Source of the DNA: Candidatus Poribacteria bacterium
GTDB lineage: Bacteria; Poribacteria; WGA-4E; PCPOR2b
NCBI GenBank assembly: GCA_965218095.1
Contig: OZ244587.1
Span: forward strand, 1,824,001-1,888,000
DNA: 64,000 nucleotides
Reading direction: 5' to 3'
This document shows, one piece after another, positions 1 through 64,000 of this stretch. The translations under genes were made by a program, and so were the position numbers. Each line of letters begins with the position of its first letter. Within the stretch, counting starts at the first letter, position 1. The notes under the pieces are model-generated. The model was not told where the DNA came from. It made no database searches and saw nothing but the letters and a program-made list of their open reading frames with translations.

Positions 1-698
1 AAGCTACAGTCGAGTTGGGCAAAGACGCCTCGACTGCAACTCAACTCCCCGTCGCCGATTTTGCGCTGGCGAAGCAGTATCATCAAGAACTTGTACGGCT
101 GCAAAATGAACTTCATTTGGGTGGTGAGACTTCAGTTTCCCTTCTGGCGCAACTCCCTGGCGTCTTGACCGTTCAGGAGGCCGCTTTGGACGAAGAAGCG
201 GTTTGGCAGATGTTACAATCTCTCCTGGAAACTGCTTTGGATGGATTGGACATAACCAAACAGGCCGAAGGGGCTGTCATGCTTGAAGAAATCGAAGGAC
301 GAATCCAGTCCATTCAGTCTCTGGCCGGGGAGATAAAATCTGTCAGCGTAGATCTCGTCGAAGCTGCGCGTACGAAACTCGAAGCGCGTTTGAACGAACT
401 TTTTGAGGGCCGTGCTAAAATCGATTCGGACCGTATCACGATGGAGGCCGGCGTAATCGCTTCTCGTTCAGACATCACTGAAGAACTGGTGCGGCTTGAT
501 AGCCACTGTTCCCAGTTTGCGGAATACCTGCAAACAACTGAACCCATCGGCAGACAACTCGATTTTTTGCTGCAAGAGATGAATCGAGAGGTCAATACCA
601 TCTCTGCCAAAGCGTCTCGATCCTCCATCTCCTCTACCAGCGTTGCCCTGAAAACAGAGATTGAAAAAATTCGGGAATTGGTTCAGAATGTGGAATAA
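1..698 (+). CDS. yicC: YicC/YloC family endoribonuclease (5' truncated by window)
   Basis: C-terminal signature GRQLDFLLQEMNREVNTI...EIEKIRELVQNVE; lies directly upstream of gmk, the usual context. Confidence 0.93.
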   Translation, partial: ATVELGKDASTATQLPVADFALAKQYHQELVRLQNELHLGGETSVSLLAQLPGVLTVQEAALDEEAVWQMLQSLLETALDGLDITKQAEGAVMLEEIEGRIQSIQSLAGEIKSVSVDLVEAARTKLEARLNELFEGRAKIDSDRITMEAGVIASRSDITEELVRLDSHCSQFAEYLQTTEPIGRQLDFLLQEMNREVNTISAKASRSSISSTSVALKTEIEKIRELVQNVE

Positions 699-1326
699 TC
701 GACCCTCCCAAAAGGGATTATTCATTGTTATATCGGGTCCTTCTGGGACCGGCAAAACGAGTGTTATCAAAGAACTTTGCAAAGGCGAGCCAACATTAGA
801 GTTTTCGATCTCCGCGACGACACGTCCGCCCCGCTCCGATGAGATTGATGGCATCGACTACTATTTTTTAGCCCAGACTGACTTTGAGGAACTGATTGAT
901 AATGGCGGTTTCTTGGAATGGATAAAGTATGGCGACCACTACTACGGCACATTGAAATCCACAGTGGAATCGACGATCGAAAAAGGTAAGGATCTGATTT
1001 TAGAAATTGATGTGCACGGTGCAATGAAGGTAAAAGACATCGGTATCCGGTGTACCAGTATCTTTCTCTTACCTCCCTCCCTTGAAAGTTTAGAGAAACG
1101 GCTTCGCAACCGCAAGACAGAATCTGATTCGGAACTTCAACAGCGTTTGCTGACGGCGGAATCAGAATTCGCTTATGTTGCAGACTACGAATACTGTGTT
1201 AAAAATCCGGATAACTATGTCGAGAAAGCTGTGACTCAAATTCGCCACATCATCTCCGCAGAACGCTGTCGAATCGACGAGCAGCTTCTCGCCTCAATTT
1301 CTCAAGAATTTTCCTCCCCCCAATAG
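688..1326 (+). CDS. gmk: Guanylate kinase
   Basis: ISGPSGTGKT P-loop, SATTRPPR, YYGT, ILEIDVHG; ATG 688 overlaps the yicC end. Confidence 0.96.
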   Translation: MWNNRPSQKGLFIVISGPSGTGKTSVIKELCKGEPTLEFSISATTRPPRSDEIDGIDYYFLAQTDFEELIDNGGFLEWIKYGDHYYGTLKSTVESTIEKGKDLILEIDVHGAMKVKDIGIRCTSIFLLPPSLESLEKRLRNRKTESDSELQQRLLTAESEFAYVADYEYCVKNPDNYVEKAVTQIRHIISAERCRIDEQLLASISQEFSSPQ

Positions 1327-1383
1327 CAGGACGCACGCCCCACTTCCACAGTACCCCCAGCGTCAACGAGAAGGAAAATCAAC

Positions 1384-2841
1384 ATGAACGGAGATGACAG
1401 GGCAAAAACCCACAATACACCGAAAATCGAAATCTCAGTCCGCAACTTTGGACCGATTGCAGAAGCAGATCTCGATCTGCGCCCGCTAACGGTATTTGTC
1501 GGACCGAGTAACACCGGCAAGACCTACCTCTCGGTGCTGATTTATGCCCTGCATCGTGTCTTTGAGGGATTTTCAGAATTTCTTTCACTGTACAACCTAG
1601 AGTGCCTAGTAGGTAACTGGTACTGCGAGCCCCCGGTAGACACAACACAACATCTGAAGGTAATGGGCAAACTAAACATAGGGCAACCGCTCGTATTCTC
1701 GGATCTGCCCCAGGAGGTTCGTGAGAGAGCACTGGAAGATCTCAATCGGCTAGGCTCGATTTCGGAAATGCTAGAAGATGAACTTAAACGTTGTTTCGAT
1801 CTCGATTCTGTTTCGAGACTAATACGATCTTCCGGCGACCAAAACGATGAAATAACTGTTTCACTGATAGTTAGCGAGAAAAATCAAGATCTCTGGTCAA
1901 CCAAATTAGGGATCTCCAAATCAAGCACCGCCATAAATGGAACGATTAACGAAAATACTGCCATTGTTCCCGAGAATTGGTTGTCCCCGACCCGGCGGAT
2001 TGAGGTTGAAGATTTGGTAAAATTCCTCATTGAACATCGTAGAAACATAGGAAAACCTTACTACCTACCAGCCGCCCGGAGCGGCATCATGCAGAGCCAC
2101 CGGGTAATCGCCAGTTCCCTTGTAGCACGCTCCACCCGCGCAGGCCTCGAACCCTTCCCCGAGGTTCCAACACTTTCGGGGGTAGTAGCGGATTTCATGC
2201 AACAAATTATCCTCTACGGGGAACGTAAAAGACCAGACGATGGTATGAATCGCATCGCCGATACACTAGAGTCCTATGTGCTTGCCGGACAGATAATCAT
2301 GAACCCCTCACCAACAGGGTATCCAGAATTTCTCTATCGCCCGCAGGAAACGGGACAGGATATGCGTCTAACCCGCTCCTCGTCGATGGTGTCTGAGCTC
2401 GCTCCCCTTGTTTTGTTCATCCGCGGCCTCGTCCGCCCCGGCGACACGCTCATCATTGAGGAACCCGAAGCCCATCTGCACCCCGCCGCCCAGACTGAAA
2501 TGGCAGCGACCATTGCTCGCTTAGTCCGCGCTGGCGTGCAAGTGCTTGTTACCACCCATAGCGACTACATGCTCCAAGAAATTGGAAACCTGATGCGCGT
2601 CGGTATGCTCAAGGAAAAAGGTGCTCTGAAGAAAGAGACCAACGATTGGCTGTTACCGGAGGAAGTGGGAGCGTGGCATTTCCAAAAAAATCAGCCGGTG
2701 AAGGAAATTGGATTCGATCACACCGTAGGCATAGAGCCGGATGATTATGAGGATGTAGCTGAATCCCTCTATAACCGTTGGGCAGGCTTGCAGAACCGAA
2801 TTGAGGAGCTGAAAGACGAGAGTGAACGTGAATGTGAATAG
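1384..2841 (+). CDS. ABC-type (AAA_15/AAA_21-like) ATPase, putative defence component
   Basis: Walker A GPSNTGKT, SSSMVSEL signature, Walker B/D-loop IIEEPEAHLHP, H-loop VTTHS. Confidence 0.88.
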   Translation: MNGDDRAKTHNTPKIEISVRNFGPIAEADLDLRPLTVFVGPSNTGKTYLSVLIYALHRVFEGFSEFLSLYNLECLVGNWYCEPPVDTTQHLKVMGKLNIGQPLVFSDLPQEVRERALEDLNRLGSISEMLEDELKRCFDLDSVSRLIRSSGDQNDEITVSLIVSEKNQDLWSTKLGISKSSTAINGTINENTAIVPENWLSPTRRIEVEDLVKFLIEHRRNIGKPYYLPAARSGIMQSHRVIASSLVARSTRAGLEPFPEVPTLSGVVADFMQQIILYGERKRPDDGMNRIADTLESYVLAGQIIMNPSPTGYPEFLYRPQETGQDMRLTRSSSMVSELAPLVLFIRGLVRPGDTLIIEEPEAHLHPAAQTEMAATIARLVRAGVQVLVTTHSDYMLQEIGNLMRVGMLKEKGALKKETNDWLLPEEVGAWHFQKNQPVKEIGFDHTVGIEPDDYEDVAESLYNRWAGLQNRIEELKDESERECE

Positions 2842-3325
2842 GGTTCTCGACCATATCCGGGGGCGAGTAGATGGGGGGAGCCTTACCGATTCGTGTAGCG
2901 GCGAGGGATGTCGCGTGGACATGACCGGCATGCCATCGGAGCGGGTTGTGATAGATGTCGAACGTGAATTCGACTCGCGTAACATCACGAAGAAACGATG
3001 TGACCGTCTCCTCTTCTTTATCGAAATCGCCGAAAGCAACCTCGTTGCGGCGCCCATTGAACTCAAGAGCGGCAAAGCGGAACAATCGGAAGTTACTGAA
3101 AAGTTGCAAAACAGCTTGCACTTTGCCGCCGACATTGTTCCGAGGATTTTGACAACCGTTTATAGACCAATTCTGTTTGAAGGACGGGGCATTAAGTGGA
3201 TCAACCCCAGAGGGACAAAACAACTCAATGTAAACTTTCGCAGTAGTAATCTGCGGATTCGGAGAGGGCGCTGCGGAAAAAGCGAGAATCTAGTGAGAGC
3301 CCTATCTGAGCCAAACAACCTCTAA
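2822..3325 (+). CDS. Small PD-(D/E)xK-like nuclease-fold protein coupled to the ATPase
   Basis: CDRLLF...PIELKSG (D...ExK) motif; 20-bp overlap with the ATPase stop. Confidence 0.65.
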   Translation: MNVNVNRVLDHIRGRVDGGSLTDSCSGEGCRVDMTGMPSERVVIDVEREFDSRNITKKRCDRLLFFIEIAESNLVAAPIELKSGKAEQSEVTEKLQNSLHFAADIVPRILTTVYRPILFEGRGIKWINPRGTKQLNVNFRSSNLRIRRGRCGKSENLVRALSEPNNL

Positions 3326-3353
3326 TCAACCCCCACTCGCCATAACAAACACG

Positions 3354-6300
3354 ATGCCAACCCTCACCCTCAAACCCACACACAAACCTATTAGAGACTA
3401 CTACACCGCACTCGACCGATACGCGCAACTCAGTGTCACGCATGAGACCGCCGTCAGCTCGGCGTTCCAATTCCTGCTTGAATCGTGTGGACGACAATTT
3501 GATTGGACGCTCGTCCCTGAACATTCAATGACCAGCAATCTAAATAGGCGGATTGTCATTGATGGGGCATTGATTGACAACTTCAAGCTAATTCACGGCT
3601 ATTGGGAGGCGAAGGATATCCACGACGACCTGTCCACCGAAGTAGCACGCAAATTTGAGAAAGGCTATCCCCGCGACAACATCCTCTTCCAAACCCCACA
3701 TCGTGCCATCCTTTGGCAGAACAGTCGGCAGGTACGCGATGCAGACCTGACCGACCCGACGCAACTGATAAAGATTCTTGACACTTTTTTTGCCTACCGT
3801 CCACCAGAATACACCGAATGGGAGGAGGCCGTCGCGCATTTCAAAGACAGAGTGCCCGACATCGGGAGCGAGTTGGCGGATTTAATCCAAAAGGAACGGG
3901 ATGCCAACCCTCGCTTTACCGGGGCGTTCAGGACTTTTTACGAGAAATGCCGGCAATCAATTAACCCGAACCTCTCCGAAGCCGCCGTTGAGGAGATGCT
4001 AATCCAGCACCTCTTAACCGAGCGTATCTTCCGCACCGTTTTCGATAACCCCGACTTCACCCGCCGCAACGTCATCGCCAATGAGATTGAGAAGGTGATA
4101 GACGCGCTCACATCACAGTCGTTCAGCCGCGATGATTTTCTCCATAGCCTTGACCCTTTCTATGCGGCAATCGAACGCACCGCCGAAACCATCAGCGATT
4201 TCTCCCAAAAACAGGGGTTTCTCAACACCGTCTACGAGCAGTTTTTTCAAGGCTTTTCAGTAGAGGTCGCCGATACACACGGAGTAGTCTACACGCCGCA
4301 GCCGATTGTCGATTTTATAGTGAGAAGCGTGGCGCACATCCTACAGACCGAATTTGGGGGTGGGCACCGGGGGCGGGCAGCCACAAGGGTTGCCCCTACA
4401 ATTTCGGATAGGGATGTGCACATCATTGACCCGTTTGTGGGGACGGGCAATTTCATCGTGCGGACGATGCGCGAAATTCGCAAGACCGCGCTGGCGAAAA
4501 AGTACACGACAGAATTGCACTGCAACGAGGTGATGCTGCTGCCCTACTACATCGCTTCAATGAACATTGAGCATGAATTTTACGAGGCGACGGGTAGGTA
4601 TCAACCCTTTGATGGCATCTGCCTTGTGGATACATTTGAACTGGCAGAAGACTCCCACTATTATGAAGCCTCGTTGTTTACAGAGGAGAACACGCGCCGC
4701 GTTGAAGAACAGAAAAATACCCCGATGTTTGTCGTTATCGGTAATCCGCCCTACAACGCTGGTCAGATCAATGACAGAGACAACAACAGGAATCGAAAAT
4801 ATCCAACGATGGATGCACGGGTTGCGGATACCTATGCAAAAGACTCTACAGCAACGCTCAAGAACGCACTCTACGACCCGTACGTGAAGGCGATCCGGTG
4901 GGCATCGGACCGAATAGAGGAGGAGGGGGTTGTCGCATTCGTAACGAACAATAGCTTTCTCGGTGGTGTAGCGTTTGATGGGATGCGGAAACATCTCGCA
5001 GACGATTTCGACGCGATTTACATTCTGGACTTGGGCGGAAATGCCCGGAAGGGATTGAAGGTCTCGGATGCCAATGTGTTCGGGATTCGGGTCGGCGTGA
5101 GCATCAACCTGTTTGTAAAAACTGGACAGGCGATGAATCATCCCATTACAAACGGAGGAGGCTCTGTCCCTGCCCGCATCTTTTATTATCGCACCGATGA
5201 CCTGTGGAACAAAAAACAGAAATCCGATTTTCTGAATGAGTGCCAACACATCGGCAATATAGACTGGCAGACCATTCAACCCGATGCACGCCACACATGG
5301 CTCACTGAAGGAATCCACGCCGAATTTGAGAACTTTATTCCGATGGGGACTAAGGAGACGAAGGAGGCGAAGGGTGAGGTAGTGGATGCGATTTTCAAAC
5401 ACTATAGTCGCGGTGTCACAACCTCCCGCGATGTGTGGGCATACAACTTCAACCGAAACACACTAACAGAAAACATGAAGGGGATGATTGAAGCTTATAA
5501 TGCAGAAGTTGATAGGTGGAAACGTCATGGGAATCGGGACGCAAATATCAATGATTTTGTAGTTTATGATGACACGAAAATCAAGTGGGATCGGGAATTA
5601 AGACAGCACTTAACACGAGGCAGAATCGCCGAATACACTGAACACAAAGTGAGGAATTCGCTTTATCGTCCCTTCACAAAATCGAACTTGTTCTTTGATC
5701 GTGTTATGAACAATTGCGTGTATGTGTTACCATCTATCTACCCCACACCCGAAACAGAAATGGAAAATCGTATGATTTGTGTTGCTGGCATTGGTAATAG
5801 AAAAGGCTTTGGTTGTCTTATAACAAATATGATTCCTAACTTAGATTTAGCCTTTGAAAAAACCCAATGTTTTCCCTTCTACACCTACGATGAGGACGGG
5901 AGAAACCGCCGAGAGAACATCACCGATTGGGCGTTGGCACAATTCCGGGCGCATTACCGAGACGATACCATTAGCAAGTGGGACATTTTTCATTACGTCT
6001 ACGGTCTGCTCCACCATCCGGGATATCGGGAGTGGTATGAAGCCAACCTCAGGCGGGACCTGCCGCACATGCCGTATGCGCCGGATTTCTGGGGGTTTGC
6101 CAAAGCGGGGCAACGGTTGGGCAAAATCCACATCGGCTACGAGGAGATACCCGAGTATCAACTCGCATTCATCGAAAACCGTGAAGTGCCAATTGATTGG
6201 TGCGTGGAGAAGATGAAGCTATCCAAAGACAAAACGCAGCTTGTGTACAACGATTTCCTGACCCTCGACAGGATACCCGCGAAGGCATTGGAATATCGGC

Positions 6301-6512
6301 TTGGGAATCGATCAGCGTTGGAATGGGTGATTGACCAGTATTGCGTCAAGATGGATGACCGGAGTGGCATCGCCAACGACCCGAACCGCGAAGACGACCC
6401 GCAGTACATCGTCAAACTTATAGGGAAGGTGATTGCGGTTAGTTTGGAGACGGTGGAGATTGTGGAGGAGTTGCCGGGGTTGGGGCTCTCCACCAACGAT
6501 CACAGTGCATAA
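3354..6512 (+). CDS. Single-chain restriction-modification enzyme (Type IIG / helicase-less Type ISP-like N6-adenine methyltransferase with nuclease and specificity domain)
   Basis: N-terminal IDGAL...YWEAKD nuclease motif; YTPQPIVDFIV; DPFVGTGNF (motif I); GNPPY (motif IV); ISP-like C-terminus YRPF...YRLGNRSALEWVIDQY. Confidence 0.88.
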   Translation: MPTLTLKPTHKPIRDYYTALDRYAQLSVTHETAVSSAFQFLLESCGRQFDWTLVPEHSMTSNLNRRIVIDGALIDNFKLIHGYWEAKDIHDDLSTEVARKFEKGYPRDNILFQTPHRAILWQNSRQVRDADLTDPTQLIKILDTFFAYRPPEYTEWEEAVAHFKDRVPDIGSELADLIQKERDANPRFTGAFRTFYEKCRQSINPNLSEAAVEEMLIQHLLTERIFRTVFDNPDFTRRNVIANEIEKVIDALTSQSFSRDDFLHSLDPFYAAIERTAETISDFSQKQGFLNTVYEQFFQGFSVEVADTHGVVYTPQPIVDFIVRSVAHILQTEFGGGHRGRAATRVAPTISDRDVHIIDPFVGTGNFIVRTMREIRKTALAKKYTTELHCNEVMLLPYYIASMNIEHEFYEATGRYQPFDGICLVDTFELAEDSHYYEASLFTEENTRRVEEQKNTPMFVVIGNPPYNAGQINDRDNNRNRKYPTMDARVADTYAKDSTATLKNALYDPYVKAIRWASDRIEEEGVVAFVTNNSFLGGVAFDGMRKHLADDFDAIYILDLGGNARKGLKVSDANVFGIRVGVSINLFVKTGQAMNHPITNGGGSVPARIFYYRTDDLWNKKQKSDFLNECQHIGNIDWQTIQPDARHTWLTEGIHAEFENFIPMGTKETKEAKGEVVDAIFKHYSRGVTTSRDVWAYNFNRNTLTENMKGMIEAYNAEVDRWKRHGNRDANINDFVVYDDTKIKWDRELRQHLTRGRIAEYTEHKVRNSLYRPFTKSNLFFDRVMNNCVYVLPSIYPTPETEMENRMICVAGIGNRKGFGCLITNMIPNLDLAFEKTQCFPFYTYDEDGRNRRENITDWALAQFRAHYRDDTISKWDIFHYVYGLLHHPGYREWYEANLRRDLPHMPYAPDFWGFAKAGQRLGKIHIGYEEIPEYQLAFIENREVPIDWCVEKMKLSKDKTQLVYNDFLTLDRIPAKALEYRLGNRSALEWVIDQYCVKMDDRSGIANDPNREDDPQYIVKLIGKVIAVSLETVEIVEELPGLGLSTNDHSA
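4375..4400 (-). repeat. GTAG-type REP-like hairpin inside the RM gene
   Basis: Minus strand reads TGTAG-GGGCAACC-CTTGT-GGCTGCCC; on the plus strand it lies within the peptide RAATRVAPT. Confidence 0.7.
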
Positions 6513-6843
6513 CAGCGTCGTTGTTTTTGAATTGCCCTTGGATTGCTTATTTGTTATAGTACGGGGTCGCCATGGATACCCCCTACAACTTTGTCGATGA
6601 TAATTACCCGACGCCGGGTATACTGTCGATTTTGGAAAATAGACCGATAGGTATGCGGTCGTCGAATAATCAAATGACCGATTACAATTTCAATTGAAGT
6701 TGATTTTATTGTCCGGTTTTTGTATACTTTTCACTGTCTGCCATCCGCACCAAGCGCAGGGTGCCACTGACCGACGCAGATCGAGTTCACGGTCATCTCC
6801 ATGGGTGCGGGTATTACCATCTCATACTAGGAGGAACAACAAC

Positions 6844-7230
6844 ATGACTGGAAAAACGACCAAAGCGTTTGCTTCGCACGTAAAGGATGCCCATTGGACC
6901 AAGGGGTTGCGCCCCTACTTCGCCTACCGCGATCTGGGGATTAACGCCGCCACCAACGGCAAGGTGCTGGCGCACGTCATTCGCGCCGATCAATCCTGTG
7001 AGGGCCCCATGGGCTACCACTCCCACGCCCTCGACTTTCAGATGAATTACTTGCTCAAGGGCTGGGCACGACTCGACTTTGAGGACATCGGCGAGGTCCG
7101 CGTTGAGGCCGGCGATGCCTGGTACCAGCCGCCCGGAATCAAGCATGAGGTGCTGGAGTATTCCGATGACTTCGAGGTCATTGAGATCGCCATGCCGGCC
7201 GAGTTTCCCACACAAGACGAGTCGCGTTAG
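6844..7230 (+). CDS. Cupin domain protein
   Basis: AGGAGG RBS before ATG 6844; YHSH...GDAWYQPPGIKHE cupin motifs. Confidence 0.85.
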   Translation: MTGKTTKAFASHVKDAHWTKGLRPYFAYRDLGINAATNGKVLAHVIRADQSCEGPMGYHSHALDFQMNYLLKGWARLDFEDIGEVRVEAGDAWYQPPGIKHEVLEYSDDFEVIEIAMPAEFPTQDESR

Positions 7231-7390
7231 GCGTTATTGACGCATTCGAGAAGCTCATTAAAAGTAAAGCATTATAACCCCAACCGCCGCTGGTGCTGAA
7301 GGTGACTAATGCTTGGTTACCAGGGAGAATTGGTATTAGGCTACACGCGGCGTGGTCAAAAATTCATCAACACGTCCTGGAGGGGTTGAC

Positions 7391-8338
7391 ATGAAAGTCG
7401 GTTTCATCGGTCTGGGTAATATGGGCAATCCGATGGCAGCAAATCTCTTCAAGGCCGGATACAACTTAACAGTCTACGACATCCGTTGCGAGATGGGTCA
7501 GAACCTCGAAACTGCTGGTGCGACATGGGCTGTAAGCCCGATGGGCGTAGCGGCTACGTCTGACGTGGTACTTACATCTCTGCCGGGCCTCCGAGAAGTC
7601 GAAGCAGTCGTTCTGGGTGAAGATGGTGTTTTTGCCGGACTGAACAGCAGATGCGCTTATATCGATCTGAGCACCAATTCACCTACAACCATGTGCAAAA
7701 TCGCCGAGATTGGAGCGTCGAGGGAATTTCACGTCCTCGACGCGCCGATTAGCGGCGGTGTGTTTGGCGCAAGGGATGGGACGCTCACTATATTTGTGGG
7801 CGGAGAACAGGAAGATTTCGAGCGGTTTCAACCCCTGTTGCGGAGCATTGGCGAAAATATCGCTTACATGGGGCCGGCGGGCAGTAGACACGTGACCAAG
7901 TTGGTAAACAACCTGATAATGTTCATCAATTTTGCAGGCATTTGCGAGGGGATGGCGATTGGTGCCAAGGTGGGCATCCATCCACAAGCACTGCTTAATG
8001 TGATTAAAACAAGCACGGGTGATAGCATGTACTTGCGCAGAACCGTGGGGTTACTCATGGAAGGCGAAGATGTGCATTCTGCAGCGGATCTTGCTGTTAA
8101 GGACGTGCACTTGGGGGTTGAACTTGGCGCGGAACTCGGTGTACCGTTAGAACTCGGCCCGTTTGTTGAAGATATTTTCACACGGTTTTGTGCTGAGGGG
8201 CATGGGCAGGAGGACCAGTTGGAAATCATGCGAGATTTCATGCGGCGGTCAGGAGTGGATATACCGAAAAGGAAGCCATCGGGGTTTTACTGTAAGAACT
8301 ATCATTATCTATGTGAAAAATTTGGTTCTCGGGTATAG
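7391..8338 (+). CDS. NAD(P)-dependent oxidoreductase, 3-hydroxyisobutyrate/2-hydroxy-3-oxopropionate dehydrogenase family
   Basis: GFIGLGNMG, DAPISGG, KLVNN motifs. Confidence 0.9.
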   Translation: MKVGFIGLGNMGNPMAANLFKAGYNLTVYDIRCEMGQNLETAGATWAVSPMGVAATSDVVLTSLPGLREVEAVVLGEDGVFAGLNSRCAYIDLSTNSPTTMCKIAEIGASREFHVLDAPISGGVFGARDGTLTIFVGGEQEDFERFQPLLRSIGENIAYMGPAGSRHVTKLVNNLIMFINFAGICEGMAIGAKVGIHPQALLNVIKTSTGDSMYLRRTVGLLMEGEDVHSAADLAVKDVHLGVELGAELGVPLELGPFVEDIFTRFCAEGHGQEDQLEIMRDFMRRSGVDIPKRKPSGFYCKNYHYLCEKFGSRV

Positions 8339-8824
8339 GTTGAAACTGGAGTGATTAAGTTTATCTTTTGAATCCTCCCGATTTGCCGAACCTGTGTGCG
8401 AGAATTGTTGTATATTATGAGGGGTTGAAGGAAAGCGTCGATCAATCGGGCGATCTTCCGACTCAGGAATATACGTTCCTCAAACAGATTATTGTGGAAA
8501 GTCAACCCAAGCGTTGGGAAGAGGTGAAACAACTTTATCAAGAAAAATTGAAAGCGTTTCCTTATGTGCAGAAAGGTAGTTAATCATTCGGTGTTCATTG
8601 CAGGCCACATCAATACACTTCTGGAAGTGCCTTGAACTCCCTTAATATGACACCCTCCTGTAGCTAGGGTTGTTCCCCGACGCCGCACCCACACTGGGTT
8701 TGGTTGTCAGCCATTTTTCGGCACGCTGCCACCGCAACTGAACTATTGCCTGTTTCGTTAACGATGCAGGCGAATCGGTCAAAGCCGCAGATCATAGCAA
8801 GCAACGAGATAGGAGATTCTCGAC

Positions 8825-9064
8825 ATGAAATTAACCACAGTTTACAAAAAAGTCTGAGAAGGATACATCGGATTTGTTGAAGAATTATCCGGCGCCAACA
8901 CGCAAGGAAAAACGCTTGAAGAAGCCAGAGCCAATCTCCAAGAGGCAATTGAGATGACACTTGAAGCAAATCGCATCCGTGCCGAAGAATCCATTGCGGG
9001 AATACAAGATGTGATTCGTGAGCCTGTTTTGTACAGATATGAAAAGACGCGATGTCGTCCGTAA
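8825..9064 (+). pseudogene. hicB: HicB family antitoxin with in-frame TGA at codon 11
   Basis: MKLTTVYKKV*EGYIGFVEELSGANTQGKTLEEARANLQEAIEM; stop at 8855-8857; not in the ORF track. Confidence 0.8.
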
Positions 9065-9104
9065 GAGTTCAGAAAAACTAACTTCTCCTGAAAACAACCC
9101 GTAA
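9039..9104 (+). pseudogene. hicA: Truncated HicA toxin N-terminus
   Basis: MKRRDVVRK overlaps the hicB end, then diverges and stops after 21 codons. Confidence 0.55.
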
Positions 9105-9135
9105 AACCCAATCCCTTAGACGAGGAAGTTCTCAA

Positions 9136-10353
9136 ATGAAATTAGAAAATAAAAACGTTATTCTTGGCGTTACCGGCGGCATCGCCATCCATAAATCCCT
9201 CGACTTGGCGAGTCAATTGGTGAAGCGGGGTACTTCGGTGCATGTAGTCATGACGGAAAACGCCACACGTTTGGTGCAGCCGATCCAATTTCAGGTCATT
9301 TCCCGAAACCCCGTGCTGCTCGACCTCTTCGACCTCGGCTCCGATTGGAAACCGGTCCACATCGATCTCGCAGACAGAGCCGATCTGTTGGCAATCGTCC
9401 CGGCTACAGCAAACATTATCGGGAAAATGGCGAACGGCATCGCGGACAACGCGCTCTCCACCGTCGCGATCTCCGTCCACTGCCCGATCCTGCTCGCGCC
9501 GGCGATGGAACAACACATGTATGAGAACCCGTTTGTGGGGGCAAACATCCAAAGGCTGAAGGAACACGACGTGGAATTTGTCGCGCCTGTCAGTGGAGAC
9601 CTCGCCTCTGGCAAACAGGGGAGGGGACGGTTGAATACGGTCAAAATCATCCTTGAACGCATCACCCAATTGCTGAAAACGCCCAAGGACCTGCGGGGAA
9701 AGCGGGTGGTTGTTACGGCGGGGCCAACGCGGGAGTATCTCGACCCGGTCCGCTTTATCAGCAACCGGTCTAGTGGAAAGATGGGATACGCCTTCGCCGA
9801 AGCGGCGCAACATCGCGGGGCGGAGGTTCTCCTCATCAGCGGACCAGCGACATCGGAACCGCCCGCGGGCGTCGAAACTCAACATGTGGAAACCACGCTG
9901 GAGATGCAAGACGCAATCCTCGAAGTGTTCGATCAGACCGATATAGTGGTGATGGCCGCAGCCGTTGCCGATTATCGCCCGCAAGCGTTTTCTCCGAACA
10001 AAATCAAGAAAACAACCGATCGACTGACCATCTCACTCGAACAAAACCCTGATATTGCACAAGTGTTGGGACAACGAAAGAAGAAAGTCCAGATCACAGT
10101 TGGCTTTGCCGCTGAAACCAACGATCTGTTGGAAAACGCTCAACGGAAATTGATTAACAAGAACTTAGATCTGATTGCAGCAAATGATGTGCTTGCAGAA
10201 GGTGCGGGGTTTGAAGGCGACACGAACATTGTGACGCTGTTGGATCGGGAGGGGGTTTGCGAACAGCTACCCCTGCTTTCCAAGCGAGAGGTTGCTGATA
10301 GGATTTTAGACCGTGTGGTTGGGATGATAGAAAGAGGAAATTCGGGGAAATGA
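9136..10353 (+). CDS. coaBC: Bifunctional phosphopantothenoylcysteine decarboxylase / phosphopantothenate-cysteine ligase
   Basis: LGVTGGIA, PATANIIGK, TAGPTREYLDPVRFISNRSSGKMG, GFAAET. Confidence 0.97.
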   Translation: MKLENKNVILGVTGGIAIHKSLDLASQLVKRGTSVHVVMTENATRLVQPIQFQVISRNPVLLDLFDLGSDWKPVHIDLADRADLLAIVPATANIIGKMANGIADNALSTVAISVHCPILLAPAMEQHMYENPFVGANIQRLKEHDVEFVAPVSGDLASGKQGRGRLNTVKIILERITQLLKTPKDLRGKRVVVTAGPTREYLDPVRFISNRSSGKMGYAFAEAAQHRGAEVLLISGPATSEPPAGVETQHVETTLEMQDAILEVFDQTDIVVMAAAVADYRPQAFSPNKIKKTTDRLTISLEQNPDIAQVLGQRKKKVQITVGFAAETNDLLENAQRKLINKNLDLIAANDVLAEGAGFEGDTNIVTLLDREGVCEQLPLLSKREVADRILDRVVGMIERGNSGK

Positions 10354-11204
10354 CTCTCTACCAACAGGCTCATGAATTCCTCAAACGTACCGGCAGACAC
10401 CCCAACAAGAAACTCGGTCAGCACTTCCTGATTGATCCGCACGCCTTGCAGGAGATGGTCTGGGCAGCGAAATTGACAGATGCCGACTTTGTTTTGGAGA
10501 TTGGGGCCGGACTCGGATTTCTGACATCGGTGCTGGTGCCTACCGCTAAAAGGGTCGTTGCGGTTGAAATCGATGACTTTCTATACGCCGAATTGCAGCT
10601 CAAATTCTCAAAAATCCCGCATGTTATACTCCTGCAAGCGGATATTCTCAAACTTGATCTGTCCTCACTGCTGAATGGCTTTCCTTCCGAAAACACCAAA
10701 ATCGTCGCTAACCTGCCTTACTACATCACCACACCGATTCTCTGGGAGTTATTGAAGTGTCACAAGCAAATCGGTGACTGCGTGTTGACGATGCAGACAG
10801 AAGTTGCTGAACGAATCATTTCTCCGCCGGGGAACAAGCGTTATGGTGCGCTTTCAATTGGCGTGTCTTACTACGCCCAAGCCGAGATCGTCCAAACGAT
10901 TCCGCCGGATCGATTTTATCCCTCCCCACAGGTTCATTCCTCCGTCCTAAAACTCAAGATGCGTGACAGCCCTCAAGTTGCTGTCGAAGATGAAGCGTTA
11001 TTCTTTCGGATTGTTCGTGCTGCGTTTCAATCTCGACGCAAAATGTTACGAAACGCGCTTCTGAGAAGTGGCGTTCCTATTCCTGTGGATGCGCTCAATG
11101 TCGTTTTTGATCAACTCGCCATCGATCCGCAGCGACGTGGAGAAACGCTGGACATTGCTGAGTTTGCCACGCTTGCGAACGGTTTGAATCAGCAAATCGG
11201 CTAG
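10350..11204 (+). CDS. rsmA: 16S rRNA A1518/A1519 dimethyltransferase
   Basis: KKLGQHFL, EIGAGLG, ANLPYYITTPI; ATGA overlap with coaBC. Confidence 0.96.
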   Translation: MTLYQQAHEFLKRTGRHPNKKLGQHFLIDPHALQEMVWAAKLTDADFVLEIGAGLGFLTSVLVPTAKRVVAVEIDDFLYAELQLKFSKIPHVILLQADILKLDLSSLLNGFPSENTKIVANLPYYITTPILWELLKCHKQIGDCVLTMQTEVAERIISPPGNKRYGALSIGVSYYAQAEIVQTIPPDRFYPSPQVHSSVLKLKMRDSPQVAVEDEALFFRIVRAAFQSRRKMLRNALLRSGVPIPVDALNVVFDQLAIDPQRRGETLDIAEFATLANGLNQQIG

Positions 11205-11279
11205 AACACGGATTCATAGGATTACGCGGATGGATAAAAAATGACTACACTAACACTTCTGTAGACGAAACGGGTGGTT

Positions 11280-12857
11280 ATGAAAGGTCCGTATATATAC
11301 TTCCTTGTCTTGCTTGCGTTACTGTTGTTTGCTTGCTCACGCCCAATGCAGCTTTCATCGGCGATTCATGACGCATCATCGATTTATAACGCGGCTTCAG
11401 CCAAGCATTACCAACTGGCGCACGGGCAGATCCCATCCACTGACCCGGAGTGGGTTGCCTTGATTGAAGAATTCCAGCGTGCCATCAACGCGGATGCGGA
11501 AGGAGAGTGGGCGGACAGTGCGCACTACGCAATTGCTTCTTGCTGGATGTGGTTGGGACAAAGTACCGAACAGCCGTCTATTGACAATGCAATTGGTGCA
11601 TTCAAGAAACTGCTCCAAGATTACCCCAATTCAGCACACGCAGCGGAGGCCCACTACTGGCTAGGAGATTGCTATGATCGGCTTGGAGACTATGGTCGGG
11701 CGGTGACACACTATCAAACGGTGATTAGTCACTATCTCGACCACCCAATCGCCGACAAGGCACAGTTGCGGCTTGGCAGATCATACGAACGCCAATACTA
11801 CTTCACATTGGCTCGTATCACCTACGAAGCCCTCTCTCAGCGAAGCCAAGCGCCCCAAATTGTCGCTCAGGCGAAAAAACAGGTCTTACGCCTGCAGGCC
11901 AAACAAACGGGGGCTTCCACGCGTGCTGATTCACCACCTGAAATTGTGCCTCTGGAATCCCCTCAAGTTGCTCAGCCGAATCCATCCAAAATACCGCTGG
12001 AAATGATTAAGCCTTCCCCGGAACTGCCGAAAATGCCTCAACCTAGCACCAAGGCTGCGCCAATTCAGCCGCCACACGCTGACGGCAAAACTGTAACAGC
12101 GCTGAGTCCCATCGAACCTTCATCTGAACCACCGAAAACGCCAAAACCCGTTGCCGATCCGTCGCTGGTTCAGCAACTGGGCCTTGGCGTCAAAACTATC
12201 GTTATCGATCCGGGACACGGCGGCAAAGACCCTGGTGCCGTGAGTCGAATGGGGCAAGAAAAACGGATTGTGCTCAGTCTATCAAAAATGCTGCGCGAAA
12301 TCTTGGTTGAGAAGGGGTATCATGTGCGGCTGACGCGCAAGACCGATGTTTATATCCCGCTCAAAAAACGCACACAGTTTGCGACGAAGCAGGAAGCGGA
12401 TCTGTTCATCAGCATTCACGCCAACGCGAGCACCGCCCGTGATGCTGCCGGCATAGAAACCTACTACCTTGCACTCGCCTCCGATGAATCCGCCCAGTCC
12501 ACCGCCATGCGGGAAAACGTCGGAGCAAAGTACAGCATGAAGGAGCTTGATACGCTTGTGGGAAAAATCCTCAAGGAGAGCAAGAGTACGGAGAGTCGTC
12601 GGCTGGCACAGTTCATTCAAGAGCAGCTTACATCAGCAAAACAAGCGAAAGACCGGGGTGTAAAACATGCCCCTTTCGTTGTTCTCATCGGCACAAAAGT
12701 TCCCGCAGTGCTTGTTGAGGTGGGCTTTATATCGAATTCAAACGAAGGGAAGAAGCTCACTACAAAGGCGTACCAACGCCAGCTTGCAACAGCGATTGCC
12801 GAAGGGGTTGAGCAATACGTCAGAAGCATCCCGCTGGCAGTTGCGAATCAACCGTGA
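11280..12857 (+). CDS. N-acetylmuramoyl-L-alanine amidase (Amidase_3) with putative lipoprotein signal, TPR repeats and Pro-rich linker
   Basis: LLFAC lipobox-like sequence; TPR-like AEAHYWLGDCY; IDPGHGGKD, SIHAN, VEVGF. Confidence 0.9.
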   Translation: MKGPYIYFLVLLALLLFACSRPMQLSSAIHDASSIYNAASAKHYQLAHGQIPSTDPEWVALIEEFQRAINADAEGEWADSAHYAIASCWMWLGQSTEQPSIDNAIGAFKKLLQDYPNSAHAAEAHYWLGDCYDRLGDYGRAVTHYQTVISHYLDHPIADKAQLRLGRSYERQYYFTLARITYEALSQRSQAPQIVAQAKKQVLRLQAKQTGASTRADSPPEIVPLESPQVAQPNPSKIPLEMIKPSPELPKMPQPSTKAAPIQPPHADGKTVTALSPIEPSSEPPKTPKPVADPSLVQQLGLGVKTIVIDPGHGGKDPGAVSRMGQEKRIVLSLSKMLREILVEKGYHVRLTRKTDVYIPLKKRTQFATKQEADLFISIHANASTARDAAGIETYYLALASDESAQSTAMRENVGAKYSMKELDTLVGKILKESKSTESRRLAQFIQEQLTSAKQAKDRGVKHAPFVVLIGTKVPAVLVEVGFISNSNEGKKLTTKAYQRQLATAIAEGVEQYVRSIPLAVANQP

Positions 12858-13086
12858 ATAAGGCTCAGTATCTCAGGATTTGATATGAGACAGGAAGGGA
12901 ACCGGTAGGAAGCTTGGAAGAAAGAATGGCGTGAGTATAAGGATATAGGCCACACATGGACAGGAGTGTGTGAGGGGCGCTCTTTCTCGCTCCCTCGCTT
13001 CCCCGTGCTCGTCCGATCCCATCGGACTTACGCAGATTCTTACGTCGAACTCACGTGGTGTTAGACATTCCAGTGAATTTATCTTC

Positions 13087-14313
13087 CTACGCCATGAACG
13101 GGCCCTCCTTCTCAACTCGCTCGTAGATCCGTTCAAACTCTGACGAGCCATCGTCTTCCCACTTCTCGAAATTGATTCTCCGGATGGCACCTTCCTCATG
13201 GCCCGTCAACCTCTGGACGCTCAGCCCCCGAGAGGTGTAAATCTTGTGCCCGCCCGGCAGGGACAGAATGCCAACGATTCTGCCCGTCGTTAATGGCGTA
13301 CCCGAAGCGAACCGTACGATGGCATCATCATCCACTTCGACACCCAGACCTGGACCTTCAGGAACGGGAGAGAATCCCTCGATCACCGGAATTTGTTCCG
13401 TCGTGATGTCCTCATCGTACTGGTCATCAAGAACTATCGTGTGCGCCGTTGCGGTCGGGAGGACAGCAGCCTGGTGTAGGGTCAACGCCTTCATGAGCGT
13501 GCCGCCGCTTTGCTGTATGAGCGTTTGAATGTTTGCCTGACCATAAGCAAATCCTTTCATCAAAGTATCTCCGATACGGCCCCCGATCATATAAATGTCG
13601 GCACAGCCCTGGATGACTTCTTGGATACCACCGAGTTGTGGAACGTGCATGATGAGGGGGATGCGCGTCTTCTCGCGCAATTTTCGCCAGCCATCGATAT
13701 CCGTCCACGGAAGGGGGTCTTCGATGTAGCCAACGATGGGATGGTTTTTCTCCAGTTCGTTGATGATGGGCAGGACTACCGCCAGGCTGCGGTTGTGGTT
13801 GAAGTCCCAGTGGATCTTAAAGCTTGGCGGTGCGACTTCTTCAGCGAGGCGCGTCTGCTCAATGACATCGTACAATGCGCTGGAGTGCATCTTAAAGATG
13901 GTGTAACCTCCAGCCGCCGCTCGACGGATTTCATCGCGGAAGACCTCTGGCGGACACGGCCGAGTCCATGCCCCCACAGAAACGGCATCTCGTACCTTTT
14001 GTCCCATCAGTTTGTAGGCCGGGACTTCGAGGTGTTTTCCCATCACATCGTAGAGCGCCATGCCCAGCGCCATGTTGAAATCGTTATGGAGAAAGTCAAA
14101 CGGGCTGCGGCCGATGAGGGACTCGATAATCGACTGAGGAATTGGATTGGGATCATCCTCATAGTCACCGTAGCCAACTAGCCCATTGTCTGTGTGGATC
14201 TTGATAACCAAGTGTTCGTCTATGTTCCCCATGCGGACGCGTCCATGATGATTATCGTAGCGTTTTGCAAGGGGCATAACAATCGGGATAGCTTCAATGT
14301 CGGTGATTTTCAT
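13087..14313 (-). CDS. Mandelate racemase/muconate lactonizing enzyme (enolase superfamily)
   Basis: MKITDIEAI, MALYDVMGKHLEVPAYKLMG, WDFN, YIEDP, PEGPGLGVE. Confidence 0.88.
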   Translation of the reverse strand: MKITDIEAIPIVMPLAKRYDNHHGRVRMGNIDEHLVIKIHTDNGLVGYGDYEDDPNPIPQSIIESLIGRSPFDFLHNDFNMALGMALYDVMGKHLEVPAYKLMGQKVRDAVSVGAWTRPCPPEVFRDEIRRAAAGGYTIFKMHSSALYDVIEQTRLAEEVAPPSFKIHWDFNHNRSLAVVLPIINELEKNHPIVGYIEDPLPWTDIDGWRKLREKTRIPLIMHVPQLGGIQEVIQGCADIYMIGGRIGDTLMKGFAYGQANIQTLIQQSGGTLMKALTLHQAAVLPTATAHTIVLDDQYDEDITTEQIPVIEGFSPVPEGPGLGVEVDDDAIVRFASGTPLTTGRIVGILSLPGGHKIYTSRGLSVQRLTGHEEGAIRRINFEKWEDDGSSEFERIYERVEKEGPFMA

Positions 14314-14668
14314 AGTGGACTCCTATTTTGACTTTGTTAATTTGCCACCAGTGGATCTGCCGACGTGTCGGCGCCACTGATTTTGAATTTCTTGCGCTTT
14401 CAGACATTCAACAAAAGTTCTCCACCGGTTATTGATGGGCTCCTTTAGGCGTTGTATTTAATTTTGGGGGTTGTAACGCGCCGATAGTATGTTGAAGATC
14501 CTTCTCTCGCTGTTCTAAAGTTTCTATTTGGCGGCGTAATACCGCGTCGTGCTAATGTAAAATACAGTTGAGCCCAATCGGCGTTAACGCCAAAAGGACA
14601 CTGAAAATCAGCCAATGAAACACTTTTTCGCGTATATTTTAACCTGCTTACCTAGTTGAAGGCAAGGC

Positions 14669-16570
14669 TCATTGTGAAGCATCTTTTCGCACAACGATAA
14701 GCCTGCCCTGTCGTACATCAAAAGATAGCGTGGTATACGTCTTCCCGTTCGCATGCCAATGGTCTTGGGGGAGTTGCTCACCGTTTACAGTATTCCACTC
14801 CTCAACTGTCGCTTCCCATTGAATCTCGATCAGCGTCTCAATCGGACGTTCGCCGCGATTAAACAGGTAGAAAAGATCTAAATTTTCCGATTGGCGGTAT
14901 TGGACAGCAATTGCGTGCGTTGGGGCATTATCGGGTTTGACGTAAACCTGTATCGGTGGCTTAATTCGTTTCCGCAGGAGCCTTTCGAGACTCGCCACTT
15001 TTTCGTCAGTCGTTCCACGCAGGGTAGACGTGCGCCATCGATAAAGCAGTCGTTCAAGTGGGTAGGGGTCAATGCCAATTCGACCGTTGAGAAGGTATGG
15101 GACGGGATCCATAGTGATCAGCCTGCCGCGAACCTTGACTTCCTTAACAAACCGGGTCAACACCCCCACCGTTCCCTCCTGAAGGGATAAACAGCATGGT
15201 AGCAAAATCAATGGATAAGATTCTTCGTTAAGGCGCAATGCACGAGCGCCTTTATCTATTTCCGCTGCGGCGAGCACTGTTTCTGAGGCTATATCAAAGT
15301 CATATCCAAGTTCCCAGACAGTTTGACAGAGCCAGCTCCATTCCTTCGCGATCCAATTCCACGTTTTCGGATCGGGTTTCGTCCATAAACTGTGTACCGG
15401 CGAGACGATGAGAACCGATCGCTTGGGAACACCGATTGACAAAAATCGGTTGAGGTGATTTTGCGTTAAAACGCCTCCCCTGTGAAATCGAGGCTTTGCG
15501 TTGTGATTAACGGCAAACATCCATGAATTGAACCCCAGTACGCTATCGCCGGCGGACAGCTCGGCCCCGTGCTCTAGGCTTGAATCAGACCGGCAAATGC
15601 TGATTTGTCCTAATCGCTCCGAATGCAATGCACTGGTAATCTGCTTAGCAATTAAGAACTGCTTTGGTTTGTCGAGGTTATCGGTACTGAGGATGGGGCG
15701 ATCGGCAGCGTTCAGAATTCCCCCGACATCGACTTCTAACGCTATTGCGGTCGCTGGGAAGTTGACTGCGAATTGGAGGTTCCATTGATGACAAAATTCC
15801 TTCAACCCTCCAACGCAAACCTTCGCAAACTGCTGAGTCAGTCGCTCCCAAAAACGACTGCGAATCGTCGCCGAGTCGTAGGTTTCGTAACAGATTAACG
15901 GTAGGTGAGATAGAGGTTCTGCACCCAAGACCACTCCAAACGCATCGCTCCAGGGAATCGCCAGCGGCGGCGATCTGAGAGGGGAAAGAAAGGTGGGAAA
16001 CTCGCAGCAGAAACCCACAACCGGACGCCCTATAAAACCCGCGAATTGGTGGATATATTCCTTCAGAATGCGATGTGCGATTTCATGAACACCGTCCCGG
16101 CTCAACAGATCATTCGCCTGTATCTCCGTTTGATGAAGGCGAAAGATTGTTCGCCCTTTCAGCCTGTCCGCAATGGAGAGATCCCCGCCCACACAACGCT
16201 GTATGTAATCGGTTATATCATAGCAGGGCGCTTCTGCATTCGTTTGGGCGAGGAGGTAAATGCGGTTAAATGCCTGAGAAGGCGACCACCACTGGCGCAG
16301 TTGACTATGGATGGCTTCTCTGCTCTCGGTCTGATGGAATGTATGTTCAGCGAAGTTTAACCAAAAGCGCGTTTGATTTGTCACGGAATCAAGAAAGATC
16401 CACACAGCCATTCCCTCGCGGTTCAACTGCTGGAGCTTTACGCGATGGGCTTCGATTTTTTTCAGGGTGACGAAACGAGGCAATCCGAGCAATATCTCTC
16501 CTCGAATCATTGCAGAATCTCTCGAATTAGAGACGTTATCCATATATTTTCTCACCACTGCCTCCATCAA
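14669..16570 (-). CDS. Hypothetical protein, possibly a divergent GH106/alpha-L-rhamnosidase-like glycosidase
   Basis: 633-aa ORF; LGYDFDIASE, YPLILLP, LFYLFN and EEWNTVNG segments resemble the C-terminal half of GH106-like enzymes. Confidence 0.5.
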   Translation of the reverse strand: MMEAVVRKYMDNVSNSRDSAMIRGEILLGLPRFVTLKKIEAHRVKLQQLNREGMAVWIFLDSVTNQTRFWLNFAEHTFHQTESREAIHSQLRQWWSPSQAFNRIYLLAQTNAEAPCYDITDYIQRCVGGDLSIADRLKGRTIFRLHQTEIQANDLLSRDGVHEIAHRILKEYIHQFAGFIGRPVVGFCCEFPTFLSPLRSPPLAIPWSDAFGVVLGAEPLSHLPLICYETYDSATIRSRFWERLTQQFAKVCVGGLKEFCHQWNLQFAVNFPATAIALEVDVGGILNAADRPILSTDNLDKPKQFLIAKQITSALHSERLGQISICRSDSSLEHGAELSAGDSVLGFNSWMFAVNHNAKPRFHRGGVLTQNHLNRFLSIGVPKRSVLIVSPVHSLWTKPDPKTWNWIAKEWSWLCQTVWELGYDFDIASETVLAAAEIDKGARALRLNEESYPLILLPCCLSLQEGTVGVLTRFVKEVKVRGRLITMDPVPYLLNGRIGIDPYPLERLLYRWRTSTLRGTTDEKVASLERLLRKRIKPPIQVYVKPDNAPTHAIAVQYRQSENLDLFYLFNRGERPIETLIEIQWEATVEEWNTVNGEQLPQDHWHANGKTYTTLSFDVRQGRLIVVRKDASQ

Positions 16571-16593
16571 GTCACCCGAATTTGCGCGAGAAA

Positions 16594-17109
16594 TTAATCA
16601 ATTTCGAAAGTCGCGAGTGCATCGGGAAGTGCTCTAAAATCGAGAATGGTTCGGTACATTTTTCCGATCCTCACTTCATCCGAACACTCGTTAAACCACA
16701 CACTTCGAATTCCTGACTGATTTGCCCCGAGCACATCCTGCTCAAAGTCATCACCCACCATAATGATGCCCGATCTGTCCATCCGAAGGTCCGCGATAAT
16801 GTAATCAAAGAATCTTGGCGACGGCTTACGATGACCGATATTATGGAAACAATACACCTTGTCCAATAATGAATGCAGATCTGCCCGACCCAGCGCTTCC
16901 CAAATGTCCGCCTTATCCGAATCTGCTGCATTTGTAGCAAGAGCAAGCGTCCATCGTGGACGAAGTCCGATGAATACATCTTTGACGTTAGCAAGGTCCT
17001 CAACACGTGGCCAGGTAACCATTGAACCGCTAAACTCTGGAAAGTCCCGCATCAAGGTATTGCCCCAATCAAAGAGGATACATTGACTTTCCCTTCGTAT
17101 TCCTGACAT
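16594..17109 (-). CDS. HAD-superfamily hydrolase
   Basis: LFDWGNTL, ATN, KPSP, MVGDDFEQDVLGA. Confidence 0.88.
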   Translation of the reverse strand: MSGIRRESQCILFDWGNTLMRDFPEFSGSMVTWPRVEDLANVKDVFIGLRPRWTLALATNAADSDKADIWEALGRADLHSLLDKVYCFHNIGHRKPSPRFFDYIIADLRMDRSGIIMVGDDFEQDVLGANQSGIRSVWFNECSDEVRIGKMYRTILDFRALPDALATFEID

Positions 17110-17301
17110 TTTCGCCCTCCGGGTATCGCAACCGATTCCTAAACATCGAAGATGATTTTCCGTCTGAGTGAATAAAGCCAGCAATTTGACGCTAATTTAC
17201 ACAAAAAGTGCAATCCGCGATATCCGTGGCATCAGCGTTCCGTAATTGAGAGGTTATTCTATCACACGCAGTTTAACGCAACAAGAAAAAAGGGACATCC
17301 G

Positions 17302-18548
17302 ATGAGACTGTTAGAAGGGGTAATCACAGCATTTTCAATTTTACTGTCGAACAAGTTGAGGTCATTTCTGACGATGTTAGGAATCGTTATCGGCATTGCG
17401 GGTGTCATTGCGATGATGTCCTTCGGGGCGGGCGCCAAAAGCATCCTAGCATCCTGATGTGGGAGGTTGAAAAGGTCAGCGGACCAAGCATATTCGGGGT
17501 CTATCGGCTCAGTTGGATTCGTAGAAACGCAAAGTGGGTGCGAAATCCAAGCAAGCACTACCTGACAATGGCAGATGTGCGAGCGATCCAAACCGAGTGT
17601 CCCTCCGTTGATGTGGCGACCCCAGAAGTCGATGATACAGCGACGGTTTCGGTCGAAGGAAAACGTAAGTATTCTCGGATGCAAGCCACAACTTATGAGT
17701 ATCAGATTGCACGGAAATGGTACAATGGATATGGCAGGTTCTTGTCTCATGATGATCTGAGCCTCTGGAGCAAGGTCTGCGTGATTGGTGAGGAGATCTG
17801 GAGAGACCTATTCGCGGGGCTCGACCCAATCGGAAGAGAGCTAAAGATTAACAATCAACGTTTTACTGTTGTGGGCATTATGGAGTCCAGAGGGAAGGGA
17901 CTCGATCCGGATAATAGTGAAGACAACCAGGTGTTTGTTCCGATCACCACAGCGCAGACCCGCTTTTGGGGGAATGATCATGTCGAGCATATTTTGATCT
18001 GGGCGAAGGATTACCAATCCGTTGATCAGGCAGTAAACGAAGTCAAGACGGTCTTGAAGCGAAATCATGCCGGGGAAGAGTTTTTTGAGACATGGATGAT
18101 GAAGGAGGAGTTGAAATCTGCCAACAGGATTATTATAATTATTGAACTCATTCTCGTCGTGATTGCCTCTGTTTCTTTGATTGTTGGCGGGATTGGCATC
18201 CTGAATATCATGCTAGTGTCCGTGATGGAGCGCATCCCTGAAATTGGACTCCGTAAGGCTGTCGGCGCAAAGAGCATGGACATACGCGTGCAGTTTCTCA
18301 TTGAATCCGTCATTCTGTGTCTTATCGGCAGCCTAATCGGAATCGCTTTGGGAGCGTTAATGGGCTACGGCTTTGCGTGGGCAGTCAGCAAATTTATGAA
18401 GGACTTTATTGAGTGGCCCTCCGTAATTACGCTCCAATCCGTGTTAGCCGCTGTATTCGCTGGTGGAGGTGTTGGCATCTTTTTCGGGTACTATCCGGCA
18501 AGCCGAGCGGCGAAACTTACGCCGATTGAGGCGCTGAGACACACATAG
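17302..18548 (+). pseudogene. MacB/FtsX-type ABC transporter permease, frameshifted by an 8-bp duplication
   Basis: MRLLEG...NKLRSFLTMLGIVIGIAGVIAM then AGCATCCT x2 (17440-17455); removing one copy restores the frame into ...VMERIPEIGLRKAVGA...PIEALRHT. Confidence 0.88.
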
Positions 18549-18558
18549 TGCGTCTATG

Positions 18559-19558
18559 TTATTCCAATTTCTCCAGCAATTCGGTAATCTGCTCTGGTGT
18601 CGGTAGCTGACCTTTCAATTCTTGGGGCAGCGTTGAAATGATCCGATAGGCGGCTACACCGATGGGTTTGTTTGATTCCCTCAAGGCGTATTCGACGATA
18701 GTTTTATCCTTCGATTTACAAAGGATAATGCCGATTGAAGCATTTTCGTCATCCAGCCGTATCTTGTCATCTAACACCGCCAAGTAAAATTGCATCTTGC
18801 CGACGTATTCTGGGAAAAACTCACCAATCTTCAAGTCCAGCACCACCAAACATTTCAGATGGCGGTGATACAGCGTCGCCAATCTCCAGACGATGCTGAC
18901 TGCCGATGAAACAGAACATTCCACCCATTTCGCGCAAGAAGAGTTCTACTTTTGAGAGCAAGGCTTGTTCCAACTGGCGTTCGGTATGTTCGTCGCCCAA
19001 TTCCAGAAAGCCGAAAGTGTACCCGTCCTTCACCGCCAGCTTGGCTTGATTGCGAATTTCGTCCGAGAGAGTCTGCTCAAAATTGGTCTGATTGAGCAAG
19101 GTTTTCTCGTAAGTCTGGTTCTCGATCTGATGAATTAGTACATTCTTTGTCCAACCAAATTTTCGGGTCATACGAAGGTAGAATTCGCGCTCAAGATCAT
19201 CCTTGCATTTTTCCATGATGACCATGTTTTTTGACCAGCTAATTTCTCGCACCAATGGTGCGAGTTTTTCATGATGAGCGCAGGTTTCATAGAAATGCTT
19301 CATGCGCCAGAGATTTGCAGCGGAGAAGCCACTAATACCGGGAAACTCTGCCCGTAGATCTTTTGCCAGATTTTTCACCACTGACTTGCCCTAGGTTTCC
19401 CCTCGCTGGCGTTCGACGATTATCTCCCCGATGTCCCAATAAAGTGAGATGAGTTCCTTGTTTACCGTTTTCAGCGCCTCGTATTGTGCGGAACGAATGC
19501 GTTGTTTGATCTCGATCAGGAGATCTTTGTAATCATTAGAAGCAATTAAATCACTCAT
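18559..19558 (-). pseudogene. YhcG/DUF1016 PD-(D/E)xK nuclease-domain protein
   Basis: LYWDIG...GFSAANL...DLKIGEFFPEYVGKMQFYL...IGIILCK; in-frame TAG at 19391-19393 and a deletion/frameshift near 18875. Confidence 0.87.
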
Positions 19559-19597
19559 TTGGCGTCCTCCATTTCTTTCTGCAATTTTCGTTAAGCG

Positions 19598-20707
19598 TTA
19601 TCCGTTGCACTCAAGGCGAAATGGATCTAGCGACATCGACGGATTTCCACTTGTGATCAATTCGCAGATCAGTTTGCCCGTAATCGGCGCAAGGAGGATA
19701 CCGGTTTTGAAATGCCCCGATGCAATAATCACATTGTCGAAGCCGGACAGTTTTCCAAGATACGGGTCACCCTTCGCATAAGGACGCAGCCCCACCCATG
19801 TCTGCACAAAAGATCTCTCCGCAAGCGCCGGCACCAATGCAATACCAGCTTCAATCATCTGTCGTGTGCCTTCCAGTGTTGTCCGCTTGTCATAGCCTAC
19901 AAATTCGACCGTGGCACCAATCAATATCTTTCCATCAGACCGTGGGACCAGGTAAACCCCTCGCCCGTTGATGACGTGCCCCAGGATTGGCGGCATCACC
20001 TCAACTAACACAATCTGCCCACGCGCCGGCTCAATCGACAGCGAGTAGCCAAGCAGCGCAGCAATTCCGCCCGACCAGCACCCCGAGGCGATCGCGAAGG
20101 TATCTCCATAATGTGCTTCTCCGTTAACTTCGACCCCAGTAACACGGTCCCCTTCTCGCAAAAATGAGGTGACAGGATTCCCGAACAGAAATTCCGTCCC
20201 CAACAGCGCTGCCCCTTTCGCAAGCGCTCGCACAAGTTTGGGATTTCTGACCTGGGCATCGTGAGGAAAACGAACACCCCCGACAACTGACTTTGAGATT
20301 GCAGGCTCTAATTCCCACACCTGCGCTGCTGTCAACGCCTCTGCTGAGAAGCCGCGATCAAGCCGCCGCTCTGCCAATCCTGTTAATCCTTGCTTTTCTT
20401 CATCGGTGAAGCATACGGCAATCGAGCCGGATCGCACAAACTCAATGTCAATCTGCGTTTCCTCTTTTAACGCCTCTGCCAGCGCTGGATAAAGCGCCAG
20501 ACTCGCGCGGCAGAGCTCGGCGTAAGGCTCACGTGTCGATGCATGGGAAGCCAGGATTCCTGCCCCCGCCCATGATGCCTCTCTGCCAACACTATCGGCT
20601 TTATCAATAACCAGTGTCTTCACTTTTGCCCTGGCGAGGTTATAGGCAATGGCGCAGCCAATTACACCACCACCAATGATAACCACATCTGCCTTGTTGC
20701 TGCTCAA
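19598..20707 (-). CDS. thiO: Glycine oxidase (FAD-dependent)
   Basis: IIGGGVIG, ASWAGAGIL, PARGQ, YLVPR, GLRP, GHFKTGILLAP. Confidence 0.88.
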   Translation of the reverse strand: MSSNKADVVIIGGGVIGCAIAYNLARAKVKTLVIDKADSVGREASWAGAGILASHASTREPYAELCRASLALYPALAEALKEETQIDIEFVRSGSIAVCFTDEEKQGLTGLAERRLDRGFSAEALTAAQVWELEPAISKSVVGGVRFPHDAQVRNPKLVRALAKGAALLGTEFLFGNPVTSFLREGDRVTGVEVNGEAHYGDTFAIASGCWSGGIAALLGYSLSIEPARGQIVLVEVMPPILGHVINGRGVYLVPRSDGKILIGATVEFVGYDKRTTLEGTRQMIEAGIALVPALAERSFVQTWVGLRPYAKGDPYLGKLSGFDNVIIASGHFKTGILLAPITGKLICELITSGNPSMSLDPFRLECNG

Positions 20708-20851
20708 GATTTTCCTCCTTATTTCTCAGTGTGCAATTCTGGAAGCAAAGCACCATACCCCAAAATTCTTTGCTGATTATACATCAGATTAAATGAAAAG
20801 TACAGAAGATTATTTGTACAGACTCACACAAATATAAAAGGACCTTTTTTC

Positions 20852-20880
20852 TTGACACCTGATATGCCTGCTAGTATACT
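20852..20880 (+). promoter_or_regulatory. Sigma70-type promoter
   Basis: TTGACA-N17-TATACT upstream of ATG 20929. Confidence 0.75.
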
Positions 20881-20928
20881 ACCAAATAGTTTCGTCGGGC
20901 TGAATTCTTTATATCAACGGGAGGCTTC

Positions 20929-21642
20929 ATGAAAAGTGTCAAACAGTTTATCTTTTGCGGGATGTTCCTGCTGATTGCAATGAACGCCGCCTTTGCACAT
21001 ATCGTGGATCCAGATACAGGTCTTGACCTCCGTTATAAAGCTGAGTTAGCGGAGGTCGCGCCCGTGGTTGATGGGTTCCTTGACGATCCGGTGTGGACGG
21101 GGGCTATAGAAGGCAAGCTGGACCTGGAAATTAGAGAAGGCAAACGCTGGCGCGAGTCGGATGACTTCACAGGGAGTTTTGCTGCGGTGTGGCGTAGTGG
21201 ATCGCTCTACTTAGCCGTTCAATTGACTGATGACCAAGTTGAAACGCATGCCGAAAAATTCTCTCTTCGAGATCATCTGGAGTTCTATTTCGACATAGAT
21301 CATACAGGACACAAAAGCGATCCTTATCGCTACATTCTCCCGATCGGGGAAGACGCTACACTGTCTAACTCGCCGGGCATGTTTATTGCCTGGGGAAATG
21401 ATGGGCAATTTTGTGAGTTAAGCTTGAACTTAGAGCGTACGCCGAACAAAGAAGATGTCATCGGTTTCGGTATTTACTATAATGATGTTGATGAGGGGAG
21501 CCTGAACCATAGATTTGGCTGGGGACCGACCGGACATACTGAATCAGAAAACTCTCTTGCGGATTTGGTATTCACGGCGAAGCTAAGGCGAAATGTAAAC
21601 CAAAAAGCGATGCAATGGGGGCGTATCAAAAAGCTGTATTAA
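20929..21642 (+). CDS. Secreted CBM9-like sugar-binding domain protein with C-terminal WGxIK motif
   Basis: Signal peptide; PVVDGFLDDPVW, LYLAVQLTDD, DHLEFYFD, GFGIYYNDVD; ends KAMQWGRIKKLY. Confidence 0.75.
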   Translation: MKSVKQFIFCGMFLLIAMNAAFAHIVDPDTGLDLRYKAELAEVAPVVDGFLDDPVWTGAIEGKLDLEIREGKRWRESDDFTGSFAAVWRSGSLYLAVQLTDDQVETHAEKFSLRDHLEFYFDIDHTGHKSDPYRYILPIGEDATLSNSPGMFIAWGNDGQFCELSLNLERTPNKEDVIGFGIYYNDVDEGSLNHRFGWGPTGHTESENSLADLVFTAKLRRNVNQKAMQWGRIKKLY

Positions 21643-21746
21643 CTATCGCGTAAATGGTATTTGTTCCGCAACTTCAGAAGGCAAGTCGCTCACTCATCTC
21701 ACAAGGAAAATCGTCTGCAATTTCAAGCCAAATCCGGGGAAGAAAT

Positions 21747-21926
21747 GTGTTTATCATTGGCAAAACATTAGAACTGATAGGGATGGCGTTTCTGGGAGCG
21801 GGTTTATATATTGGATGCGTTAACCCCTACGGATTGAGTGAAGGCGGTGCAATGGGCGCAGAGATAGGTTCACTTGTCGCAGGTATCTTGATCTTCTTTA
21901 TAGGCAGAGTGATGGAGAAACACTAA
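21747..21926 (+). CDS. Small membrane protein with two TM segments
   Basis: GTG start after GGGGA; two hydrophobic helices. Confidence 0.6.
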   Translation: MFIIGKTLELIGMAFLGAGLYIGCVNPYGLSEGGAMGAEIGSLVAGILIFFIGRVMEKH

Positions 21927-22041
21927 TCGTAACTTGCGTAACAAATCATGATTGCCCTGCTTGGGGTAATTGGATGGCAGTTGGAAGCGCCGGAAGAAAA
22001 ATGGTGAATAACACAGCCAATTTCATTCAACACAAGCACTG

Positions 22042-22073
22042 AAGCATCGAGAGTTTGCTCTCGATGCTTTTTT
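22042..22073 (+). terminator. Rho-independent terminator
   Basis: AAGCATCGAGAG-TTTG-CTCTCGATGCTT perfect 12-bp stem followed by a T-tract. Confidence 0.85.
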
Positions 22074-22088
22074 AATGTCCACATCATT

Positions 22089-22230
22089 TAGAGCGTTCGC
22101 TCAATTTATCGCAGTGTGTAGCAACGTTTTAGCAGGATCATGTATGATTATCTCACATTTACATCAACTATTCAATGAAGAAACGTGTCAAGCATACTTT
22201 CATACGTTGTGCTGGAAGGATCGCTCCTTA
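22089..22230 (+). mobile_element. IS1595-family transposase 5' remnant
   Basis: MIISHLHQLFNEETCQAYFHTLCWKDR from ATG 22144, truncated before the Zn ribbon. Confidence 0.6.
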
Positions 22231-22314
22231 CTGAAAGGTACAGAGTCATTCTAAAATGATAAATTGGGGAGAAATTCCCAATGCACCACTATCTACGCCA
22301 GAAAGGACCGGTGA

Positions 22315-22648
22315 TGTGTCCTGAAATGGGTTTTGTTAACGCTGACGCTGTTTGTGTTCAGGTGTCGTAACGATGATGAAGCACCCAAAACCCAAGTCAG
22401 CCGCAATTTGTTCTGAGTCCGTCAGATGATGGTTTTCTCACAAACGCATACGTCAAAGTCGATGCGAGTCAATTTGGTCAAACCCATGGTGAGGTTGAAG
22501 TTCAAGTGGATTGGGGCGATGGATAGCAAACCTCCTTGAAGGTGGAATTTACCTGTCGTCGGGATTTGGCAATCTCGTCCACTTTGACGACTTTGAAGTT
22601 CGATACGATTCGGCAGTACGATAACCTGCTGGCAAATCTGGGCTAATT
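22315..22648 (+). pseudogene. Degraded putative lipoprotein with PKD-like segment
   Basis: LKWVLLTLTLFVFRC then frameshifted ...VEVQVDWGDG*. Confidence 0.35.
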
Positions 22649-22685
22649 TTTCGAATCGGTGATTTGGTATACGAGGAGAAACAAC

Positions 22686-23285
22686 ATGGAAGAAACTCAC
22701 GAAGCGAACGCGTTAATCGAGCAATTGGAATATGGGGATGATGAGGAACGTATGGCGGCAGTTTCAGCATTGACTGAAATTGGTGAACTGGCAATCCCGG
22801 CATTGATTGAAGCGTTAGGAAGTCTGGTTTGGGATGCTTGCGATGGTGCCGCTGAAGCATTAGCTGAGATTGGTGAGCCGGCTGTCCCGGTACTGATAGA
22901 AGCGTTAGGGGACGAGCGACATATCAGCATCAACGCCGCCGATGCGTTAGCCCGGATGGGCGAGCCGGCTGTCCCGGCATTGATTGGGGCATCGCGTGAT
23001 ACATATCAATCCGTTCGCGAACACGCGATTCGTGCATTGGGTGACATCGGTGAACCGGCGAAAACAGCAGTTCCGGAATTGATTCAAGCATTGCGCGACG
23101 GAGATCAGGATATTCGCGCCAATGCCGCCATTGCCCTAGCAAACATTGGTGCGCCTGCTAGGGACGCTGTCCCGGCATTGATTGATGCACTGCGTGATGA
23201 ATCCGAACGGGTTTGTGAATATTCGGCTTTTGCACTACAAAGGATCGGCACGCCAGCAGCCAAAAAAGCATTGAATGCGCTGTGA
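22686..23285 (+). CDS. HEAT/PBS-lyase repeat protein
   Basis: Repeated ALxEIGEPAVPALIEAL units; GAGGAG RBS. Confidence 0.9.
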   Translation: MEETHEANALIEQLEYGDDEERMAAVSALTEIGELAIPALIEALGSLVWDACDGAAEALAEIGEPAVPVLIEALGDERHISINAADALARMGEPAVPALIGASRDTYQSVREHAIRALGDIGEPAKTAVPELIQALRDGDQDIRANAAIALANIGAPARDAVPALIDALRDESERVCEYSAFALQRIGTPAAKKALNAL

Positions 23286-23319
23286 CTCCCACATCTCACG
23301 CTAGCAAAAGGAGTCGTGG

Positions 23320-23721
23320 ACGATAAGCCAAATCGAACTTCGCACCCATCGCCAGACTGAGTTTATTCCCATCACCGACCAAATCCAAAAGGTGGTAAGG
23401 GATAGTAGTATTGAAAACGGTGTCTGCTGCATTTATGTTCCCCATACGACCGCAGCCGTTACCATTAACGAGAATGCCGATCCAATGGTCGCCCACGACA
23501 TCCTGCGCGTTGTGAACCGAATCGCCCCATTCAGAGACGACGGGTATCGCCATATCGAAGCAAATTCTGCGGCGCATGTCAAAGCTTGTTTGTTTGGGAC
23601 TTCTGAAACCATTTTGATCCAGAATCGTCGCCTGGCTCTTGGCAGATGGCAAGGCATCTTTTTCTGCGAATTTGATGGTCCCAGGGGTCGGCAGATCTAT
23701 TTGAAAAGAATTGAAGGGTAA
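23320..23721 (+). CDS. yjbQ: YjbQ (UPF0047) family protein; start codon appears to be ACG
   Basis: PHTTAAVTINENADP, AAHVKA, LGRWQGIFFCEFDGPR; RBS AGGAG followed by in-frame ACG at 23320. Confidence 0.85.
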   Translation, partial: TISQIELRTHRQTEFIPITDQIQKVVRDSSIENGVCCIYVPHTTAAVTINENADPMVAHDILRVVNRIAPFRDDGYRHIEANSAAHVKACLFGTSETILIQNRRLALGRWQGIFFCEFDGPRGRQIYLKRIEG

Positions 23722-23774
23722 CCGACTGCGAGTTTATATAAATCGCTGTTGGTCTGTCAATCTTGAATTGATGG

Positions 23775-23833
23775 ATGGGAGGGCGAGGCTCCCGCCGAGC
23801 CAAATCAGTTTGGTAGGAATCTCACCCTCCCAT
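23775..23833. repeat. REP-like inverted doublet
   Basis: ATGGGAGGGCGAGGCTCCCGCCGAGC ... GTTTGGTAGGAATCTCACCCTCCCAT imperfect inverted pair. Confidence 0.7.
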
Positions 23834-24244
23834 GTCAACCTGACTCAATTGAAACAACCTATCCATCAAACTAAACTTGATGAAACACTCTGTGTTTCCC
23901 CCGCTTTATCATATTTCCTTGGATTCTATTTCTCAGGGAAAATCATCCAATACGGTGACGATTCTGAATTGATTAAGCCGGATTATGAAGTCCGTCATCT
24001 TTACGATTGGCAACGCTTCAAGAATAAGTTCAAGTGGCCTGTCAAATTAGAACACACTGTCACTATCAACGGTATTGATTTCGTGCATATATACAAAGTT
24101 GTTACGAAAGAGTAAGAGGTGCGGACACCATAAGAATGGGATCCTTCTCTAAAAAGATGAGATTTGTCGAATAAGGCACGGATGGAAATTGGCAATCGCT
24201 GTAATCTCTGTGCATTCACATTCCGGCAGAAGTACGGATGACGA

Positions 24245-25243
24245 CTATTGATAGTCCTTCTCCAATCTCGCCAACGGTGTCCACACAATGAACACACCCG
24301 CTCCCCCAGGTTGGTCCGGATCTAGATCGTAAAAGACCGTGCCAAGCGTCTCAGCATCGATCTGCACCGTGCGTGGCCAACCACGCCCGGCAATCCGCCG
24401 GCCCGGGTTGTAAACTTCAAAAGCATCGTCGAAGTTCCAGGTCTTGCCATCATCACGCGATAGCACCAATTCGTAACTAAATTCCCCATCGACTCCGACG
24501 CCGTAGACGATGTATGTCAACACAATCCAGCCGTTGATCAACACCGTGAGGTCGTACCCGGCGACACCGAAGTGTGGGAAAACGCCCAACGCACCCCAGG
24601 TGCTGCCGTCGTCCGTAGAACGAAGCCCGCTGACCATGTTCCCCGGCACACCGACGGGCACGGGTGCATTGGCTTGCGGCGCGCCGCTGATTAGCGTTCC
24701 TTTGGAGGTGCGAACGATCGGTACCATGCCGTGGTTGCAGCCATCGCCAAAAGGCGTGACGGATTCGGTCTGCATATTGTAAAGAACTGTGCGGTCATAG
24801 AAAGGACACACCCACTCATCTGTTGACCATTCGGCCACCGCGTGGCGCATGCAGGTATAATTGGTGTGATCGGTAATCGGATAATCCTGCGGTGTTGACC
24901 AAGTTTCGCCTTCATTCGTGCTAATCGAAAATTGTGGCTCCCGCCATAGTCTCTCTGCTGCTTTGCAGTAACAGGACCAGTTGAGTAATATCCGTCCGTC
25001 GCTCAACGTCGTCAGGGAGCCCGGATAGATCGAGCAGTCGCGGATAACGGGAATCGGCACCGGGTTGCTCCATGTCGCGCCGGCATCGCTGGAGCGGCTC
25101 AACAGGAGTTCTTTGCCACCGCTGCCTTCTTTATTGTAGACGACGAGTGTTGCACCACTGAGGGTGACACAGACAGCCGGATGGACGTGTCCGCCGATGA
25201 CATCGGCGATGCGTATCGGTTCAGCGGTACTATTTTTGATCAT
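24245..25243 (-). CDS. Sialidase-like BNR/Asp-box beta-propeller protein
   Basis: Four Asp-boxes: SSDAGATW, STNEGETW, STDDGSTW, SRDDGKTW. Confidence 0.85.
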   Translation of the reverse strand: MIKNSTAEPIRIADVIGGHVHPAVCVTLSGATLVVYNKEGSGGKELLLSRSSDAGATWSNPVPIPVIRDCSIYPGSLTTLSDGRILLNWSCYCKAAERLWREPQFSISTNEGETWSTPQDYPITDHTNYTCMRHAVAEWSTDEWVCPFYDRTVLYNMQTESVTPFGDGCNHGMVPIVRTSKGTLISGAPQANAPVPVGVPGNMVSGLRSTDDGSTWGALGVFPHFGVAGYDLTVLINGWIVLTYIVYGVGVDGEFSYELVLSRDDGKTWNFDDAFEVYNPGRRIAGRGWPRTVQIDAETLGTVFYDLDPDQPGGAGVFIVWTPLARLEKDYQ

Positions 25244-25821
25244 CGTTCATCATACCTCATCATTGTAATTTGACTTTGGTAAATTGGCCCCCCGGCCCCC
25301 AATCCCTTACCTTTTACCCACAAGTTTTCAACGCCCCCGTTGCACGGGATCTCGCTTCGCTAGAGACTTGTGGGACACAGCTTCTGGCGATTCCTGAAGG
25401 CAAAAGGGGAAAATGGAAACCCGCTCCCATGCTCCCTCCGATTTCTGGGGGAGTTGGTTGGGGGTATAGTGCCAAATATATGACCAACAACCAACATCAG
25501 CAGGATTTCTATTGCTTGGTCGCAGTTTTGGCGAAAGTTATCAGTTATCGTAGAGAAGCCAGCGATAAAATCAAAGCAATTCTTTCAAATCCAGGAGCAT
25601 TTTCATCCAAGTATAAGGCTCTATCCCCGAGGTGTCAAGCATTTTTCATATTTGGAAACGTCAGTTTTATCTCTTTGGTCTTTGCAATTGTAGTGTAATA
25701 GTATGGGATAGCACAAGAAAAGACTGGCAAGGCGCAAATGTAAAATTTACCAAGATTTCCCAGATGAATCCTTAAAATTTGGGATAACTCATGTCTCGTT
25801 ACCAATTTAATTCCTTTTCTC

Positions 25822-25850
25822 TCGACTGTATCGATCCATCGTGATATAAT
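25822..25850 (+). promoter_or_regulatory. Sigma70-type promoter for the VOC/ARH genes
   Basis: TCGACT-N17-TATAAT with TG extension. Confidence 0.55.
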
Positions 25851-25938
25851 CTCTGTATTGCTTGACGACGAGCGAAAGGGTACTGGTTCATGTCGATTAA
25901 AATCGTCAAAAACTCTCCAAAGGAGGATACAAGTTACC

Positions 25939-26358
25939 ATGCTGAAACTGAACCATCCCATTGTTGACATTGCCATCACGTGCAGTAACTTCGAGGAGTC
26001 ACTTCACTTCTACCACGAATGCTTAGGGCTAGAGATTGTCCTAGACATCCAGATTCCTGAAGACGTGGCAAAAGGCGCCGGACTGGCACCGCGGGGATTT
26101 CACCAGGTCCGGCTGAAAGCCGGGGACACGCTGATTAAGCTGATGGACATCGAATCACCACCCCCAATGCCCTCCCGCGACTTCGCGGCTGGCGTGCGAT
26201 GGCTGACCTTTTTCGTCGAGGACGTGTGGGGAACCGTAGCGGAACTCAAGCAGAAGGGCGTGGAATTCCTGTCCGACCCTGTCGGGGCGCCGGATGCTGG
26301 AGGTGTGGTGTGCGCCAGAGATCCGGACGGTATCCTGATTGAGCTTGTGCAGAGATGA
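25939..26358 (+). CDS. VOC/glyoxalase family protein
   Basis: SLHFYHECLGL...RDPDGILIELVQ; AGGAGG RBS. Confidence 0.88.
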   Translation: MLKLNHPIVDIAITCSNFEESLHFYHECLGLEIVLDIQIPEDVAKGAGLAPRGFHQVRLKAGDTLIKLMDIESPPPMPSRDFAAGVRWLTFFVEDVWGTVAELKQKGVEFLSDPVGAPDAGGVVCARDPDGILIELVQR

Positions 26359-26373
26359 AGGGAAACACTGAAA

Positions 26374-27147
26374 ATGATAGGCGCAATCGCTGGAGACATT
26401 ATCGGTTCCGTTTATGAGGCATATAATATCAAGACAGCGGATTTCCCCCTCTTTAGCCCGCATTGTCGTTTTACCGATGATACGGTGCTTACCGTGGCTT
26501 TAGCGGATAGCATACTTTACGGTTCGAGTTATGTGGAGAGGTTAAAAGAGTACTTTTGGTGTTATCCGTATGCGGGCTATGGTGAAACATTCAGTATGTG
26601 GGCGACGTCGGAGAGTTGGGAACCGTACAACAGTTGGGGAAATGGTTCAGCGATGCGGGCCAGCCCGGTTGGTTTTGTCTGCGATACTTTGGAAGAAGTG
26701 CTAGAACGTGCCAAAGAAAGCGCCGAAGTCACGCATAATCACGCGGAGGGCATAAAAGTCGCCCAGGCGACAGCTTCAGCGATCTTCTTTGCAAAATCCG
26801 GACAAAGCAAGGCGGAAATAAAAGCGTATATTGAGGAAACCTTCCAATACGATCTGAGGAAATCCCTCGACGAAATTCGGCCGTACTATCGATTCGACAT
26901 TTCTTGTCAAGGCTCAGTCCCCCAGGCAATCACTGCTTTTCTTGAGTCGCACGATTATGAGGACGCTGTGCGGAAAGCAATTTCGATTGGCAGGGATAGC
27001 GATACGATTGCGTGTATCACCGGCGGAATCGCTCAAGCGTTTTATCAAGGTGTGCCAGATTGGATCAAAACGAAGGTTTTTGAAATACTCGATGAGAGAC
27101 TAAAGCAGGTGACCTATGCGTTTACGGAAAGGTATTCGTGTGGTTGA
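26374..27147 (+). CDS. ADP-ribosylglycohydrolase family protein
   Basis: GAIAGDIIG, FTDDT, GNGSAMR, THNH, DSDTIA. Confidence 0.92.
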   Translation: MIGAIAGDIIGSVYEAYNIKTADFPLFSPHCRFTDDTVLTVALADSILYGSSYVERLKEYFWCYPYAGYGETFSMWATSESWEPYNSWGNGSAMRASPVGFVCDTLEEVLERAKESAEVTHNHAEGIKVAQATASAIFFAKSGQSKAEIKAYIEETFQYDLRKSLDEIRPYYRFDISCQGSVPQAITAFLESHDYEDAVRKAISIGRDSDTIACITGGIAQAFYQGVPDWIKTKVFEILDERLKQVTYAFTERYSCG

Positions 27148-27183
27148 GTCATGCAAAACCTGTTGATTAAGGAGGGCTCTTAG

Positions 27184-27336
27184 TTTGACTTTGTTACATT
27201 CGCCCCACGACCCCCAATTCCCCGATGGATCGGGGCAGGCTTCAGGAGTTTTTGCGATTCTCCCCAGCATCGGGGGGCCGGGGGGCAAGCCACCAGTGGA
27301 TCTGCCGATGAGTTCTTTTAATCTAACAAAGTCAAG
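27184..27336. mobile_element. MITE with about 13-bp TIRs and TTAG target duplication
   Basis: TTTGACTTTGTTA ... TAACAAAGTCAAG flanked on both sides by TTAG; related ends at 14327 and 25269. Confidence 0.7.
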
Positions 27337-27465
27337 TTAGATGCCTGAGGAGAATACGGAAGTCCACCACACAAATGCCGATGAACATAGGCAAGCAATT
27401 ACGGGCGCCTATGTTCGCAGTGGAGGCGAAGTCCCGATAGTCGATGATTGAGGAGGGATTAGACG

Positions 27466-27966
27466 GTGAAACCGGTAAGAATGATTCTTCTGTTATGCTT
27501 GACTTTTATTCCTTCGCTGGGGTGTGGAAAGGCGTATCAATCTATTACTGCCGATAATCTGGGGATGCAATTGAATGGTTACGAAGGACAACGCATATCA
27601 ATTGTTGGCATTCCCGAAACGCCGCAACGTCATGATTTCTTGCCACCAACCCCGCTACGTGATGGACAATGGACGCTTATTGTCAACAGCGTCAGATGTA
27701 CAGAGACAATCAATTTTGAAAATGAACCCCGCCTCAGATCCATGCTTCAGATAGCAGCGGCTGCCCGACGGGCAAATCGTCCAATCAAAGTTTCAGGAGT
27801 GGTTAAGGCGGGGCAGTTAGAGATGGAGTATTTTGAATGGATTCGCACGGATACGGCATGGTATAAAAATAAGAATCCGTACTATTCCTACGGCGAGTAT
27901 TATGAATGGTATCCCTTCGCTTATCGCCCGAATTCTCGAGTCCTCAGGGCTTTGGGACCGAGATAG
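27466..27966 (+). CDS. Hypothetical lipoprotein
   Basis: GAGGAGG RBS, GTG start, hydrophobic leader ending SLGC. Confidence 0.65.
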   Translation: MKPVRMILLLCLTFIPSLGCGKAYQSITADNLGMQLNGYEGQRISIVGIPETPQRHDFLPPTPLRDGQWTLIVNSVRCTETINFENEPRLRSMLQIAAAARRANRPIKVSGVVKAGQLEMEYFEWIRTDTAWYKNKNPYYSYGEYYEWYPFAYRPNSRVLRALGPR

Positions 27967-28129
27967 TCCCTATCCGGTGAACTGTTTCCTCGGTGGCATT
28001 GTCAGTCTGGAAGGCGGCTACTACGAAAAATAAACCTTTTGCCCTGCCAACCCGCCTCAACGCCCCAGATTCTGGCAGAAATTCGGTGTCAAATTGGGCA
28101 CCGCTGTCAAAAGTGGATCTTTCAAAAGG

Positions 28130-29373
28130 TCAGGCAAATAACTTTCTCAGTTCATCCGTATTTCCTCTTACCTTTCGAATGGCTTCGATAATCAAATCCA
28201 TGTCCTCTTTTTCACCGAGGAAATATCGATGGCTGATGGATAGGGCTTCGGTTTGGTGAATGCGTTCCGCTTCGGGGCAGTGACCGTTTGTGTAGTCAAC
28301 CCGCTGTGGCAACTTTATCGGGCAAGTATCGAGCGATTGGAACAGTGGATTGTGATAAATTGGTGAGCCGTGACCACCCACCGCGATGGGGCACCTTCCG
28401 CATTGACCGCTTCAAGGAATAGGTGTCTTGGAATGCCATCAAATTCTACTTGCCTGTATCTGAAGTTCCAATAATAGATGCCCCAACGGGTCACACGCGG
28501 GTCCCTCTCAAAAGGTTCGATGCCATCAATCTCCTTTAACCGCTCCCCCAAATAAGTGAAATTCTTTTCACGTCTGTCAATTTGCTTATCAAGCCGCCCA
28601 AGCTGTGTGAGTAGAATGGCTGCCGTCCACTCCGGCATCCGAAAGTTGGAAGTTGTTGCCAAACGTTTTGACTTGTCCTTTCGTTCCGTCCACCGTCCCA
28701 AGTCCATGTAGGCGTACAATCTCTCCCGGAGTTGGATCGCATTTGTCAGCACGATTCCACCTTCCCCACCCGCAAGCGACTTCCCCGCCATAAGGCTGAA
28801 CGCTCCCAAATGCCCGATTGTACCAACGCGACTTCCTTTCCACTCCGAACCGTGTGCGTGAGAACAATCTTCGATAATCGTCAAATTCTGCTTTTGGGAA
28901 ACTCCCATGATGGTGTCCATTTCTGCCGGATAGCCGCCGTTATGTACAACCACAGCCGCACGAGTCTTGTCGGTGATGGCCGCTTCCATCGCTTTTGGGC
29001 TGATATTGTAATTGGATGGGTCAACATCGACAAACACCGGAACCGCATGAATGAACAAGGCGCACGTCGCCGAAGCGAAGAAACTGAGCGCGGGGACAAG
29101 GACTTCATCGCCCGGCTCCACCCCAGCAGCCATCAATGCACAGATGAGAGCCTGTGTGCCAGAAGTTGTTGTGACGCCATACTTGGCGTGTTGATAGGCG
29201 GAAAAGGTGTCTTCAAACTCTTGGACCTTTGAGTCTTCTCCACCACCGCACCAGTGTTCGCTGTGAAGCACTTCGCGCAAAGCATGCTCCTCGCGCTCGT
29301 CCCAGATGGGCCACGCTTTGCCCAAGGGACGCTGGATGACTCGCTCTCCGCCTGAAATTGCTAATTTTACCAT
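28130..29373 (-). pseudogene. DegT/DnrJ/EryC1/StrS PLP aminotransferase, frameshifted near 28385
   Basis: SGTQAL, IIEDCSHAHG, FSLMAGKSLAGGEGG; the C-terminus continues in another frame (CPEAERI...IIEAIRKV). Confidence 0.85.
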
Positions 29374-29577
29374 GTTTGATTCCCCTTAAATTTTAAGCAC
29401 TCCGTTGTTGGCAGGTCTAACAAAAATATAGTCCCTATCGATTGCTTTTGCCAAAAAAATCGACATTGTTACTCATCACTTCTCACTCCCCACGCCGGAC
29501 ACCAGACAACGGATGCAGCGTTGGCCGACTTTCTCAAGGGTTTAGTGATAGTACACCATCCCGTTCCTCCTTCATCT

Positions 29578-30435
29578 TTATCCTCCTTCAAAACTAGTAA
29601 TCAAGTCCTTGCAGTATTTCATCGCAATCGGCAACAGTTCCGCTTCGCTAGGCGGCCCTAAATGTTCAGGTTGCACCACGCCCCGGTAGCCGATGTCGCA
29701 TAACCCCCGCATCACCTGCTTGATCTTCGCTATTCCCTTTCCCGGAAATACCTCCAACGCATAGGCGTCTCGTTCAAATTCTTCGCGCTTGACGTTTTTC
29801 ACGCTTTTCCAATCCCCTGTCACGTCCCGGATATGCACCATGTGTATCCGCTCTTTGAACGCTTCTAGCCCCTCCAATGGGTCATCGCCGCAGATAGCCA
29901 TGATGCCCGGGTCATAGCAGATACCGTTGTGAATATCTGGAAGTTCCGCAAAAGAACGTGCGAAGAAAGCGTTCCCGTCCACCAGTCCTATCGGCGGAAA
30001 GAAGCCATGCATGGCGATGTTGACATCTGCTTCCCCCGCCGCCTCAATGACATACCGGTAATGATCGACGAAAAACGGCCACAGGGCTTCTCTATCCGAA
30101 TTCGCTTCGACCCGCTCTAGCATAAACAGCAGCAACGTTGGAACGCCTGCTTTTCTCATCGCGTGGATAGTCTTGACCCTGTTGTGGAGGTCCTCGTTAT
30201 CCTGCGGGGTTCTACCGATGACCGGTATGGGTCTCTCCACCAACACGGAACACGAAATCCCGCCTTTGTCGAGGATTTCCAGGGTTTCTGAGATGGCGTC
30301 TGGCTCCAGATATCCCTTCTCATCGCAGTCGGGAATTTGACTGCATTCCATAATCGCCGTGTCAACGCCCAATCTGTGGCAATATTCAATGGAATCTTGG
30401 GCGCTTCTAAACGGTCTTGCTCCTACCTTCATCAT
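29578..30435 (-). CDS. Sugar phosphate isomerase/epimerase (xylose isomerase-like TIM barrel)
   Basis: AAGGAGG RBS; NGICYDPG, IHMVHIRD, PGKG, GYRGVVQPEH. Confidence 0.8.
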   Translation of the reverse strand: MMKVGARPFRSAQDSIEYCHRLGVDTAIMECSQIPDCDEKGYLEPDAISETLEILDKGGISCSVLVERPIPVIGRTPQDNEDLHNRVKTIHAMRKAGVPTLLLFMLERVEANSDREALWPFFVDHYRYVIEAAGEADVNIAMHGFFPPIGLVDGNAFFARSFAELPDIHNGICYDPGIMAICGDDPLEGLEAFKERIHMVHIRDVTGDWKSVKNVKREEFERDAYALEVFPGKGIAKIKQVMRGLCDIGYRGVVQPEHLGPPSEAELLPIAMKYCKDLITSFEGG

Positions 30436-30772
30436 CTGCCTCCTTCGAGCGGAAACCTTGGATTCGCGCTTCGGTAGTCTGTTCCTCCTTGGGCATAATG
30501 TCAATTTGCACATCAGCATCCAGTGTTTCTGCACTCTTTTTCAAGGTACTGAGGGTACATTTCCCGTGATTTTCTAATCGACTGATTACAGGCGCACTGG
30601 TATTCATCTTTGCGGCTAACTGCGTTTGCGTCAGTCCACGACGCTTCCTCAATTGTGCGATTTTGACGGCAAGTCGCAGTTTATCAAGGCCCTCGTAGAA
30701 TGATTCTACCACTTCTGGGTCTTTCAACTGCTCTTCAAGAAACATCTGGGCATTGTTTTTGTTGTCTGTCAT
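30407..30772 (-). CDS. XRE-family HTH protein, HigA-like antitoxin
   Basis: IAQLRKRRGLTQTQLAAKMNTSAPVISRLE. Confidence 0.85.
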   Translation of the reverse strand: MTDNKNNAQMFLEEQLKDPEVVESFYEGLDKLRLAVKIAQLRKRRGLTQTQLAAKMNTSAPVISRLENHGKCTLSTLKKSAETLDADVQIDIMPKEEQTTEARIQGFRSKEADDEGRSKTV

Positions 30773-30775
30773 GTT

Positions 30776-30890
30776 CTAACCCTCTTTCTGCTGTTGGTCA
30801 TCTTTCATTCGTTCCATCGCAATTCGGATTTCTCTTTTCGGAAGTTTCTGGCTTCGTTTTTGGAATGCGTGCAATGCGAAGGTTCCAAAT
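30776..30890 (-). pseudogene. C-terminal remnant of RelE/HigB (Gp49-like) toxin
   Basis: LHAFQKRSQKLPKREIRIAMERMK immediately upstream of the HTH gene; N-terminus missing. Confidence 0.7.
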
Positions 30891-31034
30891 CTCTGCAAGG
30901 TTGGCTCCGCTGGTCCACACATTTCGGGGCGATATGCTTCTACTGCCTTGTCACACGCAAATTGACAGAATCGTAGTGACGAGTTTATTTGTTCTATAAG
31001 CAACTGAAGTCGTCACTACAAAATTCACAGCGTA

Positions 31035-33810
31035 CTACCGTCGTGGCGCCGACTTCAGGGCGGCGCGGGCCCAAGCAAGATTGCGTTTGGCATCTGTGTA
31101 GCCGGGTCGCAGCCGGACCGCCTCTTTGAAGTGCCGGATCGCTGCTGCGAAGTTGCCGCGCTTGCCCAAAGCGAAGCCAAGGTTGTTATGCGTTTTTGCG
31201 TGGTTCAGTCGAAGGTGTAGCGCTTCCTCGTAGTGTTGAATCGCTTCCTTGTACTCGCCCTGGAGCATCAGCGCGTCCGCGAGCATTCGATTGGCGTCGA
31301 AGTTCTCGCTATTCGCGCGCACTGCCTTTGAAAGGAGCTTAACGATTCGCTTGTAATCCTTTGAAGGGATCAGCATACTCGCCTGTCGGATGAGGGCACT
31401 GCTGACGAGCCCTCCTAGATTCTTCTCGCGCATTTCCTCAATGGCCGAGCTCGCGTCGGAGGAGAGTTCAAAATCAACCAGATTCGCGACAGGCTCAAGA
31501 TGTTCGCGCAGGTTGTCAAGGAGTGAGATTTCATTCCCCTCCGTTTCGTGCGCACGGCTTGTCGCGTAGTCGAGAACCGGGAGGTCATCCCGGTATAGGC
31601 GAGCGTCCGCCGCCAGGTCAGCTAGCCCGCGAGGGCCCATCAGGTGGCCGGCGAGAAGTACCTGCGGGCGATTGAGCCAATATTTAGAGCCACCCCAATA
31701 GCCGTACCGCAAGTCTCAATGGAGGCGCTCGTCGGACGACAGCCGCTTGAGGGCGGTTCTATGGAGTTTGACTTGCTCATCATTGACACCGATCAGCAGC
31801 AACTCCGAACTGTTAAACCACAGAACGCTCTGCGGGAAGGTATCAAGGAAGGTTCGCAGAAGGTTCGCAACACACTTCGGAACTGGTCGATCGTGAAAAC
31901 CGGAAACGGTACGAATTGGGCGAGGACACCGCTGATTTCTATCGTCGCGCCCGGGCGCGACGATAGAAATCAGCGGTGTAGAAGAACGCAACGCCGGGGC
32001 GAAAGATCTGTCCGACCTCAAGCGAGATCACGTCCTGCATTGCGTCGCTGTAGCGCAGGTAGTTGCGGCCGTCTTCGCGAATCAGTGCGACTCGTCCGTC
32101 GTCCATCCACTTCGAGTCGAAATGCTCTCGGATAAATTCAAATATCGTTGGCTCGATGTCCACGCATTCGAGGCGATCGATGTCGTACATCAGAAAGCGA
32201 CTCGCCGTTTGTCCAGTGCCGACGCCGACCACGAGAACGCTCCTGGGATTGGGATGTAAAAGCATCAATATGTGCGCAGCCATCACCTGCTGATTCTTAC
32301 GGTCTGCGCCCTGCCACAACCGATCGATTTCGAGTGCGAGCGCGCCTTTGTTCCGGATGACCGCGAGGTTCGATCCGAACCCTTCGCGGAAGTCAACAAG
32401 CCTCTCACGCTCACCAAGAAAGTCGGCAGGGATTCGAGTCCCTGCGGCGAGCGGAATCCCAATCCAGATGAGCAATGAGATGACGACAGCCGCCCCCCGA
32501 AACAACGGAGAGAAGGTTCGATCGAGCCAGATCCAGGCGGAGAATCCGGTCGTCAGGCTCACACCTGTGATGAATAGGAGGCTAATCTTTAATCCGAACG
32601 CGGGTAGGCCCACGAATCCAACCACAAGCGACCCAAGAATGCCTCCCAGGGTGTTAATCGCTGCCATCCGCTCTGTGCCGGTGCTTGCGTTCGATGCGTC
32701 CCCGACGGCCATCCGCACCGCGAGGGGAAATGACGCGCCCGAAAGGACGGCGGCGGGCAGGAGCAAGATAAAGTAGAGCCCCAGTTCTCCTTCGACCCCT
32801 CGCCAAATACTCCGAGACAGGGTCATCGGGGTTAGAACCGATAGCCCTGTGAGCATCTGGAGTGTGCCAAAATATCGGGCCCGCGCCGCCAATCGATCAA
32901 AGAGGCGGGAGGCAAGCATGCTCCCGAGCACGATGCCGACCAGCACCACCGTCAGCGTCAACGTATAGGTGTAGACGGTATTGTGAATCAACAGCCCCAG
33001 ATAGCGTGTCCAGAGCACCTCGCCACCGAGGGCAACGAAGCCAACAGAAAAGAACAGTACCGAGATGAGCACCTGGCTGCCCGCGGGGGGCAATTGCGTC
33101 TCTCGGCGTGGGGTTTCAGGCGTCGCCGCTTTGACGGTCTGCAAGGATCCGACGGCTATCCCGCAAAGGATGTTCAGGCCGGCTCCAAGCCACACCGTGA
33201 GGCGGAGACCGATCGTCGGAAGCAGCACAAGTCCGGCGATGGCGCAGCCCAGTGCTGCTCCCAGCGTGTTCACGCTATAGAGCAAACCGACGGAACTAGC
33301 GATCCTTGAGTCGCTGACGACATACTAGCGGCAGAAGAGCGGGAGCGTTCCGCCCATGAGTATTGTTGGGGGCAGAACGACGAGCGAGACCAGAATGAAA
33401 CGCGCAAAGAATAAGGAGTGCGATGCGATCGGCAAAGGCCCGGTAGAGCTCTCCGTAGAGGTTATCCACGAGGTCGAACGCGTAAGGACTCACCAGAGCG
33501 AACAATCCGAGCACGAGCTCGATCAGCGCATAAAGCTTCAGCGGCCGCGCAGTCACCTGGCCAATGCGTCCGAAAAGATAACTCCCGCAGGCGAGCCCGA
33601 GGAAGAAGACCGCGAGGACTGTGCTGACGGCAAACGTCGTGGATCCGAAAATCAGAGAAGCCTTCCGCATCCACGACACCTCGTAGACCAATCCCGCGAA
33701 GCCAGAGAGGAAGAAGCAAATAATCGCGACGATGTTCTGGGTACTGTAAGCCCCCTTCCAGGGCAGCGATGAATGTGCCTAGTGGTTGGAATTCAAAGTA
33801 TTACCCACAT
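31035..33810 (-). pseudogene. Fused membrane/spermidine synthase-like protein with C-terminal TPRs, several lesions
   Basis: SGFAGLVYEVSW, LYSVNTLGA, VLVVGVGTGQTA, EDGRNYL, TPR tail; split into 4 ORFs by frameshifts and stops. Confidence 0.85.
31926..31979. repeat. Perfect 54-bp palindrome inside the pseudogene
   Basis: ACACCGCTGATTTCTATCGTCGCGCCC|GGGCGCGACGATAGAAATCAGCGGTGT. Confidence 0.95.
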
Positions 33811-33821
33811 CTCGCCTTTCG

Positions 33822-34001
33822 TCTTTATTCTCCTTCAAAACTAGTAATCAAGTCCTTGCAGTATTTCATCGCAACCGGCAACAGTTCCGCTTCGCCAGGC
33901 GGCCCTAAGTGTTCAGGTTGCACCACGCCCCGGTAGCCGATGTCGTATAACCCCCGCATCACCTGCTCGATCTTCGCTATCCCCTTTCCCGGAAATACCT
34001 C
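33822..34001 (-). repeat. Near-identical copy of the last about 180 bp of the isomerase gene (29575-29754)
   Basis: Direct repeat with only scattered substitutions. Confidence 0.92.
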
Positions 34002-34017
34002 TTACCTCAGGCAGCTC

Positions 34018-34845
34018 CTATCCATGAAAAACCTGCACTCGTTCGGCCTCTTTACCCGTCACCGTAGCGGGAGCAAGTGCACCCTTCCCGAAAATTACCG
34101 GAAACGTATCCCCCGTACGCACGGAGCGAGTTGCCGCATCCACATAGGTTGCGCTGAACGCTCGCCGGGGCACCAAAGTCGTGTTAACGCTCGAGCAGTG
34201 CAGCAAAAAGTTGTGCAGCAGAATGGTCTCTCCTGCCTCCGCTTCTAAGTCGATTACATCTTCGTCCCGGGCATATTTTGCCTGGTCTTCCTCCGAAGTG
34301 AAGTGCTTTTCGTTGAGAATGCCTAGATTATTGCTGCCCGGCACAATCTGCATACAACCACTGGCCACGGTAGCCGCATCGAGGGCAGTCCACACCGTGA
34401 TGATCGGATTGGTATCGATGCCCCAACCAACGCCGACATCCTGGTGCCAAGGCAACTCCGTCCCACGCGCGGCGGGTTTATTCATGAACATGGAGCGAAA
34501 AACCGAAACTTCTTCCCCGATGTAGCGGCGGGTAATCTGGCGGATGAGGGGATGCTGCATATAGGCGAGGAAAATCGGATCCTGTTCCAGGTCGTCAATG
34601 CGCCGATAGTTGAGGGTCGATTTTTCGTTTCCTATGGTACGCTTCCTCTTGGCCTCGGGATACTTGGGGTCAAGTTGAAAACGCATGTTATCGTAGCGAA
34701 TTCGGCCCAGCATAATATCGTCTATGCGCTGCTGCAGGGCGGCCAGTTCATCGGGTGACAGGAGTTTGCCTAAACGCAGGTAACCCTGTTCGATAAACTG
34801 CGCGTGGTGCCGGTCTTCAAACGAGAAAAGCGTTTCCGATCTCAT
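34018..34845 (-). CDS. Phytanoyl-CoA dioxygenase (PhyH) family protein
   Basis: FIEQGYL, PWHQD, GCMQIVPGS, LLHCS. Confidence 0.92.
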   Translation of the reverse strand: MRSETLFSFEDRHHAQFIEQGYLRLGKLLSPDELAALQQRIDDIMLGRIRYDNMRFQLDPKYPEAKRKRTIGNEKSTLNYRRIDDLEQDPIFLAYMQHPLIRQITRRYIGEEVSVFRSMFMNKPAARGTELPWHQDVGVGWGIDTNPIITVWTALDAATVASGCMQIVPGSNNLGILNEKHFTSEEDQAKYARDEDVIDLEAEAGETILLHNFLLHCSSVNTTLVPRRAFSATYVDAATRSVRTGDTFPVIFGKGALAPATVTGKEAERVQVFHG

Positions 34846-34912
34846 TTTGTCAATCTCCTTATGGGGGTGCTGACCAAAATCGTGTAAAAATGCACGAATC
34901 TGGGTGTTACCC

Positions 34913-35150
34913 GAATGGCACTGACTTAAACCAAAAGTGGTAGATGGATGCCCGTCTTTTCTCGCTTTTTAAGGGGGAAAGAGAGAAATAAAACCGAGCG
35001 AACTCAAAACTCACATTATGAGTTGCCATCGGACGAGATGGAAGATTCTCCCCGGGCCACCTGCTCCCTTTCTCCCCCGCAAAAAATAGCGGACAAAACC
35101 TGTCAATGCTTGATTCTTCCTACAATAATCTCGTTAAGTCAGTGCCATTC
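34913..35150. mobile_element. Non-autonomous IS derivative (238 bp) with perfect 17-bp TIRs
   Basis: GAATGGCACTGACTTAA ... TTAAGTCAGTGCCATTC. Confidence 0.78.
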
Positions 35151-35599
35151 CTTCATACTCTATTTTATTTCAGAAACCCACTAAACCATAGACGGCTTAA
35201 ATTGATACGAATAGGATAGAGTCATGTGGCTCCAATTATACCCATTTCCCCATCAATGTCAACGAAAAAATGTTGACGGAGGGAGTGAAATTTGTTAAAA
35301 TGCTTCACTACAAAATCCTCGTTATCAAGACGTTGGACAGCGCAAACATGACGACACATTGAGGAAAAATTTAGATGAAACTGGGCGATGACACAAAAGA
35401 CAATCATCAACGGATACAGAACTTATTCTTTTTAATCAAGCCGTGCATGCTCGCCTGAAGATAGTGGTCGTCCGCCCGGTTATATGGAGTATAGCAAAAT
35501 CAAGGTAACACCCAGTTCATCAGTTGCTTTCCAGGAACACAATACGCAAAAGTGTCCAAGATGTTAGCGAATAGTGCACACGCTCAGGGAGAATTACTC

Positions 35600-36274
35600 A
35601 TGAAAATAGTCAACGACGTTGAAGTTTTGACGACGATCCAGGAACTGGTCCATTCAGCTCATTCCGCGGTTCTCGTCATCGATATGCAGAACGGCGGTTT
35701 GAAAACACTTACCTACGAAGAACCCGGCTTTGAGAGGAGCGGCACTCAAGTTTCCAACTTGGCCGCCATCGTTCCAAACATCCAACGCCTGCTGATAGCG
35801 GCCAGGAATGCCGGTATATTCGTGGCCTACGCTGAATGGATCGACCGGTCGAAAGACGGAGTCCCTCTGGTGAACGGTCCCCACCTTTACTGCCACCGCG
35901 ACGACGTCGAGCCTCCCAACGTTATCGAAGACAGTTGGGAATCGCAGACGGTCGGAGAACTCGCGCCACAGCCCGGAGACTACGCCTTCCGCAAGAGTTG
36001 GTCCAGCGCTTTCCACCACACGGGGCTCGACGATGTTCTCAGAAGGCGCAACATCCGAAGCGTGATTACCGTGGGTTGCATCACTGGTGGCTGCGTCCTC
36101 AAAAGCGCGGTGGACGCCTCCCACCACAACTACTATCCTGTTCTCGTCAGAGACTGCGTCGGTTCTTACAACCAAGAGAGCCACGACCTGGCATTAAAAT
36201 GGCTCGAAACCAAGTTCCCTGTCTTTGACCGCGAGGAGATTGAGGCCACGTGGCTAAGATACGGCAAATGCTAA
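35600..36274 (+). CDS. Isochorismatase-family cysteine hydrolase
   Basis: LVIDMQN, KSWSSAF, GCITGGCVLKS. Confidence 0.9.
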   Translation: MKIVNDVEVLTTIQELVHSAHSAVLVIDMQNGGLKTLTYEEPGFERSGTQVSNLAAIVPNIQRLLIAARNAGIFVAYAEWIDRSKDGVPLVNGPHLYCHRDDVEPPNVIEDSWESQTVGELAPQPGDYAFRKSWSSAFHHTGLDDVLRRRNIRSVITVGCITGGCVLKSAVDASHHNYYPVLVRDCVGSYNQESHDLALKWLETKFPVFDREEIEATWLRYGKC

Positions 36275-36323
36275 GACCGACTTGGCACGCCTCACGCTCC
36301 GACGTCCCCCCCGGAGGCCACAC

Positions 36324-37106
36324 ATGATCACCAACGACCACATGCAGCAGTACCACGGTGAGGGCTATCTGTTGCTCAAGGACGTGGTGCCGCCGGTCCG
36401 CCTGCCCGAGGTTCGGGAAAGTTACGACCGGACCGTCCACGAGGCCCTGTGGCTCGACCTGGCGGATAAGAATCCGGAGACGGGCGGGATCAAAAAACAC
36501 CGCGCGCAAAACCCGCACCATCCCGCCCTCGTCCAGGGTCCGCTCATGGAAGTCCTGTGCGCCCCGGCGCTGGTTGATTTCTACCGGCGCCGGGGCGGAT
36601 CGGTGTTTGCTTTCTATAGTGCCGTACTCTTCGTCATGAGGGAGGACTACGACCACCCGGGTGCCTGGCACTGGGATTCGTATGGGCTGTGGGGCAAGGA
36701 CTCGGCCAAGGAGAAGGCAACCCGCACACTGCCGGTCTGCCCTTCTACCCAGATCCTCGTGGTGTTCGAGGACGACGACTGTTTCTGGTTCGTGCCAGGC
36801 TCGCACAACCGCGCCAACACGCCGGACGAGGAGGCACGGTTTGAACAAAACCTGATCGCTGCCACGGAGATCTTTCCCGGCGCCGTGCCGTTCGACTTTC
36901 GGGGCATCCACCGTGGCCTTAAGCCCCTGGGCCGCACGCGTCGTGCACTGTTCATGGTCTACGGCGTACCGGAGGAGATGCCGTACTCGAAGTACACCGA
37001 GTGGTCCGCGGATCCCGCCTTTGCGGACCCTTCCTATCTTGCCTCGCTGCCCGATCCCCTGCGCCAGTCGATCGAGCAGACCATCAAGGCATGCAAGAAC
37101 GCCTAG
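36324..37106 (+). CDS. PhyH-family dioxygenase
   Basis: YHGEGYLL, WHWD, FVPGSH, IHRG. Confidence 0.82.
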   Translation: MITNDHMQQYHGEGYLLLKDVVPPVRLPEVRESYDRTVHEALWLDLADKNPETGGIKKHRAQNPHHPALVQGPLMEVLCAPALVDFYRRRGGSVFAFYSAVLFVMREDYDHPGAWHWDSYGLWGKDSAKEKATRTLPVCPSTQILVVFEDDDCFWFVPGSHNRANTPDEEARFEQNLIAATEIFPGAVPFDFRGIHRGLKPLGRTRRALFMVYGVPEEMPYSKYTEWSADPAFADPSYLASLPDPLRQSIEQTIKACKNA

Positions 37107-37696
37107 TTTAAGTCATTGTGCAGTTTAAAGGTCAGAAGGCTTATATCGCGTACGTCAAACTCGTGCCTATGAACGCGGCGGAAGCTGTCGAGTTGAAGAA
37201 GCAACGTCAATGCAAACGGAGGCGAGTATTATATCGGACTCAGTGTTTTCCGTACATCCTCTACTTTGTCGACGAAGGGGTTTATCGACTCGAATCCTCT
37301 CCGCCTCGGGGGCTGTCGGTCCCCGTTAACCTGTTGGCGGGCAGCTATGCGGCCGATTCGATCCGTGGCGAGGTGAAACCGCCCGTCTGCCGACGCTTGA
37401 AAGCGACGGTACGGCTTCTCTGCTCATTCCCAAATTCAGTGAGGATATGGCCGTCTTGCTTGATCGCGCGGGTTAATTCGCTAATTGACCGCCCGGCACG
37501 ATGGGGGGCTTTGACGATATAAAAATGGCTTAAACCCCTATGCTAACTGGATTTGAGCCATTTTGCTGTACGATAACGAGTAAGTCCACATCACTGTCGA
37601 ATTTGTTGTTTCCTCCCACCCACGAACCAAATAGAATAATGCCCAAGGCCCGTTTTCACATCCGTGAAATCGGGAGACTCTCAAAGTCGCAGGTCT

Positions 37697-38743
37697 TCAG
37701 ATTGTAAAGAAGAAGGTTTCAGAACGCATTGTCGCCAAGCCGATTTGGGAGAATCCGCCTCGCCCGCGGCCCCCAAGACGCTTATCCGCCACAGCCCGCG
37801 GCTCACCGCTGCTGCGCCCTTCGTACCATATGTAGTACACATCGTCGACTTTGATCGTTGTGCCATACCAAATTCCACAGTCATCCCACTCACCCTCGGC
37901 GCCCCGCTCAAAGATGGGATTCCCCTCATATTTCGTCCAATGGATCAGGTCATGTGACGCAGCTACACCGAAGTACCACGGGGTGTCCTCGTGCCGGTCG
38001 CTGCCAGCGTAGACCATGTACCAGATGCCCTTATCGCGGAAGATGCGGTGCGTGGTCACGGATAGGCTTTCCCAGCTCCCCGGTGGACCAACGGTCAAAA
38101 CCATCTGGCGTTGGATATGGTCAAAACGGCAGGGATCAGGCGAGCGCACCAGGAAGATGTCGGTGCCGCCGCGTTCGTTGTACCCAGAGTAGAAAAGCCA
38201 GTACTCACCGGCGTGAAAGATAACTTCCGGGGCGGCGGCAAACGCCGGTATAACCGGCTCAGTCGCCCAACGCCGAAAGCTCAACCCATCATCCGACACC
38301 GCCAGGGCAATGCTTTTGGCCGCGTGCCCCCACGAACCGCCTCTACCTGTTTTCGTGGTGCTTTCGGACGCGCGTCGAGGCATCGGAACCGCTGTGTAGT
38401 ATAGCAAGAATGCCCCATCAACGATCAGCACGGAGGGGTCAATGGCGCCCATGTCGTCAATGCTGCCCGGCTCGCCGGGCACCGTGACCGGATTGCCGGG
38501 ATATTCGCGCCAAGTGACCCCGTCAAACGCGTCAACTGGGCAGGTAAGCAAGCCGATATACGCCTTGACGATGCCATTTTCATCTTTGCATTGACCGCGA
38601 AAGTAGAGACGCCATTCGTCCTGCCATTGCACGATATCTACATTGGCTGTCACATTGTCTCGCCAAGTGTTGGGTACAACTGGAATGGTTGGGTTCGCTG
38701 GATGCCGCTTTAGAAAACCTTCTGACATGTTTTTAGCCTCCAT
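37697..38743 (-). CDS. Five-bladed beta-propeller glycoside hydrolase (GH43/32/130-like)
   Basis: Repeated W..YPGNPV, DPSV...LYYT, WTKYEGNPIF blades. Confidence 0.8.
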   Translation of the reverse strand: MEAKNMSEGFLKRHPANPTIPVVPNTWRDNVTANVDIVQWQDEWRLYFRGQCKDENGIVKAYIGLLTCPVDAFDGVTWREYPGNPVTVPGEPGSIDDMGAIDPSVLIVDGAFLLYYTAVPMPRRASESTTKTGRGGSWGHAAKSIALAVSDDGLSFRRWATEPVIPAFAAAPEVIFHAGEYWLFYSGYNERGGTDIFLVRSPDPCRFDHIQRQMVLTVGPPGSWESLSVTTHRIFRDKGIWYMVYAGSDRHEDTPWYFGVAASHDLIHWTKYEGNPIFERGAEGEWDDCGIWYGTTIKVDDVYYIWYEGRSSGEPRAVADKRLGGRGRGGFSQIGLATMRSETFFFTI

Positions 38744-39683
38744 TTCCCTCTTCTATCTTGCGGATAAGCGCCTTGAGGTTCGCATAATTCGTGCGCATTG
38801 CTTCTTCATGTGAGCCGCCGGGCGGAAGAAAGTGAGTTGCGACTGCGAGAACGGCGTTACAGTGGTAGTCGCGCAGATTTCGCAGAATCGTCTGATAATC
38901 GACATCACCGGCGCCGATCGGCCGGTACTCAAATTTGAGGTGAAGCCCATCAAGTACATGCAGATCTTTCAGGTGGAGCCCATGTAGATAAGGCTTCATG
39001 TTATAAAATCCCGCTGTCGCTACATCCCACTCACCGCAGTTCAGGTTGTCGGCCGGCCCCCACAAAGCCTTGATCCGTCTGGAGTTCAGGCGTTCGGCGA
39101 GACGGCGCAAATTGCCGGTCGTATTGGTATAGTTCCAAGGCTCCATGGTGAGGATAACATCAACGTCGTAGCGCTCCGCCTGCTCCACCACCATGGAGAA
39201 AGCTTTAACCAGCTTTTCCATGTCGATATCAGCGATGGCACCGCCCCGCGTTAGCCATCGCATCGGCCAGGTGGGTTTGCCCGCGGTGTACTCGCCAGGC
39301 CAAGCGAAAGTGTGGGCGCAAACCGCACTTACACCCAGTCGGGCGGCGATCTGCATCGAGCGAATCAGGTCGTTTAGCTCCTTGCGAAAGTCTGGGTGCT
39401 CCCCCATCGTCTCCAAAGAAAGATTGCTCAAATGAATCTGCTTGAAGGGATTGCCCGCGCTGATGAGGAACAGCTTTAGATTGTGTCGGGCGACGCGTTC
39501 AGCCATGCGATCCACCTCAATGTCGCTCATCTGGGCAATGGGCGGTTCATTGAGCAGGCGATTAAACCAGACATATTCCGCCCCGATCTCTTTAGCCGTT
39601 GCTAACGCATCATCAAAGGGCAGATGTAATTCTGGGAGGTACATACCAAGTTTGAATCGATAGTCGGTCATTTGTCGTGACAT
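38733..39683 (-). CDS. Sugar phosphate isomerase/epimerase
   Basis: LHGLHLKD, PIGAGDVDY; TIM-barrel pattern. Confidence 0.82.
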   Translation of the reverse strand: MSRQMTDYRFKLGMYLPELHLPFDDALATAKEIGAEYVWFNRLLNEPPIAQMSDIEVDRMAERVARHNLKLFLISAGNPFKQIHLSNLSLETMGEHPDFRKELNDLIRSMQIAARLGVSAVCAHTFAWPGEYTAGKPTWPMRWLTRGGAIADIDMEKLVKAFSMVVEQAERYDVDVILTMEPWNYTNTTGNLRRLAERLNSRRIKALWGPADNLNCGEWDVATAGFYNMKPYLHGLHLKDLHVLDGLHLKFEYRPIGAGDVDYQTILRNLRDYHCNAVLAVATHFLPPGGSHEEAMRTNYANLKALIRKIEEGNGG

Positions 39684-39793
39684 TTTCCTCTCTCAACAGA
39701 AAGGCTCACTGTTGTCTGGTTATTTGTCTGTTTTTTTCGATTGCAATTATAACTCTACATTGTATCCTTATGTATTCTTAACGACTTGTGCTA

Positions 39794-40605
39794 GGTTCTG
39801 TTGACATTTGAGTATAAGGTTGTGGCATAATAGAAGAATGACGCCAATAACCTTACCTGATGAACAATGGAATAAGATATACCGGTTTCTTCTTAGCTGT
39901 CCCACCATCTATGTTGGCGACGAAGCTGTCCTGTGGGTGACTCGTAGCGGGGCTCAATGGAGACTTCTACCAGACACCTATGGCAAATGGAACACCCGCT
40001 ACAAGCGGTTTGCTCGATGGTGCGACAAAGGTATCTTCACACAGATGCACCCCCACTTTGCCTCTGACCCCGATATCGAGTCGCTTATTGTGGACAGTAC
40101 CATCTCCCGTCTGCGGCGGGTTGCGGCGGGTGCCTTAAAAAGCTGGCGCCTTAAAAAAAACGGTGGCACTGAAAACCAAGCATTAGGTCGGTCTCGGGGC
40201 GGTTTCAGTACAAAAATTCACATCACCGTTGACGGACTAGGCAATCCCCTAAGAATTCATCTGACACCCGGTCAGAGACATGACATAACTGAGGCGGAAG
40301 GGTTGATAATCGGATATAACAGTGAATATGTGATTGGAGACAAGGGGTACGATTCGGACGCTTTTATCGCGGTTATTGAGGCGAATGGAGCGATTGCGGT
40401 GATACCGCCAAAAAGTCATCGTGTTAACCAAAGAACGTATGACAAACACTTATACAAAGAGAGACATCGGGTTGAATGTTTCATCAACAAGATAAAATGG
40501 TATCGCCGCATCTTCTCTCGGTTTGAGAAGCTAGCTGTCCGTTATTTTGGATTTCTCAGCTTTGTCTCCACTCTTATATGGCTCCCTTGAAATGTCAACA
40601 GAACC
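39794..40605 (+). mobile_element. IS5-family (IS427-like) element, copy 1, with a 24-bp in-frame deletion
   Basis: TIR GGTTCTGTTGACATTT/AAATGTCAACAGAACC, TA duplication; transposase [24 protein letters not shown]. Confidence 0.95.
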
Positions 40606-40650
40606 TAGCACAAGTCGTTAATTATTAAAAAGTAATGACTGTAGAGATTA

Positions 40651-41434
40651 GGTTCTGTTGACATTTCATCGTAACCAGATAATCGCAGCAACGAAACTCA
40701 GAAACCCCAAATAGCGACCCGCCAACTTATCAAAACGACTGAAGATACGCCTATAGTGCTTGATTTTGTTGATGAAGCATTCCACCCGATGTCTCTCTCG
40801 GTACAGATGCGTATCATAGTCTCGTGACTCACGGCGGTTGATACGGGGACGAATCACTAGCTCTGCACCCATACGGGTTATCAACTGCACCAATGAATCC
40901 GCGTCATACGCTGAGTCGGCTATCACATACTCACTGCTATACCCTTCTGCACAAGTCATGGCGTGGCGTTGTCTAGCCGTCAGCGCAAAACGTAATGGAT
41001 TGCCTAAGCCATCAACCGTGATGTGAATTTTGGTTGAAAATCCACCCGCATTACGTCCGAGTGCCTGTGAGGCTTGACCGCCACTTGTTTTCAAACCCCC
41101 TGCAGCACAGGGGTGAGCGCGGCAGATGGTACTGTCACCATATCTGGGTCGTTGACAAAGTGTTGATGCAGCCGTTGGAAGATGCCTCTATCGCACCAGC
41201 AAGCAAATCGTTTATAGACGCTGTTCCAACTGCCGTACTCTTTTGGTAGGAGTCGCCATTGACTACCACTACGAGTTATCCAAAGCACTGCTTGGACAAA
41301 ACGTTTTAAGTTCGCTTGCTGTCCGGTGTAGACATCGGAACAGGTTTGCAGGAATGCTGCTATTTTTGACCATTGATTATCGGATAAGGTAAGTGTTGAC
41401 ATATCGTTATTATGCCATAAATGTCAACACGTCC
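40651..41434 (-). mobile_element. IS5-family (IS427-like) element, divergent and degenerate two-ORF copy
   Basis: Related TIRs, TA flanks; orfA 41091-41402, orfB 40666-41094; the VDST region is deleted. Confidence 0.92.
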
Positions 41435-41514
41435 TATACAAATGAGCCGCTCCGAAAGCCAGTGGGCGTGAATTTCCTTGAGTAAATTCCTTTCTGGCTT
41501 GGTTTTCTGCGTCC

Positions 41515-42290
41515 TTATTCAAACGTCGCTGGTCGCAGTTGCGCGGACATCCCACCATCCACATAGAGAACTTGGCCAGTCACAAACGTGGCCTCGTCGC
41601 TGGCGAAATAGAGGATTGCACTGGCAATGTCCGCCGGTTCACCCAATCGCTCCAGGGGCACCATTTACACGCTTGTGCGATTTTCTCTTCGCTTCCGATA
41701 ACAGATGACCAAGCTGGCGTGATAATCGATACGGGCCCAACCGCGTTGATCCTTATATTCCACGGGGCAAGGTCGAGGGCCATCGCCCGCGTCGCCGCCT
41801 CTAAGCCACCCTTGCTGGCGTCGTAGGCAACCATCTTGCGGTGGGCTTGGCTCGCAGCCACACTGCTGATGTTGACGATGGCGCCAGGCTTTTCCTGTTC
41901 CACCATCAGCCACGCTGCCTGCTGAGAACACATAAACATGCTTTTGAGGTTGTTCGCCAACACCGTATCCCAAAATTCCTCCGTCATGTCCAAGAAGTGG
42001 GCTACGGGTGTGCTCCAGGCCGCGTTGTTTACCAAGATGTCCACCGTGCCGAATACTGCCTGTGTCTTTTCGAAAAGTTGAGTCACTTCGTCCGACAGGC
42101 TCACGTCTGCGAGCACCGCCAGCACCCGACTGCCGAGTGCCTGCAGCGATTGTTCGGCTTCACCTAACGTGGCCTCATCGCGATCATTAACGACAACTGT
42201 CGCACCCTCTTGCGCAAACCGCTCGGCGATTCCACGGCCAATGCCCTGCCCCGATCCGGTTACGATGGCAACTTTGTCTTTCAAGCACAT
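41515..42290 (-). pseudogene. SDR oxidoreductase, frameshifted near 41668
   Basis: TGSGQGIG, NNA, YDASKGG; the C-terminus [12 protein letters not shown]...[11 protein letters not shown] is in another frame. Confidence 0.87.
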
Positions 42291-42329
42291 GATTCTTTTC
42301 CTCTGACTTTGAGCTTGTTGTGAATATGG

Positions 42330-43649
42330 CTAATCTAGCTGGAAGAATGTGCCTGCAATATGGCGCACGACCGCGTATTCCGGCACGGGCTCATCTCCGT
42401 CCTTGCTCGTGAAGTAATACGCCACAAAGAAACGTCCGTTCTCCAGCTCTGTCATGACCGGGTAGCCGCAATCCCAGGTGTAGGCGTCACCACGTAAAAC
42501 AAACTCGTCACTCCAGGTCTCTCCCAGATCGTCGCTGACCACGCCGAGAATACCCCGGCCGCCTCTCGCAGGATACTCGCGCCGGGCGAAAACGATGATA
42601 ATCCGCCCGTCCCGGGTCACCCGTGCACAGGGAGATCGATAGCGGGGACCGCTGCGATCACCGGGGGCGTGATCCGGTTCGGGGCCGGTCAGGGGACAAG
42701 CGTAAGTGCCAGGACTGATGATGGGGCGCGGTGCCGACCAGTTCATTCCTTCGTCTTCGGAGAACACCACATAGGGATGGTTTTCGGGCATGCGGTGCAT
42801 GCTGCAAAGCAGCCGCCCATCGGGAAGGCGGTGCACCCCCGAATAGGTATAGCCATGACTATGATCTGGCGTCGCGCCGTGGGCGATCTCGCTGACAAAC
42901 TCTCAAGAAAGACCATTATCATAACTGGCATAGAAACAGGTAACGTTGCGATTATTGGTGGTACCAACGATGCCGAGAACACCGTTGTCAAGGTGCACAT
43001 GGCCGAGGTTGACGGTAAGGAACCCGCCCTCGGGTGCCCAGCTTGGCCCATCAATAAGCGTAGCGTGACTCTCCCAGGTGCGACCCCGATCTCTGCTCCG
43101 CAAACAAAATGCAGGCATGAAATAAGACTTCCGCCGACCGAGGTGAAAGGTCTTGTCCGGGTCGAGGCTGGGGTGGTCGTCAATGTCGCAGCCACCTAAG
43201 GGCCATTTGAGGTGCTCCCCCGCTGGACTGAAGTGCATAATGGCATCCGGATCCGAAAGATTGATCTGTTCGCGCTCTCCTGGGTCTACCGGCTGCAGCC
43301 AATCTAGAATTTCCCCTAGCGGCCTGTCGTTGTTCCAGATCCAGTGCTTCTCACTCTCAGGCCACGTTTTCCCATTGTCGAAAGAGCGATTGATCATGAT
43401 GCCTGATGTCTGCCCATACGGCATTTGCGAAAAATTATGCGCACCGATTGCCTGCCAGTCGGGCGTCTGGTAGTCTATCGTCTTCACCCGGTGCGCCACG
43501 GCGATCTCGCCATCGTCGAAGTTCCAGATGCCCCCTCGGTTGGGGTGGCCGGCATACGTGTTCTCATCGTAGAAGACGCAAACGTGCTGGACATCGTGCA
43601 CCTGAACTTTCTTTGCGCCAACTCTTTTTCTCGAAACGTTATGTGCCAT
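42330..43649 (-). pseudogene. Sialidase-like Asp-box protein, paralog A, single in-frame TGA
   Basis: SFDNGKTW, SRDRGRTW, SYDNGLS*(42903-42905), SEDEGMNW, SDDLGETW; frame continuous through the stop. Confidence 0.85.
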
Positions 43650-43815
43650 CTTCGTTTGTTCCTTTCTTGACTGGGGTTTCCAGTTACCCACTATCACATT
43701 TCGGAATTCACCGACAATACCATTCTTGCTACTATCTGTAGTGGTCAAAAAGATAGTAGACACCCGAGCGGCGTGTGTGTCGATCATCATGTTGACTAAT
43801 ACAATTCTTGCTATA

Positions 43816-45144
43816 CTATCCCAGCTTAAAGAATGTGCCGGCGATGTAACGGACACAAGCTTGCTCCGGAACCGGTTGGTCACCATCCTTGCTCGTGATG
43901 TAGTAGACTGTGAATATGGTTCCATCGGCTAGTTCCGTCGCCACGGGGTAGCCACAATCCCAGGTGTAGGCATCGCCCCTGATGACGAATTCCGCGCTCC
44001 AGGTCTCGCCGAGGTCATCACTCACCACGCCAAGAACGCCGCGACTGCCATATTCCTCATACGAGCGCCTCCCAAAAACGACCACAATCCGTCCATCCTG
44101 CGTGACCAGCGCACAAGGCGATCGGTAATGCGGCCCTGAGTGATCTCCCGGCGCATGGTCGAGTTTCTTACCTATCGGGGCAGGACGGGACGCTCCCGGG
44201 CTGACATCAACGATGAACCGAGGCGGTGACCAGGTCCGTCCACCATCTTCAGAGAACGCCACGCATGGGCAATTCTCAGGCATCTTGTGCATGCAGCACA
44301 GCAGGCGGTCGTCCGGCAGATGGTGCACTCCCATGTAGGTGTAGCCGGTAGGCGAGTCGACGTCCCAATCCGTGTCAGCGGTGACAATTTGGCTGGCGTA
44401 GTCCTAAGATAGGCCGTTGTCACGGCTCACGTAGAAACAAGAGGTCACCCGGCCATTTTTGCCACGTGTGGTGCCGACAATGCCCAGAACGCCGTTATCG
44501 AACCGGACGTGGCCCAGGTTTACGGAAAGAAACCCATCACCCTACTGCGGCGGCATAATCACGGTGGGACGGCTTTCCCAGGTGCGTCCCCGGTCCGCAC
44601 TTCGCAGACAGAACGAAGGCTCCGGCACCATCTTACCAAAATAATACCTTCCCGATCGTGGGTCAGTATTGGCACCTGTACCCCCAATCGGCCATTTCAG
44701 GTATTCACCGTTGCAAAAGTGGCTGATGGCATCTAGCTGCGATAGGTCAATCTGTTCCCGCTGCGACGCGGGCGTCGGTTGCAACCATTCCAAGATCTCT
44801 TCCAAGTATCGGTCGTTATGCCAGATCCAAGTCCGCTCGCTCTCCGGCCAGGTCCGGCCGTTGTCGAACGAGTGGTTGAGGATGACGCCCGCCCCTGGCA
44901 TCGTCGTGTAATCATGCGGATGCCACAGCTTGACACCTTCGGGGGCTTCCATGCCTTCGTCTGTGTATTTCACCGACTTGACCAGGTGCGCCACGACAAT
45001 CTCGCCGTCGCCGAAGTTCCAGATGCCCCCTCGGTTGGGGTGGCCGGCATACTTGTTTTCATCGTAGAATATGCGAACGTGCTCCACGTCCTGCACCTGG
45101 ACTTTCTTTACGCAGACTCTTTTTCTCGAAACGGTGTTACCCAT
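43816..45144 (-). pseudogene. Sialidase-like Asp-box protein, paralog B, two in-frame TAG
   Basis: Collinear with paralog A; stops at 44542-44544 and 44404-44406; frame continuous. Confidence 0.85.
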
Positions 45145-45327
45145 CTTCGTTTGCTCCTTCCTAAGCTAGGGGGGCCACAGAATGGTTCCTGACAAGGGTA
45201 GGTTTTTAGACCGTAGGGTCGAAATGTTTATAGGGAGCTGTTGCAGAGTCGAACAGATTACGACGAAATTCTCATGTTACACTTCTGGTTAAAGTGTATC
45301 ACTCCTGTGACCGAATGACCCATTCCG

Positions 45328-45651
45328 TCACAGTCTATTTTTGCTTTCGTATTCTTCAACAGCTTTCAAGGCGTCAGGTGTGTTAATTTTACCCAATGCG
45401 ATAGTAACTATGAGACGAACCCGCGCTTTCTCATCACTCAATATTTCTATCAACGGCTCTACAGCCTTTGTATCACCAATCTTACCCATTTTCCAAACGG
45501 CATATTCTCGAACAATTGGAAAGTCTGAATGTAGGGCTTGTGTAAGATTCTGTAGATTCTCCTTATCCTTACTATGTAGGGTTTGTATTAGATTCCATAA
45601 ACTATCTTCACCTCTGATTGAAAAATTCGTGATTTTGCATACACTTTTCAA
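45328..45651 (-). CDS. Short HEAT-repeat protein or fragment
   Basis: VREYAVWKMGKIGDTKAVEPLIEIL...ALGKI. Confidence 0.6.
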   Translation of the reverse strand: MKSVCKITNFSIRGEDSLWNLIQTLHSKDKENLQNLTQALHSDFPIVREYAVWKMGKIGDTKAVEPLIEILSDEKARVRLIVTIALGKINTPDALKAVEEYESKNRL

Positions 45652-45826
45652 CTCAAAACGGTAAGAAATTCGGGTTGTAACCTTCCGAAGGTTGGTGACA
45701 AAAAATCGAGCTTTACACGGTGTAAGAGACCTACTCGTGAGGAATGATGCGGTGCTTCAGTTCTTCCATGCTGAGCAGAACATCAGACTCCTCAGTTGCT
45801 CTGCAAGCAACCAGCCCTCATCAACA

Positions 45827-46020
45827 TCATGATGGGGAGACATAGACGGCGTATACACGGATGTCCTCTAGCCTCACGCTCCCATAGTTGACCCTCACGC
45901 GGATCGGACCATCGATGCCAGCGAGGTTCTCTTCGTCGCGCCACGCAACCGCCTGCTTGAATCCCAATTCTGCGAGGGGGACACAGGCTTCCCCTGAATA
46001 GCCCGGTATCACGCAGAACT
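45827..46020 (-). pseudogene. C-terminal fragment of a hypothetical protein
   Basis: IPGYSGEACVPL...PIRVRVNY...VYAVYV reads as a protein tail with no upstream body. Confidence 0.4.
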
Positions 46021-46059
46021 GCTCGCCGCAGTTGGAAGAAGTGCGGTGAATGACCAGCG

Positions 46060-46866
46060 TCACGGTTGAATGCCACATATCTTTTTCATGTGGCTGTCCA
46101 TCGCCCGCACATGATCAGCATGAAATCGACTGGCGCTGTTCTCGGTCAATGCGTCGAGTGGCTCCTGGCCGTCGCATTTTAAGAAGTGAATGAACATCAC
46201 CTTGCGCGGCACGTCGCGCATATTTTCTGAACGATCGTGTACCAAGAACGCGTGAAAAAACAGCGCACTGCCCGCGGGGACGCACATCTCCATAGGTTCG
46301 GGCAAACCCGGCAGGCCATTAAAATCCTGCGCCAATACGCGCGCTCGCAGTGCGGGATCTTCCAGACATTGCTTTACGAATCGATGGCTGCCGGGCCGCA
46401 GCATGAACGCGCCGCCGCCAGGCTCAACAGTACTAAAGTGCAGCACACAGTTGACGTATCGCTCATCACCTGGCTCGGGCAGATTGTGGGGCCAGTCCAC
46501 ATGGTAACCCGGGTCCAAAGCCTCCGCGCCCGGCGGGCTCTTGTAGGTCGCCACTGGGATCGGGGTGCAGTGGATGCGTAGCGGACTGCCCAACAACGCC
46601 TCAGCAGCTTCGATCAATCGAGGATGCCCCGCGAAGTTGGCCAAACGCGGCTCGCAGAACTGACCTGTAAGAGCTTTGCGGCCGTTCAACTGAACCCCAT
46701 TCTCGCCCGATACCAGTGGCGGCTGAGCATCCGGTGGGAGCAACTCATCGAATAGCGCTCCGGTGCCGGAGAGTTCATCATTCGACAGAATATCGTCGAC
46801 GATGAAATAGCCATCGCGTTCGAATGGGGCGCGGTCAATTTGGTCGGCGATCGTCATGATAGACAT
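46060..46866 (-). CDS. PhyH-family dioxygenase
   Basis: FERDGYF, YHVD, LRPGSH, AGSALFFHAFLVH. Confidence 0.88.
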   Translation of the reverse strand: MSIMTIADQIDRAPFERDGYFIVDDILSNDELSGTGALFDELLPPDAQPPLVSGENGVQLNGRKALTGQFCEPRLANFAGHPRLIEAAEALLGSPLRIHCTPIPVATYKSPPGAEALDPGYHVDWPHNLPEPGDERYVNCVLHFSTVEPGGGAFMLRPGSHRFVKQCLEDPALRARVLAQDFNGLPGLPEPMEMCVPAGSALFFHAFLVHDRSENMRDVPRKVMFIHFLKCDGQEPLDALTENSASRFHADHVRAMDSHMKKICGIQP

Positions 46867-46895
46867 GCCCTCAAAACAATACGTTTCATTACTAC

Positions 46896-47100
46896 CTCGG
46901 CTTTGTTAAATTACAAGTCAAAATCGAGCTTCGATCCAGTAATGGTGCGGGATTAAACATCGGATGGGTGCCTTCTATCCCGGCTGTTGGCAGTCACTGT
47001 AAACTTGGACCGCTACTCTACCTCCAGCCGTGTCAATGTTTAATTCCAGTGTTGGTAAGGCTTTAGACAGCATTTCAGTCAAAATTATGACAAAGCCGAG
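46896..47100. mobile_element. MITE (205 bp) with CTAC target duplication
   Basis: CTCGGCTTTGT ... ACAAAGCCGAG flanked on both sides by CTAC. Confidence 0.7.
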
Positions 47101-47807
47101 CTACTCTCCCCTCTTCCAGATTGTCTGCGTACGAGGAATTTCGGTATTATATCACAGTTGGCAACATGAGCGAGAAAAAAATGAATGGTGATTCTGTCGT
47201 CACTGCTTATCCTCAAAATCCCGTATCGCTATCGCTAATTCTAAGTCCGATAAATTAGGTTATCAGCCGTTTTATTAGCGTGTGAAATCGGAGCGCTAGC
47301 TGAGTACCTAACGGTTCGAAAATAGCCGCCCGTTTTTCGGTCATGGGGTCAACTAGATCTTCGGCGACTTCACATGTCACGTGGGTGCGACCATCTGGAC
47401 GACCTTGGAGTACAATACGCCCTAGATCGCCTAGCTGTATATGCCGGAACACCTAGGCTCAGCCACTTTTCAGGCGTTCTTTTCTAAAAGATACGTCCTC
47501 AGGCAACTTAAACCCGCTGTGAGTTTTTTGCATTCCTCTATTCTCCATCGGCTACGGTTGTATAGCAGCGGGGCTTCCCAGAAGTGTTGGGCTCTTCATG
47601 TATCAGAAAGACGTTATGGAGCGTGGTTTCCGGCGTTTTCGTTACGAAGACGGACAGATAAAGCAGCCCCGCCGTTTTGTCATCGGATATGCCCCGCAAA
47701 ATCAGAACTATTGTAACAGAAAAGACAAGATCTGATCTACAAATTTCAGCGATTCTTGGGGACAAACACTTCAAACCAACTCTTGCACAATTCAATAGGT
47801 ACCCTTT

Positions 47808-48666
47808 GGTAGTGTTATAAAAGTGTTGCTTTCCACGGTCCAGTTGTGTTATCGTATAGTAGATGTCAAAAGAAATCATTTGCATACAGGGGAGCGCATG
47901 GCACTCAAACCCATTGAATGTCCCACTTATGGCACAGATGATGTTGTCAAACACGGCAAAACCAAAAAGGGGGAACAACGATATCTTTGCCAAAATCCCA
48001 AATGTCGTTGCCAAGCATTTGTACTGGAAAATGCTCACAAGGGATGACTCCCATAAACCAAAGCCAAAATTATCTCCATGTCGATAAATGGAAGTGGGAT
48101 TCGCGACATCGCGCGTGTGCTGGAGATTAGCCCAGCCACAGTCATCAATGAAATAAAAAAAACAAAGTCGCTCCAACAAGTCAATAAACCACTCCTTGCT
48201 CGGATGAATTGTTCCCAGACCGCCGTGGAGATCTGTTGTGTGAATATTGCAGAGATTGATTTCTGGCAAAGTTTTGTGGGCAAAAAGCAAATCCACGGTG
48301 GTTGTGGCATGCCATCGACCATGACACGGGAGAGGTACTGGCTTACACATTAGGAACGCGCGAAGACAAAGTCTTTTTAGAATTGAAGCAATTGCTAGCG
48401 CCTTTTGGCATCACCCGTTTCTGTACCGATAAATGAGGTGCCTACACCCGCCATATCGAAGAGCAGGCACATCGAATCGTGAAGATACTCACCGAGAAGA
48501 TTGAAAGAAAACACCTCACGCTCCGAACCCGTATCAAGCGGCTGGCTCGAAAATCCATCTGTTTCTCGAAGTCCGTTGTGATGCATGACACGATTATTGG
48601 ATTGTTTATCAATCGCGAGGAATTTGGTCTTACCATTTAGCCAATCAACACATTTATAACACTACC
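47808..48666 (+). mobile_element. IS1-family element, inactivated
   Basis: TIR GGTAGTGTTATAAA...; InsA (VVKHGKT...QRYLC, GSGIRDIARVL) and InsB (IERKHLTLRTRIKRLARKSICFSKS) with nonsense and frameshift lesions. Confidence 0.92.
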
Positions 48667-48708
48667 CGGAAACTCTTGCAGACAATTCACACAAAGGAAG
48701 GTAACAAA

Positions 48709-49698
48709 ATGGCACATCTTACCCAAGCCCAAGTGGCACACTTTAAGGAACAGGGGTACCTGGTCGTTGAAGACTTGTTTGACCCCAAACAAGACCTTGA
48801 TCCAGTCATTGAGGAGTATGGAGGTGTCTTAGATCGGCTTGCCCAAGATTTATGTGATAAAGGCGAGATCTCTGAGACGTATGATGACCTGCCGTTTGGT
48901 GATCGACTGACCCAAATTTGCGCCGAATCTGGCAAGGTGCATGCGCAGTATTTCGACTTTTCGTTGCCACAGAAGAATGTGCAGGCGGATATCCCGATGT
49001 GGGTGGGACCTCAGGTTTTCCAGCTTCTGCGTAACGAGAAACTTCTCAATGCCGTCGAATCGTTGATCGGCCCCGAAATTTACTCAAACCCGGTGCAGCA
49101 CGTACGGCTGAAGCCACCGGAGCACCTATGTCCCATCAATGAAGAAACCGGGCGTGTCCAGCTAGGCGCGACCCCGTGGCATCAGGATAGCGGTGTTGTT
49201 ACACCAGAGGCGGATGAAACCGATATGCTGACGGTTTGGTTCGGCCTGTGGGATGCTACCATTGAAAATGGCTGTCTCGAAGTTATTCCCAAAAGCCACC
49301 GTGAGGGATTGCTTCAGCACTGCTATGCGACTGCTACCCCGTCAAGAGGATTTGCGGTTCACATCCCAGATCAATTTCTGCGTGCCGAAGATCGCGTACC
49401 GATTCCTCTCAAGCGCGGCGGTGTCTTATTTTTCCATCGTCGGAATTGTCATTGCTCTCTTCCAAACAACAGCGACAATATTCGTTGGAGCTTTGACCTG
49501 CGCTATAACCCAACGGGTCAGCCAACCGGGCGCAGTGCGTTTCCGGGCTTCGTTGCGCGCAGCCGCTCCAATCCAGCGAGTGAATTACACAATCCTGAGG
49601 AGTGGGCAAATCTGTGGTATGAAACGCGTAGCCGGCTCTCCCAGAGTGAAAACCCCACCTTCAACCGCTGGAAGGTCGACGATCCGGCCTGTGCTTGA
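48709..49698 (+). CDS. PhyH-family dioxygenase
   Basis: FKEQGYL, TPWHQD, NGCLEVIPKSH, HCSLPN, RWSFDLRY. Confidence 0.93.
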   Translation: MAHLTQAQVAHFKEQGYLVVEDLFDPKQDLDPVIEEYGGVLDRLAQDLCDKGEISETYDDLPFGDRLTQICAESGKVHAQYFDFSLPQKNVQADIPMWVGPQVFQLLRNEKLLNAVESLIGPEIYSNPVQHVRLKPPEHLCPINEETGRVQLGATPWHQDSGVVTPEADETDMLTVWFGLWDATIENGCLEVIPKSHREGLLQHCYATATPSRGFAVHIPDQFLRAEDRVPIPLKRGGVLFFHRRNCHCSLPNNSDNIRWSFDLRYNPTGQPTGRSAFPGFVARSRSNPASELHNPEEWANLWYETRSRLSQSENPTFNRWKVDDPACA

Positions 49699-50017
49699 GC
49701 ATAGGTGTATGGGAGTGAGGGGGCGAGGAGCGAGGCAAGAATCTCGTCGCCTCACAGACCCGCTCGTGGTCGGAATCCTTATATCGAACTGACGATCAAG
49801 TCCGCAAGCGTATTGTCATCGTTGCTCGGCACCGCCGCCGGAATCCGCAGATCTTCTAAATCCGCCTCCACAACCTCCGGCACCTCAGTTGTATTAATGA
49901 TATTTCGTTCTGGCATGTTACCTGCTCGCAACCCACATTGGTGGTCTCGATCGTAGAGGTAGGGCTTGTCCCCCGATGAGGCATCGAGACTAAGAAGCCT
50001 ACCTGCGTTGATAGAGC

Positions 50018-50073
50018 AAAAAAAAAGCGCAAAGATCCGTGTCACGCCTGATACCTGACACAAATCTTTGCGC
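50018..50073 (-). terminator. Long intrinsic terminator
   Basis: Minus strand GCGCAAAGATTTGTGTCA-loop-TGACACGGATCTTTGCGC followed by T9. Confidence 0.8.
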
Positions 50074-50156
50074 CAAAATTAACTACAAATCCTGACAATT
50101 ATGATTGCGCCCCGATAGGATCGGGGCGATAGTATTCCCCCCCGTTTATCGCAGAA

Positions 50157-50185
50157 ATTATATCAAAGCCACGAAAAGATGTCAA
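50157..50185 (-). promoter_or_regulatory. Perfect-consensus sigma70 promoter
   Basis: TTGACA-N17-TATAAT on the minus strand. Confidence 0.85.
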
Positions 50186-50191
50186 GAACTA

Positions 50192-51027
50192 GGTTCTGTT
50201 GACATTTGAGTATAAGGTTGTGGCATAATAGAAGAATGACGCCAATAACCTTACCTGATGAACAATGGAATAAGATATACCGGTTTCTTCTTAGCTGCCC
50301 CACCATCTATGTTGGCGACGAAGCTGCTACACGCCGCTTCGTCGAAGCGGTTCTGTGGGTGACTCGTAGTGGGGCTCAATGGAGACTTCTACCAGACACC
50401 TATGGCAAATCGAACACCCGCTACAAGCGGTTTGCTCGATGGTGCGACAAAGGTATCTTCACACAGATGCACCCCCACTTCGCCTCTGACCCCGATATCG
50501 AGTCGCTTATTGTGGACAGTACCATCTGCCGCGCTCACCCGTCTGCGGGGGGCGCCTTAAAAAGCTGGCGCCTTAAAAAAAACGGTGGCACTGAAAACCA
50601 AGCATTAGGTCGGTCTCGGGGCGGTTTCAGTACAAAAATTCACATCACCGTTGACGGACTAGGCAATCCCCTAAGAATTCATCTGACACCCGGTCAGAGA
50701 CATGACATAACTGAGGCGGAAGGGTTGATAATCGGATATAACAGTGAATATGTGATTGGAGACAAGGGGTACGATTCGGACGCTTTTATCGCCGTTATTG
50801 AGGCGAATGGAGCGATTGCGGTGATACCGCCAAAAAGTCATCGTGTTGACCAAAGAACGTATGACAAACGCTTATACAAAGAGAGACATCGGGTTGAATG
50901 TTTCATCAACAAGATAAAATGGTATCGTCGTATCTTCTCTCGGTTTGAGAAGCTAGCTGTCCGTTATTTTGGATTTCTCAGCTTTGTCTCCACTCTTATA
51001 TGGCTCCCTTGAAATGTCAACAGAACC
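50192..51027 (+). mobile_element. IS5-family (IS427-like) element, copy 2, full length
   Basis: Near-identical to 39794-40605; same TIRs, TA duplication; single ORF 50206-51012. Confidence 0.95.
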
Positions 51028-51038
51028 TAATATCCATT

Positions 51039-51365
51039 TCATCTTTCACTTGAATCGGGTCCATAGCGATTCGGTCCTTCTGTTCCTTTACCAAATACGC
51101 CGATCCCTACGATTCCTGCGAATGGACAAAGCATCCACAAACCGGATTTATTCTGATCATGGAAACGCTTGATTGTGCGGATTGTTAACGACCAAAACTA
51201 TAAAACCCCTAAAAGCACCGCGATATCAACAGATACGGACTTAAGACAGAAATCGCAAAGCCAAACAAAGAGTAGACTACCAAATAGACTAAGCATATAG
51301 GTTGGACAGCTCATACGGCCATTCCATGAAAACCAAAAACTCAAGAAATTGTAAATAGTTTCCAT
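51039..51365 (-). pseudogene. DUF805 family membrane protein
   Basis: FSWNGRMS...IKRFHDQNKSG and, in a shifted frame, GTEGPNRYGPD; internal TAG. Confidence 0.75.
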
Positions 51366-51446
51366 CCCTTCATTTACCCTTCCCTTCCGAAATATCCGAT
51401 AATATCTTACTTTTCGATCGAAATTCGTTTGCTGATATGATAAAAT

Positions 51447-51539
51447 AGTCGCGTACAAGGGTTTCCCCTGGCGACAAACCAGGGAAAACCCAAGCCGCAT
51501 AACCATCCAAGTTATGAGCGAACCCATGGTTACACGACT
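51447..51539 (-). ncRNA. Candidate structured RNA (closing stem plus two hairpins)
   Basis: Plus-strand mismatches become G:U pairs on the minus strand; TATAAT lies just upstream (51547-51552). Confidence 0.45.
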
Positions 51540-51626
51540 TTGAACTATTATAACGCATTTTTGTCCCAAAAACCTCTTAAAAGACCACAAATCTGCGGTA
51601 ATACACTCAAAATTGTCCAATTCATA

Positions 51627-51680
51627 CCCAAAAAAGGGGGGACCGCTCATATATGTGAGCGGTCCCCCCTTTTTTTTGGG
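51627..51680. terminator. Bidirectional terminator-like palindrome
   Basis: A-tract-GGGGGGACCGCTCA...TGAGCGGTCCCCCC-T-tract. Confidence 0.8.
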
Positions 51681-51896
51681 TCCAGGCGTCGCCTGCCACG
51701 ACCCTGTTTTTCCCATTAACCTGTATCAGCGTGATACCACGAAAAAACAGGTGAGCGGGCGACATATCCTTCTTTGGATCGCTATGTGATCACCTCCTTT
51801 GCTGGTTGGTATATGGCGAGAAGACGGGCTGCTCATCAGCCAGCGGGCAGCCTACCCATTATATCATTTTTTTCTTGGTCTAGGATAGTTGATAAG

Positions 51897-52689
51897 ACGG
51901 ATGACACTGCTGGAAGTCCGGAAGAGTGCCTCAAAGTCATCAAGAATTGGTTTAAAGCCCGTTGCAATGGGTGGTGGGAACATCACTGCGGATTTAGCTT
52001 AGAGACGACGGACAATCCGGGATGGTTGGCTTCCTTTGAGTTATACACGACTGAAGCTGAAGCCAACTTGATATTAGCTAATCCACTTAATCGAAACGAT
52101 GTGGATGTGAGTGTACAAAACGGGCGTCATATATTCCGAATCCTTGTCTGCGTGCCTTGAAGCATGCTCCTCGATAATTGTCGGTGCCGAGCGCCTCTTG
52201 GTGGACGCACGAAAGAGTGTGCCTGAAGGCGAGTACCCATTACCTAGAATTATTATTGGATGGATTGAGGATGGTGAGAATCCGAGGTTGTGTGATGGAG
52301 GGTTGTTTGGCAAAGCCGACTCGGAAATTTCAAATGTGCTACGCGTTCTCGGGTTTGCCAACACCGTAAAGATTCTCTCCGATGAAACATTCGATTTCGA
52401 TCTAGATGCAGTTAGTTCAACAAAATCGTCGTCTACGACGCTAATCTTGATTCGGACGCTTCCCATAAAACCGGTCGAATTTCCTTGTCTCCGTACTGGT
52501 TTTGCCGTGTATGAACAGCGGGAGGATCAGTTTGTTCTGGCATCTTCAGTCTGCAAGTTTCATCATGAGAGCGGCAAAATCGCCATTAAGTCCACCTGCG
52601 ATGAACAAGGGACTGTTGGTATTCACTACTGGTTAAAAATCAGGGATGTCATGACTGCGGGGTCCGTCAACGTTGTTTTGCAGAAGTGA
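51897..52689 (+). pseudogene. Imm53-family immunity domain protein, probably frameshifted
   Basis: WFKARCNGWWEHHCGFSLETTDNPGW matches the Imm53 pattern W...CDGDWEH..G..I.TLDNPGW; likely continues in ORF 52111-52689. Confidence 0.7.
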
Positions 52690-52949
52690 CTGCCACATAC
52701 GGAACGAAATCACAAACGGAAAACCCCCGGCGTTCCTAACATCGGGGGTTTTCCATATCCACGAATTGTCACCGCATCGGTAGAAGGAATGGAGAATCCG
52801 CGATGAAGCAGATCTATATGATTCTTTTAGCCTTTTTGCTAATAGGCCCCAAAGCCGGAGAAAGCCAAATGGATGCCCAAACCCTCATCCGCCTGCTAAA
52901 TTTTCAGACAACGCTCATCCAAGATACCGAGATCAATTTCCTATGGTAT

Positions 52950-53690
52950 ACGTCGACTATCCCATCATCGGGGACGCCAAGCTAGTGCTGCAGCAGTTCA
53001 TAGAGGCCTGCAAAGACCTCCAAACCCAAGCATCAGCCGGAACGATAACAGTCGTGGAAGAGATCGCATTCGTTAGGCAAGAGTGGTTGAAGCAGTGGAT
53101 GCCCAAGCTCACATCGGATGGAGTCCCCATCACTCCCTACTGCGTCATCTGGGAGTTCATGAACAATGTTGACCCGGCAAAAGCTATCGTCACCCACGAC
53201 TCTGGAAGCCCTCGCGACCAGTTGATGCCCTTCTATCAGTCGGGAGGCCCTCGAACGTACCTGGGCTAGGGCAAGTCCCACGGGCTTGGACTTAACATCG
53301 GTGCGAAACTCGCCGCGCCCGACAAATTCGTGGTTAACTTCATGGGGGACGCCGCATTCGGGATGACGGAGCTGGACTTCGAGACGACTACCCGAAATAA
53401 CATACCGGTCCTCACCATAGTGCTTAACAACTCCACCATGGCTATAGAGACAACGCATATGGCCCGATCCCATGAGCGATACGGGACCCGGGACATTGGC
53501 GGAAACTATGCCGATATGGCGCTGGCTATGGGCGGATGGGCGGAGCAGATAGAAGACCCCGCAGACGTTGGCACAGCAATCCGGCGCGCCAGGAAGGCCA
53601 CCGAGGATGGGCAAGCGTCGCTGCTCGAATTCATCACCAGCGAGGAGATCGCCTTCTCACACAGGCGCCCCTTCTCACAGCTCACGATCG
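52950..53690 (+). pseudogene. 3' half of a TPP-dependent (acetolactate synthase-like) enzyme, fused to the 5' fragment of a secreted protein (52803-52950)
   Basis: VTHDSGSPRDQ...YLG*GKSHGLG...NFMGDAAFGM...LNN; TAG at 53267-53269. Confidence 0.82.
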
Positions 53691-53833
53691 GGGATTCTTC
53701 GCATCTGAAACCGCAGAGACCGCTGAGTGCGTAGAGAAATTCCGATTTAATACTTGTAGGACTTACGCAGCCGATGTGCAGAACCTGCGATTTCACCGTA
53801 TCGTGAATCTTGTATCCGTGTTTGTATCCCTGA

Positions 53834-55756
53834 TTAGGCATTCCGAAAATCAAGCATTGCTTGCCGATACGCCTCCGGCACCCCGATATCAAAGCGCCTC
53901 CCTTTGACGAGGTAACCAGAGAACTGATCTTCTTTCCGCAACTTATCCAGACAAGAGGTCAACTGAAACTCGCCGTGCTCGCGAAAATTATGGGTGATGT
54001 TTTCTTCCAGGTAGTCAAAGATCTGCGGCGTCAAAACATACATACCAAACACAGTGAGGAAATGATCTGCGTCCATCCCATCCACATGAAGATGCTGTCG
54101 GGCATACTCTGCATCGGGCTTTTCGTAGAACTCTGTTACTGAAAGGATCGAGTCCGGCTCCTGCCAGGCGCCGGTCACACAACCGAAGTGGTGAAGTTTA
54201 TCTACATGTGTGACCTTCAACCCGACTACGCTATGCCCGACACGATCATAGATATCCAGCAGTTGCCTTGTGCATGAAATCTCATTATCGGACGCATAGA
54301 GGTGGTCTCCCAGCATGAGCAGAAACGGTTCACCATTTACCCATTTTTGCGCACAAAAGACAGCGTGTCCGAATCCATCCTGAACGTCTTGTGTGACAAA
54401 CGAAATGCGACATCCCAAGTTCATCAGGTGCCGGCAATATTCTTGATCTTCCTTCGACAGTTTGTTGAAATTCTCGATTGCCGGCGGCGTCTTGAAGAAC
54501 TCTTCGAAGAGTTCCCGATCCCTGCTTTGCACAACAAGGCAGACCTCTTCAATTCCAGCATTGATTGCTTCTTCGACGATTGCCATAATGACGGGCTTGG
54601 GTCTACCGTCTCGGTCAATGATAGGGAAAAGCTCCTTCTTGATTGCCTTCGATGCGGGAAATAAACGAGTACCAAACCCCGCAGCCGGGATAACCGCTTT
54701 TCGCACACGCCGTCCCGCCTGAATGACCAGCTTTAAGCAAGACATCTTCAGGTCTCGCTCTATGATTTCGATGACCTTCTGCTGGCTCTCCTCATCTTTA
54801 ACGATAAATTGCGCGGAGCCATCTCCCTGCGATCCAACCCCTTTCCCGCCTAATATGTACGGCTGAATCAGCGCGTAGTTGAGGACTTTGTGAAGCACGG
54901 GGGCAGTCAACTGCAACGGACAGGCAGGTTGAAGGTGCGTATCGAATTCCGCCTGTGCCTTTTTCATCAATTCTCCAACGCTGGCTGCATCCCCTTGGTG
55001 CAACGCTTCGTGTGCTTCGTGGGTTATATTCGCACTGATTGGGCCCAGATATTTCTGGACGTTCCTTTGCATCTTGTTCTCAGCAAAGGGATAACAGTGG
55101 TTCAGTTGATTCAGTATCTCCCGCGTATCCTTACCCGCACCCAGATCGACGATAACGAAATGCAGGTCTTTCGGCACGTTGATCTCTTCGACATCGATCC
55201 GGTCCCCGTCAAAGGTCATCATGATAGGGCGACTCCCATACGCGCAGCCTTGATCCATCCGACCACAACGGGAAGGCGTAGTGATCTCGCCGATGTAGGC
55301 ATACTCCATTTCACCACGGACGGTCATTTTCAGGTCATAAACGCGGTTGAACCCGCGCGCAACAAGAACACAGATCGCCGCGCTTGATGAGAGGCCCTTC
55401 TTAACGGGAAGGTCGGTGAGGTAATTATCGATCTCCAGACCATGCACATGGTAGTGCATCAGAATTTGGTAGGCGACACCAGCGGCATAACTGAAAAAGC
55501 CCCCCTTTTCTGCTTCGGCAAGCAGCGTGTCACTTTCCATGGGCAATTCAAATGGTCCCTCGCGTGTGCCGTCACTCAGTGTGGTACGTAAAATCAGCTT
55601 GGTTGGATGAGGCTGCACTTCGGCATAAAGCCCTTGATTGGTGCCGGTGATGATTGTGTACCCTTTTTCTAAATCGGCGTTGGTACGACGATAGCCGCCG
55701 GCCCAATCGCTATGCTCACCAAAGAGACAGATACGTCCGGGCACAAAAATCCTCAT
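53834..55756 (-). CDS. Bifunctional GHMP sugar kinase / GalU-like sugar-1-phosphate nucleotidyltransferase
   Basis: PGRICLFGEHSD, PVKKGLSSSAA, GRMDQ; then KAVIPAAGFGTRLFPASKAIKKEL, GFGHAV, LGD, EKP, FDIG. Confidence 0.9.
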   Translation of the reverse strand: MRIFVPGRICLFGEHSDWAGGYRRTNADLEKGYTIITGTNQGLYAEVQPHPTKLILRTTLSDGTREGPFELPMESDTLLAEAEKGGFFSYAAGVAYQILMHYHVHGLEIDNYLTDLPVKKGLSSSAAICVLVARGFNRVYDLKMTVRGEMEYAYIGEITTPSRCGRMDQGCAYGSRPIMMTFDGDRIDVEEINVPKDLHFVIVDLGAGKDTREILNQLNHCYPFAENKMQRNVQKYLGPISANITHEAHEALHQGDAASVGELMKKAQAEFDTHLQPACPLQLTAPVLHKVLNYALIQPYILGGKGVGSQGDGSAQFIVKDEESQQKVIEIIERDLKMSCLKLVIQAGRRVRKAVIPAAGFGTRLFPASKAIKKELFPIIDRDGRPKPVIMAIVEEAINAGIEEVCLVVQSRDRELFEEFFKTPPAIENFNKLSKEDQEYCRHLMNLGCRISFVTQDVQDGFGHAVFCAQKWVNGEPFLLMLGDHLYASDNEISCTRQLLDIYDRVGHSVVGLKVTHVDKLHHFGCVTGAWQEPDSILSVTEFYEKPDAEYARQHLHVDGMDADHFLTVFGMYVLTPQIFDYLEENITHNFREHGEFQLTSCLDKLRKEDQFSGYLVKGRRFDIGVPEAYRQAMLDFRNA

Positions 55757-56001
55757 TATTTTGACTCCAACTTGTGTTATCTTCTCTAGTGTACGATAGG
55801 CTCCCTGACGAGATCTGATTTGAAAGAGATTTGAGAAAATCGATACAATCACGCAGAAATCAGGCTTCTCATGGGGAATTTCTAGAGGCTCTAAAAATCC
55901 GTGTCCTCTCTCAAAGAATATGGTATAACACCGTCATTATACGGATTGGAACACAAAATACAAGAACGAAATCCATGAAAGAAACGAAAGGAGAAAGTAC
56001 C

Positions 56002-56307
56002 ATGGCGAAGGTCGCGCTAGACCAAGTATTGGAGCAAGTGAAGATGTTGATGCTGGATGAGAAGCGTCAGTTGCGGCAAATGTTGGATGATCTATTGGAA
56101 TCATCTCCTCCAGAATCACTTGAGGAAGAGCTCGCACGAAGACTTCAAAAGGCCGGGCTAATTATCACTAGACCTCCCCCTATCACCGATTTCACGCCTT
56201 ATCAAAACCGCAAATTGGTTAAAGTTAAAGGAAAACCGGTGTCCGAGGTTCTCATTGAAGATCGTGATAAATGGCAGCATATTTCTTCGACAGCAGTGCG
56301 CTTGTGA
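56002..56307 (+). CDS. VapB-like antitoxin with probable C-terminal frameshift
   Basis: AAGGAG RBS; ends GKPVSEVLIEDR, typical of VapB-like tails, then reads into vapC. Confidence 0.6.
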   Translation: MAKVALDQVLEQVKMLMLDEKRQLRQMLDDLLESSPPESLEEELARRLQKAGLIITRPPPITDFTPYQNRKLVKVKGKPVSEVLIEDRDKWQHISSTAVRL

Positions 56308-56640
56308 AACGCTACATAAGTGAGATTGGTTCGGCACGGGTTATGGGCATCACAGGCCCTGCGACGGACAACTCCATCCATATTGTGCGCATTACGGGGG
56401 CAGAAGCGGGTTGGACGGAGTAGCAATATCTCTGTGACCGAAGCAACCAATGCCATTTCGGACTTTCGCCATGATTTCACCAATGGGTATCACATCGTCG
56501 AAGTTTACATCTGGGCTGATTCAGCACGCCATGACCTTAGCCGAGACACATGCCTCATGTGGTTACGATGCTGTGCAGTTAGCCGCGGCTTTGACGGATC
56601 TTATCACCAAAACCTCACCAGCATTGTAGATTTTTTTTGT
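56271..56640 (+). pseudogene. vapC: VapC PIN-domain toxin
   Basis: MAAYFFDSSALVKRY...; GYDAVQLAAAL appears later in another frame; several frameshifts. Confidence 0.82.
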
Positions 56641-56676
56641 TGTAGACCGGGGCGACGGTGGGAGTGAGGGAGGCAA

Positions 56677-56799
56677 TTGTCTGAATCGCGGATTGTTGCA
56701 GATTTATGGATTTCGCGAATTAAGGCTTTCGCCGGTACAGGTTTTAATCCGCGAAATCCGCGAAATCCGCGTTATCCGTTTAATTCGCGATTCTGATAA
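56677..56799. repeat. MITE-like repeat with internal 9-bp AATCCGCGA iterations
   Basis: TTGTCTGAATCGCGGATT ... AATTCGCGATTCTGATAA; related halves near 60930, 11205 and 17212. Confidence 0.7.
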
Positions 56800-56820
56800 G
56801 GGAATACCGACAAACCACCA

Positions 56821-59800
56821 TCAAAACTGGACGCCCGCAAAGAATCCGGGCCAAACACAAATGGTTACATCGACATCGTCCGGTCGGACCACGTGGCCGA
56901 ATCCGTATCCAAAATCCGAAGTGTCCTGTCTATCTGAGACGAGGAGGTTGAGCGAAATCCCACCAAAGACACTAAACCACTTGTGCTGTTCCCAGCCGAC
57001 TGCGAAGCGTAGTTTGTTCAAGAGGCTGTGTTCATCCTCCCACCAGTCATCCCAATCCCAATCATCGGTATAAAGCACCGGGCGAATCGTGGCATCAACG
57101 TTGAGAAAAAGTCGCTTACCGAGTGGAATATGCCCACCCATACCAAACCCCCACGACCATCTGCCCAAATCGCCGTGTGGATAACTGCCGACCACGAACA
57201 GGCTATAAACGTGTCGGCTACCGAGACGAATCCCAAGGTTTGCAACCTCCGTATCGCTACCCCACAATTGCAGGTGCAGTGGATTGTCCCTAACAAAGCT
57301 GATTAATCCGATCGGGATGCCGGACATCCGTCTGGAGACGTTGAGAAGCCCTACCTGCGACGTTCCCACATGTCCAGCGATATTGAGAAGTCCAATCTGT
57401 GTCCCAATCCCACCGGGCGCAATATTGACCATGCTAATCTGTGTGCCGGCAGTCGAGATGCCCGCGTTTTGGTGCCAGCCAAGCGCGATATTGCTGATTA
57501 GGCTGAGTTGCATCCCCTCCAAATGCCCGGTAATGTTACCGCCGACTGCGGTTTGTAGACTTCGACCTTGCACATTCCCTCCGACGAAGTTCAGTCCGCC
57601 GGCTGCCTGCCAGCCGCGAAGGTCGCGGGCGACGAGATTACCCCCGACTGCGGCTTGAACTCCCCGCGCACCTCCACCGACCACATTGCCGCCTCCTACC
57701 ACTTGGAAGCCGTCAAGGTTGCCGCCGCTAACGTTGAGACCCACCGAGGCTTGGAAACCCTCCACGTTTCTGCCGGCGATGTTGGCACCGATTGCGGCTT
57801 GTAGACCGCGACTTAGCACATTCTCTCCGACGAGGTTTAGTCCGTAGGCGATCTGCAAACCCTGAAAGTTGCGCGCTGCAAAATTACCCCCGATAGCGGC
57901 TTGAATGCCTCGCACACTTCCACCGGCAGCATTGACCCCTACTGCCGCTTGAAAGCCATCAAGGTCGCCGCCGATGGCATTGAGACCACCCGAGGCTTGG
58001 AAACCCTCCACGTTTCTGCCGACAGTGTTGAACCCGGTTGAGACTTGAAAACCATCTACATTTCCACCGACGATATTGCCCACCCCAGCAAATTGCGCGC
58101 CCCGCGCTTCAAGGCCCTTCATGTTCAAAACCCCTCCCAATTCGATGCCATCAAGTTTCGTATGATAGCCCGCAATGATGTTGAGGGAAAGGTTCGTTGT
58201 GACATTGCGGTTGAGGGCACGAACTCCGACAGTGCTTATCCACGGAATCAGTGAAATCGTCACAGGCAGATGCAAATCGCTATCTTTTGCGGTTCGCGGC
58301 ACAACACCACCATCCTTCTCTAAAGGGGAGAAGGGTTCTAAGTCGCGGGTGGGTTGAGGTGGAGGAACCTGGGTAATTCGGGGGGGCAATCCCTCATTGT
58401 TGATTACCGGCGGATCAATCCCTTGGTGGTTCAGCAGTGAGATATATTTCCCGTTATAAAAAACACGGGGTGTAATCTGCTGTGGGTAGCGTAGCTCATC
58501 GGACAGGTGGGAATGCCATTCCTCGATGCCGCGTGTCACATAATCCAACAGCCCCAACACCGTGACGGTCCCATCGGGGCTCGCTGCGCCCCGGTCTTGA
58601 TAGTCACCGCTCAACCCTTTGAGCAGGAAGTAGGTGAACAGCCCATGTTTCAGTCGCGGAACTTCAGGCGCCCACTGGTTGCTATCACACGCAGTGAAGA
58701 TGATGTTACTCTCTTCACTATAACGTGACAACGCCGCAACAAAGTGCTCCTTCGGTGCTACCCGACACGCATCGACGATGACAAAACGGTGTTTCGCGTT
58801 TGCGCGATTGAGAATCGCAAACAGATTTTCGAGACTCAGTCCACTGTCCACGAGTGGATCGGTGACATCCATCGGCAGAAAGTAACCTGTTCCATCGACA
58901 TCCTCTCCATGCCCGGAGAGATAAACGGTCAGCAGATCTACCGCTTCAAGCTGAGCGTGTCGTTGGAGCTGCTCAATCACATTCGCCTTCGTCGGCTGAA
59001 TCAGGCTATCGGGTGTCATCAACGTCACATTGACGCCTGCGTCTTGGAACACCTGCGCGACCGCTTTGGCATCATCAGCGGCATACTTGAGCGACTGGAA
59101 GGGGGACGGATAGGCATCCACACCGATAACAACCGCCCAATGTCGCATATTGACACCGCTCGCAGCCCCCAGCTGGAAATTACCACCACCGGCAAGAGCC
59201 AACGCCCGCTGACTCACCTCTATCGTCTGCCCTTTTATCGTCGTGAGGGTTAATGTTTTCTCCTGCTCCACCATCAAGTCGGTAGGGAGAAACGTCTCAT
59301 CGAAGCGGTTTTCTGGGCCCTCAAGGACAGGTTGCCACGCCAGATTCCACTGTTTGTGGTCGTTCTGGACGTGCTGAACGAGTTGTCGGTACGTCAGTTT
59401 GTCGTGCCGTTGCGCCCCAATCGCCTGATTTGCAGGACTTAGCAAGTGGGAGAACATCCGCCGATAGAGGGAATAGGTCATCGCGCTGACAGGTAGATAG
59501 GTTTTGCCAATCGGGATGCGTAGTTCGTGAACGACTTGATTGTAGGCAGCAGCCGCCAGCAGTAGTGCAAAATCAGCGGATTCATCTAAGATGTCCTCCG
59601 TATGGCTTACAGTCTGGGTAGGTTGAACGTTTGCCGTTGGGGTATCCGTCACCGGCGTGCCTTTGGGTCGTCCCAGACGAATCTCTCGGAGTATATCGCC
59701 GGAGTAGCATGTGTCGATAATGCAGGAAACCTCCCGCGTCGGAAGCTCTTGGAGTAAGATGTTGAGTTCATCATCCAGCAGGTACGTCTTTGGCGATGCC

Positions 59801-60225
59801 AGATTTGCGTCCACAGGCAATAGGGCTTCGTCGTTCCTATCCGGATATCGCCCCTTCGCTTCATCGCCCGGAAAAGTTCCGAGTTTGTCAATAATCTGCG
59901 TCCCGTGTCCGCTAAAATAGAAAAGCAGGCTATCAGAAGGGGTCAGGCGTCGGCTGAGTTCTCGAAATTTACGCTGAATCTGCGCCTTATTCGGATTGGT
60001 CAGGATGTGCATCTGCGTCTGTGTGACGCCGTGCGTAGAGAGGACCGCTTCCATCAGCTTCAAGTCGTTTGGCGGAGCGTCAAGCTGCAAGTTTGGATTT
60101 GCATAGTCCCAAACACCCACCAGGATGGCGTGTTGCTCGGCGTGGGCAAACTGTGAAAACATCACGAAAAGACTAAAGACCGGAAGCACCCATCGAATCG
60201 TTGACCCCAAGCTATTTTGAGACAT
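56821..60225 (-). CDS. Exported protein with two caspase-like (peptidase C14) domains, Gly-rich 16-aa repeats and a probable outer-membrane beta-barrel C-terminus
   Basis: Signal peptide (AHA-E); domain 1 FSGHG/DTCYSG; domain 2 LSGHG/DACR with HGLFT; GxQxxxGxN repeats; amphipathic beta strands ending in F. Confidence 0.88.
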   Translation of the reverse strand: MSQNSLGSTIRWVLPVFSLFVMFSQFAHAEQHAILVGVWDYANPNLQLDAPPNDLKLMEAVLSTHGVTQTQMHILTNPNKAQIQRKFRELSRRLTPSDSLLFYFSGHGTQIIDKLGTFPGDEAKGRYPDRNDEALLPVDANLASPKTYLLDDELNILLQELPTREVSCIIDTCYSGDILREIRLGRPKGTPVTDTPTANVQPTQTVSHTEDILDESADFALLLAAAAYNQVVHELRIPIGKTYLPVSAMTYSLYRRMFSHLLSPANQAIGAQRHDKLTYRQLVQHVQNDHKQWNLAWQPVLEGPENRFDETFLPTDLMVEQEKTLTLTTIKGQTIEVSQRALALAGGGNFQLGAASGVNMRHWAVVIGVDAYPSPFQSLKYAADDAKAVAQVFQDAGVNVTLMTPDSLIQPTKANVIEQLQRHAQLEAVDLLTVYLSGHGEDVDGTGYFLPMDVTDPLVDSGLSLENLFAILNRANAKHRFVIVDACRVAPKEHFVAALSRYSEESNIIFTACDSNQWAPEVPRLKHGLFTYFLLKGLSGDYQDRGAASPDGTVTVLGLLDYVTRGIEEWHSHLSDELRYPQQITPRVFYNGKYISLLNHQGIDPPVINNEGLPPRITQVPPPQPTRDLEPFSPLEKDGGVVPRTAKDSDLHLPVTISLIPWISTVGVRALNRNVTTNLSLNIIAGYHTKLDGIELGGVLNMKGLEARGAQFAGVGNIVGGNVDGFQVSTGFNTVGRNVEGFQASGGLNAIGGDLDGFQAAVGVNAAGGSVRGIQAAIGGNFAARNFQGLQIAYGLNLVGENVLSRGLQAAIGANIAGRNVEGFQASVGLNVSGGNLDGFQVVGGGNVVGGGARGVQAAVGGNLVARDLRGWQAAGGLNFVGGNVQGRSLQTAVGGNITGHLEGMQLSLISNIALGWHQNAGISTAGTQISMVNIAPGGIGTQIGLLNIAGHVGTSQVGLLNVSRRMSGIPIGLISFVRDNPLHLQLWGSDTEVANLGIRLGSRHVYSLFVVGSYPHGDLGRWSWGFGMGGHIPLGKRLFLNVDATIRPVLYTDDWDWDDWWEDEHSLLNKLRFAVGWEQHKWFSVFGGISLNLLVSDRQDTSDFGYGFGHVVRPDDVDVTICVWPGFFAGVQF

Positions 60226-60889
60226 TGTGCGCTCCTTTCGTAAAATTTTCCAGCAGTTCTAAAAAACGCCGCTGCTCGAGCGATAGCTTCTCCGCCAAGG
60301 CGTCGCGCTCAACGGTGGTAAGCGAACCCAATTTGAGTCGAGATTGGTAGAGTTCGACCAGTTTGACGTGCATCGCGAGGTCTTCGGGATGCATCTTCAA
60401 AAACGTTTCAACCGCTTCGATTGAGGCGGCGAGTTGTCCTGCGTTCGTTGGTTCGGGCACAATGAGAAACTCCAACATCCCCTCCGCTGAGAGGGGCGGG
60501 GGCCCCGTATTTTCACCGCCCTTTCGTGCGCCCCACTCTATCGACAGATTGAGCGGGGAGAAAATCGACACAGCGAACATCAAAATCACCACCGCGCCTG
60601 CCGCCGAAGGCACCCACAACGGTATCCGCATTCCAAACCACTTCCGGATGCGCGTCCAAAATGACGGTTGCTCAAGTGGCGGCACCTGTGGTGCTTTCAT
60701 CGGAAAGTGTCCAGCTCGGACGGCTGCCCCGAGGTCGTGCAGCGATTTTTCTGTCTCTTGCAAAATTGTATGTCTCCGCTCGCATGCTTCACATTTGAGA
60801 AGATGGGCGCGGATGGGTTTCGATGCGCGAGCGGACAAATCTTTATCAATGTAGTGGAGCAGTTTTTTCTGCACACGACTGCATTTCAT
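60212..60889 (-). CDS. Zinc-binding (zf-HC2/ZAS) transmembrane anti-sigma factor
   Basis: HLLKCEAC (HxxxCxxC), one TM helix, about 100-aa extracytoplasmic domain; overlaps the caspase gene by 14 bp. Confidence 0.88.
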   Translation of the reverse strand: MKCSRVQKKLLHYIDKDLSARASKPIRAHLLKCEACERRHTILQETEKSLHDLGAAVRAGHFPMKAPQVPPLEQPSFWTRIRKWFGMRIPLWVPSAAGAVVILMFAVSIFSPLNLSIEWGARKGGENTGPPPLSAEGMLEFLIVPEPTNAGQLAASIEAVETFLKMHPEDLAMHVKLVELYQSRLKLGSLTTVERDALAEKLSLEQRRFLELLENFTKGAHNVSK

Positions 60890-61211
60890 CGGTGTTCAAC
60901 CTCCTTTTATGATGGGCTGTGGGCTATTGTTGTCTGAATCACGGATTAAACAGATGACGCAGATGACACGGATTAAGAACCAACTCTATCGGGTGGTAGG
61001 ACGCGCTGTGTACCCCTTATGGAAGCGCATAGAAGCCGCGGGGGCTGTGTCGCCGTTTTCAAAAACCTGATTTTCCATGAGAAAGAGGCACCCCCGGAAT
61101 AATGAGCACCCCTCAAATCGATAAATCCTTTGCGCCTTTGCGTCCCCCGAAATCGGGATTAAGAAACTCGCGCCCTTGCGTTGAATGCTTGAATTTATGA
61201 TTGAAAATTGC

Positions 61212-63527
61212 TTAAAACGTCATCGTCACACCGAGATAGGGAAAGAACGGCAATTGATGGAATGCCTCCTTTTCGATGGACGCATTGGAGTTCAACTCGC
61301 GGGTGTACTCGCGTCGGTAGGAAAACTCAAGGACGTTCTTGTGGTTATAGACGTTGAACAATTCGAGGAAAACCCCCATCTGCCAACAGTTGAAGATGAA
61401 CGACTTTTTGATGCGGATGTCGAGCCGATGAAACGGGGGCACGCGCAACGAATTGACCTCGCCCAAGATGGGGACATTAGAAACCACTATCACCTCACCG
61501 TATATCGCATCCGTTTTCTGCACCTTACGCTCCTCGAAGTCGATCGTGGGCGTGTACGGATTCCCTGTCGAATAGCGCCATTTTACACCGATCTCCCATG
61601 TGGGCGACAGATTGTAACTTCCCACGAGTGTTGCCACATGCGTCTGATCGAAAGAGTAAAGGTGCATGGGGGCGTCGGGATGTTCGCGCCGCCGCGAGCG
61701 TGAATAGGCGTAACTGAGAAAGCCGAAGAACCGCTTGCCTTGACGATGCCGCAGAAGAACCTCCGCCCCCCGTGCAAACCCTTCGCCCTGATTGAGATAT
61801 TTCGACACGTTATCCGTCATGATGATTTTGTCAAGGTCTTTGTAATAGCCCGCGAATTTCAAGTGGATTGATGGCGAAATCTTCCGCTCGACTTCGAGAA
61901 CGTAGTGCGTAGCAGTACTCGATTTGACATTGGGGTTACCGATGTCGGGCAAAATGTACCGCGGTTGTGGTCCCTGATTGTATTGTCCATACAAGAGGCG
62001 AATTTCTGACCTGTCTGACACCTGAAATTGGAGACTTGCCCGTGGGCCGACCGATAGCTCGTCCGTGGAGTTCAAATAGGTGGGCCGAACCCCAAACGCG
62101 GCGGAGACGAAAGGAACGGGAGTGTATCGGGCTTGCAGATAACTTTCGAGATGCGTAAAACGTCGCGACAAGTCCAGTTTTTCCAACTTATCTTCATCTA
62201 ATTCAACACCTGCAAAGAACGAGAAATCTTCGTCAAACCTGTCAGGGTCGGAGAGGAGACTCGATACGCTCCTGACCCCGCTTGAAAAGAGGACGCCTGA
62301 CTCTAGTTGATACCTCGAATTCAATTTGTAAATCAAGTCCTCACGAAGTTGATACGTCGGCTGGTCGTCTTGAAAGAAAAAATAAGTTGCATCATCCACA
62401 CCGTGTGCGACTCGGGAGAGGTTATAAGACCGGGAGAGTGTCAAATTTGAGGTGAGTCGATCGGTGAGATGGGAGCGAAGATGAATCCCCTGAGCATTGA
62501 ACCCGTTCTTATAAGAATAGTACTCAAGTTCAGCACCTTCCTCAAACTCCGCTTCAATATTGAAGAAGTCGCTCGTGGCAAACGCATTGAAGGTTAGCTG
62601 ATGCTTCTCGCCCAGGTCATAGCTGAACTGCGCCTGATAGTCCCAAAAACGCGGGAATGCCGTATTCGGGCCCAGTTCCTCATCCGCATCCAGATTAATC
62701 AACAACGGCAGCAACAGGTCAAGATAACTCCGCCGCCCTGCAACATACCACGCGCCACGAGCCCCGATTGGCCCTTCCACCATCCCCTCGGAATAGAGCA
62801 TGTTGATATTGAACTTGCCCGCGACTCGCTCCTGATTGCCATGCCGCGAGTGGATGTCAATAACCGCCTGTGCATCCGAGCCAAATTCCGCACCGAACCC
62901 ACCGGCGTAGACGTCTATCCGCTTGATAACCTCGGTACTGATGGTGGAGACGATTCCGAAGAAATGGTATGGATAGCCTATCGGTAAGCGGTCGAAATAA
63001 AAAACGTTATCTTCCGGGGCACCGCCGCGAATGTAAAGCGAACCGTCGAAATCGTTGGCAACAATGACCCCCGGCAACGATGGCAATGCCCGCAACGCAT
63101 CGCCCGCTGTCCCTGGCATCCGCTTGATTTCAAGGCTTTGCAGACTCTCCTGACTCACTGTCGCCGGAAATCGCTCTGCCGTCACAGGCACTTCCTGCAA
63201 CAAAAGAATTCGTTCAAGGTAGATTTCGACTTCCGTGACTTCTCCCGGCTTGACGGTGGCGGTCGTCTGGTCTGCCAAGCGATAGCCTTCTGCTGAAATG
63301 CTGAACGTATACTCACCCGGCCGCAGGTTTTCAAACCGAAATTTGCCTGCCAAATTTGTCACTGTCTCTTGATTGACCTCCCGCAAGCGAACCTGCGCCG
63401 AAGTGATATGGTCACGGCTGCCTTGCCTGTAAACCGTTCCGAAAACCTCGCCCGTTTCACCTGCGAACGAAACAGGAATGACGGACAGATACAAACTTAT
63501 CGTCAATATCAACATGCGGTGTTTCAC
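61212..63527 (-). CDS. TonB-dependent receptor with N-terminal carboxypeptidase-regulatory-like domain
   Basis: Signal peptide; plug LPSLPGV...IRGG...NVFYFD...GGFGAEFG; barrel ending FNVYN...LGVTMTF. Confidence 0.93.
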   Translation of the reverse strand: MKHRMLILTISLYLSVIPVSFAGETGEVFGTVYRQGSRDHITSAQVRLREVNQETVTNLAGKFRFENLRPGEYTFSISAEGYRLADQTTATVKPGEVTEVEIYLERILLLQEVPVTAERFPATVSQESLQSLEIKRMPGTAGDALRALPSLPGVIVANDFDGSLYIRGGAPEDNVFYFDRLPIGYPYHFFGIVSTISTEVIKRIDVYAGGFGAEFGSDAQAVIDIHSRHGNQERVAGKFNINMLYSEGMVEGPIGARGAWYVAGRRSYLDLLLPLLINLDADEELGPNTAFPRFWDYQAQFSYDLGEKHQLTFNAFATSDFFNIEAEFEEGAELEYYSYKNGFNAQGIHLRSHLTDRLTSNLTLSRSYNLSRVAHGVDDATYFFFQDDQPTYQLREDLIYKLNSRYQLESGVLFSSGVRSVSSLLSDPDRFDEDFSFFAGVELDEDKLEKLDLSRRFTHLESYLQARYTPVPFVSAAFGVRPTYLNSTDELSVGPRASLQFQVSDRSEIRLLYGQYNQGPQPRYILPDIGNPNVKSSTATHYVLEVERKISPSIHLKFAGYYKDLDKIIMTDNVSKYLNQGEGFARGAEVLLRHRQGKRFFGFLSYAYSRSRRREHPDAPMHLYSFDQTHVATLVGSYNLSPTWEIGVKWRYSTGNPYTPTIDFEERKVQKTDAIYGEVIVVSNVPILGEVNSLRVPPFHRLDIRIKKSFIFNCWQMGVFLELFNVYNHKNVLEFSYRREYTRELNSNASIEKEAFHQLPFFPYLGVTMTF

Positions 63528-63557
63528 TGTTGTGTCTCGCTATCTATTTCTCCTTTT

Positions 63558-63591
63558 AGAAACCGAGTTTTTTGCCAAAAACTCGGTTTCT
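63558..63591. repeat. REP-like hairpin between the sigma and TBDR genes
   Basis: AGAAACCGAGTTTTT-TGCC-AAAAACTCGGTTTCT. Confidence 0.65.
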
Positions 63592-63601
63592 GCGATATGT
63601 A

Positions 63602-64000
63602 CTAATCCCCAAAGAAATAGGACGCCAAGCATGTTGCGAGTTGTCCCCTTGCATGATGGAGACGACTTTTCACCGTCCCCTGCCGGATGCCGAGCCGTTT
63701 GGCAATCTTTTTTTCCGGGAGTTCCTCGACGTAGAATAGCCAGACCACCTGTTGATGAATAAGGGGAAGTTCCGAGATGGCGTCCCGAACGACCGTCAAC
63801 TTTTCTTGAAAGAGGACGTGTGTCTCCGGTGCGCGGGAATCTGATGGTATCTGCCCAGCCTCAAAATTTTCGTCGTCAAGGCTACCGAGTGCATGTCTGG
63901 CAGCAGTGCCTTGACGACGCGACCAGTTCCGAACCACATTTTTGGCAATCTCGTGTAGCCACGCCAGAAACGCCGCTTCGGATCTGTCCCTGACCGTCTC
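63602..64000 (-). CDS. ECF sigma-70 factor (5' end outside window)
   Basis: Region 2 FLAWLHEIAKNVVRNW; region 4 IAKRLGIRQGTVKSRLHHAR. Confidence 0.92.
   Translation of the reverse strand, partial: ETVRDRSEAAFLAWLHEIAKNVVRNWSRRQGTAARHALGSLDDENFEAGQIPSDSRAPETHVLFQEKLTVVRDAISELPLIHQQVVWLFYVEELPEKKIAKRLGIRQGTVKSRLHHARGQLATCLASYFFGD

Follow-up and report, generated by a model that had tools for sequence, protein, structure and literature searches.

A tandem-caspase outer-membrane protein encoded with an ECF sigma factor and a ZAS-type anti-sigma factor in Poribacteria: the local version of a widespread cassette and a candidate site-1 protease

Results

The operon described here, from a sponge symbiont (Candidatus Poribacteria), represents in this phylum a widespread cassette that is experimentally uncharacterised and combines an ECF sigma factor, an anti-sigma factor and an outer-membrane C14 protease. 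Our preferred reading, to which we give a probability of about 0.4, is that the outer-membrane caspase cuts the anti-sigma factor, that an RseP-type protease then frees the sigma factor and that operon expression would be raised, with the TonB-type receptor as a passenger or output.

Organization and conservation of the operon

Within the window (the whole 64-kb stretch of DNA analysed), the ORF list together with Pfam and NCBIfam domains bears out the claim of the first-pass annotation that four intact genes are co-directional; they lie on the minus strand. The ECF sigma gene (63602..64000) is open at the window end and has a full span of 63602-64141. It is followed by the gene for a TonB-dependent-receptor-like outer-membrane protein of 771 aa (61212..63527), the gene for a ZAS-type, single-pass anti-sigma factor of 225 aa (60212..60889) and the gene for an exported tandem-caspase outer-membrane protein of 1134 aa (56821..60225). 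The caspase gene starts within the 3' end of the anti-sigma gene and shares 14 nt with it (60212-60225), exactly as annotated. The same annotation described many accessory genes in the window as broken; this holds for the one ORF checked (53330-53734), which encodes just part of a TPP-enzyme C-terminal domain.

The 74-nt spacer between the sigma and receptor genes contains a perfect hairpin (GAAACCGAGTTTTT / AAAAACTCGGTTTC; 63559..63590, minus strand) that may attenuate read-through. The hairpin belongs to a repeated palindromic element, of which a loosened pattern occurs 22 times in the genome, and its site is the end point of many contigs with differing flanks. The receptor and anti-sigma genes are separated by 322 nt (60890..61211, minus strand), in which no ORF of at least 60 aa was called on that strand; loci L019, L022 and L023 have an additional ORF of 156-168 aa here, with no Pfam match.

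The core of sigma, anti-sigma and caspase genes recurs across related Poribacteria loci. In all 27 related loci the caspase gene has the anti-sigma gene immediately 5' of it, and 26 also carry the sigma gene, the contig of the 27th being cut; thus, the arrangement is not due to chance. The receptor gene is part of the operon here and in 23 of the 27 loci, and these counts support the earlier view of the four genes as a conserved unit. Of 26 loci, 15 show the very same 14-nt overlap between the called anti-sigma and caspase ORFs. Since the caspase gene occurs in only 27 of 151 sampled genomes of the phylum and in 4 of 22 genera, the system is accessory.

The sigma factor and its promoter

The sigma factor is complete at 179 aa in locus L001 (7602-8141, corresponding to 63602-64141 of the window). 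It has the regions 2 and 4 only that define ECF sigma factors of ~160-200 aa, with matches to Sigma70_r2 (24.3 bits; cut-off 24), Sigma70_r4_2 (49.4 bits) and TIGR02937 (66.4 bits). A promoter-like motif, TGAACC-N14-CRACAC, lies 48 nt 5' of the sigma start (~64156-64189, past the window end). It is found at the studied operon and in 25 of 26 loci, and its distance from the start codon is 48 nt in every locus that has it except L008. When the genome was scanned with the motif, the operon's own site scored 41.1 and the runner-up 12.9, and 6.35 Mb contained a single instance of the strict pattern. Because the sigma gene follows a conserved ECF-type promoter that occurs nowhere else in the genome, the operon is very probably activated by its own sigma factor, judging from sequence.

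This promoter bears on a different reading, possible though less probable than ours, in which the sigma and anti-sigma factors sense an envelope cue independently. The caspase and receptor would then be the regulon, and the protease would remodel, degrade or kill (quality control, defence or programmed death). As the sole strong match in the genome, the operon's own promoter makes the co-transcribed genes the obvious output, and many ECF operons have effectors downstream. The protease as an output of the sigma factor would explain the gene linkage just as well. A point against our own reading is that the caspase gene lies downstream in a sigma-driven operon, where the protease would need further control to stay silent.

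The anti-sigma factor

The anti-sigma factor matches zf-HC2 (24 bits; cut-off 22.2). It has the N-terminal H-x3-C-x2-C followed by one TM helix that defines ZAS proteins, and zinc binding is predicted. None of C3, H29, C33 and C36 varies among the 18 aligned sequences, in agreement with its first-pass classification as a ZAS protein. The N-terminal zf-HC2 helices lead into a TM helix (~88-112; placed at 96-110 in the structure model), a flexible linker (111-145) and a three-helix bundle (150-223), which would be periplasmic. The linker (60455..60559, minus strand) has a pLDDT <50 and lies between the TM helix and the confidently modelled bundle. It contains E118, G120, K123, G124 and the block PPLSAEGMLEFLIVP, all invariant in 18 of 18 sequences. 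Conservation and model together make it a candidate site-1 cleavage and docking segment.

The tandem-caspase protein

The caspase protein matches Peptidase_C14 twice (125 bits). Domain 1 (residues ~30-310; 59296..60138, minus strand) is delimited by the Peptidase_C14 match to residues 32-258 and by invariant columns; domain 2 (residues ~355-566; 58528..59163, minus strand) is delimited by invariant columns and by NF047832 at residues 363-566, with 113.6 bits, under the 140-bit cut-off. The catalytic dyads H107/C173 (domain 1) and H439/C487 (domain 2) are invariant in 18 of 18 sequences, as is the loop R186-P-K188-G189 that follows the catalytic Cys of domain 1. The protein has metacaspase matches in the PDB (best E 5.5e-6), and it shows the p20-like fold and His-Cys dyad of Peptidase C14; catalysis is predicted. 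At the N-terminus a hydrophobic Sec leader ending AHA/E can be read off the translation. This leader and the C-terminal outer-membrane barrel support export of the protease, as the first reading of the sequence had proposed.

An invariant block such as PPLSAEGMLEFLIVP within a predicted disordered segment resembles a docking motif, and coupled translation suggests stoichiometric partners. Both would suit a caspase protein that binds and shields the periplasmic segment of the anti-sigma factor, as in RseB/RseA or as a TonB-dependent transducer would. Loss of outer-inner membrane contact would then expose the anti-sigma factor to other proteases, and caspase activity would serve self-processing or other substrates. 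Shielding of anti-sigma factors from proteolysis by TonB-dependent transducers is described in the accessible part of PMC11637429. However, a purely structural role would not need catalytic dyads that are invariant both in the 18 sequences and in 24 of 24 single-caspase relatives, and we judge such shielding quite unlikely.

A Pro-rich linker (residues ~600-647) comes just before a beta-helix stalk of ~330 residues (648-980; 57286..58284, minus strand), built of ~16-residue repeats (G-x-Q-x-A-x-G-x-N) and modelled with a pLDDT of 86.6. The model aligns with 3p4g (Z 16.3, rmsd 2.4, 165 aligned), and structure comparison shows a likeness to the surface-exposed adhesin or passenger domains of HxuA, HMW1, EtpA and Ag43. 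The 'surface repeat' family LA_2272_repeat (NF047436; cut-off 25 bits) scored 21.6 bits in hmmscan of the protein and 28.2 bits in the genome search. The C-terminal domain (residues 981-1134, ending ...AGVQF; 56824..57285, minus strand) is, in the model, an 8-stranded, OmpA/OmpW-like outer-membrane beta-barrel. Its matches include the OprF N-domain (4rlc, Z 13.9), NspA (1p4t, Z 13.4) and OmpW and OprH (Z 12.3), with Foldseek probabilities of ~1 to outer-membrane barrels at E 6e-3 to 0.1. Model residues 342-495 align with 8-stranded barrels (Z 12-14) and no helix lies ahead of the barrel in the model; no 12-stranded autotransporter (type Va) barrel is among the structure matches listed.

The TonB-type receptor and the side of the membrane on which the protease acts

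The receptor has a signal peptide, matches to CarboxypepD_reg (53.8 bits) and Plug (36.7 bits), a probable, divergent barrel and, read by eye, a putative TonB box. No barrel model matched the 771-aa protein at E<=0.01; the orthologue L010:4788-7295 matches TonB_dep_Rec_b-barrel (50.9 bits). STN (PF07660) gave no match at E<=0.01 in the 771-aa protein and none at E<=0.001 in the orthologues from L010 and L005. The receptor gene is missing at the paralogous loci L024 and L025, placed elsewhere in L026 and absent from the widespread single-caspase cassette, and the receptor can no longer be counted as a core part of the system, as it had been at first. We infer that it is a lineage extra, either passenger or output, and no FecA-like transducer.

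The resemblance of the beta-helix to adhesins and passengers and the NCBIfam 'surface repeat' name make it possible that the caspase domains are exposed on the cell surface. An arrangement of this kind had been suggested from the sequence at the outset: caspase domains held outside the cell, as in an autotransporter, would produce peptides that the adjoining TonB-type receptor imports, and the presence of the receptor gene in the studied operon and most related loci would suit it. We consider this highly improbable. Among the structure matches listed, the barrel aligns with 8-stranded barrels and not with the 12-stranded barrels of autotransporters, and a polypeptide cannot pass through 8-stranded barrels; with such an anchor, the N-terminus should face the periplasm. 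Moreover, the receptor is missing from L024, L025 and the widespread cassette. Finally, in sister architectures STN and CarboxypepD_reg stand in the place of the caspase (P0197, STN 31 bits at a cut-off of 28.4; P0204 and P0218 weaker). STN is a periplasmic domain, and because the sister proteins carry it, we favour a periplasmic location for the N-terminal domains.

A widespread single-caspase cassette

The stalk-and-barrel module is common to a large family (296 cluster representatives at E<=1e-30). The studied protein has the fusion of caspase, beta-helix and 8-stranded barrel that marks membership, and the family profile scores 156.7 + 293.9 bits in its C-terminal module but just 18 and 25 bits in its caspase domains. 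In a metagenome sample of 80 loci of single-caspase members (L029-L108), 65 have an ECF sigma gene and a gene for a single-TM protein of ~260 aa beside the caspase gene; of the remainder, seven have the single-TM protein at a contig edge, seven have <900 nt upstream and one is without a sigma gene. The first-pass annotation had made its case depend on whether caspase homologues are linked to sigma and anti-sigma genes elsewhere, and these distant relatives are: an ECF sigma gene and an anti-sigma-like gene precede the caspase-module gene in 65 of 66 informative loci. A 4-nt overlap joins the anti-sigma-like and caspase genes at 46 of 67 junctions. In a related genome, stand-alone copies of the stalk-barrel module occur without a sigma gene, next to genes for a Peptidase_M48 and a DUF4403 protein.

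By sequence comparison, the Poribacteria sigma and anti-sigma factors are not orthologous to those of the cassette. The operon sigma is not within the best 15 genome matches of the cassette sigma profile (<34 bits, versus 200-250 bits within the cassette), and a profile of the cassette anti-sigma-like (VPDWLLERY-type) proteins gave no match to the operon anti-sigma factor. Pairing with a caspase has thus either persisted through a change of partners or been set up anew with other ones. The periplasmic domains of the anti-sigma factors also differ, which speaks against the reading that we prefer: the widespread family shows a weak DUF4384 match and the Poribacteria protein a three-helix bundle.

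A K-G motif shared by protease and anti-sigma factor

All 24 single-caspase proteins compared carry R163-x-K165-G166, which lies 7-10 residues past the catalytic Cys. Right behind the TM helix of the cassette anti-sigma-like proteins, R-x-K-G is found in 24 of 34 and K-G in 34 of 34. In Poribacteria, all 18 caspase proteins have R186-P-K188-G189 and all 18 anti-sigma factors have K123-G124; the Arg at -2 of K-G is not conserved in the latter. K-G is a two-residue motif, and its same placing in protease and anti-sigma factor is a hint at a functional tie rather than proof of one. Because (R)-x-K-G is common to the proteases and anti-sigma factors of both lineages, we favour a role of the caspase protein as site-1 protease of the anti-sigma factor, as sequence, models and analogy together suggest. 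The first reading of the sequence had already raised the idea that the caspase domains may cleave the anti-sigma factor, and the common K-G motif in a flexible linker lends this idea indirect support.

In the mechanism that we propose, (i) both barrel ends would face the periplasm, so that the stalk is suspended from the outer membrane and keeps the protease heads periplasmic, close to the inner membrane; (ii) upon an envelope signal, the caspase would cleave the flexible linker of the anti-sigma factor at or near K123-G124, the protease's own post-Cys loop bearing the same K-G motif as this proposed cut site; (iii) an RseP-type site-2 protease would then release the sigma factor, for which the genome encodes a candidate Peptidase_M50 (228 bits); and (iv) the freed sigma factor would boost expression of the operon genes, that of the co-transcribed TonB-type receptor among them.

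Two further points would suit the protease as an output of the sigma factor: the stand-alone stalk-barrel copies without sigma near Peptidase_M48 and DUF4403 genes, and the interpretation of sigma/metacaspase operons as cell-death related (PMC3501461, as far as its available text goes). Against this reading stand the translational coupling of anti-sigma and caspase genes, inferred from ORF overlaps nearly everywhere, a pairing that outlasts the swap of sigma and anti-sigma factors for non-orthologous ones, and the K-G motif common to protease loop and anti-sigma linker.

A more specific version of the site-1 proposal, which we regard as unlikely, treats the caspase protein as an envelope ruler. 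The rigid ~100 Å beta-helix and Pro-rich tether would set the protease heads at a fixed depth, and outer-inner membrane distance or outer-membrane integrity would decide whether they reach the K-G linker. Caspases need dimerisation, and the two heads may form a pseudo-dimer that replaces it. Such a design would have arisen on two or more occasions, around sigma/anti-sigma pairs that are not orthologous. If true, the caspase protein would represent a new site-1 protease class, and its target would be the first defined substrate of a bacterial C14 caspase.

Discussion

RpoE/RseA/DegS/RseP is a case of regulated intramembrane proteolysis, in which a signal-activated site-1 protease is followed by an M50 site-2 protease. 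The operon studied here would share the two-step cut of a single-pass anti-sigma factor, by a periplasmic site-1 and then an M50 site-2 protease. DegS, however, is an inner-membrane serine protease encoded elsewhere, whereas the candidate site-1 protease here is an operon-encoded, caspase-fold cysteine protease hung from the outer membrane. An outline of regulated intramembrane proteolysis is given in PMC11506125.

Like FecI/FecR/FecA, the operon clusters an ECF sigma factor, a membrane anti-sigma factor and a TonB-type outer-membrane protein. It differs in a receptor that is dispensable in related loci and in an anti-sigma factor without a FecR domain. The FecIRA analogy drawn earlier was therefore rejected: the receptor lacks STN, and the only Pfam match of the anti-sigma factor is zf-HC2.

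In the type III-E CRISPR craspase (Csx29/Csx30/CASP-sigma), a caspase-fold protease cuts the inhibitor of an ECF-type sigma factor and thereby controls the latter, as is proposed here; the craspase is an RNA-guided TPR-CHAT protease of the cytoplasm (PMC10028731, available part), whereas the studied operon has no CRISPR genes. A structural parallel is Dma1, an anti-sigma factor tied to an 8-stranded outer-membrane barrel (PMC10927553). In both systems an ECF signalling unit is joined to a C-terminal 8-stranded barrel and both membranes are bridged. Dma proteins, none of which their authors found outside Bacteroidota in the text available, unite anti-sigma domain, TM helix and barrel in a single chain, which has no protease and whose periplasmic tether is disordered (PMC10927553). 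Here, 225-aa and 1134-aa ORFs are separate, and the barrel carries a beta-helix and caspases in a gene of its own.

Closer still in its parts is DdvA of Myxococcus xanthus, a ZAS anti-sigma factor with a periplasmic caspase-fold CHAT domain, for which self-cleavage before RseP was proposed (PMC11506125). DdvS/DdvA shares with our operon the ECF sigma factor, the single-pass zinc-binding anti-sigma factor, the periplasmic caspase fold and the proposed clip in a TM-adjacent flexible linker. In DdvA, however, a TPR-CHAT protease whose active site is incomplete lies within the anti-sigma polypeptide, whereas here the protease would be a C14 protein of its own with an outer-membrane anchor. The DdvS/DdvA regulon is a CBASS/CRISPR island, and DdvA cleavage was not observed, according to the accessible text (PMC11506125).

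Caspase homologues co-encoded with a sigma factor, as here, were already in print in 2012: Asplund-Samuelsson et al. listed sigma-70/metacaspase operons, four in Myxococcus xanthus and others in Anaeromyxobacter, Haliangium, Sorangium, Ralstonia and Fibrobacter (PMC3501461). The available part of that report gives a listing, with no mention of an anti-sigma factor, outer-membrane anchor, motif or mechanism. These operons are very probably the widespread single-caspase cassette. The Poribacteria double-caspase form is a variant of them that differs in its two caspase domains, its ZAS anti-sigma factor, its other ECF sigma factor and its inserted TonB-type receptor.

Conservation of the caspase operon in Candidatus Poribacteria

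Four co-directional minus-strand ORFs of the window encode an ECF sigma factor (63602-64000, running past the window end; the genome copy completes it to 63602-64141, 179 aa), a 771-aa outer-membrane (TonB-type) protein (61212-63527), a 225-aa anti-sigma factor (60212-60889) and a 1134-aa tandem-caspase protein (56821-60225), and the anti-sigma and caspase genes share 14 nt. Domain searches (Pfam and NCBIfam) identified Sigma70_r2 and Sigma70_r4_2 in the sigma factor, CarboxypepD_reg and Plug but not STN in the 771-aa receptor, zf-HC2 in the anti-sigma factor, and two Peptidase_C14 domains plus a weak LA_2272 repeat match in the large protein.

To define the relatives of the large protein, we searched one-genome-per-species contigs and obtained 27 loci, 26 titled Candidatus Poribacteria and one "uncultured bacterium". 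When the four window proteins were compared with these loci by tblastn, the anti-sigma gene lay immediately 5' of the caspase gene in 27/27 and the sigma gene was found in 26/27, the 27th contig being cut. The four intact co-directional genes picked out in the first-pass annotation therefore form a real, conserved operon in which the caspase is linked to sigma and anti-sigma, and 15 of 26 loci have an overlap of precisely 14 nt between the called anti-sigma and caspase ORFs. An ORF of ~780-850 aa separates sigma and anti-sigma in 23 loci; the window receptor matches it over its full length at ~65% identity in 6 of them and over the N-terminal half at ~40% in 17, and in L010 the receptor orthologue hits the TonB barrel model. 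In two paralogous loci of one genome (L024 and L025) the sigma gene adjoins the anti-sigma gene without a receptor, and in L026 a receptor-like gene sits 5' of sigma. The second caspase gene of the former genome is broken into at least four ORFs (L025:8001-12618) and is probably a decaying paralogue. Among 151 sampled genomes of the phylum, 27 carry the large-protein gene, in 4 of 22 genera: examples of positive genera have it in 18/20, 6/9 and 2/2 genomes, and the two largest genera have it in 0/38 and 0/57. This patchy distribution marks the operon as a lineage-restricted accessory.

The genes on either side are unrelated to the operon. Directly downstream on the same strand, 53834-55852 encodes a 672-aa fusion of a GHMP kinase (galactokinase-like) and a nucleotidyl-transferase, a neighbour that is not kept in the relatives. 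The ORF at 53330-53734 matches only part of TPP_enzyme_C (profile positions 50-143), the ORF at 52943-53269 reads as the preceding part of a TPP enzyme in another frame, and the 52943-53734 region looks like a broken gene for a TPP-dependent enzyme. At 51774-52160, a 128-aa ORF hits Imm53 with 46.9 bits; this family (immunity protein 53) comprises immunity proteins to polymorphic toxins. In one Poribacteria clade, receptor and anti-sigma are separated by an additional ORF (156-168 aa; no Pfam match) at L019:6644-7150, L022:6665-7147 and L023:6681-7151; no ORF was called in the corresponding 322-nt spacer of the window. Large WD40 beta-propeller proteins (~920-960 aa) are encoded 3' of the caspase gene at L020:11856-14738, L023:11483-14356 and L008:11377-14148. 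These may be sigma-WD40 fusions, since a 450-aa ORF at L019:11758-13110 joins ECF sigma regions 2 and 4 to WD40 repeats.

A caspase pair on a predicted outer-membrane barrel

The large protein begins with a hydrophobic leader ending AHA/E, followed by two caspase domains whose His/Cys pairs (H107/C173 and H439/C487) are invariant in 18/18 Poribacteria sequences. A Pro-rich segment, ~20 repeats of 16 residues and a C-terminal domain with a terminal Phe complete the chain. Residues 640-1134 were modelled with AlphaFold from a 55-sequence alignment (mean pLDDT 86.6). Model residues 9-340 form a beta-helix that aligns with the antifreeze beta-helix 3p4g (Z 16.3, rmsd 2.4, 165 aligned) and also with TPS and Ag43-type helices; ~20 turns of 4.8 Å would give a stalk about 100 Å long. 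Model residues 342-495 fold into a compact barrel that aligns with 8-stranded outer-membrane barrels (OprF N-domain, Z 13.9; NspA, 13.4; OmpW and OprH, 12.3; PagL, 11.9), and Foldseek returned the same 8-stranded barrels with probability ~1 and weak E-values. Because both chain ends of 8-stranded barrels are on the periplasmic side, the modelled stalk and the caspases most likely hang into the periplasm. A surface protease that feeds peptides to the TonB-type receptor had been put forward as an alternative, and the receptor gene in the operon fits it; with a modelled 8-stranded barrel as anchor, whose chain ends should be periplasmic, we regard that alternative as very unlikely.

The stalk-barrel module is not confined to this operon. 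At E<=1e-30, 296 proteins were found among 1.84 billion cluster representatives, most of them matching the stalk-barrel part. A look-up of cluster names returned only "hypothetical protein" and one Thermoguttaceae caspase. In a Pfam scan of 40 relatives, drawn from the best 150 listed of the 296, 24 had one N-terminal C14 domain and the module (714-863 aa) and nine had no Pfam domain. P0122 (784 aa) has one C14 domain and is 44% identical to the query, and P0216, a double-caspase protein of another kind, contains an FGE-sulfatase domain. In five of the 40 (P0197, P0204, P0218, P0219 and P0248), STN and/or CarboxypepD_reg precede the beta-helix and barrel, with STN above the cut-off in P0197 only. 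FecA-type transducers use STN as their periplasmic signalling domain; its presence in the position of the caspase therefore supports both a periplasmic orientation and a signalling use of the scaffold, and such proteins would combine a FecA-like signalling head with a non-TonB barrel. A stand-alone stalk-barrel protein of 427 aa without a caspase (L109:6712-7995, G007) is encoded between Peptidase_M48 and DUF4403 genes with no sigma nearby, so the module is used outside sigma cassettes too.

Single-caspase cassettes with non-orthologous partners

An alignment of 24 single-caspase proteins was used to scan metagenome contigs; relatives were present in 546 of 597 candidate stretches, and the best 80 loci were kept. 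Pfam analysis of 107 upstream ORFs detected ECF sigma domains in 30 loci. Longest-ORF calls masked further cases in high-GC contigs, and we therefore searched profiles built from 24 sigma and 34 middle-protein sequences against all six-frame ORFs. In the middle protein (~260 aa), an N-terminal helix carries VPDWLLERY-x-LGEL, a single TM helix lies near residue 90, and the periplasmic portion matches DUF4384 weakly. Sigma and middle protein both adjoin the caspase gene in 65/80 loci, and by a simple order test 53 of these 65 are co-directional in the order sigma, middle, caspase; among the remaining 12 are divergent loci and loci whose order is blurred by over-long open frames. Of the other 15 loci, seven have the middle protein at a contig edge, seven have less than 900 nt upstream, and one exception (L042) has a middle protein with no sigma within 7 kb. 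The trio is thus present in 65/66 informative metagenome loci. Caspase homologues unlinked to sigma/anti-sigma genes elsewhere would have counted against the first-pass annotation, and these distant relatives do not show that outcome. The middle-protein stop and the caspase start overlap by 4 nt in 46/67 loci.

When run on the window's genome, the cassette sigma profile did not return the Poribacteria sigma among its top 15 matches (<34 bits, against 200-250 bits for cassette members), and the middle-protein profile did not find the ZAS anti-sigma factor. The single-caspase profile matched the Poribacteria caspase domains weakly (18 and 25 bits) and the stalk-barrel module at 157 and 294 bits. 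Since the module matches across lineages and the sigma and anti-sigma profiles do not, the theme of sigma, anti-sigma and outer-membrane caspase occurs with non-orthologous partners. This recurrence argues that the link among the three is functional, not merely inherited.

A candidate cleavage site in the anti-sigma linker

In the single-caspase proteins, R163-x-K165-G166 lies 7-10 residues past the catalytic Cys in 24/24 sequences. The middle proteins have K-G shortly past the TM helix in 34/34 and R-x-K-G in 24/34, and 24 of the 25 R-x-K-G occurrences in middle proteins fall at this post-TM site. Among the Poribacteria proteins, caspase domain 1 has R186-P-K188-G189 in 18/18 sequences, and in the anti-sigma factor E118, G120, K123 and G124 are invariant and are followed by the invariant block PPLSAEGMLEFLIVP. 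In an AlphaFold model of the anti-sigma factor (mean pLDDT 64), residues 111-145 fall below pLDDT 50 between a TM helix (96-110) and a three-helix bundle (150-223, pLDDT 83-90). Metacaspases and orthocaspases cleave after Arg or Lys (PMC3501461). A basic residue and Gly in a linker predicted to be flexible, mirrored in a loop of the protease, resembles a substrate site and an autoprocessing site, and we infer that cleavage could occur there.

A fold search with the anti-sigma model returned generic three-helix bundles only (MIT, spectrin and TPR; E above 0.1), and PDB sequence searches with the anti-sigma factor and with the receptor gave nothing useful. Complex prediction for caspase region 28-600 with anti-sigma 113-225 returned no answer (score 0.00, controls not run) and weighs neither way. 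In another reading the caspase protein would guard the anti-sigma factor; we consider this improbable.

Promoter and proposed mechanism

A TGAACC-N14-C(A/G)ACAC motif lies 48 nt 5' of the sigma start codon, ahead of an AGGAGG ribosome site. With its GAAC-type -35 element and short -10 element, it resembles an ECF promoter. Besides the window, 25 of 26 loci keep the motif, L008 at 78 nt; L026 is without it. With a weight matrix built including the window's own site, that site scores 41.1 and the next best in 6.35 Mb scores 12.9; the strict pattern occurs once in the genome. Relaxed patterns occur at about the level of chance (25 and 64 counted, ~37 and 74 expected from composition) and yield no further nameable regulon members. 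Because this conserved motif precedes sigma and scores far above any other site in the genome, the operon is very probably autoregulated.

The 74-nt sigma-receptor spacer contains a perfect hairpin with a 14-bp stem (63559-63590), a copy of a repeated palindromic element (22 copies in the genome with a loosened pattern; half-sites, 43 and 42). Two sponge metatranscriptome libraries from one study contain near-identical short contigs over 63260-64000, 61533-61685 and 56700-57012; contigs from RNA libraries do not prove transcription, and the gaps between them are uninformative. Many contigs with differing flanks stop at the hairpin.

There are at least two readings of an autoregulated operon of this kind. 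The outer-membrane-tethered caspase and the receptor could be the regulon of the sigma factor and not signalling parts; the promoter 5' of sigma suits this output role, the K-G motif shared by protease and anti-sigma suits it less, and we regard it as somewhat unlikely. We prefer a mechanism in which the ZAS anti-sigma factor would hold sigma at the inner membrane and the double caspase would hang from the outer membrane on its ~100 Å stalk plus tether. An envelope cue would then let the caspase cut the anti-sigma linker at the candidate site, an M50 site-2 protease (one is encoded in the genome, 228 bits) would finish the release, and the freed sigma factor would drive its own operon. We hold this mechanism as a whole tentatively, at a probability of roughly 0.4.

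Comparison with known systems

Caspase homologues are common in bacteria, yet to our knowledge hardly any has an assigned substrate or function. The cassette supplies a specific pair open to experiment, a caspase tethered to the outer membrane and the anti-sigma factor encoded before it, together with a candidate cleavage motif and, in the conserved promoter, a ready-made reporter. If the protease is the site-1 enzyme, envelope information would have a new route from the outer membrane to transcription beside DegS/RseA, FecA/FecR and Dma, and caspase-fold proteolytic signalling would operate in the bacterial periplasm. As the Poribacteria form shows, the theme is modular; this form may also bear on host sensing by sponge symbionts.

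An initial comparison with FecIRA does not hold: the operon differs from that system in both defining features, as the receptor is without STN and the anti-sigma factor, in which only zf-HC2 was found, is not of the FecR type. A tie between ECF signalling and an 8-stranded outer-membrane barrel has a precedent in Dma1 (PMC10927553). The main text of the ECF reclassification paper does not contain "caspase", "C14" or "DUF4384" (PMC7826278); the available part of its supplement ties DUF4384 to ECF25 anti-sigmas alone and CHAT (as neighbours) to ECF54 alone, and does not mention caspases. In the literature searched, no description of a caspase of the periplasm or outer membrane with a link to an anti-sigma factor was found besides DdvA, a ZAS anti-sigma with a caspase-fold CHAT domain in the periplasm for which self-cleavage before RseP action was proposed, not observed (PMC11506125), and a 2012 operon listing. 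The latter records the association of sigma factor and metacaspase genes in Myxococcus and other genera, and the available text of that account includes no anti-sigma factor, anchor or mechanism (PMC3501461). Sigma/metacaspase operons are thus already known, and to these the Poribacteria form adds two caspase domains, a zinc anti-sigma factor and a co-transcribed TonB-type receptor.

Follow-up and report, generated by a model that had tools for sequence, protein, structure and literature searches.

The question raised by this locus is what a predicted exported protein with two caspase domains cuts, and in which compartment. To our knowledge, what bacterial caspases do has long been an open question, and substrates are known for few of them. 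The window, i.e. the whole stretch of DNA analysed, covers 64,000 nucleotides of a Candidatus Poribacteria contig (OZ244587.1). On balance, we favour the reading that the protein is a receptor carrying its own site-1 protease, in which periplasmic caspases would cut the anti-sigma factor encoded next to it and thereby switch on a set of genes.

Results

Two different caspase domains with intact catalytic sites

The gene and the predicted parts of its product are as follows (all on the minus strand):

56821-60225 (-): double-caspase ORF, 1134 aa
60139..60225 (-): predicted Sec-type signal peptide, residues 1-29 (hydrophobic N-terminus and AxA-type site)
59281..60138 (-): first caspase domain (domain 1), of metacaspase-like type; dyad H107/C173, acidic S1 residues D54/D171 and, after the Cys, the loop R186-P-K188-G189
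58414..59151 (-): caspase domain 2, orthocaspase/paracaspase-like; H439/C487, S1 acids D385/D485, without the RxKG loop
58276..58413 (-): variable linker rich in Pro, at about residues 605-650 (from identity bins)
57286..58272 (-): stalk modelled as a parallel beta-helix, with LA_2272-like repeats in variable copy number (model pLDDT 89.4)
56821..57276 (-): 8-stranded amphipathic outer-membrane-type beta-barrel with Phe end, residues 984-1134 (model and alternating hydrophobicity)

Pfam Peptidase_C14 (PF00656) matched two stretches of the query above the cut-off (E 3.7e-36), and the p20 fold and His-Cys dyad of Peptidase C14 are both present. The query was aligned with the best 120 of 169 homologue matches (n=121). 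The N-terminus is hydrophobic in 117 of the 121 proteins, the query site being AHA|E30. The domain 1 dyad (H107/C173; FSGHG...DTC) is kept in 118/121 and 119/121 proteins, respectively, and that of domain 2 (H439/C487; LSGHG...DAC) in 121/121 for both residues; every miss is a gap and there are no substitutions. This bears out an earlier note on this DNA, which had claimed two intact dyads.

Domain 1 matched PDB metacaspases (best E 5.5e-6) and has the GDE...DEALLPVD stretch, while domain 2 matched MALT1 weakly (E 0.009) and the PADLOC caspase model at E 2.1e-34. The two share just 32% identity over 88 aa, so a recent duplication is excluded and the claim of two different caspase types holds. 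With the model for the EACC1-associated caspase (NF047832) the query scored 113.6 bits, under the cut-off of 140. A distant double-caspase fragment (P0203) is 44% identical.

The S1 aspartates (equivalents of TbMCA2 D95/D211 in Peptidase C14B) are conserved in both domains; they were placed by alignment to AtMC9 in domain 1 and by motif in domain 2. Such residues are tied to basic P1 specificity (PMC6426788, accessible text), and both domains are predicted from sequence to have Arg/Lys-type pockets. K188-G189 is kept in 119/121 domain 1 copies, and 46 of 47 single caspases have RxKG after the catalytic Cys.

A beta-helix stalk on a narrow barrel

Identity to the query (n=121 alignment) drops to 0.67-0.73 in the linker bins vs 0.88-0.98 in those of domain 2. 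Downstream, self-identity of the query sequence peaks at periods 16 (0.25) and 32 (0.21), with 0.04-0.17 at other lags, and 17 G/S/T-x-Q/E...N rungs lie within residues 693-963; by regex count, homologues have 6-14 repeats. Together with the confident beta-helix model, this agrees with the beta-solenoid stalk of 16-aa repeats proposed before. The stalk model resembles the secreted adhesins/passengers EtpA (Z 20.9, rmsd 2.9, 313 aligned), Vag8 and Ag43 in fold. For the LA_2272 surface-repeat profile (NF047436) the query scored 21.6 bits (cut-off 25) and a headless Poribacteria paralogue (L017) 45.4 bits. A single-sequence fold of the full-length protein (pLDDT 33) was discarded.

The tail model, a beta-helix followed by an OmpA/OprF-type barrel, is confident (pLDDT 89), in line with the membrane-type barrel suggested earlier. 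Structurally, the barrel has the eight amphipathic strands, loop and turn ends and terminal aromatic residue of OmpA, OprF and OmpW, and it aligned with OprF (Z 14.1, rmsd 3.8, 126 aligned), NspA (Z 13.6, rmsd 3.3, 137 aligned) and OmpW (Z 12.3, rmsd 3.6, 133 aligned). The C-terminus is GFFAGVQF in 104/121 proteins. Foldseek gave no match at E <= 0.001, its top rows being OprF and OmpW, and the tail-family profile matched no solved barrel among PDB sequences (one unrelated match at E 0.1).

In the model, long variable loops (1053-66, 1098-1120) lie at one end of the barrel; at the other, the turns (1003-5, 1082-3) are short and nearly constant, and the stalk and C-terminal Phe are found at this end too; loop L1 (991-994) is short despite its outer-side position. 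The stalk joins the barrel on the short-turn side, which would place the caspases in the periplasm. Given this topology and the STN head swaps described below, a periplasmic location is probable.

Type Va autotransporter barrels have 12 strands in about 250-300 aa and a pore linker, and an 8-stranded barrel of ~150 aa is too narrow for passenger export. Signal peptide, enzyme head, beta-helix and Phe-ended C-terminal barrel are shared with classical autotransporters. However, the model lacks a pore linker helix, and the head is most likely periplasmic. The autotransporter layout claimed earlier was not upheld: the type Va barrel was rejected on the 8 modelled strands in ~150 aa and the missing Autotransporter Pfam match, and the trimeric type (4-strand anchor after a coiled coil) on the 8 strands, the absence of a preceding helix and the lack of a YadA_anchor match. 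Both Pfam domains were absent from the query in the Pfam scan (E 0.1 for Autotransporter). Among the 50 VIA matches listed there was no autotransporter barrel, which by itself excludes nothing.

The caspase gene closes a sigma/anti-sigma operon

Upstream of the caspase gene are the following genes:

63602..64000 (-): ECF sigma factor, 3' part (TIGR02937 E 2.2e-18; Sigma70_r4_2 E 2.3e-13)
61212..63527 (-): TonB-dependent receptor (TBDR), CarboxypepD_reg and Plug
60212..60889 (-): predicted zinc-binding (HxxxCxxC) single-pass anti-sigma (ZAS), 225 aa (zf-HC2 E 4.3e-5, above cut-off)

The 5' end of the sigma gene and the promoter lie beyond the window; the ORFs of relatives have 179-187 aa. The order ECF sigma, TBDR, ZAS anti-sigma and, last, double caspase is found in 18/18 Poribacteria loci, which are close kin and not independent; a locus with a weak 39-aa match (L030) is outside these counts. 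Across the 18 loci, the sigma gene is 71-81% identical and the anti-sigma gene is always present, while the TBDR in this slot is 68% identical in one locus (L013), against 37-39% in the remaining 17. The double-caspase loci that were found all belong to Ca. Poribacteria. The anti-sigma gene overlaps the caspase start by 14 nt; its product has a hydrophobic window from residue 99 (KD 2.16) and a predicted small helical periplasmic domain, for which the ESM Atlas gave TPR-like leads only, at 0.80. We consider it very probable that the caspase protein acts with the adjacent sigma/anti-sigma pair.

As in TonB cell-surface signalling, sigma factor, membrane anti-sigma and outer-membrane protein are encoded in one operon. 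The TBDR has no Pfam match to STN and the anti-sigma is of the zf-HC2 and not the FecR type; no CHAT match, as in the TPR-CHAT of DdvA, was present in its 225 aa. The TBDR is a likely regulon output and possibly a co-sensor. A promoter-like TGAACC-N14-AACAC precedes sigma in 18/18 loci vs 0/14 others, the motif being derived from those same 18. Its one match in the window lies inside a gene and is reached by 9/100 shuffles, and was taken as chance.

The same stalk-barrel carries other heads

The tail was matched by 4356 clusters at 50% identity. Pfam scans for heads covered 69 of 76 long tail relatives (7 long and all 73 short relatives were left out) and gave 43 with caspase, 16 with STN, one with FecR_C only, three with CarboxypepD only and six with nothing. 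In 7/7 distant loci, from a genome scan with one C-terminal pattern, a single caspase on the same stalk-barrel lies beside a sigma/ActD-like pair. Operons of the same logic are present in myxobacterial-type genomes, and culturable myxobacteria carry ActD-like genes. In both Persicobacter (Bacteroidota) loci read, an STN/CarboxypepD head on the stalk-barrel lies beside sigma/FecR, and sigma is absent beside 4/4 headless copies. In the ESM Atlas, the tail gave unnamed Bacteroidota/Balneolota clusters at 0.96 and, at 0.82, a lead cluster with STN (43%) and FecR_C (28%).

STN domains are periplasmic and bind anti-sigma factors (PMC11637429, accessible text). With STN on the same stalk-barrel in 16/69 long relatives and the stalk on the short-turn side, the surface display put forward in the earlier note finds no support.

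Tentatively, the stalk-barrel may represent an undescribed class of TonB-independent outer-membrane signal receptors whose periplasmic heads can be exchanged: STN paired with FecR in Bacteroidota, a single caspase paired with ActD-like anti-sigmas in myxobacteria and, in Poribacteria, a single-chain zymogen cascade of two caspases that would cut ZAS at Lys|Gly.

A conserved Lys-Gly outside the membrane

A candidate cleavage site was suggested by conservation:

60518..60523 (-): K123-G124 of the anti-sigma, candidate site-1 cleavage site

K123 is found in 120/121 and G124 in 118/121 anti-sigmas, 11 residues beyond the membrane helix, while residues 121, 122, 125 and 126 are variable. ActD-like proteins have RxKG after the helix in 113/120. 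The Poribacteria ZAS and ActD-like families show no profile homology (Prob 5.9%), yet both keep Lys-Gly just outside the membrane. KG is absent from the 45 aa after the helix in both Persicobacter FecRs. In Poribacteria the site reads G-x-x-K-G and has no Arg at P3, unlike in the ActD family, where RxKG abuts a folded domain and may have a structural role. A level of >=90% is reached by 34 dipeptides, KG among them, in the Poribacteria anti-sigma alignment and by 13, again including KG, in the ActD alignment; EL is likewise common to both, and 6.5% of random 25-aa windows hold KG. Complex prediction with caspase residues 30-604 and anti-sigma 112-225 scored 0.00 and gave no answer. That the caspase protein is the site-1 protease of the anti-sigma, cutting at Lys|Gly, is a reading to which we lean slightly and to which the conservation of KG points.

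Discussion

Proposed mechanism and alternatives

The protein would be exported by Sec and its modelled barrel would sit in the outer membrane, with the beta-helix (about 20 rungs, estimated roughly 100 A) and linker hanging the caspases toward the inner membrane, as topology and STN swaps suggest. There, judging from domain and synteny, the zinc anti-sigma would keep the ECF sigma of the operon. A signal at the outer barrel loops, the stalk or the TonB receptor might activate the caspases, a step that would probably involve a cut in the RPK|G loop of domain 1. The activator may be domain 2, which is without this loop. By analogy to RseA, FecR/FoxR and DdvA, a predicted Arg/Lys-specific caspase would cut the anti-sigma at K123|G124, an RseP-type protease would complete its proteolysis and the freed sigma would activate the operon that encodes it, with the TonB receptor among the genes induced. 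The short-looped 8-strand barrel without plug or TonB box counts against the signalling model, which leaves the signal crossing unexplained.

An unlikely alternative is that the caspase-barrel is output rather than input, i.e. a periplasmic product of the regulon that cuts other envelope proteins in maturation, quality control or self-damage defence, with housekeeping proteases handling the anti-sigma. The gene lies last behind an autoregulation-type promoter, domain 2 fits the PADLOC caspase model, and Haliangium PCaspase, beside a sigma gene, cuts broadly and leads to abortive infection (10.1101/2023.06.23.546230, accessible text). But the caspase fills the slot of an anti-sigma-binding STN on the same stalk-barrel, KG is present in caspase-linked anti-sigmas and absent from the two FecRs, and an unsystematic look at the ORF lists of the loci showed no neighbour of CRISPR or CBASS type.

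Still less probable is a tether or brake, in which the KG loop is held by the caspases like a pseudo-substrate and so protected, the signal breaks this contact and the catalytic activity is used for self-release or resetting. STN and caspase heads can replace each other, and without signal the FoxA STN protects FoxR and is itself clipped (PMC11637429, accessible text). Yet the four catalytic residues are all conserved, as are the S1 acids, and K-G at an exposed linker equally fits a substrate.

Display by an autotransporter-like route, with action on sponge proteins, is very improbable: it would suit the passenger-like stalk fold, the NCBIfam name 'surface repeat' and the finding of double-caspase loci in Poribacteria only, but is opposed by the narrow barrel, stalk entry at the turn side, STN heads on the same tail and the shared operon logic of myxobacterial-type genomes. 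The action on host proteins that the earlier note inferred is likewise disfavoured by topology and by the gene closing an ECF sigma/anti-sigma operon, which that note does not mention. The tempting 'host-directed effector' reading of sponge symbionts is thereby turned another way.

Comparison with known systems

FecA/FecR/FecI and FoxA/FoxR/FoxI likewise combine an outer-membrane receptor with periplasmic N-terminal head, a single-pass anti-sigma and an ECF sigma in one operon, with anti-sigma proteolysis as the switch (PMC11637429, accessible text); the Bacteroidota form of the stalk-barrel family shares STN and FecR with them. In contrast to their 22-stranded plugged barrels, the head here sits on an 8-stranded barrel and beta-helix and is itself a protease, while the accessible text describes the Fox site-1 protease as unknown (PMC11637429). 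The ZAS-type anti-sigma and the TBDR without STN match also differ from Fec/Fox. DdvA/DdvS of Myxococcus xanthus shares the ZAS anti-sigma, membrane helix and periplasmic caspase-fold protease, the latter being proposed as site-1 protease ahead of RseP in the accessible texts (PMC11506125, PMC6061681). However, DdvA has TPR-CHAT inside the anti-sigma, whereas here C14 caspases belong to a separate gene product with a predicted outer-membrane anchor, and no CRISPR/CBASS island was evident.

Cleavage of a sigma-binding protein, or of sigma itself, by a caspase-fold protease is described for Craspase (Csx29/Csx30/RpoE, type III-E) and SAVED-CHAT/PCaspase/PCc-sigma (type III-B), and the III-B system is a two-protease cascade (10.1101/2022.08.17.504292, 10.1101/2023.06.23.546230, accessible texts). 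As far as these sources describe them, both work in the cytoplasm, in response to RNA or cyclic oligoadenylate, whereas the present protein is predicted to carry its two proteases on a single exported chain with a membrane anchor. For some Csx30 proteins the C-terminal domain is described as DUF4384, which weakly matches 1/4 scanned ActD-like proteins (E 6.5e-4).

Asplund-Samuelsson (2012) listed four operons of M. xanthus that combine metacaspase and sigma factor genes, and sigma-70/metacaspase operons in Anaeromyxobacter, Haliangium, Sorangium, Ralstonia and Fibrobacter (PMC3501461, accessible text). Assuming gene identity, these probably include the single-caspase form found here; the accessible account has no anti-sigma, barrel, location, mechanism, double-caspase or ZAS form (PMC3501461). 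No description of two caspases on a stalk-barrel was found in a literature search with most subscription papers outside its reach, and searches for LA_2272 and ActD gave nothing relevant among the matches listed. The accessible ECF re-classification supplement (PMC7826278) does not contain 'caspase', 'Peptidase_C14', 'PF00656' or 'Poribacteria', and its group tables may sit elsewhere.

The favoured reading, a receptor with its own site-1 protease, names a candidate substrate and the bond at which it would be cut (K123|G124; for ActD-like proteins, RxK|G), with the sigma promoter as readout. If true, cell-surface signalling would have a built-in site-1 protease and a receptor class without a TonB barrel. 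If the stalk-barrel is in addition a receptor class with exchangeable heads, many bacterial caspases would serve sigma-factor signalling as dedicated site-1 proteases and would not be death proteases. 'ActD-like protein' is the database name of the caspase-linked anti-sigma-type neighbours; outside the present argument, M. xanthus actD was reportedly once linked to a caspase.

Domains and conservation of the double-caspase protein

The protein is encoded by a single ORF:

56821-60225, minus strand: double-caspase ORF, encoding 1134 aa

Two stretches of the 1134-aa protein match Peptidase_C14 (Pfam); domain 1 resembles metacaspases and domain 2, weakly, MALT1, and the two have just 32% identity in common over 88 aa. 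The homologue search scored 7996 candidates and gave 169 matches, of which the best 120 (60-97% identical to the query) were aligned together with the query (121 sequences). In this alignment the dyads of domain 1 (H107, 118/121; C173, 119/121) and domain 2 (H439 and C487, both 121/121) are kept, and each miss is a gap. The stalk repeat has a period of 16, with 17 rungs within residues 693-963. Hence, the earlier note described the ORF accurately with respect to the two caspase domains with intact His-Cys dyads, the metacaspase-like domain 1 and the 16-aa repeats.

The double-caspase form is present at 18 of the 30 loci in the genome scan, all from Candidatus Poribacteria and 67-81% identical to the query. 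It extends past this close clade, as seen from the relative P0203 (784 aa, N-truncated, 44% identical), which retains the tail, domain 2 and a portion of domain 1.

Tail fold, topology and exchange of heads

The model of the tail (residues 652-1134; 150-sequence alignment) has a mean pLDDT of 89.4 and a pTM of 0.68. In model comparisons residues 652-980 match parallel beta-helices (EtpA, Z 20.9, rmsd 2.9, 313 aligned), while residues 984-1134 form eight strands that match OprF (Z 14.1, rmsd 3.8, 126 aligned), NspA (Z 13.6, rmsd 3.3, 137 aligned) and OmpW (Z 12.3, rmsd 3.6, 133 aligned), with lower scores for soluble avidin-type barrels (Z 9.5-9.9). A Foldseek search with the tail model ranked OprF and OmpW at the top, yet gave no match at E 0.001.

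Hydrophobic and polar faces alternate in most barrel strands. One end of the barrel bears loops that are long and variable (14 and 23 aa). The opposite end is where the helix enters and the C-terminal Phe is located, together with short turns, two of them almost invariant (2-3 aa) and one (4 aa) less constant. In outer-membrane barrels the end with the short turns and the C-terminus is periplasmic, and an eight-stranded barrel has too little room for a passenger; on the model, the beta-helix and the caspases would most likely reside in the periplasm. The autotransporter-like layout suggested earlier does not agree with such a barrel. One outer loop, which varies more than most of the protein, is a candidate ligand-binding surface:

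57028-57069, minus strand: outer loop L3, residues 1053-1066, with the acidic-aromatic patch TDDWDWDDWWEDEH

A search with the tail matched 4356 clusters at 50% identity. Among the tail matches listed were 149 new proteins, 76 of them at least 540 aa long, and the 69 of these scanned with Pfam have as heads caspase (43), STN (16), CarboxypepD alone (3), FecR_C alone (1) or none (6). In cell-surface signalling STN domains are periplasmic and bind the anti-sigma (accessible part of PMC11637429), so STN heads on the same tail support the topology independently of the model. Surface display, as proposed in the earlier note, is thus made unlikely both by these heads and by the stalk joining the barrel at its short-turn, periplasmic-type end. 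Poribacteria also have a headless stalk-barrel paralogue (424-429 aa; loci L017-L020, e.g. L017:8869-10152) near a DUF481 barrel gene, and 0/4 of these copies have a sigma nearby.

Operon context and promoter motif

The gene order in the window is ECF sigma, TonB-dependent receptor (TBDR), a single-pass zf-HC2 membrane protein and then the caspase gene, the start of which is overlapped by the zf-HC2 stop by 14 nt. Since the genome-scan pattern was the last strand of the barrel, neighbours were not selected for; sigma, TBDR and the predicted zinc-binding anti-sigma (zf-HC2) are in the same order at 18/18 double-caspase loci, which are close kin. At 7/7 distant loci (by title Polyangia, Myxococcota, Deltaproteobacteria and unnamed bacteria) sigma is followed by a membrane protein that databases call ActD-like and then by the same tail bearing one caspase; starts and stops overlap or abut there. 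An STN-type query against plasmids gave six matches, and only two, both Persicobacter replicons, span the whole query; these (2/2) have sigma, FecR and then a stalk-barrel with CarboxypepD, with a Pfam match to STN only in one of them (L032).

The motif TGAACC-N14-AACAC is present upstream of sigma at the 18/18 double-caspase loci, the close kin from which it was derived, vs 0/14 others. For ECF sigmas an AAC at the -35 position is typical, as is autoregulation (accessible part of PMC8103513).

Sigma and caspase are 67-81% identical across the 18 loci, unlike the TBDR (window 61212-63527), which is 68% identical in L013 and 37-39% in the other 17 (of L001-L016, L021 and L029); these comparisons suggest an exchange of the TBDR at its position in the operon. 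An optional gene between sigma and TBDR (L002:3309-3659 and equivalents; 115-127 aa, lipobox-like VLGGC) is present at 11/18 loci, is absent from the window and was not matched in Pfam, NCBIfam or PADLOC. One scan locus has another ActD-like C-terminal domain upstream of sigma (L022:5827-6537).

Candidate Lys-Gly cut site

Both caspase domains keep two aspartates tied to Arg/Lys specificity, which such residues confer (accessible part of PMC6426788). In the Poribacteria anti-sigma, K123 (120/121) and G124 (118/121) are kept among variable neighbours, 11 residues beyond the membrane helix; in ActD-like proteins RxKG follows the helix in 113/120, preceded by a highly variable linker. Profile comparison finds no homology between these two families. 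RxKG is also found behind the catalytic Cys of 46/47 single caspases, and domain 1 has RPKG there, in a region where metacaspases self-process. KG was not found after the helix in the FecRs of the two Persicobacter loci. However, the alignments hold 34 (Poribacteria anti-sigma) and 13 (ActD-like) highly conserved dipeptides, KG among them, EL is likewise common to both, KG is present in 6.5% of 25-aa windows, and the Poribacteria site is without the P3 Arg; as a cut site the motif is suggestive, not proof.

Proposed mechanism and known systems

With the domains, conservation, modelled fold and operon structure established, we lean slightly towards the protein being a receptor, on a plugless barrel, that carries a site-1 protease of its own. 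On receiving a signal it would activate the presumably periplasmic caspases, these would cut the anti-sigma, probably at Lys|Gly, an RseP-type protease would complete release, and sigma would then induce its operon. Since the RxKG loop occurs in domain 1 and not in domain 2, the two caspases could plausibly form a cascade within one chain. It is rather unlikely that the caspases are instead an output of the regulon acting on other proteins, and a role as a protective tether is more doubtful still. Display on the surface against a host is very improbable, and signalling through the sigma operon is favoured over the action on host proteins that had been considered.

TonB-dependent cell-surface signalling works alike, but the present system is not a member because its TBDR is without STN and its anti-sigma is not FecR. 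In DdvA a periplasmic caspase-fold domain is the proposed site-1 protease, but there it is inside the anti-sigma itself (accessible parts of PMC11506125 and PMC6061681). Craspase and PCaspase are caspase-fold proteases linked to sigma factors, but in the cytoplasm. ECF54 has CHAT neighbours (accessible part of PMC8999054), and sigma-metacaspase operons in myxobacteria were reported in 2012, without a mechanism in the accessible part of that report (PMC3501461). The stalk-barrel family, its head swaps and the double-caspase form are not described in the accessible literature, which is mostly without subscription papers. The system is real, is conserved and holds greater interest as a signalling module than as an effector at the surface: it represents trans-envelope sigma signalling in altered form, with a concrete, testable substrate prediction.

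Other observations in the window

56002-56423, plus strand: small ORF, then a 50-aa ORF beginning MAAYFFDSSALVKRY with an early stop
56707-56778: short tandem AATCCGCGA-type repeats directly after the caspase stop
39808-40590 and 50206-51012: near-identical IS4/IS5-family transposase copies, the first shorter by 8 codons
53834-55852, minus strand: GHMP kinase and GalU-like nucleotidyltransferase fused in one gene

The ORFs at 56002-56423 gave no Pfam match; by a sequence motif they look like an antitoxin and a truncated PIN-domain gene. The AATCCGCGA-type repeat has 5 matches in the window vs 0.42 expected, and is possibly a REP-like or terminator element.
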